NCBI RefSeq assembly: GCF_021028975.2
Contig: NC_059427.1
Coordinates: forward strand, 136,090,001-136,154,000
Length of the DNA stretch: 64,000 nucleotides
DNA from: Sphaerodactylus townsendi
Lineage: Eukaryota
Direction of reading: 5' to 3'
Shown: positions 1 through 64,000 of the stretch, one piece after another
Layout of the letters: every line of letters begins with the position of its first letter
Position numbering within the stretch: position 1 is the stretch's first letter
Notes under the pieces: model-generated
Told to the model about the DNA's origin: nothing
The model's database searches: none
What the model saw: only the letters and a program-made list of their open reading frames with translations
Made by a program: the position numbers and the translations under genes

Positions 1-2309
1 TAAAATTAAACATGTAATTATAAGAGAATAACAGCACTGGAAATACTATTCTCTTTGGGCAGAAATGGCCATAACAGAGGACACAGCAGTCATGCATCCT
101 TCTGCTATGCCTGGACTGAGATTCCACTAAAATTATATTTTAATTTTAGTTTGTGTGAATTTTTAATTCTTGCAACGTGCTTTGGGAGCCAGTATTTTTT
201 TTGTTGAAAAGCAAGGTTAAAAATACAGTCAGTCTACCACTCCAATTCAGTCTATCTATGGAAATTCAGACAGGACATTGGAAATTTAAATACTGATGTG
301 TATGCTTTTAGGTTACACTGATTGTTTTAACTTGGTTTAACTTGGTTTTAAACTGCCTTAATTTGATTTTTGTAATTATTCTCTGATTAATTTTCAATAT
401 ATTTTCATGTTTTATTTTATTAGCTGTAAGGGTATACTATAGGAAGGTGTTCTACAAACATATTAAAGAAAGAAAGAAACTGCTTATTGCTAGTCAGTCT
501 TATGTGAGGACTGAGAAAAAATGTGCACATACCTGAAGGCATTTAAATGCAGTGAGCCAACTGTTTTTCTCTTTTAAACTAGTTTGCCTATTTCAGCTGA
601 ATGTTCACCTTTAATTTAACCCTCCTCCCCACACATGCACACCAAGCTGTATGTGAGTTTTCCCCTCATCTGCATTTATGGAGGTATAGAGGTTTCCAAG
701 GCTACCATGGATCAAGGTAGCTGTGAGAATGAATCCTCAGTTAAATACATAAGGAACAATAGTGACCAATGTGGCTTGAATCCAGCAGGCAGATTATTTG
801 GACAAAATCTTTCTGCCCATACAAAACTTTCTCAAGTACCCCTTCCACAGCATTCTCAAAAGCCCCTCCCCCCCATGCTGCTTCTGGGGGACATTAAATC
901 TTATTCATTTAAAATATTTCTACCCCACCTTTCTCATGCAAAGCATTATGCAAAGGGGCTTAAAAGAAGTCACTCTTTCTCTGTAATGTCTAATTTATGT
1001 CATGAAAGGATATTTTATGTTCCTCAGTTCTAAAAATGCCTTGTTGGCTGTTGTGGTGTGGGCTGGGGAAAGACAGATTATCTAAATACAATGCTAAATT
1101 CTACTTGACATTATGGAGGGGAAATGAACATTAGCTTTGCCAACTGTCATAGTTACGGCCAGACATATAGGGGAACAATTGCTGGACCAAAATAGTTGAC
1201 CAAAAAAAAAACCCCTCATAGAAAATGTCTCTGCACACAGAAACAGAGCTAGCCTGGCCTCTCAGTGAAGCATGCCGCAAAGGGAATTTAGATCTCAAAT
1301 TTAACAGCATTGGAGAGCCACAAAAAAAGTTAATCTAGTAATAATTCTCTAGATTAGAAGCTGTCTAAACTACTGTCAGCAGATATAATTTGTTGAGTCC
1401 CAGGTACAGAGAACATGCAAGTACGGCAGGAATATCCAACATCACAGACAATATCATTCAAAGATGGATGTGTTGGTTGAGAGTCAAAAGACATTTGGAT
1501 ATAGGAGAAACTTGTCGTCACTATTTTTAAATAAACATTGTTAAGCCAGAATGAACCAACAGTTTGCATATATTTTAAGAAGGCATTTTAAGTACAAATA
1601 ACCTTGTATAACATTTAAAGATATATGATGTGCACCCTTCTCTAGTGGGACAGTTAGCTATTGTTAGGAGATCATATATAAACCTATAAATATGGGAAAC
1701 TGAAATGTCTAAGAGCTTCTTCTCAGAAGGGGCTCCTTGCCTGTGACCTGCTTATTTTGGGGATAAAATACTCTTATGGAATCATATCATTGCTCTCCTT
1801 TGATTATCTATGTAATAGTGATGGATGATATATTTCATTGATTTAGACAATAGAATATTTCTAATCATATTTATTTGTATGCTATACTCAGAACAAACCT
1901 AAAACGTTACCGAGGGTTACCTCTGACCAGAAGTGAAATTATTTGATATAGGATGCCTAGGGCTTCTTAACTGCACACGTGTATCTGAATCAGGCCTGAC
2001 CTGATTCCTCTGAAACACAACCTCTAGGCAAGGCCTGGAAATCATTAAAACTGATCTCCACACTATAGAGGTCAGCTGAAGTAAATGGCTGCTTTAGAGG
2101 GTAGAATCTGGTACTTCCACAGACACTGAATAATACACTTTCAATTGGCTTTCAATAAATGTTACAAATGGATTTCACTGTGTGAAATGGCAAGTGCCAC
2201 TTGCAAATGATTGCTAAAATGCATGAAGAATGTATTGAAAGTGCTCTCTTTTCTGCCCAGCATCCAGAGGGAAAATGGAGCCCGGTGCAAAATCTGAGTT
2301 TTGCACACA

Positions 2310-2856
2310 CACCCCCACCATGGGCAGCCACTGTGATGCTGGAATCCATCCCCCAAACAGCATCACTTTCAATGGTGTTTAAGCTAGGGAGCCCAGATTA
2401 TCCTTTTAAATCCACCTTAAAGGGAGAATCTGGGGTCCCCAGTTAAAACAACATTGAAAGTGATGCTGTTTTGGGGTGCATTATCACCCACCCTGAAACA
2501 GCATCACTTGAAATGTTTAAACTGGGGACCTCAGATTCTCCCTTTAAATCCATGCCAAAGGATTTAAAAGAAGAATCTGGGGAAATTTGTGGGGGGGTGC
2601 CTGCTTTCAGGCGTGCCACTGTTAAGTTAGCAGTACCAACCTTTCAGGGTATCAAACCTCACCTAACTTGGGTGGTATCATCAGGAGAGTCTCCTGTAAA
2701 ATCTCTGAAATTTTGGTGCTGCTAGCTAGCTTAAAAACTGTGCCCCCTGCAGGCTAAAAACTGAAAAAACACTACAAAATACCAAAAAACCACAAACGAA
2801 CCTGCAATTTTTACACCCCCCACAAGGGGACACCCAATGCAACTTGCACTCTCTAG
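2310..2856. mobile_element. Non-autonomous DNA-transposon-like repeat fragment with internal inverted and direct units
   Basis: 2351-2408 is an inverted repeat of 2418-2476, and the unit recurs at about 2496-2560. The motif 'tttcagggtatc...ggtatcatcaggagagtctcc' resembles the repeat at 20525/26055/40481. Boundaries are approximate. Confidence 0.45.
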
Positions 2857-4146
2857 CCCCCTGGTAGCTTTGTCTCTGCCAGCATCCAACGCCCAACTCT
2901 CCAGAAATTTCTCAGCCTGGAGCTAGCCACTCTGAGCATTATCGAGCGGCAATCCCTTTTCAACGGAGTCTCTAAATCTGGCGTAACAATTTCGGAATTC
3001 CCACCATGATTTTGGGAGGCCCACTTGCACATAAATTTGAGAAATTGTGTTGCAGAGTCAAACTTAAAAAGTTGAAAATAGGACAACTGAGACATAACAC
3101 CACTCCCCTTCAAGAATGTAATTGGAGGCTGGTTTGACGGCAGCATATGTCTACAGGAATAATATATCTTGTGTGTGCTATTTCCTTTGATCAAATGTGC
3201 CTTGCCCCCAAGCTACCACTGATCCAGGGTTGCTGTGGTAAGGACTTTATTCTCATTTAAATAAAGTAATATTCCAATAAAACTCTCATGGGTATAGGAT
3301 TTCTCTAGTCAGAGTGTCTTCTGGAGTTGCTGTAAATTTATGCTGTTTTTTTAAAAAATGTTCAAACTGGATTTTCCAGCAAAAGAGGGTGTTTTTTTCA
3401 TATAAGAGGCCTCTGTTTCTGCTGATATCAGCTCCTTGAGACTCACATCCCACACTTAAGCAAGTTAACAGAGAATTTACCAATCATTTACAGAAGATGA
3501 AATTCACATTTCTGGGCCTTCCTCGGATTACAGTTTGTAATCAGCTGTCAAAGTAGTCACCATTTCTCTTTATAGCACAATCATTACCATAAATGATATT
3601 TTCTATGCAGAGAGATTATTCAGTATATCTTTCCAAGCCATTGCAAGTTCACCATTATTTCATTTACAAATGAGAATGAAGAGAAGTGTCTACTAAACAG
3701 AACATTCCTATTATAGTTCTAAAGGAGTTTGCTCCTCTTCCCCATTCTCCTCTGCAGACTCCAATACATCTTTTCTGAACATTTTGCAGACAAATATTTG
3801 AGATACAAATTTAGCACTGAATTATATTTTATTTCAATATTCGCTCTTTTAACTGCTGTTGGACTTTATATTTGATACTTTAATTGAATGTTCAAGATGT
3901 AATAACTAGTGTGCAATTGTTTAGTATTTTAATTTGCCTTCTCCTATCTTCTTTAACTTCTATCTTCTTTAATTCCTATCTTTTTTAACTGTGTCATGGA
4001 AGGAGTGTGGGGCATTGCAGGTTTGCCACAGATGGAAGTAAGGACCTGCATTTGATAAAGCTGAACCTCTCCCAAAAGCCAAAAATGTCGTACTGGCATT
4101 TTCAGGGGGGGGGGCACGCCCCACCCCTGGTTTTTAAATTGTAGCT

Positions 4147-4283
4147 TAGTGGTTCCTAACCTTTTTTTAATTTGAGTACCCCTTGGCAACCAGTTTTCCT
4201 AAAATTGTACCTCCATATTAGTGCGCACACCCCCCCAAACACTCTGGCACATACCCCTGCTTACTTTAGGTTGGAAACCACTG
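4147..4283. mobile_element. hAT-type MITE
   Basis: TIRs tagtggttcctaacc / ggttggaaaccactg; degenerate 8-bp TSD TTGTAGCT / CTGAAGCT. Confidence 0.6.
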
Positions 4284-4670
4284 CTGAAGCTGGTAATTCA
4301 GATCCTGAAAAAGCTGGAAAAATGGCTTTGGAGGGATCATTCTGGGATCACCAGCTACAGCAGCAGAAAGGGAAGAAACTCCTGCTTCAGCTTATAGAGA
4401 AGAAAGGGTGAAAAGTTCTGCAGTGAAGACTTTCCAGACAATGAGGCAGCAGCATTAAGCAGCCCAATATTCTTCTTCTGTTCCTCAAGCAAATTAGAAT
4501 CAGGTGCCTTGCACTTCGTCAGAACAGAGTGTAAGACCCATAAACAAATAAGCAACTGTTCAAAAAAGGGTTTAATAGTATTGAAAGTTTAGGACTCTTG
4601 ACTCCTCCCATGAAGTCTAACTAAAATACTTGCAATGCTGAAAACAATTGGAGATTGTTTGAAGAACTTG

Positions 4671-5188
4671 GGTCGTTTCTGCATGTGCCAAAATCATCGA
4701 TTTCGGCCTAGCAAACACCATTTTTGGGAGGAGCCTTTGCACAGACGGAGCTGCCAAATTGATGCGGCATCACTCTCTCCCCACCAAAATTGTGTTTTTG
4801 AACCTTGCTCTCTGAGTGACGTTTTTGGAAAACGCTGGCTTCCATCCGGTGCTGAATGATTGGCAACAGGTGGCAGCTGGCATATTTTCTGTGCCACTCC
4901 CAAACACCTCCTGCCACCTTCCATCACTTTGTGGAAGCCAGGGGACATGCCTCTTGGCCTCTGACCCCAGAGGTGTCGCTCTGGCCATGGTGGGGCGTGT
5001 CTCCTGGCTTCCACAAAGCGACGGAAGGTGGCAGGAAATAGGAGGCATCCAGGAGCGGCACAGCCCATGTGAAGGCTGCACCGCCAGCTGTGGAGCCAGC
5101 CGGGCAATTCATGTGAACAGCTCAGAGGGGTGCATCGGCATGAACTATGCCAATGCACCCCCGCTCAGCTGGCTGTGCGGAAACAGCC
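4671..5188. mobile_element. PIF/Harbinger-type MITE (518 bp)
   Basis: Termini ggtcgtttctgca / gtgcggaaacagcc, 3-bp TSD TTG, internal palindrome at about 4910-4943 versus 5004-5035. Confidence 0.7.
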
Positions 5189-6157
5189 TTGCAGACACCA
5201 ATTCTTCCTTGAGTGCTTCTAAGAAAGTCTGTGCTGCTTGTGCTGCTTCTGAGACCCCCGGAGTCCTCTCTCTGCAATTCTGTTGGAACTTGATTACTCA
5301 AACACTATGGATCTCCAACACCTTATACGTCTGAGATATTGTTGTCTCCAGCCTTTCCCAGACACCTGAAAACTAAACAGATTGGAAAAAAGGGACTGCT
5401 AACAAAACTACTATAGTGCTCTTGTCTACAGTGGGCATCTTAAAGGGACAGGGTCTAACTAAGGTTCCCTCCCAAGGAATACTGTACAAAAACAATTAAG
5501 CCCATTCTATCTAAGGGTATTACTGAGGCTTAAATAAAGAAAATAGCAAGGGTGTCTCTAGGGGTATGACAATTCTCCATCCTTTCATTGGTCTCATTGC
5601 GCAAGACAGACTTTCCTTTTCCCCCACCCGCACTGTTTGATGCTTCCAAACCTCTGAGGGGGATGGGTACAACAATACCCCTGCCACTATTTGGGCAGAT
5701 ATATACTTTAAGACATTCCTTCTTGGGCAGTTCCAAGAACATCTTTAAGGTTCTTATTAACCTGTTGCTGAAATTTCCTCCATTACCATGTGCATGGTGA
5801 TCCTTGTCCTCCTTCACGTCCCTTAACTAACTACATCTTTTCTAGGGGGCCTATGGCTTAACCATTTAGTCCTTAACTAAAATGGCAATCTTTTCCAGGC
5901 CATATATGTAGTCCTTTGCTACATTTCTTTCCCTTTCAGTTCCTCTGCTATCTTCTCTGCTTTTAGCAGTAAGATTGATCTGCCTGCTGCCAGAAGTCCA
6001 AAGTACCCTTCTACAAGAAAAGCACCATTTCCGTGGAAATCTGACCAGGAAGCACTGTAAAAAAATCACTTAGCATGACGTTTTGGAAGGCCCACACTTA
6101 TACATAGGTAAGTACACTTGTTGATTCTAACTTGGCAGCTACAGTTGGTCACTGTCA

Positions 6158-6573
6158 GGCCGCTTCCGCACGGAGGCGGAAGTGGCCGGGTCGGCGTAGT
6201 CGACACCGAGCCGACGCCGCTGGGACCGTCCGCATGGTGGACTTACCTGGTCTCCGGCCCTCCGGCACAGAGCAGGGGGGCGTGTCCCCAGGCCCCGATG
6301 ACGCGCCGGAGGGCCAGAGACCAGGTAAGTGAAGGGAGGGAGTGGGGGGGAAGCGCCTGGAAGCTGCTGCCGTTCACACAGCAGCGGCTCCCTGCCAGCA
6401 TTTCCAGGAAAGTGCGCTTCCAAGCGCACTCTGGAAACGCTGGCTTGGCGCCGGTCGGGCGGCGTGAGGGTGGCGCAGCTGCGCAGCAGCTGCACCCCCT
6501 GTGCGAATGGCTCCCTGGGGATGGCGTTTTTGCCATCCCCAGGGCGCCATACAACGCCCATGCGGAAAGGGCC
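6158..6573. mobile_element. Young CpG-rich PIF/Harbinger-type MITE
   Basis: Termini ggccgcttccgcacgg / catgcggaaagggcc; internal inverted repeat 6241-6266 versus 6305-6330; many intact CpGs in an otherwise CpG-poor window. Confidence 0.7.
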
Positions 6574-7659
6574 CAAGTTCAAAGCTGACAGTTAATTGCT
6601 TCAAAAACTGAGGAAACCAAGGCTTTGCCCAGCTTCTGTTTCTACCACAGTCAATATCCAGACTTCCCTATATAACACTGGGGTAAGCATCTCACATCTG
6701 TAAAATCATTAACAGAAATGCAGAACAGAACCCCAGACTACCAGATTTTGTGTGTCCACTAAGAAAACTCTCCATCTCTTGTGTCTGATTTACATTGCTG
6801 TCTTAAAGTCTGTGTTTATGTAAAACTGAATATGGCTTCTACCCTGCCAGGCTTATTTAGCTATAATAATGAAGTGCTGACCCAATTCGATTTTATATTG
6901 GGACAATGTATCTGGAACAGAAAAAAGTGTTCTTCAAAATTGAATCAGTGCTAGAGAGCTTATTGCAAAACATACCGTTTAAGACAGAGATAGTGGACTC
7001 ATTTTCAGTCTTGGAATGGAGAAGTCAGTGCTGCACGAGACAAATCTAATTCTCTTTTTCTTTTCCTTTTTTTTTAAAATGAAGTCTACACAAAGAAAGC
7101 AATAAAATAGTTGACGGTAGCCAAACCGTCGCCAAGATAAAAACACAGTTTATTCCTTATGAATTATTAACAGGATCTCTTAGTAATAAACAACAGTGAT
7201 GATCTGATAAAAGAAAGCATTGGAAGCTGTAAATATGTCACTGCAGAAGAATTAGTGGAAGTACGCCAATGGATATTACAGAAATAAAGTACGATGAGCT
7301 GGATGTGTGTGTGAAGAATTGTGGGGGAAGGGACAATCTGGAAATGCCACTCCCTCCCTCCCAATAATGTCCTCCACAATTCTCCTCCCAGCTGAACATT
7401 CCATTCTTGTTGGAGGCTATTTAGTCCTTCTTGGAAAGGCTTTTGAGGGCTCTCTTCTAATTAATTCAGTCATCTTTTTCTGCATAGCTGGGGAGTACCT
7501 TGAATATGTACCAATCTCTGCCTTATCTGTGGATGGCAGAATCATACAGGGACAAGCCACTTCAGCATTAGGCAGAGAGATGCAGTTTTTACAAGTTTCA
7601 CCTATCTTCCTTTTTCAGTTTTAAAATTGTGCTGTACATCTCACAGCCCCATTTCAGTT

Positions 7660-7865
7660 AGGTGAGTGTGGAAAGTGTCATCAAGAGACAGCCAACTTAT
7701 GGTGATCCTGTGAAGTTTTTTAGGCAAAAGACAAATAGAGTTGGTATGACATTGCCTGCCTCTGTGTAGAGACCCTGGACATCCTTAGTGGTCTCCCAAC
7801 CAAATACTAACTAGGGCTGACCTTCCCTTGCTTCTGAGATTTGATGAGGTAGGGCTAGTCTGGAG
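7660..7865 (-). mobile_element. 5S rRNA-derived SINE (5S-Sauria-like), degraded
   Basis: Reverse strand shows a 5S-like head (atctcagaagcaag...ttagtatttggttgggagaccac) joined to a Sauria/RTE-like tail (ggcaatgtcatacca...ccataagttggctg). Confidence 0.6.
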
Positions 7866-8502
7866 AAGGATTGTAGTTTCTAACCTGTTGTTTTACCTTC
7901 AAACCTGTGCCCTCCCCTACAACTGCAAGAAGTGGTAAAATCTCAAGAAGTGTCTCCCATCTACATATAAATCAACTTATGCCTCTAGTGAGTAGATTCT
8001 GTTAGTCATCACATCCATTTTTAAATTTTTCATTGGATTTGTTTTACCAAATATACAGTCAAGGACTATTAATCAATTGCCTGTGGTACTTAGGGATCCA
8101 GAGTGCTTTGTTGCAGTTATGTCCACCACTTCATCATACAAATTTGATTACTACAGTCAGTTCTGGGGGACAGGGTCAGAGATTGATGCTGATCCTCCCC
8201 AATCAGCTGAGACTTGGCTTTTGATCTCCAGCTTAAAAAACTTAACTGTGTCCCAACCATACAGAATCACCTGAGATTTGGCTGATGTCTCCACACAAAA
8301 CATTGGTACAACCCAGCTGGGGCACAGGAAGGGTTTTTTGGGGGGTGGGGGGTGGGGGGGTAGAAGATGGGGATTCAGAAGTCAACTGTCAACGTACCTC
8401 ACTGATCATCTTCAAGGAGGCTTCTGAGCCCCTTCCATTTGTGCCTGTGTCTATGCTGGACTGGGAAATACTGAAAAAATTGTATTGTGGCACAGTATCT
8501 GC

Positions 8503-8643
8503 GGCTCATTCCGCACATGCAGAATAATGCACTTTCAAACTGCTTTCAATGCTCTTTGAAGCTGTGTGGAATGGCAAAATCCACTTGCAAACAGTTGTGA
8601 AAGTGATTTGAAAACGCATTATTTTGCGTGTGCGGAAGGGGCC
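8503..8643. mobile_element. 141-bp Harbinger-type MITE, family A
   Basis: TIR ggctcattccgcacatgcagaataatgc / gcattattttgcgtgtgcggaaggggcc; near-identical copies at 23155 and 62310, variant at 38334. Confidence 0.85.
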
Positions 8644-8693
8644 TGAGACACTTCACACTGTGCCATGGAGAGAAACATATCTGACCATGTCAT

Positions 8694-8790
8694 GCCTCTA
8701 AAGATGCCAGTCATATATGCAAGCAGAACATTAAGACTACCAGACCATGGTCACACAGCCCCCCCCCCAAAAAACACAACAGCCAATTGA
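8694..8790 (+). mobile_element. Degenerate Penelope-like pLTR fragment (decayed hammerhead)
   Basis: cctctaaagatgccagtcatatatgcaagcagaac...catggtcacacagccc aligns with 37639-37731; catalytic core is mutated. Confidence 0.5.
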
Positions 8791-9065
8791 AAAAATTCAT
8801 GTTGTATTCACTGTACCACATTTGTCCCTCAAAGATTTTGCTTCTGCTGGAATACATTTACAAAAGCATTCTTCTCGATTTACTTTATTTCTTTATTATA
8901 TCTTCCCCATAGCCTTCAATCAAAAAGTGGCTCACAGGAATCAAAATCTAATAGAAAATTCAATATAAATCGTTCCTTGGTGAGAGAGATGTTCACTTGG
9001 ACCAGGATCCAGGCATGATGATTGAGGTGCCCAACTGTTTCCTGCCCTCCTTAAAATGTTCTACA

Positions 9066-9369
9066 GCAAGGTTTCCCAATGTGGCACCCTGAAGTGTTTT
9101 CAGAAAGTTGGTGGGGCCAAGTAGGACTTTCTGATTGGCCATCAGAGATTTGATTGAATGTACTGATTTTTTAAAACTTTGGTTTGGCAGCAGCTTCCAG
9201 CACAATGCTAGATCACTGTGTGGCTAAAGATAAGCTGCAGAAGCCATGTTATGCCTGTCTCCACCTCCTGTGGCAGGCTATTTTGTGGCAGTCATTTTTT
9301 GGTAGTACCCATCACGCTATGTCAGAATTCCAAACGTGCCCATAGGCTCAAAAAGGTTGGGAACCCGTA
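9066..9369 (+). mobile_element. Old hAT-type non-autonomous element
   Basis: Ends gcaaggtttcccaa / aaaaaggttgggaacccgt; internal homology to 61903-62261. Confidence 0.55.
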
Positions 9370-10761
9370 CACAGGACTAGCAATAGACAGCAGTTGGGCT
9401 TTATGTTTGTGCCTGGCTATTGAGAATCTAGCAAGCTCTCTGGAAGGGAACTTGAGAATACAAAAACTCGGGAACCTCTAAAGCTCCTTCCTCTTATATC
9501 CAATCATTACCTGTGGAATAAATGTTCAGGGTGACTACATTGAGGAGGTATTTATTTTTACACTTAATTTTGACTTGAGATCTATTATATTACCTTCCTG
9601 TGTGACCTCCCGTAGTACTGAAAAAGAAAAATTTATGGGTGAGATCTGAGAAATTTGCCAACAGTTTTATTGCCATATATAAAGGGTATAAATCTGCTTC
9701 AAAATCAAATTCATCCACACCTTTAAGGAGGCACTAAATGGATTCAGTCAGCCTTGACAAATTAGTCTATCTGAAACAGTGCAAATCACATAGTTCAGCA
9801 TTAGCACATTTTACTGGAAATCGCACAAGCTCAAATTGTTGGTAATTTCACATGCATAATTTACAAGTACAATGATTTAACTCCATAGACAAGGAGAGAT
9901 TAAAACTAAATTTGTCCTTTCCTCTCTTAATGAAATAGTACTTGCAGAAACAATAAAATAAAAGTTTGGCCACCATCCTATTATAGCTCATCTCTGAAAA
10001 TTAAATACACTTTTTCTCTTAATAAAATTGCATATGCATGCATTAGCCTCTGAATATGAGAGAAGATTTCTGTGAATTGTAAACTTAAAGTATCTTTTTA
10101 TTGTTTTCAAAGCAGTTTCTTTCTTGCTTATATAAACTCTGTGAGTACAGTTTTGCTGAAATCCATGTGAAATCCACCCCCTCCCTCCAATCTCTTAGGT
10201 CCTCATTTTTCCCCTTAAAGTACACCCAGACATAATTTGTGCCATGTCTCCTACCCAATCCAGGCTTGAGAGCTAGAGCCCTTGTTTTCCTGGCCCTCAG
10301 TTCCAAGTTCTCACTAGTCACTAGTACTTTTATGTCAGTTTTTTCAACAGCTTTATTTTTCCTTGGCTTCTCTATCACTTATTTCCATGTCATCACCTTC
10401 CACTATTTTTCGGGGTCACTGCTTTTCAGTTTGTCCTACTTCCTGCAGCCATTTTGTCCTACTTCCTGCAGCCATTTTGGTTTCTTTTCCCAACTGTCAT
10501 TATCACTTTTCTCTCCTTTGTTCTGTAGTCTCTGATTTCTTCAGATGCCTCTTTCTGATTAATCACTTCATGCTCAACCCCCTCTTCGCTTATCCCAATT
10601 CTGTACTCATCTTTCCTTCCACTGTCACTTTTAATCCTCCCATCAGCTTCCTGATCTCTTATCTGAGTTTCCCTATGTCATGTTGTGTAGATAAAATGAA
10701 AGAGAGGAAAATAACGTAAGTTGCTTTGTCCCACTGGGGAGAAAGGCACAATGTAAATGAA

Positions 10762-10802
10762 GTGAATGAATGAATGAATGAATGAATGAATGAATGAATG
10801 AG
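10762..10802. repeat. (TGAA)n microsatellite
   Basis: About 10 units, at the tail of an old SINE/L2-like 3' end. Confidence 0.9.
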
Positions 10803-11050
10803 GGACTGAACCTCTTTACCAGGGATCTGAAAAGGTCAGCTGCGGTATGTGGTGCTTACTGATCCTCTGATGTTCTGTTTTGAACATCTGCTCAGGCAAT
10901 GAGTATTTAAATTAGACTTATTTGAAGTAAGGCTGCCTGTGAACATTAATAAGTCCTATCACATTGAATGGGGCTTGAACCATGGCATAGCATAGGAGCT
11001 GGTCTGTGGTTCAGTGTTGAGTATTTGCTGGCATGCAGAAGGTCCTAGGC

Positions 11051-11132
11051 CCGTGGTGGCGAACCTTTGGCACTCCAGATGTTATGGACTACAAATCCCA
11101 TCAGCCCCTGCCAGCATGGCCAATTGGCCATG
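11051..11132 (+). mobile_element. Truncated hAT-type MITE (related to 46257-46361)
   Basis: Core ctccagatgttatggactacaaatcccatc is shared with the 46257 element. Confidence 0.6.
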
Positions 11133-11289
11133 AGTGTCGTCTTAGGTCAAATCAACCTAAGGGAAATAGCACAACATCATGGAATCAAAAGGAAAAAAAA
11201 ACCCTGAAAAATGTCTAAAACATTATTTTCTCCTTCCCCACTGAAAATGATATCATGTAGATCCATTTACAGAGAAACATTGCCATCAT

Positions 11290-12384
11290 GTCAGAAAAAT
11301 AGTACACCACAAAATGTACTTAAGAACCATATTCTAAATACTCCGTCTCTCATTACATGGGTTCCATTTTGCATTTTTAAGTCCATAAACAATTATATAA
11401 ATCTTTTTCCAGATCTATTGTTTCTAATTTTATTCTTCTTTGATCTGGATTTTAAAACAGTCAATAATTGAGACTCGATAATATAATTTAATATTGGGTA
11501 CTGATAGTCTTCTCTTTTTCTTGTCTAGTAATACTTTAAATCTGATTCTTGACTTTTTGTTATTCCATATGAACTGGTTTATATGTTTCTGCCATTCCTT
11601 TGGGTTTTTTTCTTATATATAAATTGGAACATCTGAAATAAAAAAAATGGTAGTACTATCAATTTTACTGTGAAATTCTTCCCAGCTATGAAATTTTCAA
11701 TTTAAAGCATCTTTGCATGTTCTCATATCTTCTTTCATGTTATTTTGTAGTTGCCTTTAAATAATGTGTCACTTTGTCCAGTAAAATGTATTCCCAAATT
11801 TATTGGATTTAATGTTACAACACATCCTGTAATCTTTTAAAATATATATTTTCCTGCTTTATTAAAAATTTCAGGATTATTTTAGTATTCTTCCTTTTTG
11901 ATTTTGTAGCCTGAGAAGGATGCAAATTATTCAGTTTTGTTCTGTTATATATTGCATCAACATTTAAGGGTTAGAAATTCTAGGGACTTGTCTGATCTGA
12001 TCTTAATAGCCAGCACTTCCTGCACATGAATTAATAAAAGTGGAGATAATAGACATTCTTGATGTGTTCCCTTTTCTGTTTGGAATCCACTAGGTAGAGC
12101 ACTCTTTATTAAGATCTTTGCATGCTGTTTTGTATAAATACACGGTATCCAATTCATGAATCTTGAACCACAATTTAAACTTCCAGGTGTTTTCAGTAGA
12201 AAAGGCCAAGCTATATTATCAGCTGCATTTTCAGCATTTAGGAACATAAATGCTGCTTTATTCTTTTTATTCCCACAAAGTATGTTGCATTAATCACAAA
12301 ATATACATTATCTTTCATGAATCTATTTGGTACAAAGTCATTCTGAGCTGTATGAATTAGTTTTGTTATACATTTTCTAGTCTT
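11290..12384 (-). mobile_element. L1-clade LINE ORF2 (RT) fragment, degraded
   Basis: ORF 11957-12247 gives FLNAENAADNIAWPFL...KGTHQECLLSPLL, matching the L1 RT motifs LDAEKAFD and GTRQGCPLSPLL; adjacent A-rich, stop-ridden coding remnants. Confidence 0.75.
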
Positions 12385-12454
12385 TCAGACATTATTGAGG
12401 TGAAAAGGATAGTGATTAATTCCCATTTCCCAGTTTTTACATGGAAAACACTGA

Positions 12455-12669
12455 TCATTTATTTGTTTTCTGAAACTAAATGCCATCCTCTCCAGACACT
12501 TGTTTGGGATTCTCAACTCACAGGTTAAAAATATAATAAAATTATACAAGAGCAATTTAAGAATTATCAATATTAATAAATCATAAAAAGTCAATAAAAC
12601 AAGATTACAACAATGAGCCACTGTCATAAAAAATAGGCACCTGATGAGCCTTGGGGGGAGTGCCAGGAG
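12455..12669 (-). mobile_element. Old L2-like LINE 3' end, interrupted by the Penelope element
   Basis: Reverse strand shows a T-rich 3' UTR ending in a degraded terminal stem-loop/aaataaat; L2-like sequence resumes at about 14700-14775. Confidence 0.4.
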
Positions 12670-12675
12670 TTAATA

Positions 12676-13737
12676 ATGTACAAACGATATATAGATGACT
12701 TGTTCTTTATTTTTGGTCCAGGTTTTGATTTTGAACACTTTTTGCACTGGATTAATTCCCTCCACACATCAGTTCAATTTGAAGGTCACTGGAACCAACA
12801 AACTATTAACTTTTTGGATACCAGAATCAGTTTAGACAGTGACAACAGGCTAATTTTCAACATCTATCATAAGCCTACAGACAAAAACAACGCATTACAT
12901 TTTCATTCATTTCATCCTTGTAGAGTGAATTTGCCCTTTAGCCAATTAGTTAGGGCAAAAAGGAACTCTACTACACAGGATTCCTTCAGAAAGGAAACTA
13001 ATAATATAATATATCAATATTATAACAGAGGATATCCTGAAACCATTTTGCAGACAGCCCTAAATAGAATTGACAACATTAACAGATCAGACTTGTTAAA
13101 ACCCAAGGAAAAGGAGAAACACACAACTCTGGTCCGGGCTTTAGATTACACTAGTAAAGCTATACAGATTCAATCTATAGTTAGAAAACACTGGCATATC
13201 GTTTCAGATTTACCTGGTTTTTCCAGCTTTCCTAAAATTGGATATCGGAGAACCAAAAATATTAGAGACACATTGGTTAGAGCTGACATAAGAACTAAAA
13301 TGATACCACCACCAATAATGTCTGGTCACTTTAAGTGTGGCAGATGCTCTGTCTGTTCTTTTTCCATGAATACCAACTTGATAGTAGACTCCTATTCAGG
13401 TTTCAAGTGGACATTAAAAGAATTTACTAATTGTAATACTACTAACTGTGTCTACCTTATTAGATGCCCATGTAATATGGTGTACATTGGCAAAACGACA
13501 CGCACTATCAAATTGAGGATCTCTGAGCATAAATCAAATATCAAACACAACACATTTCAGGAAACATGGACACACAGAAAATGATATGAGATTTCTGGTT
13601 CTTAAAAAATACAAACAAATCCCATTTGTTGATTTAAACAAATTTATTTTACAGGAAGAAAATAAATTCATTTACAAATTTCAAAGCCACAGATTTGGCT
13701 TAAAGAAAGATCTTGATTTTTCCTGCCACCTTAACTG
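12676..13737 (+). pseudogene. Penelope-like RT/GIY-YIG endonuclease, truncated and frameshifted near the C-terminus
   Basis: Open ORF 12676-13584 contains YKRYIDDLF (RT catalytic motif), INFLD, YHKPTD, the CGRCSVC linker and VYLIRCPCNMVYIGKTTRTIKLRISEH (GIY-YIG). An out-of-frame tail ...FGLKKDLDFSCHL continues to about 13735. Confidence 0.9.
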
Positions 13738-13754
13738 ATTGTAAGCAGAGTATT

Positions 13755-14110
13755 TCACACCTGTTATTTATTAAGAAAGAACATATAATTACTGTCTCTA
13801 GGCAGTTGCACACAGATAACACATGGATAGCTAAAGGCTGAGGTCTAAGACATCTTGTCTAATGTAAGTTCATAGAGCAAAGCATATGTATATATATTGT
13901 TGATGCCATGTAATATGTAATTATAAAAAACGTCACACCTGTTATTGATTAAGAAAGAACATATAATTTCTGTCTCTAGGCAGTTGCACACAGATAACAC
14001 ATGGATAGCTAAAGGCTGAGGTCTAAGACATCTTGTCTAATGTAAGTTCATAGAGCAAAGCATATGTATATATATTGTTGATGCCATGTAATATGTAATT
14101 ATGAAAAACG
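13755..14110 (+). repeat. 178-bp tandem direct duplication
   Basis: 13755-13932 and 13933-14110 are nearly identical (about 3 differences), with TCA at the junctions. Confidence 0.9.
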
Positions 14111-14928
14111 TCATCATGATATTAATAATGTTATATGATATGTTATTATTTTTAGATTACAGCCAGTTGGCTTAATTAATTTATAATAAATTGCATGTTC
14201 CTGAAGAAGATGGATGATTGAAAACGCAAGAAATCACTGGCGATTAGCGTTTTAGATTGAAACTGTTCCTTATATCATCATTAATCGAGGCTTGCATTGC
14301 CACAGCGGAGCAGCTTGTAAACAGTGATGCTTGAATTTCGCAACAGCTGAGCAGCACTCGAACTCTTTGGCAAGAATTTGCTGGCACCACATTCTGTTAT
14401 GGACTTTTGTGGTTTGCATTCTGCTGTTTTTGATATATAGCACTGAATAAGGAATTCAGCTTCTTATGAACTATACCTCTTTATGAACTATACCTCTTTA
14501 TATTTAAGAATTGTGATGCAATTGTACCAATAGTTTAAGAACTTATGTCAATAAGATACATTTGAGTTTTTGAGACGATAGTAGATTATTTATTTGACCA
14601 TAATTGTTTAAGTTTTCACTACCAGCCAGCCGGTGTGCTGCGCAATTTCCTGGGTTAATTAGTTTCACGCCGCATACCAGTTTGTGTTCATTTTGTACTC
14701 TGGTATCATGCCACTTAGGTTCCTTTGGCCCAAAAGCAGCATTTTGGATTGTGCCTTAAAACAGGTGGAAGCATCAATAGAAAATCTGTTTTAGAAACTT
14801 TACTGCTATTACCAGAATTACTAGTAGCCACATCCCTTCACCACCGGGTTTTCATATAAATAAAAAATAACACTAAGAAATTGCCTATAATCAGGGCCTC
14901 CACTTGATTTAAACAATGAGTCTAGAAC

Positions 14929-15148
14929 TAGGGTTCCTGAACTGCAGGTGATAACTGGAGATCTCCTGTGATTATAACTGATCTCAAGATGATGAATATC
15001 AGTTCACATGGAGAAAATGGTCACTTTGGAAGGTGGACTCTATAGCATTAAACCCCATTGAAATTCCTTTCCTCAGCAAACCCTTAGTTTCCTTAGTCTC
15101 CTCCTCCCAAATCTCCAGGTATTTCTGAACCCAGATGTGGCAACCCTA
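14929..15148. mobile_element. Old hAT-type MITE (TAGGGTT...CAACCCTA termini)
   Basis: Inverted termini; related degraded pieces near 2030-2110, 31300-31465 and 48690-48830. Confidence 0.55.
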
Positions 15149-15218
15149 TCTGTATCATCTGGGAGGAACATAGACAGACTAGGTATCCTACTTCAGAGGT
15201 AAAGGACGCCTTGAATAA

Positions 15219-15385
15219 AAACATAAGAAAGAGCCTGCTGGATCAGACCAGAGTCCATCTCGTCCAGCACTCTGCTACTTGCAGTGGCCCACAAGATGCC
15301 TTTGGGAGCTCACATGCAGGATGTGAAAGCAATGGCCTTCTGCTGCTGCTGCTCCCGAGCACCAAATCTACTAAGGCATTTGCAT
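15219..15385 (-). mobile_element. CR1 LINE 3' UTR fragment
   Basis: Reverse complement matches 37260-37415, including the ttcttatgtt tail. Confidence 0.8.
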
Positions 15386-17176
15386 ACTGATTGATTGTTG
15401 GGATGGATGCAGATTGGGTAAGTAAATGGTCTGCTTAGAGTGCTCATTAAGTTATTTTAGGGTAGTATAACAGGGATTAGCAAGCTCAATTGTCTAGCCA
15501 TGCACACATAGGGTAAGGATAAAAGTTCAGCAGCCAGCCACCTCCCTGCTCAAGATTGACAGACAAGATGAATTCCAAAAATCTCTGAGAGGCATCCATT
15601 TTGTGGGAAGCAGTGTCTTGCTCTGATGTCCACCTTTGGTCCCCATGCCACCATGCCACTCCTTGGTGGGAAAAGGAGTCTGAATGCTTACAATTAAACC
15701 AACTGATTCAGGTTGCACTTTTGTGGGGCAGACTGTTATATGAAGGCCTAAGATAATGGCTAAAAGAGTACCTGATGTAACCACCTTGCTGAAGTTAAGC
15801 ACGTCTGTTGTATAGTGCCATGAGTTCAATGATGGAAGAAAAACAAAAGACAAATATAATAAAAATAAAAACCCTCCTCAATCAAGACATCACCACTGAT
15901 CTCATTTGAAAAGCCATACAAGAAAACAGAAATTACTCAGGAATGAAATAGCTGATTTTCTAATCAACTCAGATCTCATGCCTGGAAGGTTTTGCTTGTT
16001 ACCTCAGATCCATACAAATTACAGTGCAGGAAGTCTCTCTGTCTCAGTCAGCAGTGCATCCTCTGAAGAATTATCTGTATATTGACTTGCAAAAGCAAAT
16101 ACAAGATTACATACCATAGATATCAACATGATAATGATATGTATAATACTATTCTTTTCACATTTCTTCTCTTTACACCAATAAACCACATAATGATTCT
16201 GGCAGGCTCTATAGCAATTTCCAGACATCAGATTTCTAATGTATTTCTATGGAAATTGGCACTGTTGTAGTGTCATGTGGCACTCGCAACAATTTTATTT
16301 GTAGCATCAAATATGACTTACAGATTTGCAAGTTTGTCTTTGGAAAAACATGACCAGGTTATCCTTAAAAAGCCATGCTACAAACTATGGATCTGACGAT
16401 GTTGCTGATATCTTGGTATGGAAACAGTGATAAAGAATCTTGGGTACTCTATAAGGATCTGTGATATCAATTCTATTGAATGAGCAATCACATTTATATT
16501 CAATAGCACCATGAAAAATCCAACGGTCTCCTTCCTGGACATTCTCCTCAACTTCAAATATTTTCAGCTTTTTGTCTACTTCTACAATCCATCTTTCTTT
16601 CTTTCTCCATGCCCGTCCCTTTCATGCTGTTCTCACCAGGGACCTCAGGGTGGTGTGCATTTCCTTTTTCTGCCATTTTCTCCCCTTAGCAAAAATATTT
16701 CAACATCCTAACTAATCCATGGATTTTGAGTGTTTTAGAATCATCTATCAAACACTGGATCCAAAGTATCACGCTCTGTGCTCTGCTCATATATAAGGTA
16801 TCTCCAGCTCCTCCTTCCACCAGTAGCCTCTAATTACCTCAAAAGCCCACTCCAAGGTCAGAGGGCTCTTTGTATTTTTGGTATACAATGATTGACACCT
16901 TTTATGTTGCAAAGTGCACAACATGCCCATGCATGGGGGATAAGGGGTGATTTGGATCCCAGGTTTTTTTTGTTGTCGTTGTCAAGTCTCAGCCAACTTA
17001 CAGCAACATTTGTGGTTTCTCAAGTCAATAGACTTACAGAGGTAGTTTACGATCAGGGTAGCATGAACTATACAGATCCCAGCCTATACAAATATTTTAT
17101 ATTTGCAATACAATAAAATTCCAGCTGAATAACTGCTGGGCAGACCAATCCAGAGCCCTGGAGTGACCAGATATGG

Positions 17177-17625
17177 TGTCAGCAAGTTCAACATTGATTA
17201 ATCTCTTGTCCATGCCCAGCTATTCCTCTCAGGAGATTTTATAGCCACACACCAGGAAGGCATGCATATCTCCTGTCTGTCAGGCACAGTCTGGCAACAA
17301 CTCATCTCCACTGTCATCTTCACTATCAAGGTGCAGCTGGCACTGTGTAGCCAGATGAGCACTGTGTCTCTGTGCCTGTAGCTAAGACCTCAGTCTTCTC
17401 CCTTGAGATTCGAAGGGACTGACAACCCTGGGGAGCTGGGCTTGGGTGGCTGGTCTTCTGTGAATGCATCCAAGCCAGAAGCTAGGCTGATGGTTGGCTG
17501 CAAATCTGGGAGTGCCTGCACCTTCTCTTCCTGCTGGCCATCTACTATCAGCTGTAGGCTGACTACAGAGGCAGCTCTTCCTCTGAGGAGTCCTCACTGT
17601 TGTTGATTCAGACTTGGTCATGACA
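17177..17625 (-). mobile_element. Possible solo LTR (Gypsy-like)
   Basis: TGTCA...TGACA inverted ends and TATAAAA on the minus strand at about 17237-17243; no matching TSD. Confidence 0.3.
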
Positions 17626-20524
17626 CCCTGAGATAGATGGTTATCCAACTGACTGTCGATCTACTGATCGATCGATCGCTATTTCTGTATCCATCAGCAT
17701 GAAGAGAAGAAAAGATACATTGAAGCCAAAGAACAGGTTGGATTCGGATGCCTTCAGTTAGTAGAAGGACGTTTTAAAAGGTAAAAAGTAATTCTTTCCG
17801 TCACTGAGATATGCCTTTTTCATTATATCTCCATGAGGGAAGAGCTAGACACTTAAAAAAAAAAACCCCGAAAGCTGGGACTTCAAAGAAATTGCTTAAA
17901 CTATCAGTACACCACTACAGCATTACGACAATGTTTTAGGGTCTTTAAAAAGAAAAATCCTGAACTTACTTGTCTTTCAGAAGAGGGAATGGTTTAACAG
18001 TGGTGAGTCTGGTTATTGAAAAGTGGTCTGGAAGTGGATGGGACAAAGAAAACGCTTGGGTAAAAATGGTGTGTGTGTGGGGGGGGGGAGCCAAAAAATC
18101 CAAAATGAAAACTAAAGGGACAAAAATACAAGCAGAAATCAGAGGATGAACCAAAGTAGTAGGGAGACTGAACCAGCAAGAAACACTCCATGCAGAAAAG
18201 CTGTAAGACAGGCAAACATTTCAGTATACATTAACCCACTATTGGAACATACAATTTTGTTTCAAAGTTTGGGTACAGACTGTAGCAGGCCTATATTTGC
18301 TTCGTAAAAAAAAAGAAAAACAAGCATTTCTGATTCATGGGGAAAACACTGTTAACTAGATACACTGGATACACTAGTTAAAAACTTCACTGATTACCAG
18401 CAGGATGTCTTCCAATTTATGGCATTGTATCTGAGACCAGAATTTGTCTTTCTGTATATGGAACCTGACAGCCATCACCCATGAAAGTGAAATTCAGTTA
18501 GCAACAACTTCTAAAATAACAGAGCACAGCCTGTCAGAAGCAGTCCAATTTGCTGGATACATTTTGTTTGAGACACAAGGGAAATGTTGTATTCCCCAAC
18601 ATAGCAAGTTTAATCTACAGTCTATATTTCTTCTTTAGAAAGGCTGCTAAGATGATGAAGAAAACAAAGAAGAATTTTTGAGAACAACTAAAGATTCCTC
18701 ACAGTGCTTGCTATTGTCTCAGTCTAAGGATTTAAAAACAAGAACAGGAAGAGGATAAAAATTCCCAAGCAAATAGTTGTAACCTAAAATTGCTTCCATA
18801 AACTCACATTTGCCCTCTGTTTCAGTCTTTCCCTTCTCATCTAATATTCCTAATTATAAATATTTATTGACCTAGATGTTACAAGAGGGAAAACTATTCT
18901 GCTTGGCAAGTTCTTGCTGAATATTATTGCTTTTTCAAGATTTAAGATTTCAGTGTTATAAAATGGTCTGTCAAAGATAAATTCATATTTGAAATTTCAA
19001 AGGCCAAATGTAATGGGATTTATGTGAAATTGATGGGCACACAGTTGCCAACCTTTCCATCCCATAAGGAAGATGCCATTCAAATGTCTGAAATCTGAAG
19101 TTTTAATTTCTGCAACGTTCTTGTTTAATCTCTCATCTACAACATACACTGTTTTCTTAAGGGGTAAGCCTGCTAACTCATCACAGTACAATAGGGCTTG
19201 GGAAACAGCAAGAGATGAAGGACGGGATCATGGGTGGCAAATGTCAGCAATGGTGTGACATCATTTCTTGAGAAAGTGGTCATAAAATATTTTGGTGACT
19301 CCTGAAGAGGTGTGATGTAATTTCTGGAGGTTTTCAGCAGTGACATCACACCTTCACTGATGGTCATTTTTTTTAAAAAAATATTTCTCATGCTGGTTGT
19401 TGGAGTGCTGACAGACAAAGGCAGAGATCTCCTGCCCCCAATGGGTAGATGATAACCCTATGACTGCAGAGAATGAAGGAGCTTACATTTTTACTTTAAA
19501 TAAGGATGGGCCCACCAACAGTGTCCTGTTCCTCTTTCAGCTTTTGAAGGGGCTGGTACAACCTCATTCCTGGCTTTAATTTCCCTGAATTCATGTATCT
19601 GCTGATAATATGTGCCTAACATTGCCCTGGTAAATTCATGTCAGGAATCAAAATTTGAACTGGTGACCTCGTGGATTACAGCTAATTTTAACTCCTATAT
19701 TAACCAGCTCACTGGCTGAATTTGGGTCTAGCTGAACAGAAATATCCAACCCAGGAGGTACAACTCAGGCCACATCATTCCGTACTGCCATGTCATCACA
19801 CACTATTTTTATCTCTCTTCTTGACCCAATCTCATTATTTTGCCTCAGTGTGTTTTTTGTGATATATTGCTTCTCCTGCCAACAGTATGCTCAGAATTGC
19901 CTCCACTGCCTATGCTATAATCACAGACAAAGGTCTGATGTTCAGGGTTTTGGCTATGAACCCGACAATTTTAGGCTCACATTTTAGGCTACGAACCCCA
20001 CAATTTTAGGCTCAAATTAGTGGGACAGAACCCAATGCTGAATTGAAATTTGGGAATTCTTGAATCTGTTGTAGAAATGACAGCCAAATTTAGGGATATC
20101 CAAATAATTGTACTGCAGTTTACAGCTGAATTTTAGAATGTTTGGGGCAAGATGAAGTTAACAATAGCAGATAGAAAATTATTTTCTTTCTTTTTTCCTT
20201 TATTCAAAAAATGTTACGCAAATTGGAGGGGTCTGTTCCATTTAGGTTGGAAAATTAGCAGGGGACCTGGAACTACCAAAGGGTGTGCTACAGGATATGC
20301 ACCAAATATACCAGGGTTTTCCCCCTTAAAAAGACACAGGAAACCAGAACTTGGGTTTAACAATTTTATTGAAGAATAAAATAATAAACATTTCACAATC
20401 AGTCTGGTAAAATACACACACATATGGATCCAAGAGGCCTAAGTTTTAGACAGAGGTTAAAGGTATATGAAAATAGGAGAGGTCATTGTGGAAAGGGTGA
20501 TAATTACATCATCTAGAAGAGGAA

Positions 20525-21155
20525 GGTTCTTGGGTGCCTGTCAGGGGCACATTTATAAAGCTAGCGGCACCAAAATTTCAGGGTATCATCTGGAGACTGT
20601 CCTGATGATACCACCCAGGTTTGGTGAAATTTGGTTCAGGGGGGCCCAAAGTTATAGATCCCCAAAGGGGGTGCCCCTATCCCCCATTGTTTCCAATGGG
20701 AGCTAACAGGAGATGGGGGCTACCCATTTGAGTGGGGAAACAAAATAAGTCTTTTGGGGGGCCCATAAAATTGAACCCCTAGAAGCAAAGTTCACCAAGC
20801 CTGGATGCTATTACTAGGAGGGCCTCCTGGAGCCACCTTGAAAGTCTGGTGTCTCTATATTCAAAAATGTGCAGCCTGCTTATACACTCAGAAAATCCCC
20901 ATTGGCTACAGTGGAGCCAAGGAACTGCAAAGCAGAGAATCTTGGGCAATTTCTTGGGGTGCCTGTCAGGGATGCATTTTTAAAGCTAGCAGCACCAGAA
21001 TTTCAGGGTATCATCCGGAGACTGTCCTGATGATACTACCCGAGTTTGGGGAAGTTTGGTTCAGGAAGCCCAAAGTTATAGACCCTCAAAGCCCCCATCT
21101 CCTGTTAGCTCCCTTTGGAAACAATGGGAAATGGAAGCACCCCCTTTGGGGATCC
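20525..21155. mobile_element. Internal tandem units of a DNA-transposon-like repeat
   Basis: The unit gcctgtcagggg...gcaccaaaatttcagggtatcatc...gtttgg occurs twice (about 20530 and 20950); homologous to 26055-26260 and 40650-40880. Confidence 0.6.
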
Positions 21156-21250
21156 AGCAGTAGATTGTTGAAGGGCTGCTTGAAGCTCCTAGTACATTTC
21201 TGTTCACAAAAAAACCCTATAAGTGACTGTACTTTAAAGGTGTTGTGTAG

Positions 21251-21547
21251 AAGAAGAAAATAAGAGTTTGGATGTATATCCCACTTTTCTTAACTGTAAA
21301 AAGTCTCCAAGTGGCTTCCAAATTCCTTTCCTTTTTCTCTCCACAGCAGTCACTTTGTGAGGTAGTTGGAGCTGAGAGAGTTTTGAGAGAACTGTGACTA
21401 GCAGGGTCAGCCAGCAGGCTTCCTGTGGAGTGGGGAAACAAAATGCACCAAATTAGAGTCTGGTACTCATGTGAGGGAGTGGGCATACAATCTGGTCCAC
21501 CAGATTAGAATCCACTGTTTTTAACTACTACACCATGCTTGCTCTCT
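21251..21547 (-). mobile_element. tRNA-derived SINE (Squam3-like)
   Basis: Reverse strand has a tRNA-like head (ggtgtagtagttaa...ttctaatctgg), a CORE-like body and a (TTC)n tail. Confidence 0.75.
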
Positions 21548-21590
21548 AATTTGCTATTGTACAGATGACAATATCCTAAATGGCAAAGTT

Positions 21591-21896
21591 GAGCAGCAGT
21601 GGCGCAGGAGGTTAAGAGCTCGTGTATCTAATCTGGAGGAACTGGGTTTGATTCCCAGCTCTGCCGCCTGAGCTGTGGAGGCTTATCTGGGGAATTCAGA
21701 TTAGCCTGTACACTCCCACACTCCAGCTGGGTGACCTTGGGCTAGTCACAGTTCTTCTGAGCTCTCTCAGCCCCACCTACCTCACAGGGTGTTTCTTGTG
21801 AGGGGGGAAGGGCAAGGAGATTGTAAGCCCCTTTGAGTCTCCTGCAGGAGAGAAAGGGGGGATATAAATCCAAACTCTTCTTCTTCTTCTTCTTCC
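21591..21896 (+). mobile_element. tRNA-derived SINE (Squam3-like), young
   Basis: A box tggcgcaggagg, B box ggtttgattcc, body gctgggtgaccttgggctagtcac, L2-like 3' end and (TTC)n tail. Confidence 0.85.
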
Positions 21897-21959
21897 TATA
21901 CAAATGGGGGCTGCAACACCTCACACTCACAGAGAGAGACTATTCTTCCGAGAGGAACC

Positions 21960-22256
21960 TGAGAGTGGTTAAGAGCACATGGACTCTAACCTGGAGAACT
22001 GGGTTTGATTCCCCATTCCTTCACATGAGTGGCAGACGATTATCTAGTGAATTAGATTTGTTTTCCCACTCCTACACACGAAGCCTGCTGAGTGACCTTG
22101 GGCTAGTCACAGTTTGCTCAGAACTTTCTCAGCCCAACTTACCTCACAAGGTGTCTGTTGTGGGGAGAGGAAAGGAAATGAGTTTGTAAGGTGCCTTGAG
22201 TCTCCTTACAGGACGGAAATGTAGTGTATGAATCCAAACTCCTTCCCCTCCTCTTA
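21960..22256 (+). mobile_element. tRNA-derived SINE (Squam3-like)
   Basis: Same architecture as 21591-21896 but more diverged. Confidence 0.8.
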
Positions 22257-23154
22257 GATAACAGGCCTCTGACACGGAATCATTGAATAACATTGAGTTG
22301 TCCTTGAACATTGGTTATGCTACTTTGCATCTTCTCTAGCTATAATATTCTTTCTCATAATCTACAGATTTTCCCCAAAGAAACTTGTAGAATTTTTGGA
22401 GAACTCATAAAATGTTGCATCAAAATCATAAAGAAGATTACTAGCATCTTTGTTGAAATGCCTTGGCAACAGCCAAACTATGGTCCCAACTGGCTTTTTT
22501 TTAGCTCCAGGATATGAAATGCTGGCTTGATAAAGCAGGATATGCATATTTGAGACTCAAACTTTGTGCTCATATGCTTTACAGTTAACTCTCTTGAGCC
22601 AGGAGAAATAAGATGCCAATAAACTTCTATGTTAATTGGTTATTATTCCTGACCTGCCAGCTGTATAGGTCAGCTCATCCAGTATTAAGGAACAACTCTC
22701 CTCCCACTCCACTAGTGCTTTGACTACTGCAAAGAATCAACTAAGCTTTGCCAGAAAGATGGTAGGAGAGAGAACTGGAAGGGGACTCTCTGCAGGAGTC
22801 TTTGGTAGATGTTAGAACAAACAACTGTTATGGTAACCTGCAGGTTTCTGGCAACTCAATGTGCTGCTATATAAATCAGCCCTTTCTCTGTAGGAAGCTG
22901 GCTACCAGGTTTTGTATCTAATGTTTCTCTTGGTACTTCATGATGCAAATACTAATCATCACAGCAAACAATGCTGGGGAAAGATATGGTAAACAGATGG
23001 ACAGCGAAGACATGCCTTAAAAATACAAATGTGCCCATATACTTCCTTCATTTTCACTACCTATATGACCACAGTCCCTGTCCCCATCTACTTCCCTGCA
23101 TGTATCTCTCTCGTTTCTACTACTTCCTTTACAGGCACACATTAAACATACAAG

Positions 23155-23295
23155 GGCCCCTTCCGCACATGCAGAATAATGTGTTTTCAAACCACGTTCA
23201 CAACTGTTCGCAAGTGGATTTTGCTATTCCGCACAGCTTCAAAGAGCATTGAAAGCAGTTTGAAAGTGCATTATTCTGCACATGTGGAAGGAACC
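23155..23295. mobile_element. 141-bp Harbinger-type MITE, family A (inverted relative to 8503)
   Basis: Reverse complement of 8503-8643. Confidence 0.85.
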
Positions 23296-25946
23296 TCTGA
23301 ATACTATCCCTGAGATGGAGACCACATGCAGAGCAACAATAACCACACATTGCTCAAGGAGCAGGGGATAGTGACAGAAGGCTGTGCGGAAAAGGCCTAG
23401 ATCTCTTTGGGAAGCAGGCCTGGGCAGTACAGTGTCACAACTGGGTCTAATTCAAATGTCCTAATTCTCAGGTTTCCTTCTCTTCATTTTGGTGCAATCA
23501 CAAATTCATATGTTCCCAGAGGTCTCTTGAACAGTGTCAGAGATAATTAGAAGAAAAATAGTTTTGCAACAGCTGAGCTGCTATATCAAGCATCACCTCT
23601 TCAAAGTAGCCCATCTCCTTTGCCAATTAAGATGAAGAGGATATAGCATAAAAACCTATGCTTGTTTCTGTGGAAGAAAGTCCTGCTGATGAAAAGCAGA
23701 AGGTTGGAGTAAAACCCCTCCAGTACAGAAAAGTGGGGTTTTCAAATGCAGCACCTTCTGTCCAAATGTTCTTTCTGAATGCTTGCAAAAACAGGTGAGT
23801 CCCCTTTTTGTTCTCAGCATGTGGGTAAATCAGAGAAGGAACAGCCATACTTACAGTTCCACATAAATGACCTGTGAACTTGAATGTTGATTTGAATGCT
23901 TGAGAACTGCTTTTGGGGGAATAAAGAACACACAGCCCCCTCTCATTGGATTTTGAAGCAAATACATCATACATTTAAAACTTGCATCCCATGCTATTTT
24001 TTGCTTTTGTGGGAGATTATGAGGCAGAGGATGCTTGTTCTTGAAGTTAAAGTTTGTGTTAGAGAGAGCTCCCTATTAAGAAAGAAAAGCTTTCCGAGAA
24101 AAATGAAAATCCATGATCCTCAGCAAACACATTTGTGCTTAAAACCACGTTTAAAACCTCTCTGTACCATCAAATTGAGAAGAATCCAATGAATACTAGG
24201 TGTACTGTGAAGGACAATAAATACTCTTGCCTTTTTCTATCAGTTGATGCTGCAGGATAGTAAATAACTGGGAAGTCAAACACCTTTCTACTCTTATCCA
24301 AAGCCATTCACATTTTTGTGAAAATCCCTGAAACATCTGAAATTGTTTAATGAACTTCTGTTCCATGGGACATCTACAAAATATGTGCATTAAACAAGGG
24401 CCAGCTCCCTTTTCATCAGTTACTCCCTTTTCATGTTGCAAACTGTAAATTTATGAAAGAGAGAGAACAACCTGTCCCAGAGGATTGTGTTTAGGAAGGC
24501 TCTGATTACTTTTTCCAGTCTTCATCAGAATGACATGCTATTCTGGTTGGCCAAGAAAACTACAGTACCCATCAACCTGATATGTTCCGAACATGTTTCA
24601 GCATCAATTATGAGTTGGCTGACTGTGATGATGATTCATCCTGGCAGATGTGCAGATACAACAAATCCATTTGAAACGGAGCTTGTTTTAAATCCTCAAA
24701 TAGATAATTTGGGAGGCATTCAATTTAAGAACAAACCAATAAGTTCAATTTTGGAGCACATTTTTTGTGTGTGATAAATGCAACATCACTGTAAATAAGC
24801 TAGATTTTTGTATCCCTCTTGTTGACTGCAAAGCAATAGATTGGAGGGTAGCCTTGATTTCATGACTGGCATGAAACTGAGTGGTTGTGGTGCCCCTGAA
24901 GGATTTAAAAATACAACCTTTAATAAAATTATTCTTGCAACAATGGCAAAGTGTACGCAGACCAACAACTCAGCTGGTTTTTAAAGCTAGGATTGCGTGT
25001 GGGGAAACCCACAAAGCCACTTAGAATCAGTTCATGTGGCTGACATGAGTTTGCTACCCTGAATATATAAAATATCACAGGGATTTGTATTTCTAAAAAC
25101 ATAATAGTCATACAATCAGAGAGTCCAGTTCGAGTTGCCAGCCAATGCTGGCAACCAGTCAGGAGAACTTTGGGTGGCAGGACAATCTTCTTGACACTGT
25201 GACAATGTGTAAAAAACCAGAGGTGACATCATTGAACTAGGGTGGCACTCTAGGATTCACCTTAAACTCTATTTTGTATGAATCCTAGTGTGATGACCTT
25301 GGTGTAATGTCCTCACTTTGGATTTTTTGCCTGAAGTGATGCTGTAGAGCTCCCTTAATTTTCCATTTTATTAGGAAACAGCAGAAAATAGGGAGTCCAG
25401 CTAGGAGGTCTCCCACTATAGCAGGAGACCTGCCCCCTCCATCTTGGTGTACACCCCTAAGTGTTTACAGCTGTGTATATTTTATTTACCAGTATGTATT
25501 TAAAATAGTTACATCGTTACATAAGTAGAGCCTGCTGGATCAGACCAGTGACCAACTAGTTGCCCTGGAGGACTAAACAAACAGGTTTTCCCCTGATGTG
25601 GTCCCCTATCAGAAGCCTTCAGAGGATTGCTGCATTTGTATATGGGGGTTCCCTTTCGTTACCATGTTTGGAAACCATTTGTGAACCTCAATGGCTACTA
25701 TCCCACCTTACCACAGTGTGCTTTGCTCTGTATTTTATCTTTTAAATCTCTGTATTTTATTTTAAACTCTGTAATTCATGCCATTAAAGGTTATGTATCT
25801 ATAGAGATAGTACAAGAGAAAGTTGTTTTTTTTAAGTACTTTGTTCCTAGATCATATAGGACTTAAACCAGCACTTTGATTTGGGTTGAAAAGAAATTGG
25901 TAGAGTTTATAAAACTGGGGTGGTATGTTGTTGATAGGATGGAAGA

Positions 25947-26030
25947 TGGCATGGTATAGCCCAATTTTGTCAGATCTTGGACGATAAACAGGGTTGTTAC
26001 TTGGATGGGAGACCACATCAGAAGACTCCG
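25947..26030 (+). mobile_element. 5S rRNA-derived SINE head
   Basis: gcccaattttgtcagatcttgg...tacttggatgggagaccac resembles 5S rRNA boxes A and C. Confidence 0.55.
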
Positions 26031-26054
26031 GTGATGATTAACCCCAGGTACAAT

Positions 26055-26865
26055 TCCATTTTATAGGCCCTCAAAAGGCTAGGGCCCATCTCCCACCGCC
26101 CCCTGAAGCAAAGTTCACCAAACCTTGGTGTTATTACCAGGAGGGTCTCCTGGAGCCACCTTGAAAGTCTGGTGCCTCTACATTGAAAAATGTGCAGCCT
26201 GCTTACACACTTAGAAATGCCCCATTGGCTACAATGGAGCCACTGCAGAGCACAGAATCTGTCAGGCTCTTCAGCAAGTTCTATGGTGGGAAAAATTAAT
26301 TAACTTTTCCCACAATAGACTTCAATGGAGCTTGCTATTATGCCCAGCTGTCTCTGTGCAGATTTTGGGGGGACCCCTTTCTCTCCTGTAAGCAAGTAAC
26401 CCCCCCCCCCCAAGCTGGTAGGAGAATAAGACAGAGCAGAACCATATTGAGTTGGAAGGATTCTCTGAATTTTTATTTCCGTCTCAAAAGTTGCATGGAT
26501 CTAAATGGGTGGCGGGGGGGTGGGGTGTTGTTGATTCTCTGCTCTTTTTTCTTTTTACAAAGCAACTTCCTGCCGAATTCGGGGTGGGGGAGATTTAACT
26601 TTTCATATTTTGTCCTTGTTTTACTGTGTGAAACGTTCCCTGGGTCTTAGGGAGCCTTTTTAAAAAAAGGTTTCTTTACTTGTTTTGTAGAGTCACTGTG
26701 TGTCCAAATGCATCTGAATATGCACGCACCAATCCAAATACTTGACATTCGGATCGGGCCCTATTCGGATAAATGGTATTTGGAACGAATGCCGTCCAAA
26801 TAAATCAGAATATACTTATATTTGGGAGGTTTACTTGATTCGGCGATCCAAATCTACCAAGCCTA
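26055..26865. mobile_element. hAT-like non-autonomous element fragment with right end
   Basis: Homologous to about 20760-20940; subterminal ccgaat/attcgg repeats ending in ...ccaagccta. Confidence 0.5.
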
Positions 26866-27377
26866 CTTATGACCCTGTACTTTAGGGGGCTTTTGCAACT
26901 GAACTGGCTAGTATACCTCTTTGACAAAACTGTTGTGTCACTTTTAATTTTTATCTGCTGTTACAGTTTACACACTGCTTTTTAATTAAATGAGAAAATA
27001 TTATTTATATTTTCATTTTGTGTATATTTTAATTATTGTTGTAATTTTTAAAGGTTGTGTTGTGATGGCAAGGCAATGGGCAATAAGGGAATCATTCACG
27101 TTGGCAGTTTCCTGGGAGCTACTTTCATCCAGTTATATTCATTATAACAATTCTGTATAGCATCACACTCATATCACCAAAACGGCATTGAGTTCACATA
27201 TAAATTTCTACTAAAATGAAACTAGATATGCAGCTCCAAAACTAGATATGCATCTGCTGGCAGCACTTAAAATGTGTGCTCATTGGAAAGAGGAACCAAA
27301 CTTTAGTGGGAATAAAATTTGTTACAGCATGCAGCTGTTCACACAGACAGGGAAAACGTTTTTCATTGATCCAGAGC

Positions 27378-28175
27378 CAGGGGCGTATCACACAGGGGGA
27401 CATATGGAGTCAAATGTCCCCAGACTATGGCCATTTAGTCAGTGGGGGCAGAAAATTGCCCTCCTCACAAGGACATAGGTAAGGGGAGTTCTCAGGTTCA
27501 ACCCCCATTACATGTCCAAAGCTCCCCCCACCTGTGGGTGGGGTGGGGCTCTGCCCCCACAGCCCCTGCCTGGAGATGAGGCTCCACCCCCACTGCCCCC
27601 AAGCCAGCTGAGCCCTGACCACCCAGCTGGGGATGGCAGTCTCTTCTGCCTCTGCCCCCCCTTCGGCTGGGCTCCCAGCCAGCAGCCATCCTGGCCTCGG
27701 GAGCTGCTTTTATAAGCACTGAGGTTGGGGGTGAGCTCAAGGGGTGGGGCCACACCCTCATCTGCCCCTGGGGACATGGCATTGCCTCCACAAGCCCCAC
27801 CCCCTGGCCTCAGTGCTTATAAAAGTAGCTCTCCGGGACAGCTGCTGGCTGGGAGCCCAGCCAGAGGGGGGCAGGAGCAGAAGAGACTGCTGTCCCTGGC
27901 TGGGGTGTGTGGCTACATCCCCAGGGGTAGGTGGAAGCATGGTCACACCTTCGGAGTAGGTGGGGGTGTGGTCACACCCCATGAGCCCCACCCCCAAACC
28001 CACCCCATAAAATATATATACCTACATCACTGCCCCCACAGCTCCTCCTCCCCCCCAGGTCCATAATGTGATGGTGACTTTGAGATGACCTGGTGCAAAA
28101 AAAGTTGTTTGGTTGTGGTGGGGGAGAGTGGCCGCCCATATGGGGAGGGGGGCATTTTCCCTAGATATGCCTCTG
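27378..28175. mobile_element. Complete hAT-type non-autonomous transposon (798 bp)
   Basis: TIRs caggggcgtatc / gatatgcctctg, perfect 8-bp TSD TCCAGAGC (27370-27377 and 28176-28183), long internal inverted repeat at about 27630-27725 versus 27805-27905. Confidence 0.9.
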
Positions 28176-29190
28176 TCCAGAGCTGCTGACTAATCAATGA
28201 CTGTTATTTATATGGGCAAAGAATTGTGATGTGGTTACTCATCTCCTCTTGCTTTCTCAAGTCTGGATCTGTCTCTGGCCAAGATGCAATTGCTGTAAAT
28301 TCATCTAAACCCCACTTTTGCATTCCAAAGAGTTGTCTATCTTTATATTTTCTAGCTTTCTGTGGTGGGAGAAAATCACACAATAATGGCTAGGAAGTGG
28401 GATCCAGAAAACTTGGGAAGAAACTCCAGATCGGAGGTATAATTTGACATTGGAAAACAAAAATCAATTGAAAACCAAAAACCAAAAATCTCCAGTGCCC
28501 CAGAGAAGGCAGTAACTAAATTGAAAAAATGTTTAAAAATGTAAAAGGGGCAGGGGATTGCATAGTTATTTAGGCCAATATGAGTCAGATATCGTATAAA
28601 AGCCTCCCCACACATTAATCAGGATTTCTTTAATTTACCTTTGATTAATTAGAATGTTTATGCTTCCCTTCTCCATAGAAATATAGCTCTGATTCTCTGC
28701 TTTCATGAATAAGTTGCTTGTCTGATTAGTTTTGTTGTAGGAATACATTCATGAATCAAATTAATGCCATTTGTGATATACTGTGAGCTTATTTAGTAAT
28801 CAATGTACAATTGATCCGAACTATCTATCTTCAGCATTGGAAAAACATGGCTATCCCTTATCAGCCTTGGTTTTTGTTGCTTTTATGGAGGCATTAACAA
28901 TAGGTATCAGGATGAAAGATTAGTTTTGAGGGATAAAGGTTGGCCCACAAAAAGTTAAAATATCTCTTTACACAGATGATGAGGTACTCTAGTAAAACCA
29001 ATGGTCTCTTTACTTCTTAGGTTCCACAGCTAAACTATTTTGGGATAATGGGGTATATCCACTCATCCACTGACTGGAAGGAATTGCCATTCCCTCTCCT
29101 GAAAATGAAGGAATTGCATTATTGGATCTGCTCAATATCTGATGGAAGAACATCCATAGTTAGATGAATGTCTTACTCAGATAACTGCTT

Positions 29191-29226
<36 letters not shown>
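29191..29226. repeat. (AAC)n microsatellite
   Basis: About 11 units. Confidence 0.9.
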
Positions 29227-30954
29227 ATACACCTTTATCTATTTTGCTGAGGTGGCGATGTCTGTTAATGAGTTATATCTTTTTGGGGTGAGGAGAGATT
29301 AAAAACCTGAATTAATGGTCCCTTTTCAAAAGCTATATAAAAAGAGAAGACTTACAATAGAGTTTCACCCTTGTAACCCATTGAGGTAAAGGGGCTTAGA
29401 AGGGTGGAGCGAATAAAACTGTACTGTTAATGTACAAAATGTTATCTGCTATCTTTTATACTCTGCAGTCAATTGCCTGATGGTTAAATATTTTTCCATG
29501 TTATATTTGGAACAAAACTGCATAAAAATTACAATGAAAAATCTACCATGGTATAATGTAGGTAATTCAAAAATCTGCACTGTATTATCAAACCTAATTC
29601 TTGCACTTAAGCTATTTTGGACACAAAAGAAACGTTAAAAGACACATTAGCCTCAATGAATTTCCATTAGCTTCTTTCATTTATAATCACTCACTCCATT
29701 TGAAGGGAGACATTCATAATTGGATTTTGTATAACATTGTGAATTTTGGAGACAGCCACTACCATCTTCGGAGTAGATCTGAAATTAGTACATTGTTGGA
29801 TAATGTGGGTCCCTTCCGATTCCATATTTCCAGTTACAAAATAATATAACAAAATGCTTGTGGTCTGGCAACATGAGAAGAGCATTTAATGACTTTGAGA
29901 CCCTGACACAATAAGGGAGAAAAGCATACTGCCTAAAAAGAATAATATTGCATTATGAGTTAGTGGAGGCTGCAGGCCACAGCACTGAGGTGGTGTCCCT
30001 GCCGCTCCCAAAGAGATTCCCCAGTGGTGTGGGGAGACTTGCAAAGTGCAACGGCCTCCCCACTGCCGAGAAGCCTCAGTGGGCTGCAGTGGACTTTCAC
30101 CAGCCTAAAGGCTGACTTAAGGTTGGATTGTGCCAGCCTGCCAGCACAATGCCATCAAAGGCCAGGAGGGAGCCAACTGATGTCATTTCCTCCCCTGGCC
30201 CTGCCCTGCTACACTGGCAGCAGCAGAGGTGCAGGGATGCTGCTGCTGCAGTGTGCTGTGCTGCATCCCACTGCCAGGGGAGGGTGGTGGTGGTTTTTCC
30301 CCTCCACTGAGGTAAATGCCTAGAGAGGGTAAATCCACTGGTGCGGTCACCCCACCACTATCACGGGAAAATTCACCTGCCCCCTTTGGATGAGGCTTTT
30401 TGAGGAATATAAGAAATAAGAGTTGATATAGGAGGAAGAAGAAAAATAATTATTACAGTATTTGAACCGATTGACAGTTTATTTTAGGGGAATTTCAAGA
30501 CTGGGGAATGTTCCTGGACCTTGCCTTCCTGTTGGGTAAATAGGTGACAATGGTAACCAGGGGTGTCTTCCATCAACACTGGTTGGTGAGCCAGCTGTTT
30601 GCCTTCCAGGGTAGTAGATCTTATCTCTGTGGTGTCCCTGCCATCTGAGACTAGATGTGTAACAACCAGATAAAGGGCATCATGGTGCCAAAACTTTGGA
30701 ACTCTCTCCACAGGCAGACTAACCTGTCATTGTCTTCTGCCAGTGAGTGAAAGTTTTTATTATATTTGGCACCCCTTCCCAGTATTGATCCTACTTCCTG
30801 TGTTGAGTATAACTATATGTTGTTATTGTATTGCTAAATATTTTATATATACATTTTAAATGTGGTGATTGCCACCTTGGGGACCCTATTTGAGAGGAAT
30901 GGTGCATGGAATTTTAAAATAAATAAATGATCAGCTTTTTAAAATGTGATCTCC

Positions 30955-31230
30955 TTTTAGATGTGGTGAAGAGTGGTAAGCTGCAGTGCTGTGGTCAAAA
31001 GATTGGCACACAACCTGATTTAGATTCCAATGGAAATCAGTTTCAGGGAGGCGGTCCAAGGCTGATTCACCCTTGCATCCTACTGAGGTTAGTAAAACGA
31101 GTACCCAGCTTGCTGGGGGTAAAGTGTAAATGAATGGGAAAGGCAATGACAAACCACCCCATAAACATAGTCTGCCTAGGTAACATCGTGATGTGACATC
31201 ATGAGTCAGTAATTACCAGATGCTTGCATT
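30955..31230 (+). mobile_element. Sauria SINE (Squam1-like)
   Basis: tRNA-like head, body aggctgattcaccc...aggttagtaaaacgagtacccagc, RTE/Bov-B-like tail ggcaatgacaaaccacc. Confidence 0.7.
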
Positions 31231-32454
31231 ATACGAAATTATGGTTGCTAGGTGTGTGTGCCCCCCCCCCCCGACCATTAGTGGGGAGTGGGGCTAAGTT
31301 TGCCAGATCTGGGTTATGGAAACTGGAGATTTGGGGGTGGAGTCTAGGAAGAATAGAAACCTCTGTAGGATATGATGCCATTAAGACCACCCTCCAAAAT
31401 ATCAATTTTCTATAGGGAAACTTATCTCTGTAGTCTTAATTCCAGTTGGAGGCTAGCATCCCTAGATGTTTACAAAATTCTGTATTAATGGCATCTAATA
31501 TTGAAACAGTTAAATAAAACTTACAGAAATGGAATAGAGAGTTGTTGGAGATATTATTTTATCAGCACCCCAAAATAAGGATTATTGGGTAATTTGTTGG
31601 GCTGATCTGCATCAATTAAACATCTCTGAATTAGTGCAAGTTGGTGCTAATAAACAATTTACCACAGTTAGCAGGTTTTTGAGCAAGCCCAACCATGCCC
31701 AATCATGTTCTTACTTTAGAGTTTCCAGCAATGCCTATAGTAGTGTGACATCACTTCCTATTTTTACCAGAAGTAATGTAACACTGTCACCTGATGGCAC
31801 CCTCCATGTCCCTGCCTCCCCCCCCAAACCTTTCGTTGGCAGCTCCACTTCATTCACATTTGGTCCCATTGTCTACTGAATTTGAGAGAATGATTTTGAA
31901 TATAGTACAACTAATAGTATGGTATGTGCTACTGTGTTATCCTTTAGTTTTGCTGAATTTCTGAAATATCATATTAAGTATCATTATTTCACACACTCAT
32001 TGATCTAACCATCCTGCAAGTGTTTCTTTGTTGCATGCTGTTTTTAAGATTTGATTGTTTTTAACGTATATTTGTTGTGATTTCATTGATTTTCTGACTG
32101 TTAACTACCTTAAGTGCCCTTGGCAAGCAGACAGGCAGCTATATAAATGAACTGTCTGAAAAATACATGGTATTATCTATGGGTGTAACGTGAATGTCAG
32201 ACAAACCAAACTCAAACATTCCCAGTCATGTCCCTTGGCTTCTATGGCTTCTTCCTTGCATCCTGACTCAAAGGTAAATCCCACTGTGTGCAACAGAGTT
32301 TCCTCCCAGGTAAATACGCATAGTCTTAAGATGTGTTTCATGTATGATAGAAAGGAAAGGGCATAGATTGGATACTGTGCTGCATGAAAATTTTTATTTT
32401 ATAATGTATACATGTATCTGGACAACAGAGGGTGCACTGTTTTTTTCACCCTAC

Positions 32455-34658
32455 TGTTACCTAGCTCAACAGTTATGAATATATTTTTCAAAGTAGCAAT
32501 GGGGAAAATAACTCAGCTTGGCAGTGCGAGAGGCAGACTGGGTGGGATTTTTAGACAACTATACCAGAATTGGCTTTTGAAATGTTCTACAGAGAAGGCA
32601 AAAGAGACCAAATTGTAATTTTGGTTGCAAGCAATCATACAGTGAGACGTTAAGGCTCATACACACAGTTCCTAAGTATATAAACAGGGAGGAAAAACAG
32701 TTTTGGATGATAGAATAGGAGGGGAAGCAGGGGACTCATATGTTACCTAAATTCAGCTGAAGAAGTTCTTGAAGAAGGCAAGGATCCCTATGCCAGCATG
32801 GAGACCCAAGCGAAGGACGATATATCATGTCTCAAACCAATGTGACCAAAAGAGGTTCAGGCTAGTATTGAGCACTGAGGCTCAGGTGTGCAGTGTTTTT
32901 ATACCCCCATGCACAGGTAAGGCGGGAAATTCAAACTTAGGTTTCATTTCTCTGCAACTACTTGGGGTTTCCTTGCTGGACTTGCTGGTTTGAGCTAATT
33001 AGCAGCTATATCTATTGTTTCTTCTTCCCGGGACAATGGGGCCAACTGGTCCTTGATCACATCTGTAACCCTGCCCTGTATACCCTGCCTTATGAAATAT
33101 TTGATTTCATATTGTTTCTTATGCTATGTGCTGCAAAATGCCAGTTTCCTTGTTTGTATGGGTGGATAGCAGAGTGTCCAAGCTGAAAGCAGGCCCCAGG
33201 CAAAAGGTCTGTTTAGCAAGATTAAATCAATGAATGAGTTACTCCAGCATAACCTGGAGGTCTCATTTTGTTTGTGGGCATGATCTTGATTACCACACCT
33301 TGCTAAAATACTGTGAGACAAAAGAATATGGAAAAACACCTTGGTATCAGATGTTGCATTTCACTATCTCTTCTAGAAACCATGTCAGCAACAGATAGCT
33401 GCTTCTTTGCATTTCCTCCACCTATTGTTATGACTCTCCTAAACCACTCACCCTGTCCTAATCAAATGTCTCAGCTAAATCTGAATAACCTGGGCAGTGT
33501 CTCTACAGAGTTACTCTGCATCAAGCCATTCTGTGCTTCCTGATTTAATCTAAGAGCAATTGACCCCCATTGTCCTGGGTACTTAGAACAATAGATAGAG
33601 CTCAAGCCAGCAAGTCCAGCATGGGAAGTTCCAGAGAATTTAGGAAAATGAAACTTAAAACTCACTTGTTCCCGCCCCTACCTGGGCAAAAGGGTATAAA
33701 AGTACTGTGCACCCCAACTCTAGTGCTCAATACTAGCCTGTACCTCTCTTGGTCTGGTTGGGTTGAGACATGATATCGTCCTTTGCCTGGATTCAGATGC
33801 TGGTCATTTGAATCCTCGCCTTCTACAAGATCTTCAGCTGAATTTAGGTAAAATATAGTCCCTGCTTCCCCAGCTCCCTGTGCTATCATCCCACCTATCT
33901 TTCCTCCCTATCTATATACTAGGAACTGTGTGTATGTGCCTTGACTTCTCACTGTGTGATTGTTTGCAACCAAAATTTATATAAAAATATTTAAACTGCA
34001 ATTTGTGAATTCTCTGCAGATACGTTTCAAGCCGTTTCTGGTATACATAGTCTAAAAAGATCCCTACCCAGCCTGCCTCTCGCATTGCTAAGCTGAGTTA
34101 TTTTCCCCATTGCTACTTTAAAATAGTTGTGTGCTGTTACACTCTTAGCAGCTGGTGGAGATTCCTTAGAAATAAGTTCACAACCTGTGAAAGCTGGGTA
34201 ACACATCAGTGAAACCTTGAATGGTTTATGCGGAGGTACTTCCTACAGTTTCTGCCCAGAGTATTAAAGTTTGGCTGAGGCGTTTGTCATCAGGAAGGGA
34301 TCGTTTTGTTAGGGAGAAAATACAAAGAGATACCACAATCTCAGGGCAGGATGTTCCTGTACTATTTGCATAGCTGCAACCATGGCAAGGTGTGGTATCC
34401 AGGAGTTCTACAGATTTCATTATGTTAACGATAATCAAGATGCATGTCCTTGTCATGAGGCTTCCAGATTGTATCACTGGAGTAACTCATAGATCTAATC
34501 TTTGCAAACAGACTGTTTTGCCTTAGGCTTGCTTTTAGCTTGGACATTCTGCTATCCACCCATACAAACATGGAAACTGGCTTTTTATAGCACACAGTGT
34601 AAGAAATAATATGAAAATCCAATATTTCATAAGGCAGGGGATGAAGGCCATGCTAACA
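32455..34658 (-). mobile_element. Solo LTR (outer), split by a nested related LTR
   Basis: TG...CA ends and 4-bp TSD CTAC (32451-32454 and 34659-34662). Both halves are inverted homologues of the inner LTR. Confidence 0.85.
33064..34141 (+). mobile_element. Solo LTR (inner), opposite orientation
   Basis: TGTAAC...GTTACA inverted ends and TATAAAA at 33695; homologous to the outer LTR at both ends; TSD imperfect. Confidence 0.8.
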
Positions 34659-36533
34659 CTACATACACAAAGAAGAAGTTTGTTTCCTGCTCGGAAGCAA
34701 GGAGAACCATTGTTCCAGTGTTCCTGAATGGAGTGATATTGGGTCAGCTGAAAGTAGCTGCTGTATAAACTGGCTCTACTTCTTTGCTACAAAGATTTGC
34801 TTCAAGCCAGCCCATCCACTCTCCTTGTAGAATAATATTATGCTTGTTGCAAAATGGGGCAAAGTGGGGATTTTTGAGGCTGAGTGCAGATTAACACAGA
34901 AGATAAACTTTTTTCTTTGCCTATGCCACATTATTTACTTACTTCATTTATATTGCACCTTTCTCCCAGTGGGAACCCGAAGTGGCATCCAACATCATTC
35001 TTGTTTTCTCTGTTTTATTTTCACATCTGTGAATGGCTATTTCCTGTGAAGGAGGTTGGCTGAGATTAGATGACTGGATTGAGGTCACCCAGCAAGCTTC
35101 CATAGCAGACTTGGGATTCAACCCTGCACATCCCAGATGGTAACTCTACACCACAAAGGTGCTCACTGCTATTCAGTGGCTGCTATTCACAAAGTTTGTT
35201 GCTGGTGATCATTAGGCCTGGTCTTTGTAATTCAAAAGGCCATAACTAGGAATTTCAAGAATAGCATGGACAGCTACAGTAGATGGGGATAATGACTGGA
35301 ACCCCTAAATCATCAAAGAATGAAAGTCTGTTTCCCAGTCTCATGGATTACTGTGGCTGGGTAGTTGAGTCCATTCTTGCTTATCATCATCAACCAAAAC
35401 CATAGTTTTTTTGATTGACGTGTGTGTGTGTGTGGGGGGGGGCATGTAGTGCTGACACACATTTTTGATGTGGAGGCTAAGATGACAAGTCTGGCCAAAG
35501 CTGTTAATATTGGTCAAGTTTGGAGCTGGAGAATGAGGTGGGGAAGTTGTGCACAATACCAGTAGAACCCACCTGTTAGCAGAAAGTTGCACAAAATAGC
35601 TGGGGTGACATTTGATGATGCAGATCAGATAAGCAACATTTGTTTAACCCATAAGTGAGCTTCATCTTGTTATGGGTACAATAATTGGTGTGGGTACAAT
35701 AATTAGCAGCATGATATTCACCTGTGACAATGTCCATTTTTCTACTCTATACTCATGCACATAATGCCAAAATATGAAGCAGACCTTTCCATTTGTGTAA
35801 ATGCCACCCTGTATAACCATTTTCCTTTGGCACCTTCCCAGAAGCTAAAATTACCTTGCATACATTTGTCAGGTTGAATACAACTTTCTCCCATCACACT
35901 GAATTTAAACACTTGATTTCAGCAATTCCCCACCTACAGCTCCAAGCGCTTGACAGTACATTAAAGCATGTAATGTAATGTTGAAAACACTGTTCCTTGC
36001 CTTGGGTCATGCAGTGAGACAGAGATTCCAGGAGACCTCACATTCAACGCGGTGTTCTGAATATTAAATATGTTATTCTCCAGAGAGCAAGTTTATAGAA
36101 AAGTAACCATCTGATATTTAGTTATGTTTACATGGGTAAAAAAGAGGGATAAATCCCTACAAAAAGATTAGCCTTGAGGTTTCTTTGTAGGCTCAGTGGG
36201 ATTACTTACTCTGAAAAGTATATGCATGTGGATCTGAATTAACACAAATGCATTCATTACATTTCCAGCCCATACCCCCGGGGGGCACTTACAGTGGCAT
36301 ACATGGTCCTTCCTCCCTCCCTTCCTACTATGAGGTAGTATCACGGGCCTAAGGTCACACATTGAGCTACATGGCTCAAATGGAGATTTAAACCCAGACT
36401 TCCCCTACTCTAATTTCTGTGCCGTTGGAGGAGAGTATCATGGGGACTGCCAAAAGACAAACCAGTGAGTTCTAGATCAAATCAAGGCTGGACTCTCCTT
36501 AGAAGCTGAAATGACTAAACTGAGGCTATTGTA

Positions 36534-37425
36534 GCCAAATGTAAAGTGATGCACATAGGGGCAAAAAATCCAAACTTCACATACACGCTACAGGGGTTAG
36601 TGCTATCAGTCACAGACCAGGAAAGGGATTTAGGCGTCTTAGTTGATAGTTCCATGGGAATGTCAACTCAATGCATGGCAGCTGTGAAAAAGGCAAACTC
36701 TATGCTGGGGATCATTAGAAAAGGAATTGATAATAAAACTGCAAAGATTGTCATGCCCTTATATAAAGCAGTGGTGCGACCGCACTTGGAGTACTGTGTC
36801 CAGTTCTGGTCGCCGCATCTCAAAAGGATATTGAGGAGATAGAAAAAGTGCAGAGAAGGGCAACAAGGATGATTGAGGGACTGGAGCACCTTCCTATGAG
36901 GAGAGGCTGCAGCGTTTGGGACTCTTTAGTTTGGAGAGGAGGCTGGCTGGGGGGATATGATTGAAGTCTACAAAATTATGCATGGGGTAGAAAATGTTGA
37001 CAGAGAGAAATTTTTCTCTCTTTCTCACAATACTAGAACCAGGGGGCATTCATTGAAAATGCTGGGGGGAAGAATTAGGACTAATAAAAGGAAACATTTC
37101 TTCATGCAACGTGTGATTGGTGTTTGGAATATGCTGCCACAGGAGGTGGTGATGGCCACTAACCTGGATAGCTTTAAAAGGGGCTTGGACAGATTTATGG
37201 AGGAGAAGTCAATTTATGGCTACCAATCTTGATCCTCCTTGATCTCAGATTGCAAATGCCTTAACAGACCAGGTGATCGGGAGCAACAGCCTCAGAAGGC
37301 CATTGCGTTCACATCCTACATGTGAGCTCCTAAAGGCACCTGGTGGGCCACTGCGAGTAGCAGAGAGCTGGACTAGATGGACTTTGGTCTGATCCAGCTG
37401 GCTTGTTCTTATGTTCTTATGTTCT
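36534..37425 (+). mobile_element. 5'-truncated CR1 LINE, young
   Basis: ORF2 C-terminus (ERDLGVLVD, LYKAVVRPHLEYCVQFWSP, RTRGHSLK, FKRGLDRFM), (TTCTTATG)n tail, TSD TATTGTA (36527-36533 and 37426-37432). Confidence 0.95.
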
Positions 37426-37574
37426 TATTGTACTTTGATTACATTACAAGAAGATGAAAGTCACTTAGAAGGGCAATAATGTTAGGAAATGTATTGTCGA
37501 AGGCTTTCACGGCCGGAATCACTGGGGTGCTATGTGGTTTCCGGGCTGTATGGCCGTGTTCTAGCAGCATTCTC

Positions 37575-37617
37575 TCCTGATGTTTCGCCTGCATCTGTGG
37601 CTGGCATCTTCAGAGGA
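37575..37617 (-). ncRNA. Minimal type I hammerhead ribozyme motif (minus strand)
   Basis: Minus strand reads UCCU-CUGAAGA-UGCC...AGGC-GAAA-CAUC-AGGA: intact core boxes, stem I and stem II, vestigial stem III. Confidence 0.75.
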
Positions 37618-37637
37618 TCTGAATCAGATCCTTCAGA

Positions 37638-37680
37638 TCCTCTGAAGATGCCAACCACAGATGCAGGCGAAACATCAGGA
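37638..37680 (+). ncRNA. Minimal type I hammerhead ribozyme motif (plus strand)
   Basis: TCCT 37638-41, CTGAAGA 37642-48, stem II GCC/GGC, GAAA 37669-72, predicted cleavage after C37676, AGGA 37677-80. Confidence 0.75.
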
Positions 37681-38333
37681 GAGAATGCTGCTGGAACACG
37701 GCCATACGGCCTGGAAACCACACAGCACCCCAATGTTAGGAAATATGGAAGGCAGCAGGATAAGTTCTAATATAAGATGGATTGATTCTGTAAAGGAAGC
37801 CATGCTCCTCAGTTTTGCAAGACTCGAGCAAGGCTGTTAATAATAGGATGTTTTGGAGGACATTGATTCATAGGGTCGCATGAATCAGAAGCGACTTAGC
37901 ACTTAACACACATATAACAACTATATCCCCAACTGTCAATTTCCTGAACATTGCTTGTCACACTGTTGACGAACAGCCACATTTGGGTATGTTTGCTGGC
38001 TCTTGAAACTTGAAACCTGTTGAAATTTTCTGCTAGCTTGGCATCAACAGGTGTGATTTGCAATTTGTTCTTAATATAGAACCTGTTGTCAAGGAACTAA
38101 TACAGTTTTGGGAAACTTCTATTTGCAAGTCTTACCCAGTTGCTTAGTTGACTGAATGGGGGTGGTGAGAGTTTGAGTGCTTTATTGGATATTGATCTCC
38201 CTTGAACCACACATGTGCAAATGTAACATTAACAATGCACAATACAAATGAAAAAGTCAGAGGAACTTTGAGAAAAGCATGAAGAATTCCAACATGGGTA
38301 ATTTTGTAGGGGAGTTCTGCATAGCCTTACTTA

Positions 38334-38463
38334 GGCTCATTCCGCACACGCAAAATAATGCACTTTCAAGCTGCTTTCACAACTGTTTTTGCCATTCCGC
38401 ACAGCTTCAAAGAGCCCTGAAAGCAGCTTGAAAGTGCATTATTCTGCGTGTGCGGAATGAGCC
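38334..38463. mobile_element. 130-bp Harbinger-type MITE, family A variant
   Basis: Near-perfect ~40-bp TIR ggctcattccgcacacgca; TSD TTA/CTA. Confidence 0.85.
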
Positions 38464-40480
38464 CTAGTTACTTCTGAAGCAGTTCCTAAGGAGCCTCTGA
38501 TCCACAAGAACTTCAATAATTAGATCATTGGGTTAGGTTAAAACGATGTCTCCCATTAGCCAGTTAACAGGTTTTTTAAACGTCAATTAATAGTAGTCTC
38601 TATCTGCTTCTTAGTAGGAAATATAGTATTGCATTGCTAGACTGCAGTCTTATAAACACTTAGCTGGTCTTGTTCCCCAGTGAGTTGTGTGGGATGTACG
38701 GTACTTAAGTAAATGTGGTCATAGGATGAGCTGAAGGACTGCAGTCCTATGTGGGCCCTATTTAACTCAAAGTGAAAATGTATATGAATGGGCTGAAGGC
38801 ATGATTAACCTACCTAGATTCAACTCACTATGCCTATCAGACAACCACATTTTGAGCTGCCACTAATTTCCACCCACAGAATAATTCAAGATAATCCTGT
38901 TTGGGTTGAGTTATTCCTGTCTCCTGAGTGTTAACTGTGAACTTGAGTTAGGAGATGTCACAAATGAAATTATACACTCATGCCTTTACAATTATCATCT
39001 GTAGCAGGATGCTGTTAAAATACCAGAAATGAGTAAATTAGGTGTTGGTAGGAATTTCCAAGGATTTTTGGGTGGGGAGTTTACTAGCTAAATGTCTCAG
39101 GGTGAGCTTGATAAATCTCTGACTTTATCCTTCATAGCCTTTATCTGTGCCCCCTGTGGTAAAGGTGTTCTTGATGATTGCTCCACTCATGGCTTCTCAA
39201 CAGGGTTGCCCAAACTGCTTGCTTACCTCCTCTGATCCCAAGTCCCTGAACATAGCCTCAATTAGAGGAAAAAAACTTACTGAGATAACCAATAAGACAA
39301 ATAAAACTAAAAGGTAAAGCATCTATAAGTTAAAATATCATCCCAAGGCCTCATTGCAGAGATCTTCCTAAAGGTAATCATTTTGGAAATGATAATGATA
39401 ATTATTTTGGAAATCTGAAAGCTCTCCCCAGCTGACAAAAGAGAATTACCAAGCTCTATTTCAGCAGAATTTAACATCCTGGGGAAGTAGAGGGAGACAG
39501 CAAAGCTTTATATGGAAAGAAAAGCTGTTGATGAATATCAGCTTGTGGACAAATCATATTTCAGTTACAGGTAGGGCAGATAAATATCTCTATTAGAAAC
39601 TGAATGGAGGTTTTGGTAGAGTGACTAAAATTAGCTTTTCATTTGCTCCACGGCTCTCTGGTCTCACTTTGGGGACTATTTCAAACAGGGAAACAGGTTG
39701 TCCTGTGCAAGTTAGACATGACTTGATTATGTTTATCCAGTTTTTACTATTTATTTATTTACACTCCATTCATCTTCCCAGTGAGGGCTCGAAGTGGCTT
39801 ATTTCAGTCACCTCTCCATCATTTTATCAAAACAACAACCCTGCGAGGAAGGTTAGTCTGTGAATGTGTGATTGGCTCAATATTGCCTAGCAAACTTCCA
39901 CACTGGCTTTCACTGCCAGTGGCATAATACACCTTGATTCCATAAACTGAATTCTATCATTCCTCTTTACTGTGTCTCTTCAAGAGTTGTCTGAACTGGC
40001 TTAAATCACCCCATCAGATGTTCTGTGCTTTCAACAATTCCATATTACGCTAAACTTCAACAAATACAGCTTTATGACCATATCAAGAAATTGTCCTCAG
40101 CTGGAGTTTTCTCTACTATGTTGAAGGCCTAGCCTGCCTATATGGAACTCTGAAGTCCCTTGAGCTGTCGGAACTTGTTCACTCTAGTCTATATGAGATG
40201 ACTGGGTGAAGAGTGGTTAGCCTCTGAGGAGATTTAATAAATGAGAATAGATACACACATTCACATGAAATTCACAAGGGAGTCCTAGTATGATTGCATT
40301 GGTAAGAGATGTGCAAGCCACTTCAATAAGTTCTGCTGGACTCCCTCCAGCACAGACTTTTCAATGAAAATTTGAAAATACTAGGAATGTCACAAACTTT
40401 GCGGCAAACATGCTCTGTTAGATGGACATAATCACCATCTCCTCACCCTTCCCCAGCTGTATAGTAGCTGCAGTGGTGGA

Positions 40481-40955
40481 TAGGTTTGATCAATACCTTA
40501 AATATTTGGTAAAATTCAGATTTGGGTTTATTCAGGCATAAAAGTATTCATATGCCCAAATAAGCCTGAATATCAGACTTGGTATGCCCGAATATATTTG
40601 GATATCTGAATATATTTGGGTCCATCAGATTTTTTTGTGTTTTTTCACATTTTGGCCTGCAGGGGGCATATTTTTAAAGCTAACAGCACCAAAATTTCAG
40701 GGTCTCATCCAGAGACTGTCCTGATGATGTCACCCAAGTTTGGTGTAGTTTGTTTCAGGGAACCAAAGGTATGGACTCACAGAGTAGGTGCCCCATTCCC
40801 CATTGTTTCCAAAGGGAGCTAACAGGAGATGGGGGCTATCCCTTTGAGGGTCCATAATTTTGGCCCCCCTGAATCTGCATGCCTTCGCACAAAGGTGCAT
40901 CTTTTTTTTTCCTTTTCTGCCTGCATTTCTGTTCTTTCCTGCCTGCACAGCTTGG

Positions 40956-41015
<60 letters not shown>

Positions 41016-41090
41016 CCCCCCGGGCCATAATAAACCCCATTTTCCCTGTGTAGTTCTACAGATGGGAGCCAAGGAAGGGTTTTTTGAGAA
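40481..41090. mobile_element. hAT-like non-autonomous element fragment with left end
   Basis: TAGG terminus, ccgaata-type subterminal repeats, homology to 20525-21155; contains (GGCA)n. Confidence 0.5.
40954..41015. repeat. (GGCA)n microsatellite
   Basis: About 15 perfect units; source of the spurious PACL/GRQA ORFs. Confidence 0.95.
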
Positions 41091-41498
41091 TCATGATTTT
41101 AATGATTCTCTTGTTTGAATGCGCCTCACAACTGTTCACTTGGTTGCAGCTGTCAGGTGTGTTAAAACAAAAGAATAATACATAACATGATTATTTAAAA
41201 AACCCGGGTGGGGGGGAAACACTGGATGGATCCATGTTAGGATCAGGATCCATGCAAAGTTCCCCCCAAACCTGGGTTTTTTACCAGTGTTATTCTGGTT
41301 TAATTGGCCCATGCAGAAAGGGCCTACAATAGAACAACCATTAATTCTGGCATTCAAATCAGTTTTTCCCTCAAAATTCTCAATGCTCTAACTAAGAATG
41401 CTTGACAGTTCTCTCTCTCTAGCCAATCATGTGGAATTCCATGTTACTTCTTTGACTCTCAGCATTCTACTGCCTGAATATGCCTAAGTGTCTCTATA

Positions 41499-42060
41499 TG
41501 TTACGGCAGGCATGGATGGATGGAGTCTTGGATGACTTGGCCCACTGTCTGCAGGCCCCTGTGGCACCAGCCTTCACCTCCCAGGTGTCAGGGGGATAGT
41601 ATCTATCTGATTGAGATGCATTCCTAACTCAATGTAACTGTTTGTAACAACAAATCAATGCTGCTGAAAGATATATGCAACCAGTCTGCTATATGTAACC
41701 ACTGCTATTGGGGGAATTCTTTCCTTGATCTTTCCTTTACAGCTTCACATGGTCTTTAGATAACTAGGTTTTCCCCTGACACCCAGGTCCCATGGGAAAA
41801 GAGTTACATCCCTTATCTTATGGGTCAGGAAGCTAGGTGGCTCTCTATCACTATCTGCTTGCGACCTTGGGGCGCCTTAGCTCCAAAGACTGTTTTCCAC
41901 AACTTCTTGGGAAAATGGGGGGGGGATCATTTTGGGGCTAAAGAATGCCAACTTCACCAGAATTGGCTTTTCTAGTGTGGTGTTTCAATGCCTGCTCAAT
42001 AAACGCTAATGATCAATACCTCAGAATTCACTTGTTGGCTTAAGGGTCTGAGACCTAGCA
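41499..42060 (+). mobile_element. Probable solo LTR
   Basis: Starts TGTTA, has AATAAA at 41998, ends TAGCA; TSD not evident. Confidence 0.4.
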
Positions 42061-42107
42061 CCAGGACACCTCCACCCGTCGGGGGAGGGCGGTTTATAAA
42101 CCCAATA

Positions 42108-42161
<54 letters not shown>

Positions 42162-42184
42162 TATAATTATAATTATAATAATTA
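42108..42184. repeat. (AAT)n microsatellite
   Basis: Long AAT run degenerating to AATTAT, following an L2/SINE-like 3' end. Confidence 0.9.
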
Positions 42185-42189
42185 AAGAA

Positions 42190-42960
42190 TTTCAAGATAA
42201 ATGGTGAGTATTATTATTTTTCCATTAATAATTTAATGGATTTAATAATGTTATGTCTATAATCAAAGTTGATAAAGCTGGAAGTCAGTGTAGTCACTGA
42301 AGGACGGGTAATGGGTAGTACTTTGTTAGGTTTTAATCTGTTCTTTTCTCTTTTTTGTTTTTCTGTCGTTATTGTTGGTGTCCATGTATATTTTGTGTGT
42401 CTTTTGTGTGTTAAAAATGACAAAAATGAAAACATAAATGCAAAGTATACTACTTATATTATTCCCCTAAAAAGGGGGAGCAGAGATGGAGGTTGCTAAC
42501 ATGATAAATATGAATTATTAATAATACTCTTGATGTATTGAAAAGTATTAAAAGGAGGGCATTCAAATCTATCATGGATAGATTATTATAATATGTGCAC
42601 TTAACATTCAATGTTCAGGAAAGATTTCTAAAAATTTACAATAGTAATAACCATTATAAGCTTATTTATCTATTCCATTTTATTGCAAATTACATAATGT
42701 TGTATAGCATTATTATTATTTTTATCAAATACTGAATAGGATATATTATGATTTATGCTAAAATCTATAATTATGGTAATCATCATTCAATGCTTATTAT
42801 ATCTCTATTCACTGTTCATAATTGTTGATATCATCATTTGTTTATTGTTTAGTATATCAGATGACGATAGCCACAATTAGGCATGCTGAATAGAGATTCT
42901 CTTTTTCTTTTGAATGATATAATTGTAACTGTTATGGTATGTTTCTAGTTTTCTTTTTTC
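42190..42960 (-). mobile_element. Degraded L1-like 3' end
   Basis: Minus strand is A-rich with remnants of the C-terminal Cys motif (HA*LWLSS) followed by a T-rich UTR; very degraded. Confidence 0.4.
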
Positions 42961-45900
42961 TGCTTCTGTTTATATTCATATATATGTGTTTGTTGCTTAG
43001 CGCTTAACCCCGCGCCTGCTGGGCCAAATGCCCTGAAAATTTCACAGACACTTACTCATTCACCCGACTGTGTTCTTACTTACCTCCCACTGTCAGACAA
43101 CACACCTGAGCCAGGTAAAACATCTTTTTCCTGGCACACCAGGCCATGAAACTGGTTGTGCTTAACTGTCACAACAACAGCAAATTGCCACAGCAACACA
43201 TGGCCAGGCCCCTCTAGTAAAAAATAAAAATGTTACAAATACAAAATGAAAAAAGGAACAAGTTTGACCCTCCTCTTCCCCACTGCAGTTCTCCAGCAAC
43301 ATGGATCTTGTGACCCCCAAGTTATTCTTGGGTCATATATGGTTGTAAGAGAGGAAAGCTGTGAGAATCAATAACTGGAATTCAGCCCCTATACATGTCA
43401 CTGAAAAAAATCCATCTGTGACATTAACATTCTTATGGGCAATTTGGGCATTCTGATTTCAATAAGCACTTTCGTTGGAGGGTCCAAATGATGTGAGGGA
43501 TGTCAAGACCTACAGAATTTCAGTCCTCCCTTGAGATCTGCATTTGTAATAAACTGATTTGAATTTGCAAGAGGTAATGAGTGTAACGAGAACATAATAA
43601 TGGCAAAGGTGCAGGCAATTCTACAGCTGACAGGCAATTCGCACATGGATGTATGTTGAGACAACAAGCCAAAGACAGTGATGAACTGCTGAATGGGAAT
43701 CTTTTCCCACCCTCACAGACGGTAGGAAAAAAGGATCAAAGAAAAGATAAAGGAAAATCAGAGGTAATGATGGTAATTTGTTTCTCCATTGTGAGATAAT
43801 TGATCCACACTGAAGAAATAATTATAGAACATTAAAGAGATTAAGGAGAAAACAATGAGAATGTGCTGCTGAATGAAGATGAGCTTGAGCTGTGATACTG
43901 TAATTATGACATTTGGAAAGCCATAATATTTTGGTGATCACCATTCAACTTCCTGGATGCAACAAGCAGCTTCTTCAAGGAGGGGTGGCAATTGTCAGCT
44001 GTCTTGCAATTTCTTCCCACCTGCCTCTTCAGGCTGCAGTGTATATTCCCACACTTGCTTTTAGCAATACAGAAATCAAAAGGGCAGTGCAATCCTTGGC
44101 CAGTCATGAGCAGTGCAATCCTAAGGGGAAGATAGTTGCATGGTGCACCTGTGTCATCTCCAAAGAGGATTGACAGTAGACCCAAAATGACCCTGCACCT
44201 TACCCCATGGCCTATGCAGCTCAATAGGCTGATTTTGCTGGCCTGCATCAAAGCGGGTGTTTGGGGGCCAAAATGGCTCAAGAAGCTGACTAAAGCTGGC
44301 CTTTCCCCAGGGCACACACCCTTCGGCATGAGGTCCTGTGCTGAAGGAGCACGAGCATCATAATAATGTGGTTCCACAATGCCAGTGTAAGTGCCTCTGT
44401 GCTGGTGTAAATGACATTTATGCTGGCAGAGGAGTCATGCCACCCCCTGAGTGACTTTCCCCTTCCCCCCAGAACTGCACTGTAAAAGGAAGGTACCAGT
44501 GAATCAACTCTCTCCCTTGGACTTCCGATAGTACCTCCAGACATGTACATGTACAAGATCCACCTAAGCAGACTGGTTTATTTACCCACTCCACCACATG
44601 AAGTCACAGTTCTCTCAGTACTCTCTCAGCTTCACCAACTTCACCAGGTGCCTATTATGGGGAGAGGAAAGGAGTGTGATTTGAAGCTGCTTTGAGATTC
44701 CTTACGTTGAGAAACGCATTCTCTAAAAACCAACTCTTATTCTTTGTTGTCCTCATCTTCACTGATGTTGCCTTCATCTCCCTCTATCATGTTATGCAAA
44801 AGTACAGTACAACATACATATAACTTATCATCCTGGTTTACTGATGCACAGATAGGTTTAAAATACATGTCATAGGGAAAAATTCAGTGCAAGCAACAGA
44901 AAATGGCATGAAATAATCAGCTTTTCTACTTCTGCGACAAGGAATTCATCCAGAGGGAACCTGTTTCAACAAGGCTTGTGCTCCCCTATGGAATTCATTG
45001 TGGGTGTGGGTGTTGTGATGGCAGGCAGAGAGGATGAGAAGACTGCCTTTGGGTCTCTTTCAGTGCTGCATCTGTGTCTGTACAGTCTCTTTAAATGACA
45101 GCCTCCAAGCTCCTCATAGGACTACATGGTGGTGTTGAACTCTTAATAATCCTAAAGCAAATATGAAGTACCTGGATATAACCCTTCTCTGTCTATGATT
45201 TAGTGGCTTCCGTGTCTTTGAGGGGAAATATGAACCTCTGTGTAAGCTAAAGTAAAAATTCAGTTTGAAATATGACTGGCCAAAGTAGGATAAGAATGAT
45301 ATTTGAGCCCCCTTTTGATATCCTGGTATCTCTTGAAGGTTGGTCAATGGAGAAATTGTAGCCATCTTTTGAGAATAAATTTTGAAAAGGAATGTTACTT
45401 CTGTGCTTATAATGGTTACTGGGACAAACTGCTACTGTGCATCCTCACATCTTCCCAATTTAAATGAGATAGTGCCACACAGCAAACGGTTCTTCAAAGT
45501 GTATAACATTAGAAGTGTACATTTGACCTACATTCACTAGCTTTTTTCTGAACTTGCCTTTGTTATTCTATTTGACACTTTCCCACCATTAGCTCATAGC
45601 GGTGGGCTAATAAGGCTGAGCTCCACCAACCTGGATTTAGGACAAGCCAAAGATGTTCCAAGATCCATCAATAGTCTGTTGGATGAATTCTCTAACAATA
45701 AACAAAGAGACTGATGAGAGTCTGGAAATACAAAGCATTCATTTCACCTTGCTCTGGAAACAAGTCACATCTGCAGAAAAAAACAGATCCTTTTTGTATA
45801 GTTATTTATAAGTTAAGAAAATAGCCGTACATTGCCTCAATCAAATTTATCGAGGGACATTGAAATAGAATCCATTGATGCAGACTGTGAGAGCATATCT

Positions 45901-46256
45901 GTAGACAAAATCTTTTCTGTAGCTCTTTTCATGGTATCAGGAGCTTCAGATCAACATCCATTGCTTGTTTCCTGATTGAATTGCTCAGTATTAGGTGTTT
46001 TTTGGATTTTCTCTACATATTTCTAGTCCAGGCATGACTGTTCAGAATGGCATTCTGGAGCGACAGTCTTGAATTATTCCTAGCTAACTGATGATTGGTT
46101 TTGGCAGCTTTTTGGTGAAGACTACTCAGAATGCCATAAATTTCAGCACAAACTATTCAACAGTCAGACTTACTGTTTGAAGGTGTTGGTCTGTGCAGGC
46201 TTGAGCTGATAACCCAGCCTTTTGGACAGTGATGAAGGATTAAACAAATGGTCGAA

Positions 46257-46361
46257 TAGGTGTCAAACTCATGGCCCTCCAGATGTTATGGACTACAGTT
46301 CCCATCATGATGATGGGAACTATAGTCCATAACATCTGGAGGGCCACGAGTTTGACACCTG
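46257..46361. mobile_element. 105-bp near-perfect palindromic hAT MITE
   Basis: Arms aggtgtcaaactc...gttcccatca / tgatgggaac...gagtttgacacct; 8-bp TSD TGGTCGAA / TGGTTGAA. Confidence 0.9.
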
Positions 46362-48915
46362 TGGTTGAATCAATCATTAAGAAATAAGCTCCCTGTTCAC
46401 AACCTGAAAGCAGGATGTGAGCTGAACCAGAAGGAGTTCAAGCATCCCTTCCAGCTGAATTGGAATGTAACAGCTAACATGAGTTAATTACGAGGAAAGC
46501 CACTACATTATGGACAATACCAATCAATTCATTTGCAGTGGCACAATTTGGAAACGGTGATAGAAATGCTCACTAAATCCCCCTCTTCTGAACTCCTTTA
46601 CAGATTCTGGAGCTCCAAATGATCTGCTCTTGTTCTAAAAATGGAACTTTTGTATTAAGAACTTGCCATTTAAAATGTGTTTATTTTGAACAGTTTCACA
46701 CAACTGTCAGATCCTTCTTTCTTTTTCTTTCTCTAAGAGTATATGCACAATGAGAAAATATTGCAAAAAAAAGAAATCTTTGTGTGATTACACATTTTAT
46801 TTATTTATTTATTTATTTGTTCCACTTATATACCGCTCTCCCCTGAGGGGCTCAGGGCGGTTGCACCAAGATTATCTGGTTTTATTGATTATGGTGTTCC
46901 CTTGGGTACATTGTGAAAACACCTGCAAAAAGCAACTTTATGTGAATGTGTGCACTGTGGTTTCAAGATTTCATTTCAGTTGTACTTTACTGATGGACAG
47001 GATTGTGTCTCCAGATACCACATTTAAATAATCTTGATGTGAGATTGTTACGTAAAAAACAGTTTTTGCATTGTTTATTCACAAAAGATCATTGATAACA
47101 TAGAATGGAGAATAAAAATGAAAGGAAGAAACTACAAACTGCAATGCAGCATCTGAGCTCTTCTTCTGGCCTGGATAGGACCCTTCCACACCACAAATAA
47201 GTGTACAGGAGAGGACTAATCAGTTTCTATAATATGCCTACAACAGGAACTTGAATTCTGCGCTCTCACATACAAAAGTCCAATACTATGTTTCTTGCTG
47301 GCTTTGAGTCATAATATGAACAGCTCAAAGTTGCTCTTGCTTTGCATATAGCCAGAAGTGTGTTGTTCTAACTCAGAATGAGATAACTTTGTTGAGAGAA
47401 AACAACTTACTGTATCTGCAATGCTAAAATCTGAAATCCCAGTTGGAGCTCACAACACCCACTTCACAACTTGATACCTTCTTGCGATATTTTCTTATGT
47501 ATTATCTTTAAGTTAGCTAGGGAAGTTCCCTGTACGCTTCTACCTTGGAGAACCAAGAACAAGCTGAACAAGAGTCTGTTGTAGTGCTGGCAACACCATT
47601 GGCTTCACTCATCACTGGCAGCACCACTGGGGTCCCTTGCTTCAGGACTGCTTTTGCACCCTAGGCCACTCCTGATTAGGAGTCACCTCTCCAGCAAACT
47701 TCATCCTACTCAGTTTTCATTTCTTCAAGTTGCTTGACGTGACTGATAGTATGCAAAGGGTTACCTTTCCTTGTCTCAAGACTAGAGTTTTGCTAAACAT
47801 TCAGCATGTACATGTATGTATGTATTGCAAATAGAGCTGTCTGTCATCTAGCAAGCTCCTGTAGCAGTTCACAATGTAGTGATATATTGCTTTCCACACT
47901 AACTGATGACATGCCACAGATCAAATGCAAGGAAGTGTTGTCACATTAATTCACACCACTGGTTTCATACACAGCCCTCAGTTAATGCCTTCACTCTGCA
48001 ATGCTTTAATTCATATATGGAGCATGACTCAGCAGTTTTGAAAGGCATGTAAAAACAGAATATATGGATGAGATGCCAAATGCAAAATATTTAAGGAGTG
48101 ACCAATCATTATTCAGGAAAGTCCTTGTATGCGTTTGCTTATGCACAGTGCTATAGAACGGAGGCAGCACGTTTCTGGAGGTCCCATGTTAATGGGACTG
48201 GTTTCTGAAACTTCTTCCTCCAAGAATGGTAACTTCTGATAACTTTGTGCCCTCTTGCCCAACAAAATGCCTTCCACCATACTGCTGAACCTGGTTGGGA
48301 TTCTGCATCCCACTTGGGCCTGAAATTAGCATAATGTAAAAAAAGGAATAACATGGAAATTAGACTGGAGGATTCACTCATGATGGAGGTCCCAATGGAA
48401 TATGAGATAGGTAGAGGCAAAACTTAATGGTAATGACCATCCCCTTTAGGATTTTTCCATTAACCTCTATTGTTGAAACAAATTGAGTTCATTTATTCCA
48501 TTTTTTAAAATGAAGTACACACTCCTACCACACTCAGAATCCAGAAAGTGCTACTTACGTTGAAATTATGATGGCCATGCAAGCTTAGTCCAGCTATTCC
48601 ATGGCACAGGCATTCACTAATGTGAATTGGGTTCTTCTGCCTAATCATGCTTAGTCAATTTCTCCATTCTACTTTTGGACAATGCCTAGGGAAGGGGTAG
48701 TTTGAGGAGGGGGAAGGAGCACTATCGGGATATGGTTTCATAAAGTCTGCGCTACAAAGTTGCCATTTTCTCCAGGGAAACTCATCATAATTCTAGGAGA
48801 ATTTCATGCTGTACTTTGAGGTTGGTAACCAAAACTATGGTATACATCCTGGAGTCTGGCTTACAGTTCCTGTCCCTGGTTATCTTGATGGGCTGAACAT
48901 GGCTCTACAAGGGTT

Positions 48916-49076
48916 GACTTAGCAATGAGCAGGAGTCCTAGGGAGCAGGAACTTAGGAGGGGAGTGATTATCAACAATGGCATAATGCATTTGCAAGTTG
49001 CCAGACTTAGCAATGAGCAGGAGACCTGGGGAGAAGGAACTTAGGAGGGGAGTGATTATTAACAATGGCATAATGT
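48916..49076. repeat. Tandem duplication, 88-bp period
   Basis: gacttagcaatgagcaggag...aacaatggcataatg at 48916 and 49004. Confidence 0.85.
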
Positions 49077-49250
49077 CAATTCTGCAAACCCCCCCCCCCA
49101 AAAAAAAAGTAAAAAAACCCCAGCAAGTGACATCAGCCCTCTACAGCTGTCTTCAAAAATCCTGTGATTTTACCATAGAGGTTCTGAAAATTCCTAGAGA
49201 CATTAAATGTATTGTCAAAATGTTTCATAGCCATAATCAACTGGATGTTG

Positions 49251-49337
49251 GGGTTTTTCAGGGTTGTGTGGTATAGTCTGGTAGTGTTTGCTCCTAACAT
49301 TTCTCCTTCATCTATGGCTTTCATCTTCAGAGGGATG
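49251..49337 (-). mobile_element. Degenerate Penelope pLTR fragment with decayed hammerhead
   Basis: Minus strand reads cct-CTGAAGA-tgaaagccatagatgaagga-GAAA-tgtt-aggag, homologous to 37638-37731; stem II is disrupted. Confidence 0.6.
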
Positions 49338-49386
49338 TTGTTACCCAAATTAGTCTAGTCTGTTCCCTTCTAGTTTGGGGAATTAG

Positions 49387-51663
49387 TGAGGAACAGACCT
49401 TACAATGTGAGAGTCTTGATGGGGATCTTACACCTGTGCTTTATAGAGGTCTTTCCCCTTCAAAATCCATACAGACCAGACTTTAAAGAGAAAGTACACA
49501 ATTTTATTGAAGAACCAAAAATAGTAAAAATACACATGTGATTCCACAACACACACTCAGAGAGAGAGAGACAGAGTTTCAAGGAGCCTAGGATGTGAGA
49601 AAGTGGTGAAAGATAGATGAGAATAGAAGAGGGCAATGAGGGAAGGGCAGTATTTGCAGATCTAAAAGAGGTCCAAAGAAACCAATTCCAGTGCCAGCAC
49701 TGTTTGCTGGAAGATGACATTAGGCACAATGGAGCCTGTGGTTGGGAGGTCTAATTATAGGAGAAGTTATAATTAGTCTGGCAGTGATAAATCGGGTCAC
49801 TTTCCAGAAACAAATCAGAATTCTATTTCCAGGCAGGAACAGTGTTATGCGAAAAGAATTGATTGGGTTACAAACTGGGAGCACCCAGCTTCTGATCTGG
49901 ACTAAATTGATGATGAGACAGATTACTGAACAAAAGGTTATTTTAAAAGATGCAGTTCAGACAGAACAGGAACACAATGAGTTAACCAGAGCTCCACCTG
50001 ATTGGCCAACTGAGCTGCAGTTAGCCAGAAACACAGAGAGGGAGTGTGCTCACTTGAGAGGGGCAGATAGAGTCAGTCAAAAGAAAGTCACAGATCAAGT
50101 CAGTCAGAGATTGAATCTAGAGGCAGTGAGAGCCAGAGCCAGAGTGGGAACGGCATATGTGCCAGAGTTCTCAAAGGAATCTCAAAAACCAAGAGAAAAA
50201 GATCCTTATTTCACCAGAGGCTAGGTGGCCAGGTGTTGGTGAAAGACCAGAGGGAAACATATTTATGGGGGAAATCCTAAGGCCACATGAAAGGCTTGGT
50301 TATAGTCTCAGAGGAGACTGCGCCTAGATATGGAACCGGAGAGTTCCTGAGGGTGTGTTAATATAATTGGCAGAGTCAAGAGAGGGTTTAGAGAAACCCT
50401 AAAGCTTTCTCTGTCCCAGCCCAGTGTGAAACCCTGAGGAGTAAAGGGTGGGTGGTTTAGGATCTTGTTCAAGACCGTGTAGGAAGGTTTACTCTGAAAG
50501 AGATAACTGAGTGTATGAAGCTATATTTTAAACTGAAACAGCCTTTTATGTGAAACAACTAAAGAGAAGTACTAAGTTCTGAATGTAAGGCCCTTTCTGC
50601 ACGGGGCCAAAAACAGTGGCTCAGGGATGGAAAAACACCAGTCCCTGGGGAGCTGTTCGCACAGGCAGCACTGCTGCAACACAGCAGCGCCGTCCTGTGC
50701 GGCCCCGAGCAGCGTGAAGGCACTGCTTTCCACCTCCCTTCCCGAGGGAGGTTTTTGGAAAGCACCGCCTTCCCATCGGCGTGGTGCGAACAGCACCGTG
50801 CCGAAGACGCCGCTTTCCCGTCCCCCCCCCACTCACCTCATCCTCCAGCGTCAATCTGGAGGGCTGATGAGACCCACCCACGCTGCCCTCCGACCCCTGG
50901 AGGTCAGACGGCAGCATGGGCAGGTCCCTGCAGCCCTCCAGACCAACGCTGGAGAACAAGGTGAGGTCCCTGCAGCCCTCCAGACCAACGCTGGAGAACG
51001 AGGGGATGCAGAAGAGGTGGCTCTGTGCGGAGCTGCCTCTTCTGTGCCAGCCTCTGCGGGGGCCGCCCGCACGCTCCCGTGCGAACGGCCCCCTCCCCTC
51101 CACCAGCATAATTTCTGCCAGTGGAGAGGCACCCTTTCTGCTGTGTGGAAAGGGCCTAACATCTAAGTATTTTCTGCCTAAGAAAAAGAAAAGTGTAAAA
51201 ACTCTCTGTACTATAAAAGTGAGGAAAAAACCCTGTAAATAAATTATTTTTTGTTTTTCTGTTAAGAAGCCTCTCAGGGATCAATTTTCCCTCAAAAAGG
51301 TGGCAGTGTACATTTTCCTGACAGGATTTTGCCTGAAGAGCTTTTGTGTGCATGTGAGTGGGGTGTACCTGGGCTATCAGCAGATAGCAGCTGTGCCCTT
51401 AGCCCTTCTTCCTGTTGGGCCTCTGAGTGAGTGTGTGTGTGGTAGATGATATTGGGACCAGGGCATTCTAAGTCAGAATGAGCTTGGAAGCCTAAACAAA
51501 GAAACTTCAGAAGGTTGATGGTTCTTTTATAATTGGACAGGTGGTTAACATTAAATTAACACTTGGGAAGGAGAGTTCAGGATGAATTGGTTGGAATCAG
51601 GTGTGAGGCATTTGCATGTTCTTTGTGAGGCTGAGGACAGGTGTCCATACTCAAGGCTGTACA
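49387..51663. mobile_element. Composite LTR-like region (probably nested solo LTRs) containing a MITE
   Basis: Minus-strand polyA signal at about 49504 with similarity to 20300-20460; plus-strand AATAAA at 51238 followed by TGACA at 51323; no clean TSDs. Confidence 0.35.
50589..51156. mobile_element. PIF/Harbinger-type MITE (568 bp), CpG-rich
   Basis: TIR ggccctttctgcac / gtgtggaaagggcc, perfect TAA TSD, internal 42-bp tandem duplication at about 50922-50999. Confidence 0.85.
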
Positions 51664-51664
51664 G

Positions 51665-52710
51665 TTGTAAATTTAAAATAGAACAAAGGTTAGATACTTG
51701 GGGATTCTATTAGAAAATAATAGCAAGGGATTAATACACAACAACTATGACAGAATTTGGAATGAGATTAATAAAGACCTAAATAAATGGAAGAGTTTGA
51801 ATCTTTCCCTGTTAGGCAGGATTGGAATAATTAAAATGTCAGTCCTGCCAAGACTAATGTACCTTTTCCAGAATATTCCACTTATAACATCTGGGAAGAC
51901 ATTTAATGAGTGGAGAACAGAAATTACTAAATTTATTTGGGATGGTGAAAAAATTAAATATTTTAAATATAAAAATATGATAGGTATTAAAACAAATGGG
52001 GGATTACCCTTACCTGACATCCAGTTATATCATGATGCAGCAGCATTATCATGGATTACAGAATGGATTTTATTAAATAACAATGCATTATTGAAACTGA
52101 AAGGTTTCAATGTAAAAGCAGGCTGGCATAACCACTTATGGTCTAATTCTCCTGACAAAAAAGGAGACAGAATATTTAAAGACCACTACATGAGAAATAC
52201 ATTGTTAAAAATCTTGGTAAAATATAAGAATATATTTTACTTTAAACCCCGCCCCCCCCGGATTTCAAGGATGGAAGAGCTACAAATTAAAAATAGAAAT
52301 AAAAATGAGGCTTGGCCTTGATACAAAGAAATTTCACAGTGGGTAGGAGAGGTTCCAACATTAAAAACTAGAGCGTTAATAAAATTTGAAGAACAGGAAT
52401 GCCATTGGTTTACATATTTTCAGATCAGAAATAATTTCCTAAAAGACCAGGAAGCATGAGGAGTTGCCAAAAAAATATAATGTATTAGATATAGCTTTGT
52501 TGCACGAAGGATCAAAAATAATTAGTAAAATATACAAAATTTTGCTACAACAATAAATTGAAACAAGTAGTTAAAACGGTATGATTAAATGGGCAGAAAA
52601 TATTAACATAACAATATCTCTAGATCAATGGACAAGTTATTGGGAAAGTATTCACAAATGTTCTCCTAATATAGATATTTGGGGAAATAACTTAAAGATG
52701 TTCTACAGAA
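51665..52710 (+). mobile_element. L1-clade LINE ORF2 C-terminal fragment
   Basis: ORF 51698-52321 gives RYLGI...WKSLNLSLLGRIGIIKMSVLPRLMYLFQ...FIW...GGLPLPDIQLYH, typical of the L1 thumb/wrist region. Confidence 0.9.
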
Positions 52711-54425
52711 CTCAACTCAGCAGCTCTTTCGTCCTTGTCCTGATTGGCTGTTGTGTTGTGTTGGGGCAGGAATTTTTTAAAAAACTTTTTTTGCACAGTT
52801 ATGTCACCACACACATGCGTAGATAGAACGGTAGCTGTTTTTGCGCTAAGCTATGTTTATGCGTGGCTTTGGCATTCTTTACCCATGCAGCTGCACTGGC
52901 ACAAAAGTCTAATTTTAGTTTACAGTTGGCACAGAAATCACGTTCCACGCAGCCACGTTTCAATGTAGCTGCCACCAGTGCAAAACAAAAAAAGGGGCTG
53001 CGCATGAATTACGCACAGCCCACTGTGCTCTGATTGGCTGGAAGGCTCCACATTACTCCCAATGGTGGGAAAACAAACCTGCATTCAACCCCTGAACCTC
53101 TCCACCTCCCCAGTGATCTGACTTTGATGCACCTTTTTTAAAAAGGTGCACTTCCATGAAGGTTCTTAAAAATCACGTGATAAGGAGGAGAGGGAGCACC
53201 AGAATCTGGATGAATCCATGTTCAGCGGTTAAGCAGTGGGGAGTTCTTCCTGAAACCTTGATATTTTGCATGAGTATCACGCGATTAATTGACCGTGGGG
53301 ATTCGACCGTAATTTTATAATCCTCACCATGTCTGTTCATGGTTGCACAGAACTAACTAACCCTGTCATCATTCAATACCTTCTCATGGAAAACAATTAA
53401 TTTGATATGGAAATTACCTTCATTCCCTTATTTGATTGTCATCTCAGGTAAGGTGTTTATAGATAGAAAAATTAAATCAGGACTAAACACAACACTTTGT
53501 TTTCAGTGGCCATAAAGGGTTTGTGGAGGAAATGATTTCATTTTACACAAAGAGTGCAGGAACAGATCTTGTACATATATTAATTTATGTGTGCCTCTTC
53601 TATAAATGTACCTCAAAACCAAAGTAATTTGGCTACCCAAGAGAGAAGACTATGCAACTACAAGGAAAACAGACCTTGTTATATAGGGATATTGCTGAAA
53701 GTTGTGATTAGCTGATCTGGAATATGAACTTGTTCAGATTGTAATATTCAGAAGCAGAGCCACCAAGAGGAAGGGGTAGTGGGAACAAAATTTGTGCCCT
53801 GGGTCCTTTGAATTCCCAGCTTTCATTTTTTAAAAAGGTAAAAGGTAGCCCTTTCCATTGCAGAATTATACATTTCCCATTATATCTGTAGTAGAAGGAG
53901 ATGGCAACTTACTTTTTTAAAAAGTAAAAGCAGGAATCCATAGAATCTGGCACATACAAGTGTTATAACATATCAATCTATTATTAGCTAAGTGCCATTT
54001 AAAAAAACATATATTGAAAGTCTTTGGTGGAAGGGGAAGAAAATAGCTGCTGTGGGAAACCATCTCAGGGAAAATGGCTGTTGTGTGAGTGGAGAAAATC
54101 AAAATGGCTGAGAGGTTAAGCTGACACAAAATGGTGAGCACAGTTATGAGAAAAAGGCGAGAACTGCAAATAGTCTTTGGATGCACCTAAAATGCTCTTT
54201 TATCAAAGTACAAGCTTAATAGTGCCCAGAGTAAAGGCATTAACATAAGTAGCACTTAAAATAGCTTTTTAAACACTATCAGAGAATTGGGATGGGAGGA
54301 GGGAACAGAACTGGGCAGGCACTAGGACTGCAGGGGAGCATTCAATTGCACAGCAGGTTCAGGAAGTGGCTATGGATTAATTCAACACTTAGGTTCTTTC
54401 TTTCTGTGAGACAAAGTATAGCTAG

Positions 54426-55048
54426 TGATATGTACACATATATAGTTCACAGTGTTTTAAGCCATATATATATATAGTAGCCTGCACAAAAGGGTGGAGC
54501 ATGTTATATAAAATCATCTTAGCTAACATCCCTGCAGAGGCTTGGAATTGAAGTTGCTGAAAATCAGGTAAACACAAGGAATGTGAAGGGGTGCCAAGGA
54601 GCAGCCTGACACTAGCTCTAAGTTGAAAGGAACGGGGCCTCTCAGTAGAGATTAGCTAGCAAGACGTGCACCCAATAAATCAAACTTAGCAGAAACCTTG
54701 ATTGATATAGAAACTGTGCACATGAGGTGTTCTTAGACTCAAGTAAAATTAAAAATATGAGATGGAAAGGTGTGGTAAGAGGTGGGATAAGATGACCAGG
54801 TCTGTACGTTCACTTGACTCAACCCAATGAGCAAGAAACGGGGAGGTATGTTTTTGTAACTATAAATTATGTTACACAAGCAACAGCCCCTTTGAACCTC
54901 CTCCCTGTTGCTAACAGAGGAGAGTTCCCTCTTCTGCGCAGAATTGGAACAATAAACTCTGAACACTGAAGAAGTTTATGGATGGTTATTTCTGAGTAAC
55001 CGAACAGAGTCTTAGCTCTGAACACAGGACCTAGCCCTGTGCCTAACA
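54426..55048 (+). repeat. ERV 5' LTR
   Basis: TG...CA ends, CCAAT at about 54823, TATAAA at 54861, AATAAA at 54951. Confidence 0.95.
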
Positions 55049-55050
55049 AT

Positions 55051-55068
55051 TGGTGGCCCGTACGGGGA
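55051..55068 (+). promoter_or_regulatory. Primer binding site, tRNA-Ile
   Basis: TGGTGGCCCGTACGGGGA is complementary to the 3' 18 nt of vertebrate tRNA-Ile(AAU) and lies 2 nt after the LTR. Confidence 0.9.
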
Positions 55069-55575
55069 ATTAATCTTGATCTAGCTCTGGTTTGGACAGT
55101 CTCTCAGGGCTCTCAGCCTTTAGGGCGTCAGGGTCACTGTTCATTCTGCAGCTCAGCATCGGGATTGAAGACTCGACAACTTTTAGAGCCAATTCTTCAG
55201 TGCTCAGACTTTTAGCAAAGATTCCTGAAATAGGGAATCCTGAAGGTAACAGTTAGAGCAAGGATTTCTGGAACACGAATATCCTGGAGTAGGTCCTGAA
55301 ATAGGGACAAGATGGTGAGTAGTGGTTATTGAAATACACTACACAGGAGAGGGAGGAGGAAGGACGCTTTCTCAGAGGTCAAAGACAGGGGCATGGCCCC
55401 TCAGACCCCCCTTAAGGCACAAGTGCAATGGTAGAATAAAGGGAGGAAAGGGTACGCTCTTTCAGAGGTTTTAGATGGGAGGTATAGTGATAAGGATACC
55501 CCCGGAGACCCCCCTGGCAATAAGGTTGAGGTCAGTGGGACCAAGATGACCTATTGTTTTAAAGGTATGTAATTG

Positions 55576-55678
55576 CCGTGTTTCCCCAGGTATAAGACAG
55601 TATCTTATGTTGATTTTTGCTCCCAAAGATGTGCTGTGTCTTGTTTTTCAGGGATGTCTTATATTGGGGGAAACAAGG
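55576..55678. mobile_element. Tc2/pogo-like (Tc1/mariner superfamily) MITE inside the ERV
   Basis: TIRs ccgtgtttcccc...taagaca / tgtctta...ggggaaacaagg; TA on the right, TG on the left. Confidence 0.65.
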
Positions 55679-56859
55679 TAAAAGTTTAAATGGCTAGCCA
55701 AGAGTGTAAAAAGATTATTGTATTTAAAGTCTTCTTTTGTGAGTTTAGCTAATTTTTAGAGCTCTTTTATTTTAAGAAAATATTTCTGATAAAAAGAATT
55801 AAAACAGGCTGTTTAAAGTAAAAAGAAAAAAAATGCTTTTAGAGCAGTATTTTTTATCACAGGTCAGGGAGGAAAATCCTGCTCAGTGGTTCGATCATGT
55901 TTGTGTGTGAGAGAGAGAGGCTTTTTAGCCGTACGCGGGAACTGAAAGAAGGGGGAGCTGCAGCTATGTTAAAGTTTCTGTTTAGTTACAGAGACTAGAG
56001 GCATGGAGAAGCAAGAGTTTTTAGTTTAAGGAATGTGGAAAATGAGAAAGAGGCAGAGGGAAGAAGAAGAGGGGGTTGCCACCATTGGAATAAACAACCC
56101 TCTGCCTCGAGAAGGAATCAGAGTATAAAATGTAAAAAGGAGGGGAAAGCAGAATGATGTTTAAAGATGAATTTATGATGGCAGTTAAATAAGAAAGTAA
56201 ATTGAAAATAGGATGGATATTTATAAAACATAAATTGTAAAAAGGATAACATGAGGCTGGTCCTCAGTCCTTATAAACAGGGGCAAATGGGAGAGGAGAG
56301 CTAAAATGTTGCAACATTAATTAGGAGAAAGCAAATGCGTTTTTGAGGTAATAAAAGCATGTTTTGGAGTAAGTTAAAGTAACAGGATAAAGAAAAGGGG
56401 GCTGAGTTAGTTAGTTTCCTTAATGAAATGACATGTTTTAGTAATGCAACAAAATATGAATAGCATAGTAGTTTTAAGAAATTTTAAGATATTTGAACCT
56501 AGTGTTTTTAAAGATAATGTAGCCTTGTACCCAGTTTCCAAAGACCCCAAAAAATTTTAAACAGAGGTTTAGTATCAAGAACCAGTTTTTAATAGCTGCA
56601 GGAGAAACCAGGGGAAACTGGGGCACATGTTTGCACTTTTTAAAATTTAAAATTTCAGAATTGAAGTGAAGAGTAGAGCCTCCAGAAACGAACGCAGTAT
56701 TTTCTGACAGGCTGTCTGCTTCCAAATTGTTCAGGGAGAAAAAGCTGTATTGAATTACGTAAGATGAGATGGCAGGCTGCATGCCTGAAGAAAAAGGAGA
56801 GATAAAGAATTAACCCTTTTCTAACTGTGAGATGCCAGCTCCACTTAGTAAAGGGTGTG

Positions 56860-57266
56860 AAAGTCAATGAAGATAATTGAGGAACTGGAGCACTTTCCTT
56901 ATGAGGACAGGCTGCAGTGTTTAAGATTCTTTAGTTTAGAGAAGAGACGTCTGGGATATGATTGAAGTTTATAAAATTATGCGTGAAAAAAAATGTTGAC
57001 AGAGAAATTTTTCTCTCTTTCTCATGGCATTAAAAGCAGGGGCATACATTGAAAATGTTGGGGATACAAGGGGAGAGATTAGATTAATAAAAAAGAAACA
57101 TTTCTTTACGCGAATGTGTGATTAGTGTTTAAAATATGCTGCTACAGGAGGTGGGGATGGCCACCAGCCTGGATAGCTTTAAAAGGGTTTGGACAGATTT
57201 ATGGAGGAGAAGCCGAATCCATGGCTACCAATCTTGATCCTCCTTGATTTGGGATGGCAAACTGCC
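56860..57266 (+). mobile_element. CR1 3' fragment inside the ERV
   Basis: Aligns with 36853-37260; lacks the terminal UTR and tail and abuts pol sequence. Confidence 0.9.
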
Positions 57267-57269
57267 AGG

Positions 57270-57875
57270 AAATTTATGACATGCTCATTTGCTTAAATAT
57301 GAGGCTGTGTTACTGGAACAAACAGATTTAGTGTTAAACACAGACTCAAGAGTAAACCCAGCATCTTTCCTGCAAATAGATGGGAGCATAGAAGTAGGAA
57401 TTGACCATGACTGTTTAGGAATTGACACACTATCAAACTAAAACAAGATGGGACTTGGAGGAAGATCCCATTAAAGGAGAGCAGATTTGTTCATCAATGG
57501 CTCTTCTCGAATGGTAGAGGGGAAATGATGTAATGGATATACAGTTCTTCATGGAACTGAAATTCTAGAGCAAGGTTCCTTGCCCCTTGGTTGGTCAGCC
57601 CCAGACATGTGAATTATATGCACTGTGGAGAGCATTGCAGTTAGAGGAAGAAATGGGAATGTAAATATTTATACAAATTTAAAATATTTATATGGGGTTA
57701 TTTAGACCTTTGGGAAATTATGAAAGGAAAGAGGTCTTTGAATACAAGGGGCAAATCTTTGGCACACGAATAGTTAGTGGGAAAAGTTCTAGAAGCTCTA
57801 GAACTCGCAGGCCAAGTATCAGTGCTACATGTCAAAGGGTATCAAACAGGTAGCTCTGAAATTTTGGCTGACCAA
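57270..57875 (+). pseudogene. pol: ERV pol remnant: connection domain plus RNase H (copy 1)
   Basis: LLKYEAVLLEQTDLVL...NPASFL; LFINGSSRMVEGK*CNGY; WSA/QTCELYAL; IYTNLKY; TFGKL*KERG; HVKG. Confidence 0.85.
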
Positions 57876-57924
57876 GTAGAAAGAAAAAAAAAATATTTGG
57901 GGCACTTAATAGCACAAAGGAGGG

Positions 57925-58135
57925 TGACTGTTTTTAAATGGGTTTTCTAGGGTAATAGAGGGAAAAGGCACAATGGGTTTGTAGTAGTGGATGGGGAAAC
58001 AAGTAAAATTTTAGAGGCAAAGAGACTGCCTAATACCTGGTCAGCCCAAATTTGTGAGCTTTATACATTGAATTAGGCATTACAAAATTTAAAATACCAA
58101 GATGGAATGCTTTTGGAGTGTCATACTTTTTGGGG
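57925..58135 (+). pseudogene. pol: ERV RNase H remnant (copy 2, different lineage)
   Basis: LFLNGFSRVIEG/KRHNGFVVVDGETSKILEAKRLPNTWSAQICELYTLN*ALQNL. Confidence 0.8.
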
Positions 58136-58779
58136 GAAAAAAAAGGATTCTAGGATAGAAGGGGAAAGGGAAGTTGCTCTAGAATCAGGGGTGTGGTTTA
58201 TGAGAGATGGTCACAAGTGGATTGGTAGAGCAGTAGCCTATTTAGTGCTGCTTGGGGTAAGCCACTAAAAGTATTAGGGTGTTGGAAAACAACAATAAAT
58301 GTTTTTGATAAAGTTTTATAATGAGAGATAGGGTAAATAATTGTATAAGAATTATAAAATTTGTAAGGGGAAAAAGGGTTTGTGTTTTTGTAAAATGTAT
58401 TAAATATATATAGTTTTTTAAAAGTAATGTAGGGGGGAAAGGTCAAGGGGTATGTAATTATGAAAGATATGGAAAGAAAAGAGGGGAAAAGTAGAGATTG
58501 GAACATGAGTAAATATAGTCAAGCGAATTCTGGCCTGATAAAGAAAAGTCTGTTTTAAATTAAAAATCCTTTTTAGTTTATTTAGAGTTCAAACATAACC
58601 ATGGGATTATATTTTTTGTTTTTTAAGTGATGTGCAGCATTTTTGTATGGAATGTCATTTTATCACATGAGGGGGTAATTTTTGAAATCAATGATTGTTA
58701 TTAGGAAATGTGCTGCTGGTCTGGCCTTTGTTTCTGTTTTGTTTTACGGCAGGCGGCTTTATTACGAGATCCCGACACG

Positions 58780-58960
58780 AGTCCAGATCATAAGTTCTTG
58801 CCTAGAGACTGAGTCCTGTTGAAGCACTGAAAAAAAAAAAGAGTCCTTAGGAGGCAAAAGTAGGACGGGCCTTATTAAGTGCTGTTGGACGCATAGAGGT
58901 ATCAGTAAGGACAGAACGCGGATGGGCTTATTATATACGGGACAAAGCTTCATTGCCTCT
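58780..58960 (+). pseudogene. pol: ERV integrase C-terminal (GPY/F) remnant
   Basis: HKFLPRD*VLLKH*K...TGPY*VLL...VRTERGWAYY. Confidence 0.75.
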
Positions 58961-59840
58961 TGAGCCTGAACTGCTGTTATGCTTCCAGACCAGCTGTTTA
59001 AACTGACTTTGAGAAGAAAGCCAGACAACAAAACTGAACTTAAATTTTAATATTTAACTTCAGGACATTGACAGTTGAAAACTATAAGAAGACAATCCTG
59101 TTGGATACTAGAGAAGAAATTACAGAACTTTGCTTTTTAATTTAAAACCCCCTTTGACTTCCTTATGGACTTGATTTGAAAAATGAAGGACTTTTGTGTA
59201 AAAATGGGAGAGATAGGAGTTTTCAGATAGTGGGGAGGGTGCACTGGTGTTATCATTATTATGGAAAGGAGAGAAAAGAAGCTTCTAGCTTCTAAGACTA
59301 ATAGATTCCTGGGTACGGTGGTAGAGGTATCAAGACTGAGGCCTACAGTACTCTAATTGGTAAAATGGGTGGCAATATTGTAATCAATTCTTTTGATATA
59401 AGTGGTGTCATATAGTACATGCATTATATTAGTGGTGTGGGGGTTACCTTTTTCTAGTGTAGACAGAATGTTATAATAATAAGTTTTATAAAGTAGTAAG
59501 GTTAATGTTATTAGTGGCAAATGTTCTAAAATGTTGAGTATGCTCTAGAGAGCCTTTTTCTACTTGAGAGATGGGTTGGGTGGCTTACTAATTGAATTTC
59601 TTATTTGTGGTTAAAAAAAAATGTCTTTATGTTTATTTTAATGGTGACATAGTAATGGGTTATTATATGTATTTGTATGCAATGTTTATTACCTTTAAGC
59701 AGTTGTGCACATGCTACACGTCACAAGGTTTAATGGCTTTAGTTACAGAAAAGCACACTTATTTTAGAAAAGCACCAAGTTAACGCAGAGAAAAATAATA
59801 CAATTATGTAAATGCAAGTTTTAGTGGCTTAAAACAGTAT

Positions 59841-59860
59841 GAAAAAGGAAAAGGATGGAT
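59841..59860 (+). promoter_or_regulatory. Polypurine tract
   Basis: gaaaaaggaaaaggatggat immediately precedes the 3' LTR. Confidence 0.85.
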
Positions 59861-60487
59861 TGATATGTACACATATATAGTTCACAGTGTTTTAAGCCAT
59901 ATATATATATATATAGTAGCCTGCACAAAAGGGTGGAGCATGTTATATAAAATCATCTTAGCTAACATCCCTGCAGAGGCTTGGAATTGAAGTTGCTGAA
60001 AATCAGGTAAACACAAGGAATGTGAAGGGGTGCCAAGGAGCAGCCTGACACTAGCTCTAAGTTGAAAGGAACGGGGCCTCTCAGTAGAGATTAGCTAGCA
60101 AGACGTTCACAAAATAGATAAGAGTTAGCAGAAGACTTGATTGCTATAGAAACTGTGTACATGAGGTGTTTTTAGACTCAAGTAACATTAAAAATATGAG
60201 ATGGAAAGGTGTGGTAAGAGGTGGGATAAGATGACCAGGTCTGTACGTTCACTTGACTCAACCCAATGAGCAAGAAACGGGGAGGTATGTTTTTGTAACT
60301 ATAAATTATGTTACACAAGCAACAGCCCCTTTGAACCTCCTCCCTGTTGCTAACAGAGGAGAGTTCCCTCTTCTGCGCAGAATTGAAACAATAAACTCTG
60401 AACACTGAAGAAGCTTATGGATGGTTATTTGTGAGTAACCGGACAGAGTTTTAGCTCTGAACACAGGGCTCTGCCCTGTGCCTAACA
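59861..60487 (+). repeat. ERV 3' LTR
   Basis: Direct repeat of 54426-55048. Confidence 0.95.
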
Positions 60488-60901
60488 CTAGGATAGATAG
60501 AGATGCAGGATGCATGTCCTGCCATCATGGTACCAAGATGGAGAAAAGAGAAATGTGGAAGGAAGTTTCAGACAGAAGGAAGATTCCCGGAGAGTAGCAA
60601 TCTACACATCAAAGGTATAGAATCAGAGCAGCAAAAAGGAAGTGAAGACAACTGCCTTTTGACAAGACTACCTTGAAAGAAGAATGGAAGAGAAAGCAAG
60701 GATTCAACTATTTTTCTATAAGAGTTCAATTCAACGAGCTGGAGAAGGTTCAACTAACACATCATTTATCCTTCAGAAAGCTTATGGAACTAGTTTAGAT
60801 GTCCCTCTTCTGTGGCCTAAATCACTGGTTTTGTGACATTTCCTGCCCTGCCAAAACCAAACTATATTATTTAGAACTGTCCTTAGACAGTAACTGTCTA
60901 A

Positions 60902-61030
60902 GGCTGATTCCGTATGGGCCAAAAACAGCAGTGTGAAAACGTTGTGAAAATGGTGTAAAAGGATTTAAAACAGTGTAAAAGGGTTTATACTGTTTTCACA
61001 CTGCTGTTTTTGGCCCATGCGGAATCAGCC
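60902..61030. mobile_element. 129-bp palindromic Harbinger-type MITE
   Basis: About 39-bp TIR ggctgattccgtatgggccaaaaacagcagtgtgaaaac. Confidence 0.8.
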
Positions 61031-61902
61031 TCTGTAACTGTCCTTAGACATTCATTTCAGGCTGGTGTTAGGGCTTTTTCCATTGGAATCAGGCTGTGCA
61101 GAGATAATCACTTTTCAGAATCTTTTGGATGGTACTGAAAAACTGGTTTTGCTTGTGGCACACAAGGATATTTTTACTGCCCCTTTCTGGATCTCTGATG
61201 AAACAGTTTCGCAGGGTTTTGCAAGGCCTGATGCTTCACTTCTAAGAAGCCAAAAACTAATAACCAGAAAGCATGGCAAACACAGCTGCACACAGACCAG
61301 CTTCAATTTTGGTGGGGCTGTCTAGGGAAAATGACTTCTGGACAATTCTTGCAGTGAGCAAGATACACAAACATAGAATGCCAGGAGTAATTTTGGAACT
61401 GGATTGAATTCTTTTCTTAAATACATGATTAAAGGATGCAATATATTAATGCACTCTGGTTCGGCATCTTCAAAAGAAAAAAGTATGGCTTTAGAAGTGG
61501 AATTAACTAGACAGATTTATTCATCTAGCTGAGTCATCATTCATCATTCAATTGACTTCAGTGAGGTAAGAAATAATTGTTGTCTTCAAGTATTAGGAAA
61601 GTTTAGTGAGAACAGGTTTTTGCCCTACCAGAGGAAATTTCCTTGCATTTCCTCTACCATATTTCTATAAAGCTAATAATGGTGGAAACCATTCCTATTC
61701 CCAGTAGGATGGAAATTCTGCCACTTGCTCCAGATGAAAAGTAATATACCGGTAGATTTATAAAATTGGAGTACATTTTCTATGTGATAAGGCTAAAAAC
61801 TATGGGGATTTTAAAGCTCGCAGGGCCTTCCCTATTCCCTCTCCACTTCCCCTGATCTACCTACCCAGGCCCAGTGGAATGTGACAAGCCTTCTATCCAT
61901 TC

Positions 61903-62261
61903 ATATGGGAGTACCCAATATGGTGCCCAAGGGTGCCATGGCACTTACCAGCACCTTTTCTGGCTCCCCAAGTGTTTTTAGGCCTGGAGAAGGTCAAAGT
62001 AGAACTTTTGCCAGCAAGGCTTTTGATTGGCTATTGGTGACTTGGTTGGCTATGCAGATATTTTAAAATGTTGCTGTGGCAGCAGCCCCCAACATAGCAC
62101 AAGGAGCTTCACTGTGTGACTGAAGCTAAGCTGAGGCAATCACTGTTTGGGCTCCACCTACTGCAGCAGGCACATTGTAGCAGTCATTTTGTGGCTGCAT
62201 TCACCATACTATCTCATAATTCTAAATGTGCCTTCAGGTTCTAAAAGGTTGAGGACCCCTG
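61903..62261 (+). mobile_element. Old hAT-type non-autonomous element
   Basis: Homologous to 9066-9369; ends aaaaggttgaggacccctg. Confidence 0.55.
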
Positions 62262-62309
62262 TGCTCTTGTCTTTTGAATAAGTACAGGAGAAACTATTGC
62301 AGAGTAAAT

Positions 62310-62450
62310 GGCCCCTTCCGCACACGGAAAATAATGTGTTTTCAAAACACTTTCACAACTGTTTGCAGGTGGATTTTGCCATTCCGCACAGCTTCAAAGA
62401 GCATTGAAAGCAGTTTGAAAGTGCATTATTCTGCATGTGCGGAATGAGCC
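62310..62450. mobile_element. 141-bp Harbinger-type MITE, family A
   Basis: Copy of 23155-23295 with perfect 3-bp TSD AAT. Confidence 0.9.
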
Positions 62451-62734
62451 AATGATTACAGCAAGCTGCTGGTAGCTTTTCACTATGTTTAATGGGGAGG
62501 GACAGGGCTGGGACAGTAACCCCAAAAGTGAGAACAGGAGTGCTAAAATGGGATCCTGCTTACATCTGAGAAATTCTGGATAATGTGTAACCAAAAAAAT
62601 TAACGGGAATGTATTTGATTGTATCTGTAAATATATATCCAACCAAGCAGCCAATAGTCCTTGATACAGTGAACATTGTGTGTATATCAAGTTTGGTCAA
62701 GTAGCACATGACTTACAGAAAACTCAGCAAGGGG

Positions 62735-62860
62735 AAGTGAGAAGCAAATGTGGTTTACCATTGCCTTCCACTGCAAACTCTTCTTTGGTGGTCTACCTTC
62801 CAACTACTGACCCTGCTTAGCTTCTGAGAGATGACAAGATTGGTTATACCATGCTGCCTT
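62735..62860 (-). mobile_element. 5S-derived SINE fragment
   Basis: Reverse strand atctctcagaagctaagcagggtcagtagttggaaggtagaccacc...ggcaatggtaaaccac. Confidence 0.55.
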
Positions 62861-63801
62861 CCCTCCCACAGTGGACACTAAATATATTTAATAATGATTA
62901 ATCAAATTGTATCATAAAATGGTTGCCTTTAACATTGCTGCCAACTGGCAAAGCCAGTAGGAATTGCCTAGGAGTATAGTCAGGGTCATGATTATGTTTT
63001 TAAAGTCAGCCCTGGTTTCTGTTCTGGCTTGGAGAAGCATTATCTAAAAGACAGCTCTTGGCTTAGAGTGATATGGAAGGAAACCAAGAGTTCTGTCTGC
63101 ATTCCACCAAAGTCAACGGCTAAACTCCTATTGACTTCAATTGGATTACATTTGCCCCCTAAACGTCCAGCAGGCTTTTCGAACGGATGTTGCACTGGCA
63201 GGGATAATACCCTGTGATTCTCTCTGTGAAATCAAATATGGATTATCTCTCCCTGTACTTGGAGAAGGGTCCCTGTAGAGTGCACTGTGATGCTTTCGAA
63301 ACAGGGCCAATTTAAAAGCAGCTTTCTCTAAGTAACTAGCAGAATGCTCTGTGAATCCACAAGTATGCCATTAATTAATGCTCCTTAAAAATGTAGTCTT
63401 TGGGTGGTTCCGTGTTATTCTGCCCTTCGTAATGAATGCAGTTTTTACAGTTAAAGGCAATGTTTACATTCATTGTATGAACTAGGTCTAGCTGTAATAA
63501 TTAACGCAGCAATTAGAATACTGCCCATTGTAATTCATAACATCAAAGGAAATAATTTTATCATCAGCAGTTGAGGTCAGTGAATACAAAGATTATGTGG
63601 TTTTTTTTAAAAAAAAAACTGGAAAACTGTAGTTGAAACACAGTCATACACATGTAGCTGACAAAGAAATGTAAACGGTGCAATTTCATCAATGGAATGT
63701 GCTGCAGACATGGAAAGACATGGAAAAAATACTAATCCAGGCCAAGCTTTGCTATACAGAGGGATATTCCAATGAGATGAAAAATGCATGGAAAATCCCA
63801 A

Positions 63802-64000
63802 CATGGTGTAGTGGTTACTGCATTTGATTAGGGTCCATGAGGGCCAGATTAGAATCCCCACTCTGCCATGGAACCTTACTGGGTGACCTTGGGTCACTCA
63901 AACATCCTTAACCTAAACTACTTCACAGAGTTGTCAGGATAAAATGGAAGAAAGGTAAACAATGCAAACCACTTTGGGTCCCCCATGGGGAGAAAGGCAG
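63802..64000 (+). mobile_element. Old tRNA-derived CORE-type SINE
   Basis: tggtgtagtggtt head, ctgggtgaccttggg body, L2-like 3' end at the window edge. Confidence 0.7.

Follow-up and report, generated by a model that had tools for sequence, protein, structure and literature searches.

Non-autonomous endogenous retroviruses (ERVs) have mainly been documented in mice and the koala (PMC4859993, PMC6466679, PMC6112702). Mouse VL30 is the closest in build: it is a class I, non-coding element of 4-6 kb in which LTRs, primer site and purine tract are intact, flanked by 4-bp duplications and accompanied by solo LTRs, which is stated to be co-packaged with MLV and uses several primer tRNAs (PMC4859993; PMC6466679). 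In the mouse ETn/MusD pair, the non-coding partner is the more numerous of the two and retains gene traces, and its trans-mobilisation has been demonstrated (PMC6466679). In the koala recKoRV/PhER system, an old element has been remobilised, so that young LTRs enclose an old non-coding interior; dissimilar retroelements recombine there at microhomologies, and the integrase of the intact virus is needed (PMC6112702). The gecko element described below has the cis signals, the non-coding interior, the 4-nt duplications and the solo LTRs of VL30. A literature search by title and abstract start found no reptile case of such an element, which is a weak negative because subscription papers were thinly covered.

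We analysed a window of 64,000 nucleotides from Sphaerodactylus townsendi, in which positions 54426 to 60487 hold an ERV. This element belongs to a multi-copy family, hereafter called “family A”, whose copies share junctions and stop codons and carry their own target-site duplications. Two full-length donor proviruses, H (locus L044) and V (locus L063), reside in the same genome, as does a sister family, “family B”, with V-type ends. We consider it probable that family A is a non-coding ERV family with intact cis signals, copied by a helper related to H and patched through template switching.

The window element

The LTR pair lies at 54426-55048 (623 nt) and 59861-60487 (627 nt), both LTRs having TG...CA termini, and is bounded by the target-site duplication CTAG (54422..54425 and 60488..60491). 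The element reads on the + strand. Its primer binding site (55051..55068) matches the 3′ end of genomic tRNA-Ile(AAT) plus CCA at 18/18 positions, and the 25-mer spanning the LTR end and primer site also occurs in provirus H. A polypurine tract (59843..59860) adjoins the 3′ LTR. The interior, 4,812 nt long, has no stop-free stretch above 111 aa; a Pfam search of 12 read-through frames returned a single match, to RNase H, at E 0.19, which is under the cut-off, and none to reverse transcriptase (RT). The sequence-only reading had reported intact and mostly identical LTRs, a perfect tRNA-Ile primer site, a purine tract, a target duplication and the loss of any long reading frame or RT core, and it was right on each.

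How young is this copy? The aligned LTRs are unlike at 19/622 columns (3.05%), with 3 indels, and the differences fall in two clusters, at LTR positions 243-322 and 522-608; outside both, the LTRs are identical except for (AT)n length. The 3′ LTR is of the common family A type by LTR comparison, and the 5′ LTR is 72% identical to the LTR of H. The base set of the 5′ LTR appears in none of the other 83 LTR alignments, 59 of which span the first cluster at least partly, and we therefore ruled out dating the copy by LTR-pair divergence. At position 54668, contigs from 4 sequencing runs show the family base, although such contigs drop rare variants. The private bases reflect either an assembly error or conversion. 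With the pair 3% apart, youth cannot be proved from the window copy alone.

The viral remnants of the interior follow the gag-pol-env order, all of them on the + strand, forming a colinear backbone with large deletions and patches, rather than the scrambled remnants described earlier. An inverted env piece at 56021-56263, suspected on a minus-strand reading, was rejected as all H matches lie on the + strand. The backbone is 67-78% identical to H, and to this extent the interior is ancient, as had been claimed; the claim fails for two patches that are 89-91% like full-length proviruses. From the 5′ end, the leader, a likely packaging region, and a broken gag start (55069..55530) consist of H-related pieces (73-78%; 15.9% substitutions over 251 columns), with a fold z of -2.7 relative to mononucleotide shuffles only. 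Next, a piece of a high-copy host repeat (55576..55665), with 85-90% matches at many unrelated genomic sites, sits in an insert of about 120 nt in one sub-lineage (13/38 family A loci); we take it to be a DNA-transposon end. A degraded core with gag remnants (55684..56831) follows, which is common to family B (13-23% substitutions) and in which residues 382-450 of H gag match 55854-56021 by tblastn.

The next segment (56859..57261) is a LINE 3′ fragment, presumably CR1-like, with 81% identity to genomic copies. It has changed at 36/331 sites, as compared to 67/4,690 among the genomic LINE copies; a comparison with phage sequences gave no match and is uninformative. It meets, at a short sequence common to both, a recent H-like patch of 605 nt in the pol connection/RNase H region (57258..57862; 91.3% over 609 columns), which carries stops and a frameshift and whose changes are distributed 13/9/23 over the three codon positions. 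The V patch (57875..58107) comprises a 36-nt RT scrap (80.6% to V over 36 nt) and a 195-nt RNase H piece, which is 89.3% identical to V over 196 columns as compared to 59% to H. These two pieces are also joined at a short shared sequence, like the LINE|pol junction. Further downstream are a degraded, C-poor core segment common to family B (58222..58503; 71-73% to its copies), an old H-lineage remnant of the integrase 3′ part (58621..59020; tblastn E 3e-10, DNA 67-72%), and finally an H-lineage env start fused to the env end with the middle deleted (59402..59808; tblastn E 2.5e-9 and 2.8e-14), which is 83-86% identical to family B.

Copies of family A

The interior search, with 34 of 8,495 candidates scored, placed the family A interior at no fewer than 33 sites, and 38 loci were tabulated. 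The V patch is found in 37/38 loci, the env join in 35/38 and the LINE|pol junction in 31/38, and the commonest stop sites are common to 21/34, 12/36 and 10/37 copies. None of the 5′ flanks of 27 copies forms a similar pair with another. Among the 31 copies with an LTR pair, 22 have exact 4-nt target duplications and 9 gave none, while the longest open stretch is 83-196 aa in every one; solo LTRs flanked by 4-nt duplications account for 14 of another 17 LTR loci. The clustered differences between the window LTRs would suit a single old provirus whose LTRs were homogenised by gene conversion, and segmental duplication could in principle multiply it, but the unrelated flanks, distinct duplications and junctions present at 31-37 of 38 loci refute this explanation, short of assembly errors at most of the loci, and we regard it as scarcely credible. 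The multi-locus comparison had been proposed with the initial reading, together with the alternative of an arrangement unique to this locus; the latter is contradicted by these copies. That the family ferries host repeat sequence was likewise borne out, with repeat pieces at many family A loci.

The LTR pairs of L002 and L024 differ at only 2/623 and 1/555 positions, and yet their interiors are 6.07% apart. Since these copies have near-identical LTRs (0.2-0.3%) and are equally non-coding, the damage is older than the insertions, as the sequence-only reading had argued for the window copy. Contigs of 4 sequencing runs (3 studies, 3 organisms) cover 30/30 bins of the interior of the window element, and no RNA run is among the runs listed as containing it. 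In many family A copies the LTR pair is rich in indels and the primer site garbled, which is likely assembly noise, and this noise would lower identities and possibly create spurious stops. In addition to the fixed 91% patch, L022, L029 and L043 each have a private H-like patch of 92-95%, suggesting repeated exchange with an H-like virus.

Donor proviruses and family B

Provirus H has open frames for gag (579 aa), pol (1176 aa) and env (510 aa), an LTR pair 1.2% apart and a 4-nt duplication, and is the sole full match for its RT region among the 40 of 43 candidates scored. H is a candidate for the intact helper that had been predicted: it fits in its genes and its LTR-end/primer motif, but not in the LTR, which is only 72-75% identical to that of family A. 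This LTR distance and the third-position excess in the H-like patch indicate that the patch donor was a sibling of L044 and not L044 itself; the true helper may be absent from the assembly. Provirus V, which the initial reading had missed along with family B, has open frames, a single RT copy, a different primer site and an unrelated LTR of about 1,445 nt. The two proviruses share 53.5% pol identity and about 67% DNA identity where alignable, V falling in a separate subclade. With Gag p30, RT, RNase H, an MLV-type integrase C-terminus and a TLV coat env detected by Pfam on H, the donors are class I (gamma-like) ERVs. Both group with sequences from snakes, lizards and birds, outside the fork holding Rauscher MLV, in a midpoint-rooted pol tree of 29 rows built by a quick search. 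The tRNA-Ile primer site of family A fits the HERV-I-like label given in the sequence-only reading; no HERV-I label occurs among the 120 matches listed or in this tree.

Family B comprises five loci (L082, L089, L093, L095 and L097), three with paired LTRs. Its copies have V-type LTR, leader, gag and env pieces (75-94%, part of the LTR being 93-99% like V) next to integrase and env remnants from the H lineage. The LINE 5′ breakpoint is the same as in family A, agreeing within 2 nt between the window element and L082 and L093, and the LINE tail, which is gone from the window element, is retained.

These observations bear on the proposal that an H-like virus alone moves family A, and that rare DNA-level conversion or ectopic recombination between proviruses produced both the V piece and family B, with no co-packaging across lineages. 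The V piece of family A is short and fixed, for which a single event is enough, and cross-packaging has left no direct sign. However, V patches were gained several times independently in family B, and five of its loci carry V-type ends, three of them with paired LTRs. Moreover, the env segment is closer between the two families (12-14% substitutions) than the remaining core (17-23%, or 13-16% in one short segment), one family B copy contains an H-type LTR piece, and DNA only about 67% alike where aligned should be a poor substrate for homologous recombination. We therefore consider a single helper unlikely. Target duplications differ in length: family A gave 36 of 4 nt and none of 5 nt, as compared to nine and five for V-type solo LTRs (p 0.0009), in a test in which one of the V-type 5-mers is a C run. 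Of the 30 V-type loci, the test leaves out 15 (ten with no start found, four with no duplication, including one proviral 3′ LTR, and V's own 5′ LTR), together with one solo LTR exactly of the V type, whose duplication is 4 nt.

Mobilisation and known systems

We propose the following history. An H-lineage provirus would first have received the LINE insertion and lost its coding capacity, and its descendants would then have split. Family A would have kept its H-lineage ends; a fresh H-like piece would later have supplanted the LINE tail and the old RNase H, and the V piece would have been gained. Family B would have acquired the LTR, leader, primer site and env end of V, and these ends imply a likely shift to the machinery of V. 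The proteins of an intact H-like relative probably carry family A to new sites, and template switches with co-packaged RNA probably supplied the H-like and V-like pieces, although DNA-level conversion could have produced the patches instead. Copying in trans by both H-like and V-like viruses is what the shared junctions and donor patches would suggest.

Where, then, did the core decay? Sense-strand C is 12.9% in the window element and 17.8% in H, and the unpolarised changes in the old backbone are C>T 59/192 and G>A 45/280. APOBEC C-to-U editing of the sense strand was considered and rejected, as the polarised rates are symmetric (C>T 0.188, G>A 0.160, p 0.24); fixed changes give 0.117 and 0.091 (p 0.18), and both polarised changes are 4-5 times as frequent as the reverse ones. 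Such strand symmetry is expected for the decay of double-stranded DNA. It would fit a core that lay dormant and decayed as proviral DNA, and was re-mobilised in bursts by an arriving related virus, as in recKoRV/PhER. Consistently, the family B LINE is 5′-truncated with its tail intact, resembling an ordinary insertion into DNA, and the identities fall in layers of 67-78%, 89-91% and 92-95%. However, 9-11% separates the fixed H and V patches from the proviruses, while the LTRs of H are only about 1% apart, and the young copies are 5-6% apart, which many cycles of reverse transcription would also explain. We hold this serial rescue to be possible but doubtful; it alters only the place of decay, a helper still being required, and it cannot be separated from steady parasitism on the present data.

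The helper-copied, template-switched family that we favour may also have a wider significance, as a promiscuous satellite retrovirus in which one non-coding core exploited two co-resident lineages (pol 53% alike), changing LTR, primer tRNA and integrase and shuttling sequence and host repeats between them; we advance this tentatively, as having close to an even chance. The genome provides a layered record of a parasite: both donor viruses are still there, the copies agree exactly in their breakpoints, and a sister family carries the ends of the other virus. The maximum distance at which two retroviruses still exchange sequence, and the possible outliving of a helper through a change of partner, thereby become testable by sequence. 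For dating, LTR-pair identity is silent on the age of the interior, and interior decay is silent on the age of insertion. In soybean, Du et al. (2010) reportedly found that non-autonomous retrotransposons swap LTRs with autonomous ones, a partner change through LTR exchange judging by the title; those are plant LTR retrotransposons, unlike the gecko ERVs.

The animal systems differ from the gecko families as follows. Unlike in VL30, with which the likeness drawn is one of features, two named donor proviruses are seen as patches and host repeats are aboard (PMC4859993; PMC6466679). ETn/MusD is class II, with one partner and a shared LTR family, whereas the gecko elements belong to class I, their partners carry env, and the LTRs are only about 73% alike (PMC6466679). 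The recKoRV arrangement—ends of a young virus around an old interior—is approached by family B, whose LTR is partly 93-99% like V, while the family A LTR is only 72-75% like H. In recKoRV the old interior sits within one invading virus and no reciprocal forms were found, whereas two LTR lineages that use different primers share the gecko core, and family A holds pol pieces from both viruses (PMC6112702). By analogy, family A would work like VL30, ETn and recKoRV, and its novelty would lie in the history with two helpers.

Structure of the element and its family

The ERV element at 54426–60487 is bounded by LTRs of 623 and 627 nt and a CTAG duplication, and carries a purine tract and a primer site matching a genomic tRNA-Ile(AAT) at 18/18 positions, in agreement with the sequence-only reading. 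The primer site is the one feature that suggests an affinity with HERV-I. As was also claimed, the 4,812-nt interior lacks a long ORF: the longest open stretch is 111 aa, and a Pfam search of 12 read-through frames gave nothing above the cut-off. The LTRs had been described as identical over most of their length, and they differ at 19 of 622 columns, in two clusters. The base set of the 5′ LTR is absent from all others in 83 LTR alignments, and contigs from four sequencing runs carry the family base at the first difference site. This LTR pair is therefore an unreliable clock, and its private 5′ bases may reflect error or conversion.

The element is a member of a real non-autonomous ERV family (family A). 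An interior search, which scored 34 of 8,495 candidates, found matches at no fewer than 33 places, a lower bound, and 38 loci were tabulated with later finds. These share the V patch (37 loci), the env join (35), the junction between the LINE fragment and pol (31), a repeat insert (13) and an H patch with an uninterrupted middle (11). An exact 4-nt duplication accompanies 22 of the 31 copies with an LTR pair, and of 17 additional LTR loci, 14 consist of a solo LTR flanked by a 4-nt duplication. The same interior thus recurs at differently flanked loci, as anticipated: 27 5′ flanks, compared after setting aside five loci with unclear ends or representing H itself, lack mutual similarity. One copy (L030:2218–4686) has an additional 2.5-kb insert without a match in H, V or the tested LINE, and L031 and L090 (G000:C2, ~142.349–142.360 Mb) form a tandem of two interiors with the middle LTR in common.

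In the cleanest copies, L002 and L024, the LTR pairs are only 0.32% and 0.18% apart, while the interiors, both equally non-coding, differ by 6.07%. The damage therefore predates these insertions, as had been proposed. In many other copies the LTR pairs are rich in indels and the primer sites garbled; noise in the assembly is the likely cause, and the identities there are underestimates. The family interior was found in contigs of three organisms. One 1,020-nt contig, from organism C (run X6, record 26), has a depth of 575, which weakly suggests that near-identical copies arose in that organism in a recent burst.

Two proviral donors

Where did the interior obtain its pieces? Provirus H (L044) is full-length, with open gag (579 aa), pol (1,176 aa) and env (510 aa) encoding Gag_p30, RVP, RVT_1, RNase_H, rve, MLVIN_C and TLV_coat domains; its LTRs are 1.2% apart, and its RT region has no other full match among the 40 of 43 candidates scored. 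A search for an intact helper with the same LTR and primer site had been suggested: H shares an identical LTR-end/primer 25-mer with the window element, but the LTRs are only 72–75% identical. The interior had been called scrambled and ancient-looking. LINE and host-repeat pieces are inserted, but the viral backbone is colinear with H in the leader, gag start, integrase end, and env start and end; it looks old, at 67–78% identity, but two patches do not.

The H patch (57258–57862) is 91.3% identical to H and starts at a short sequence common to the LINE and H pol. Its differences by codon position (13/9/23, with four stops) suggest that the donor was a sibling of L044 and that neutral decay followed. 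L022, L029 and L043 have private H-like patches (92–95%); exchange with an H-like virus therefore recurred.

The V patch (57913–58107) is 89.3% identical to the RNase H of the open-frame provirus V (L063) and only 59% to that of H, and is directly preceded by a 36-nt RT scrap of V. Its codon-position counts (10/4/6) are as would be expected for neutral decay. V and H share 53.5% identity in pol, and a quick tree places V in a different subclade from H, within a snake/lizard/bird group outside the MLV fork. V has a single RT copy, an unrelated LTR of ~1,445 nt, and a different primer site, presumably for tRNA-Gly. At L083:4241 onwards, the 3′ LTR of V enters a long low-complexity stretch rich in G, where the assembly is probably at fault. 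The ERV load of this genome is unusually fresh: at least five class I proviruses have long open gag and pol (L044, L063/L083, L066, L067 and L068, on G000 C10, C8, C5, C11 and C874), and fall into three groups that differ in primer site.

Sister family and host sequence

In family B (L082, L089, L093, L095 and L097), the LTRs, the leader, scraps of gag and the end of env are V-type, but the core is that of family A: the segments at 55684–56831 and 58222–58503, integrase and env remnants of the H lineage, and the LINE fragment, whose 5′ breakpoint coincides within 2 nt where scored. In place of the fresh H patch of family A, family B retains the tail of the LINE and an old piece of pol (66–73% to H), and therefore appears to represent the earlier state at that place. 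The families diverge by 13–23% in the core and 12–14% in env. Solo V-type LTRs have 4-nt (n = 9) or 5-nt (n = 5) duplications, in a count covering 14 of 30 V-type loci, and family A has 4-nt duplications only (n = 36; p 0.0009), which fits two integrases. Three more degraded elements (L062, L080 and L081), sharing 56048–56760 and old H-like pol pieces, are possibly a third branch of this core; L080 and L081 additionally hold gag, integrase and env remnants from other ERV groups.

The claim that the family carries host repeats is borne out by the LINE fragment, which we take to be CR1-like, and by the repeat insert, ~90 nt from a high-copy repeat that is presumably the end of a DNA transposon. 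The LINE piece is changed at 36 of 331 sites, as compared to 67 of 4,690 among 13 genomic copies, and its source may be an older subfamily. Most simply, each piece would have inserted once into a provirus and then been copied along. The window also contains a small MITE-like element (60901–61031), whose 40-nt inverted arms are 98% complementary and separated by 51 nt. Two open frames presumably resemble the ends of retroelement proteins, that at 12637–13584 the RT/endonuclease end of the Penelope type and that at 51677–52321 the RT end of the L1/Tx1 type.

Probable mobilisation in trans and known parallels

An RNA need not encode its own replication proteins: if it has LTRs, a primer site, a purine tract and a packaging signal, proteins supplied in trans can copy it. 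Reverse transcriptase also jumps between co-packaged RNAs, often where short sequences coincide. Judged from sequence, the family anatomy fits both processes at each step: the family RNA would be packaged and copied by proteins from an intact virus, and would gain H-like and V-like pieces by template switching with co-packaged RNA. The decay may have accrued over many rounds of replication, or in DNA that lay dormant from one rescue to the next. The polarised changes are strand-symmetric GC-to-AT transitions, 4–5 times the reverse direction, and this symmetry rules out C-to-U editing. We consider it probable that family A is a non-autonomous ERV family mobilised in trans and patched from H-like and V-like viruses. 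More tentatively, and at slightly less than even weight, the core may have parasitised both lineages and passed sequence between them.

A literature search, with most subscription papers outside its reach, found neither a reptile case nor a vertebrate core divided between two helper lineages; LTR swapping is reportedly the subject of a soybean paper, judging by its title. The kind of element represented by family A is already known. In the accessible text of the sources, VL30 elements are non-coding and 4–6 kb long, keep their replication signals intact, show 4-bp duplications and use several primer tRNAs (PMC4859993); they are co-packaged with MLV, and MusD mobilises ETn (PMC6466679). Likewise, recKoRV is described there as a PhER interior between KoRV ends, 5 of 17 breakpoints showing microhomology (PMC6112702).

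Follow-up and report, generated by a model that had tools for sequence, protein, structure and literature searches.

The window analysed here, a 64,000-nucleotide stretch of the Sphaerodactylus townsendi genome, contains an endogenous retrovirus (ERV) that carries a piece of a CR1 element, and the locus raises the question of what process left this piece with an excess of both G>A and C>T changes relative to free CR1 copies. Our preferred reading, to which we give a probability of about 0.6, is that a host cytidine deaminase, most likely APOBEC1-like, edited both the minus-strand cDNA and a plus-sense molecule, probably the genomic RNA, sub-lethally and over many rounds.

Structure of the element and its family

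The features of the element and its CR1 control are as follows:
54426-60487: whole LTR element, 6.06 kb, inside which the CR1 finding sits
54422..54425 (+): target-site duplication CTAG, with a second copy at 60488-60491
54426..55048 (+): 5′ LTR (TG...CA), 96% identical to the 3′ LTR (22 mismatches in 627 columns)
55051..55068 (+): PBS-like 18-mer just after the 5′ LTR, a putative tRNA-Ile match
55081..56850 (+): leader, similar to that of the related provirus L095, and degraded interior, with a gag region weakly similar to L095
56859..57266 (+): captured CR1 piece in sense orientation, the polarised mutation recorder
57258..57862 (+): RNase H remnant with 91% identity to L095, interrupted by stops; a young, lightly edited layer
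57880..58168 (+): second, more degraded RNase H-like remnant (score 132.5, against 64 for the best of 20 shuffles)
58290..58620 (+): C-poor tract 1 (4.8% C), its 3′ part in weak alignment with the L095 integrase region
58663..59247 (+): integrase C-terminal remnant, aligned to L095
59260..59860 (+): env-region remnants, including C-poor tract 2, aligned to L095
59841..59858 (+): polypurine tract
59861..60487 (+): 3′ LTR
36540..37430 (+): free young CR1 copy used as a control; 29 more copies were fetched at 97-98% identity

The longest stop-free frame of the ERV on the plus strand spans 71 aa, no RT domain was detected in the degraded interior (55081..56850), and no tRNA genes were found in the window. 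Provirus L095 has open frames with Gag_p30, RVP, RVT_1, RNase_H, rve, MLVIN_C and TLV_coat domains; the window ERV matches it in blocks at 67-91% DNA identity, and the pro/RT region of L095 gave no alignment to the window above shuffles. A search of the gecko's own genome returned 46 matches to the ERV. The family comprises 34 further loci (L061-L094), nearly all with two LTRs, and hence at least 35 copies with the window element. The CR1 piece, present at least in part in 34 of the 34 other family loci fetched, is missing the 3′ end and tail of CR1, and its junction with the RNase H block spans a few shared letters; it was presumably captured by template switching. An LTR pair, a 4-bp target-site duplication, a PBS and a PPT, as expected of gamma-like ERVs, are all found in the family, which is without coding capacity yet occurs as multiple insertions of common structure. 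Because its relative L095 has open frames with the domains listed above, we classify the family, on its sequence, as a non-autonomous derivative of a gamma-like (Class I) ERV.

Several further observations concern the structure of the family and its surroundings. The two RNase H remnants (57258-57862 and 57880-58168) lie in tandem and are of unequal age, one being 91% identical to L095 and the other much older, which suggests that recombination with a helper ERV took place more than once; most other family copies are missing about 300 nt of the younger remnant. Loci L088 and L093 are variants in which the CR1 piece is shorter and additional pol segments, 92-95% identical to L095, are present; L088 also contains an inverted block. 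At L085 and L099, two elements stand in tandem with the middle LTR common to both. The LTR pairs of L061-L094, and the window at 54707-54790, show mismatches in blocks, for which we propose either mosaic LTRs or mixing during assembly, and the U5-PBS junction differs among copies. The family may be shared across related species, since it was found too in contigs of runs X5 and X6, which are labelled as two other organisms. Elsewhere in the window, short elements with long inverted repeats (46258-46360, 60901-61031 and 50832-51006) are MITE-like by appearance, and an A-rich stretch at about 51650-52720 may represent a LINE ORF2 remnant, which it resembles.

Polarised substitutions in the CR1 piece and the rest of the interior

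A preliminary description of this locus had quoted eight motif changes between the ERV-borne piece and the free CR1 copy, and all eight are present in the pairwise alignment. We assigned polarity within the piece using 77 free CR1 copies in three sets (30, 32 and 15, many of the last 15 being partial). Polarity was upheld in all three sets, although a few differences proved to be CR1-subfamily variants, such as the second C>T in gtctac>gtttat, where T is carried by 27/32 and 6/6 other free copies. Sites variable among free copies, subfamily variants, and the first and last ten columns were dropped from the counts. An allele was counted if it occurred in at least 3 of the 30 ERV-borne CR1 copies, including one of the 8 clean copies. 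Singletons were excluded because many ERV copies are indel-rich (13-160 short gaps relative to the nearest clean copy), probably as a result of assembly error. Long terminal branches were considered as hypermutants and rejected, as those copies have many short indels and unbiased substitutions.

Across the 30 ERV-borne copies, G>A occurred at 31 of 107 sites against A>G at 11 of 108 (P=5e-4), and C>T at 22 of 58 against T>C at 6 of 100 (P=1e-6), alongside 7 transversions; CpG sites contributed 2 G>A and 2 C>T changes. The window copy alone, at strictly polarised free-CR1 sites, gave 15/102 G>A, 15/58 C>T, 7/107 A>G and 4/101 T>C with 9 transversions, and just 2 changes fell at CpG, in agreement with the earlier statement that the changes lie mostly outside CpG. 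In the rest of the interior, where 33 of 36 copies were aligned (L088, L093 and L095 were left out), common minor alleles comprised 86/513 G>A, 42/237 C>T, 22/739 A>G and 16/611 T>C, with 21 transversions; outside the CR1 piece, polarity is that of minor-allele frequency or of a single comparator. Once polarised, A>G and T>C do not approach the forward classes but fall 3-7 fold below them per base. C>T is at least as frequent per base as G>A, and the classical strand bias, with G>A far above C>T, is absent.

Among the reverse transitions, A>G is more frequent than T>C (7-12 versus 1-4 per copy) in 8/8 clean copies at 56859-57266, mostly at shared sites, for which we propose a difference in the donor subfamily or a faint A-to-I trace. 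ADAR was rejected as an editor, given that A>G is only weakly above T>C (11/108 versus 6/100) and its context is not ADAR-like. The exact CR1 donor subfamily was not found: one donor motif had zero matches in the genome, and a second occurred at 206 places, from which 15 fetched copies share only some of the ERV-borne letters.

Segments of different age and C-poor tracts

Comparison with L095 extends the pattern beyond the CR1 piece. The RNase H block (91% identity) shows C>T at 11/95 and T>C at 4/145; the integrase remnant shows C>T at 28/98, T>C at 5/117, G>A at 28/124 and A>G at 19/141; and the env-region remnants show C>T at 19/39 and 20/43, with T>C at 7/78 and 7/85. The edit load relative to L095 therein rises with segment age. 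Two L095-compared blocks have a modest G>A excess (15/214, versus 7/296 A>G), and the balance of the two classes shifts by layer, C>T being ahead in the old remnants and L095-like blocks and G>A among young copies.

The rise of the C>T load with segment age accounts for the two C-poor tracts, which had been described as nearly C-free. That at 58290-58620 holds 16 C in 331 nt (4.8%), below all of the 1074 overlapping background windows (median 18.2%, minimum 7.3% C), whereas that at 59380-59700, with 26 C in 321 (8.1%), is C-poor and not C-free. In 197 codons aligned to a related open-frame copy, we counted 13 G>A, 12 C>T, 4 A>G and 4 T>C changes, and all four stop-making changes were C>T (3) or G>A (1).

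Changes arose before integration

The free CR1 background has a different spectrum from the ERV-borne piece. Private changes in 59 free copies amount, outside CpG and per 1000, to 5.0 G>A, 5.0 C>T, 3.4 A>G and 3.5 T>C, against about 40 per 1000 at CpG, with 145 transversions in total; this background is strand-symmetric and CpG-led, and it lacks the YC bias described below (OR 0.71 and 1.08). Three young ERV copies (L061, L073 and L068) have LTR pairs with 2, 2 and 6 mismatches, yet differ at 191-256 interior sites. Near-identical LTRs combined with so many interior differences indicate that most of the differences predate insertion; the changes arose during replication, before integration. 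Polarised differences among these three copies in the CR1 piece comprise 13 G>A, 4 C>T, 3 A>G and 1 T>C, with 2 transversions.

The transition excess is also seen in short-read contigs over 57860-59840, where four runs or sets from three studies, one of which may be the source of the assembly, gave 129, 126, 89 and 114 transition places versus 19, 18, 18 and 28 transversion places. In two other ERV groups, whose pol frames are open, the transitions are balanced (32/29/29/20 and 22/14/13/12) and a YC bias is lacking, although these groups are weak controls because they are under selection.

Slow accumulation along the element

The preliminary description spoke of clustered hypermutation, of which the G>A and C>T excess stands but the clustering was overstated. 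The longest same-type run in the 28 pairs of the 8 clean copies is 6, clusters of at least 10 consecutive G>A are absent, and neighbours are in excess at P<0.05 in 6 of the 28 pairs, which are non-independent. The absence of long runs argues for slow accumulation and not for burst hypermutation. From 5′ to 3′, the G>A fractions per bin are 0.08, 0.18, 0.22, 0.26, 0.12 and 0.19, and are thus non-monotonic toward the PPT. The comparison of LTRs with the interior, which bears on RNA versus DNA editing, involves LTR alignments that are mosaic and rich in transversions.

Edits in the CR1 piece span the whole frequency range: some are near-fixed (11 G>A and 14 C>T sites, each carried by 80% or more of the copies, on both chromosome strands) and others clade-restricted, so that they must have accumulated over many rounds. 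The earlier proposal of repeated replication cycles is thus supported, both by alleles at all frequencies and by young copies that differ widely inside. Its companion proposal, that the edits record antiretroviral restriction, is not supported, because the family kept spreading while it was edited.

The two strands carry different motifs

We examined the context of the target C on each strand, outside CpG, in two non-overlapping sets (the CR1 piece and the other interior). By the base at −1, the edited fractions are 9/129 (A), 49/192 (C), 2/91 (G) and 54/198 (T) on the minus strand, and 19/86 (A), 6/53 (C), 12/82 (G) and 23/62 (T) on the plus strand, with a strand by −1 base interaction of P=1.4e-4. 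YC is favoured on the minus strand (OR 6.55, P=6e-10; plus strand OR 1.47), and WCW on the plus strand (OR 2.96, P=6e-4; minus strand OR 0.94), the WCW test being partly post hoc, as the CR1 contexts were known before the WCW literature and four motifs were tried per strand. With all four sets, minus-strand YC has an OR of 4.37, plus-strand WCW an OR of 3.2 (P=3e-6) and minus-strand WCW an OR of 0.94. Reading the plus-strand context from free CR1 or L095 gives an OR of 4.88 for WCW (P=0.002), and TC alone fits that strand about as well as WCW. In the fourth block, TC is the leading plus-strand context (10/20), and with this block included plus-strand YC becomes significant too (OR 1.96), so that the strand contrast is one of CC versus AC and is not absolute. 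The minus-strand YC bias was missing from the two L095-compared blocks (OR 1.28, P=0.8, 20 events).

Within the minus-strand motif, CC equals TC and neither a T at −2 nor a preceding T run gives a boost, so the TTC preference on cDNA that characterises rabbit A1 is not seen. The AID motif WRC is favoured on neither strand (plus 15/99 versus 27/153, minus 11/149 versus 81/420), and C>T shows no preference for predicted unpaired C or for AU-rich surroundings.

These contexts bear directly on the strongest alternative, that RT misincorporation (T opposite G, through low dCTP:dTTP or slippage) in both strand syntheses, followed by neutral accumulation, produced the changes with no deaminase. Such a single cause would cover both directions, the dispersed pattern and the lack of a clear gradient, and G>A (27/17%) and C>T (14/23%) are reported as still large classes in HIV-1/2 without hypermutants (PMC4496919). 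Slippage would moreover favour TC on either strand, and TC is indeed high in both cases (54/198 and 23/62), but a preceding T run makes no difference on the minus strand. Mirror contexts would be expected from one enzyme, whereas the observed ones differ (P=1.4e-4), with CC at 49/192 on the minus strand versus 6/53 on the plus strand and AC at 9/129 versus 19/86, and minus-strand RC sites (10/197) stay near the 3% level of A>G and T>C. The error context could still differ between RNA and DNA templates; on balance, we regard RT error as an unlikely origin of the whole spectrum.

Candidate host deaminases

The gecko genome contains five genes of the AID/APOBEC family. One (L178) is APOBEC1-like, has HxE and PCxxC motifs, and includes an exon identical to P0001, a Sphaerodactylus townsendi protein annotated as APOBEC-1-like. 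From Pfam ranking, we provisionally take L175 to be APOBEC2-like, L176/180/181 to be AID-like and L177 to be APOBEC4-like. An unnamed AID/APOBEC-family deaminase exon with HxE and PCxxC motifs at L179:1372-1869 had no homologues at E<=0.001, and is a second candidate editor judging by these motifs.

Proposed mechanism and remaining alternatives

Under editing by a deaminase of both strands, each round of replication would bring low-level deamination of C at YC in minus-strand cDNA, read as G>A, and deamination of C at TC/WCW in a plus-sense molecule, read as C>T. The non-autonomous family would be copied in trans by a helper ERV, and C depletion would be greater in older segments than in younger ones. 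Freed from the need to maintain a reading frame, the family would keep edits that are purged in coding ERVs, and would thus act as a neutral recorder. A deaminase probably acted on the cDNA, and somewhat less probably also on a plus-sense molecule. Interior plus-strand DNA is rarely single-stranded, so RNA is the likelier second target, although we put RNA at somewhat under even odds. As to the enzyme, we lean slightly towards APOBEC1 specifically. The preliminary description had named a squamate deaminase acting on cDNA and on RNA or the plus strand; the strand motifs fit cDNA and a plus-sense molecule, and RT bias may account for part of the signal.

Slightly less likely than RT error is a mixed origin, in which a DNA-only deaminase edited the cDNA (G>A) and C>T had another source: action of that same enzyme on plus-strand DNA that had been displaced, a further deaminase, or C>U arising spontaneously in the packaged RNA. 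It accords with the description of reptile A1 as a DNA editor (bioRxiv 10.64898/2025.12.03.692250). C>T is raised in every context (CC 6/53 and GC 12/82, versus 3-6% for T>C), the C>T:G>A balance varies between layers and the host has five AID/APOBEC-family genes, points that speak in its favour. Spontaneous deamination, however, does not explain TC at 10/20, plus-strand DNA of the interior is normally not single-stranded, and the WRC motif of AID is favoured on neither strand.

Host-genome decay (CpG methylation or GC-to-AT bias), a wrong CR1 reference or assembly error is very improbable and largely refuted. In favour of such an origin, many copies have the indel-rich look that errors in a long-read consensus would produce, a few of the CR1 differences go back to subfamily variation, and the exact donor was not found. 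Against it, 11 G>A and 14 C>T sites recur on both chromosome strands in 80% or more of the copies, and the host background shows symmetry, CpG dominance and no context preference; the young LTR pairs are too recent for host mutation to have acted, and short-read contigs show the same transition excess.

Returning to editing by a host deaminase, we conclude that the G>A half of the spectrum is probably APOBEC-type cDNA editing at a sub-lethal rate, and that the C>T half points to still unproven RNA editing by a reptile deaminase. Whichever mechanism is right, the CR1 piece and its abundant free twins yield, for a reptile retrovirus, a polarised mutation spectrum in vivo of unusual clarity.

Comparison with known systems

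Editing of LTR elements by G>A is established in mammals and birds (PMC4866542; PMC2041998), and G>A sites are reported in anole and alligator LTRs in a study that argues RNA editing to be mammal-specific (bioRxiv 10.64898/2025.12.03.692250); further prior work is found in PMC7760323 and PMC3576619. The gecko family resembles these cases in its plus-strand G>A excess before integration, its GA/GG context and the stops made. The published cases are described as bursts in individual copies, each with at least 10 clustered G>A, in which C>T is some tenfold less common and serves as a negative control; the gecko changes are instead dispersed and have been passed on over many rounds, with C>T matching G>A in per-base frequency. 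In one such screen (PMC4866542), clusters of at least 10 G>A define editing and C>T is the control. Slow editing of two strands is invisible to cluster-based screens, because these need long G>A runs and treat C>T as noise. Opossum ERVs are reported to have a GY context (bioRxiv 10.1101/2025.05.21.655229), unlike the GR of the gecko family.

In anole L1, G>A editing has been described with lizard A1 as a candidate, an account in which the LTR, CR1 and L2 elements of the lizard gave no signal and C>T served as a control (PMC3880073); the gecko family is alike in being an edited squamate retroelement with the same candidate enzyme. Our literature search, which covered mostly titles and the starts of abstracts, listed neither a study of ERV editing in geckos nor one of plus-strand C>T in ERVs of reptiles. 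Lizard LTRs have already been reported to undergo G>A editing, and the new part is the plus-strand C>T signal, which existing screens set aside as a control.

Lizard A1 reportedly leaves apoB RNA unedited (PMC5399452; bioRxiv 10.64898/2025.12.03.692250), which counts against RNA editing, and the current view, as put in the same sources, limits the APOBEC1 of reptiles and birds to DNA and treats RNA editing as an exaptation of mammals. The different motifs on the two strands of the gecko ERV make this DNA-only view directly testable with one cloned enzyme. Tentatively, and at less than even odds, we suggest that a reptile APOBEC1-type enzyme edited retroviral genomic RNA and cDNA in the gecko germ line; if so, APOBEC1 RNA editing as an antiviral activity would predate mammals, the discarded C>T class would be a deaminase signal in squamates, and non-coding ERV passengers such as the CR1 piece would serve as clocks counting replication rounds under editing.

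The C>U excess of coronaviruses (PMC7831814) is alike in being plus-sense, favoured after U or A and disfavoured after C; it differs in concerning an RNA virus without a cDNA step in mammals, and the attribution to APOBEC is inferential in that account as well. Rabbit APOBEC1 acting on HIV-1 is described as targeting TTC on cDNA and WCW on virion RNA (PMC2588513). As with rabbit and rat A1 in that study, the gecko family combines G>A (cDNA) with C>T (virion RNA in the HIV-1 case) and a preference for W-flanked C on the plus-sense strand. The rabbit and rat enzymes were overexpressed in cell culture and had a TTC cDNA motif, whereas the gecko family offers a germ-line record with a candidate enzyme and a YC motif in which CC equals TC.
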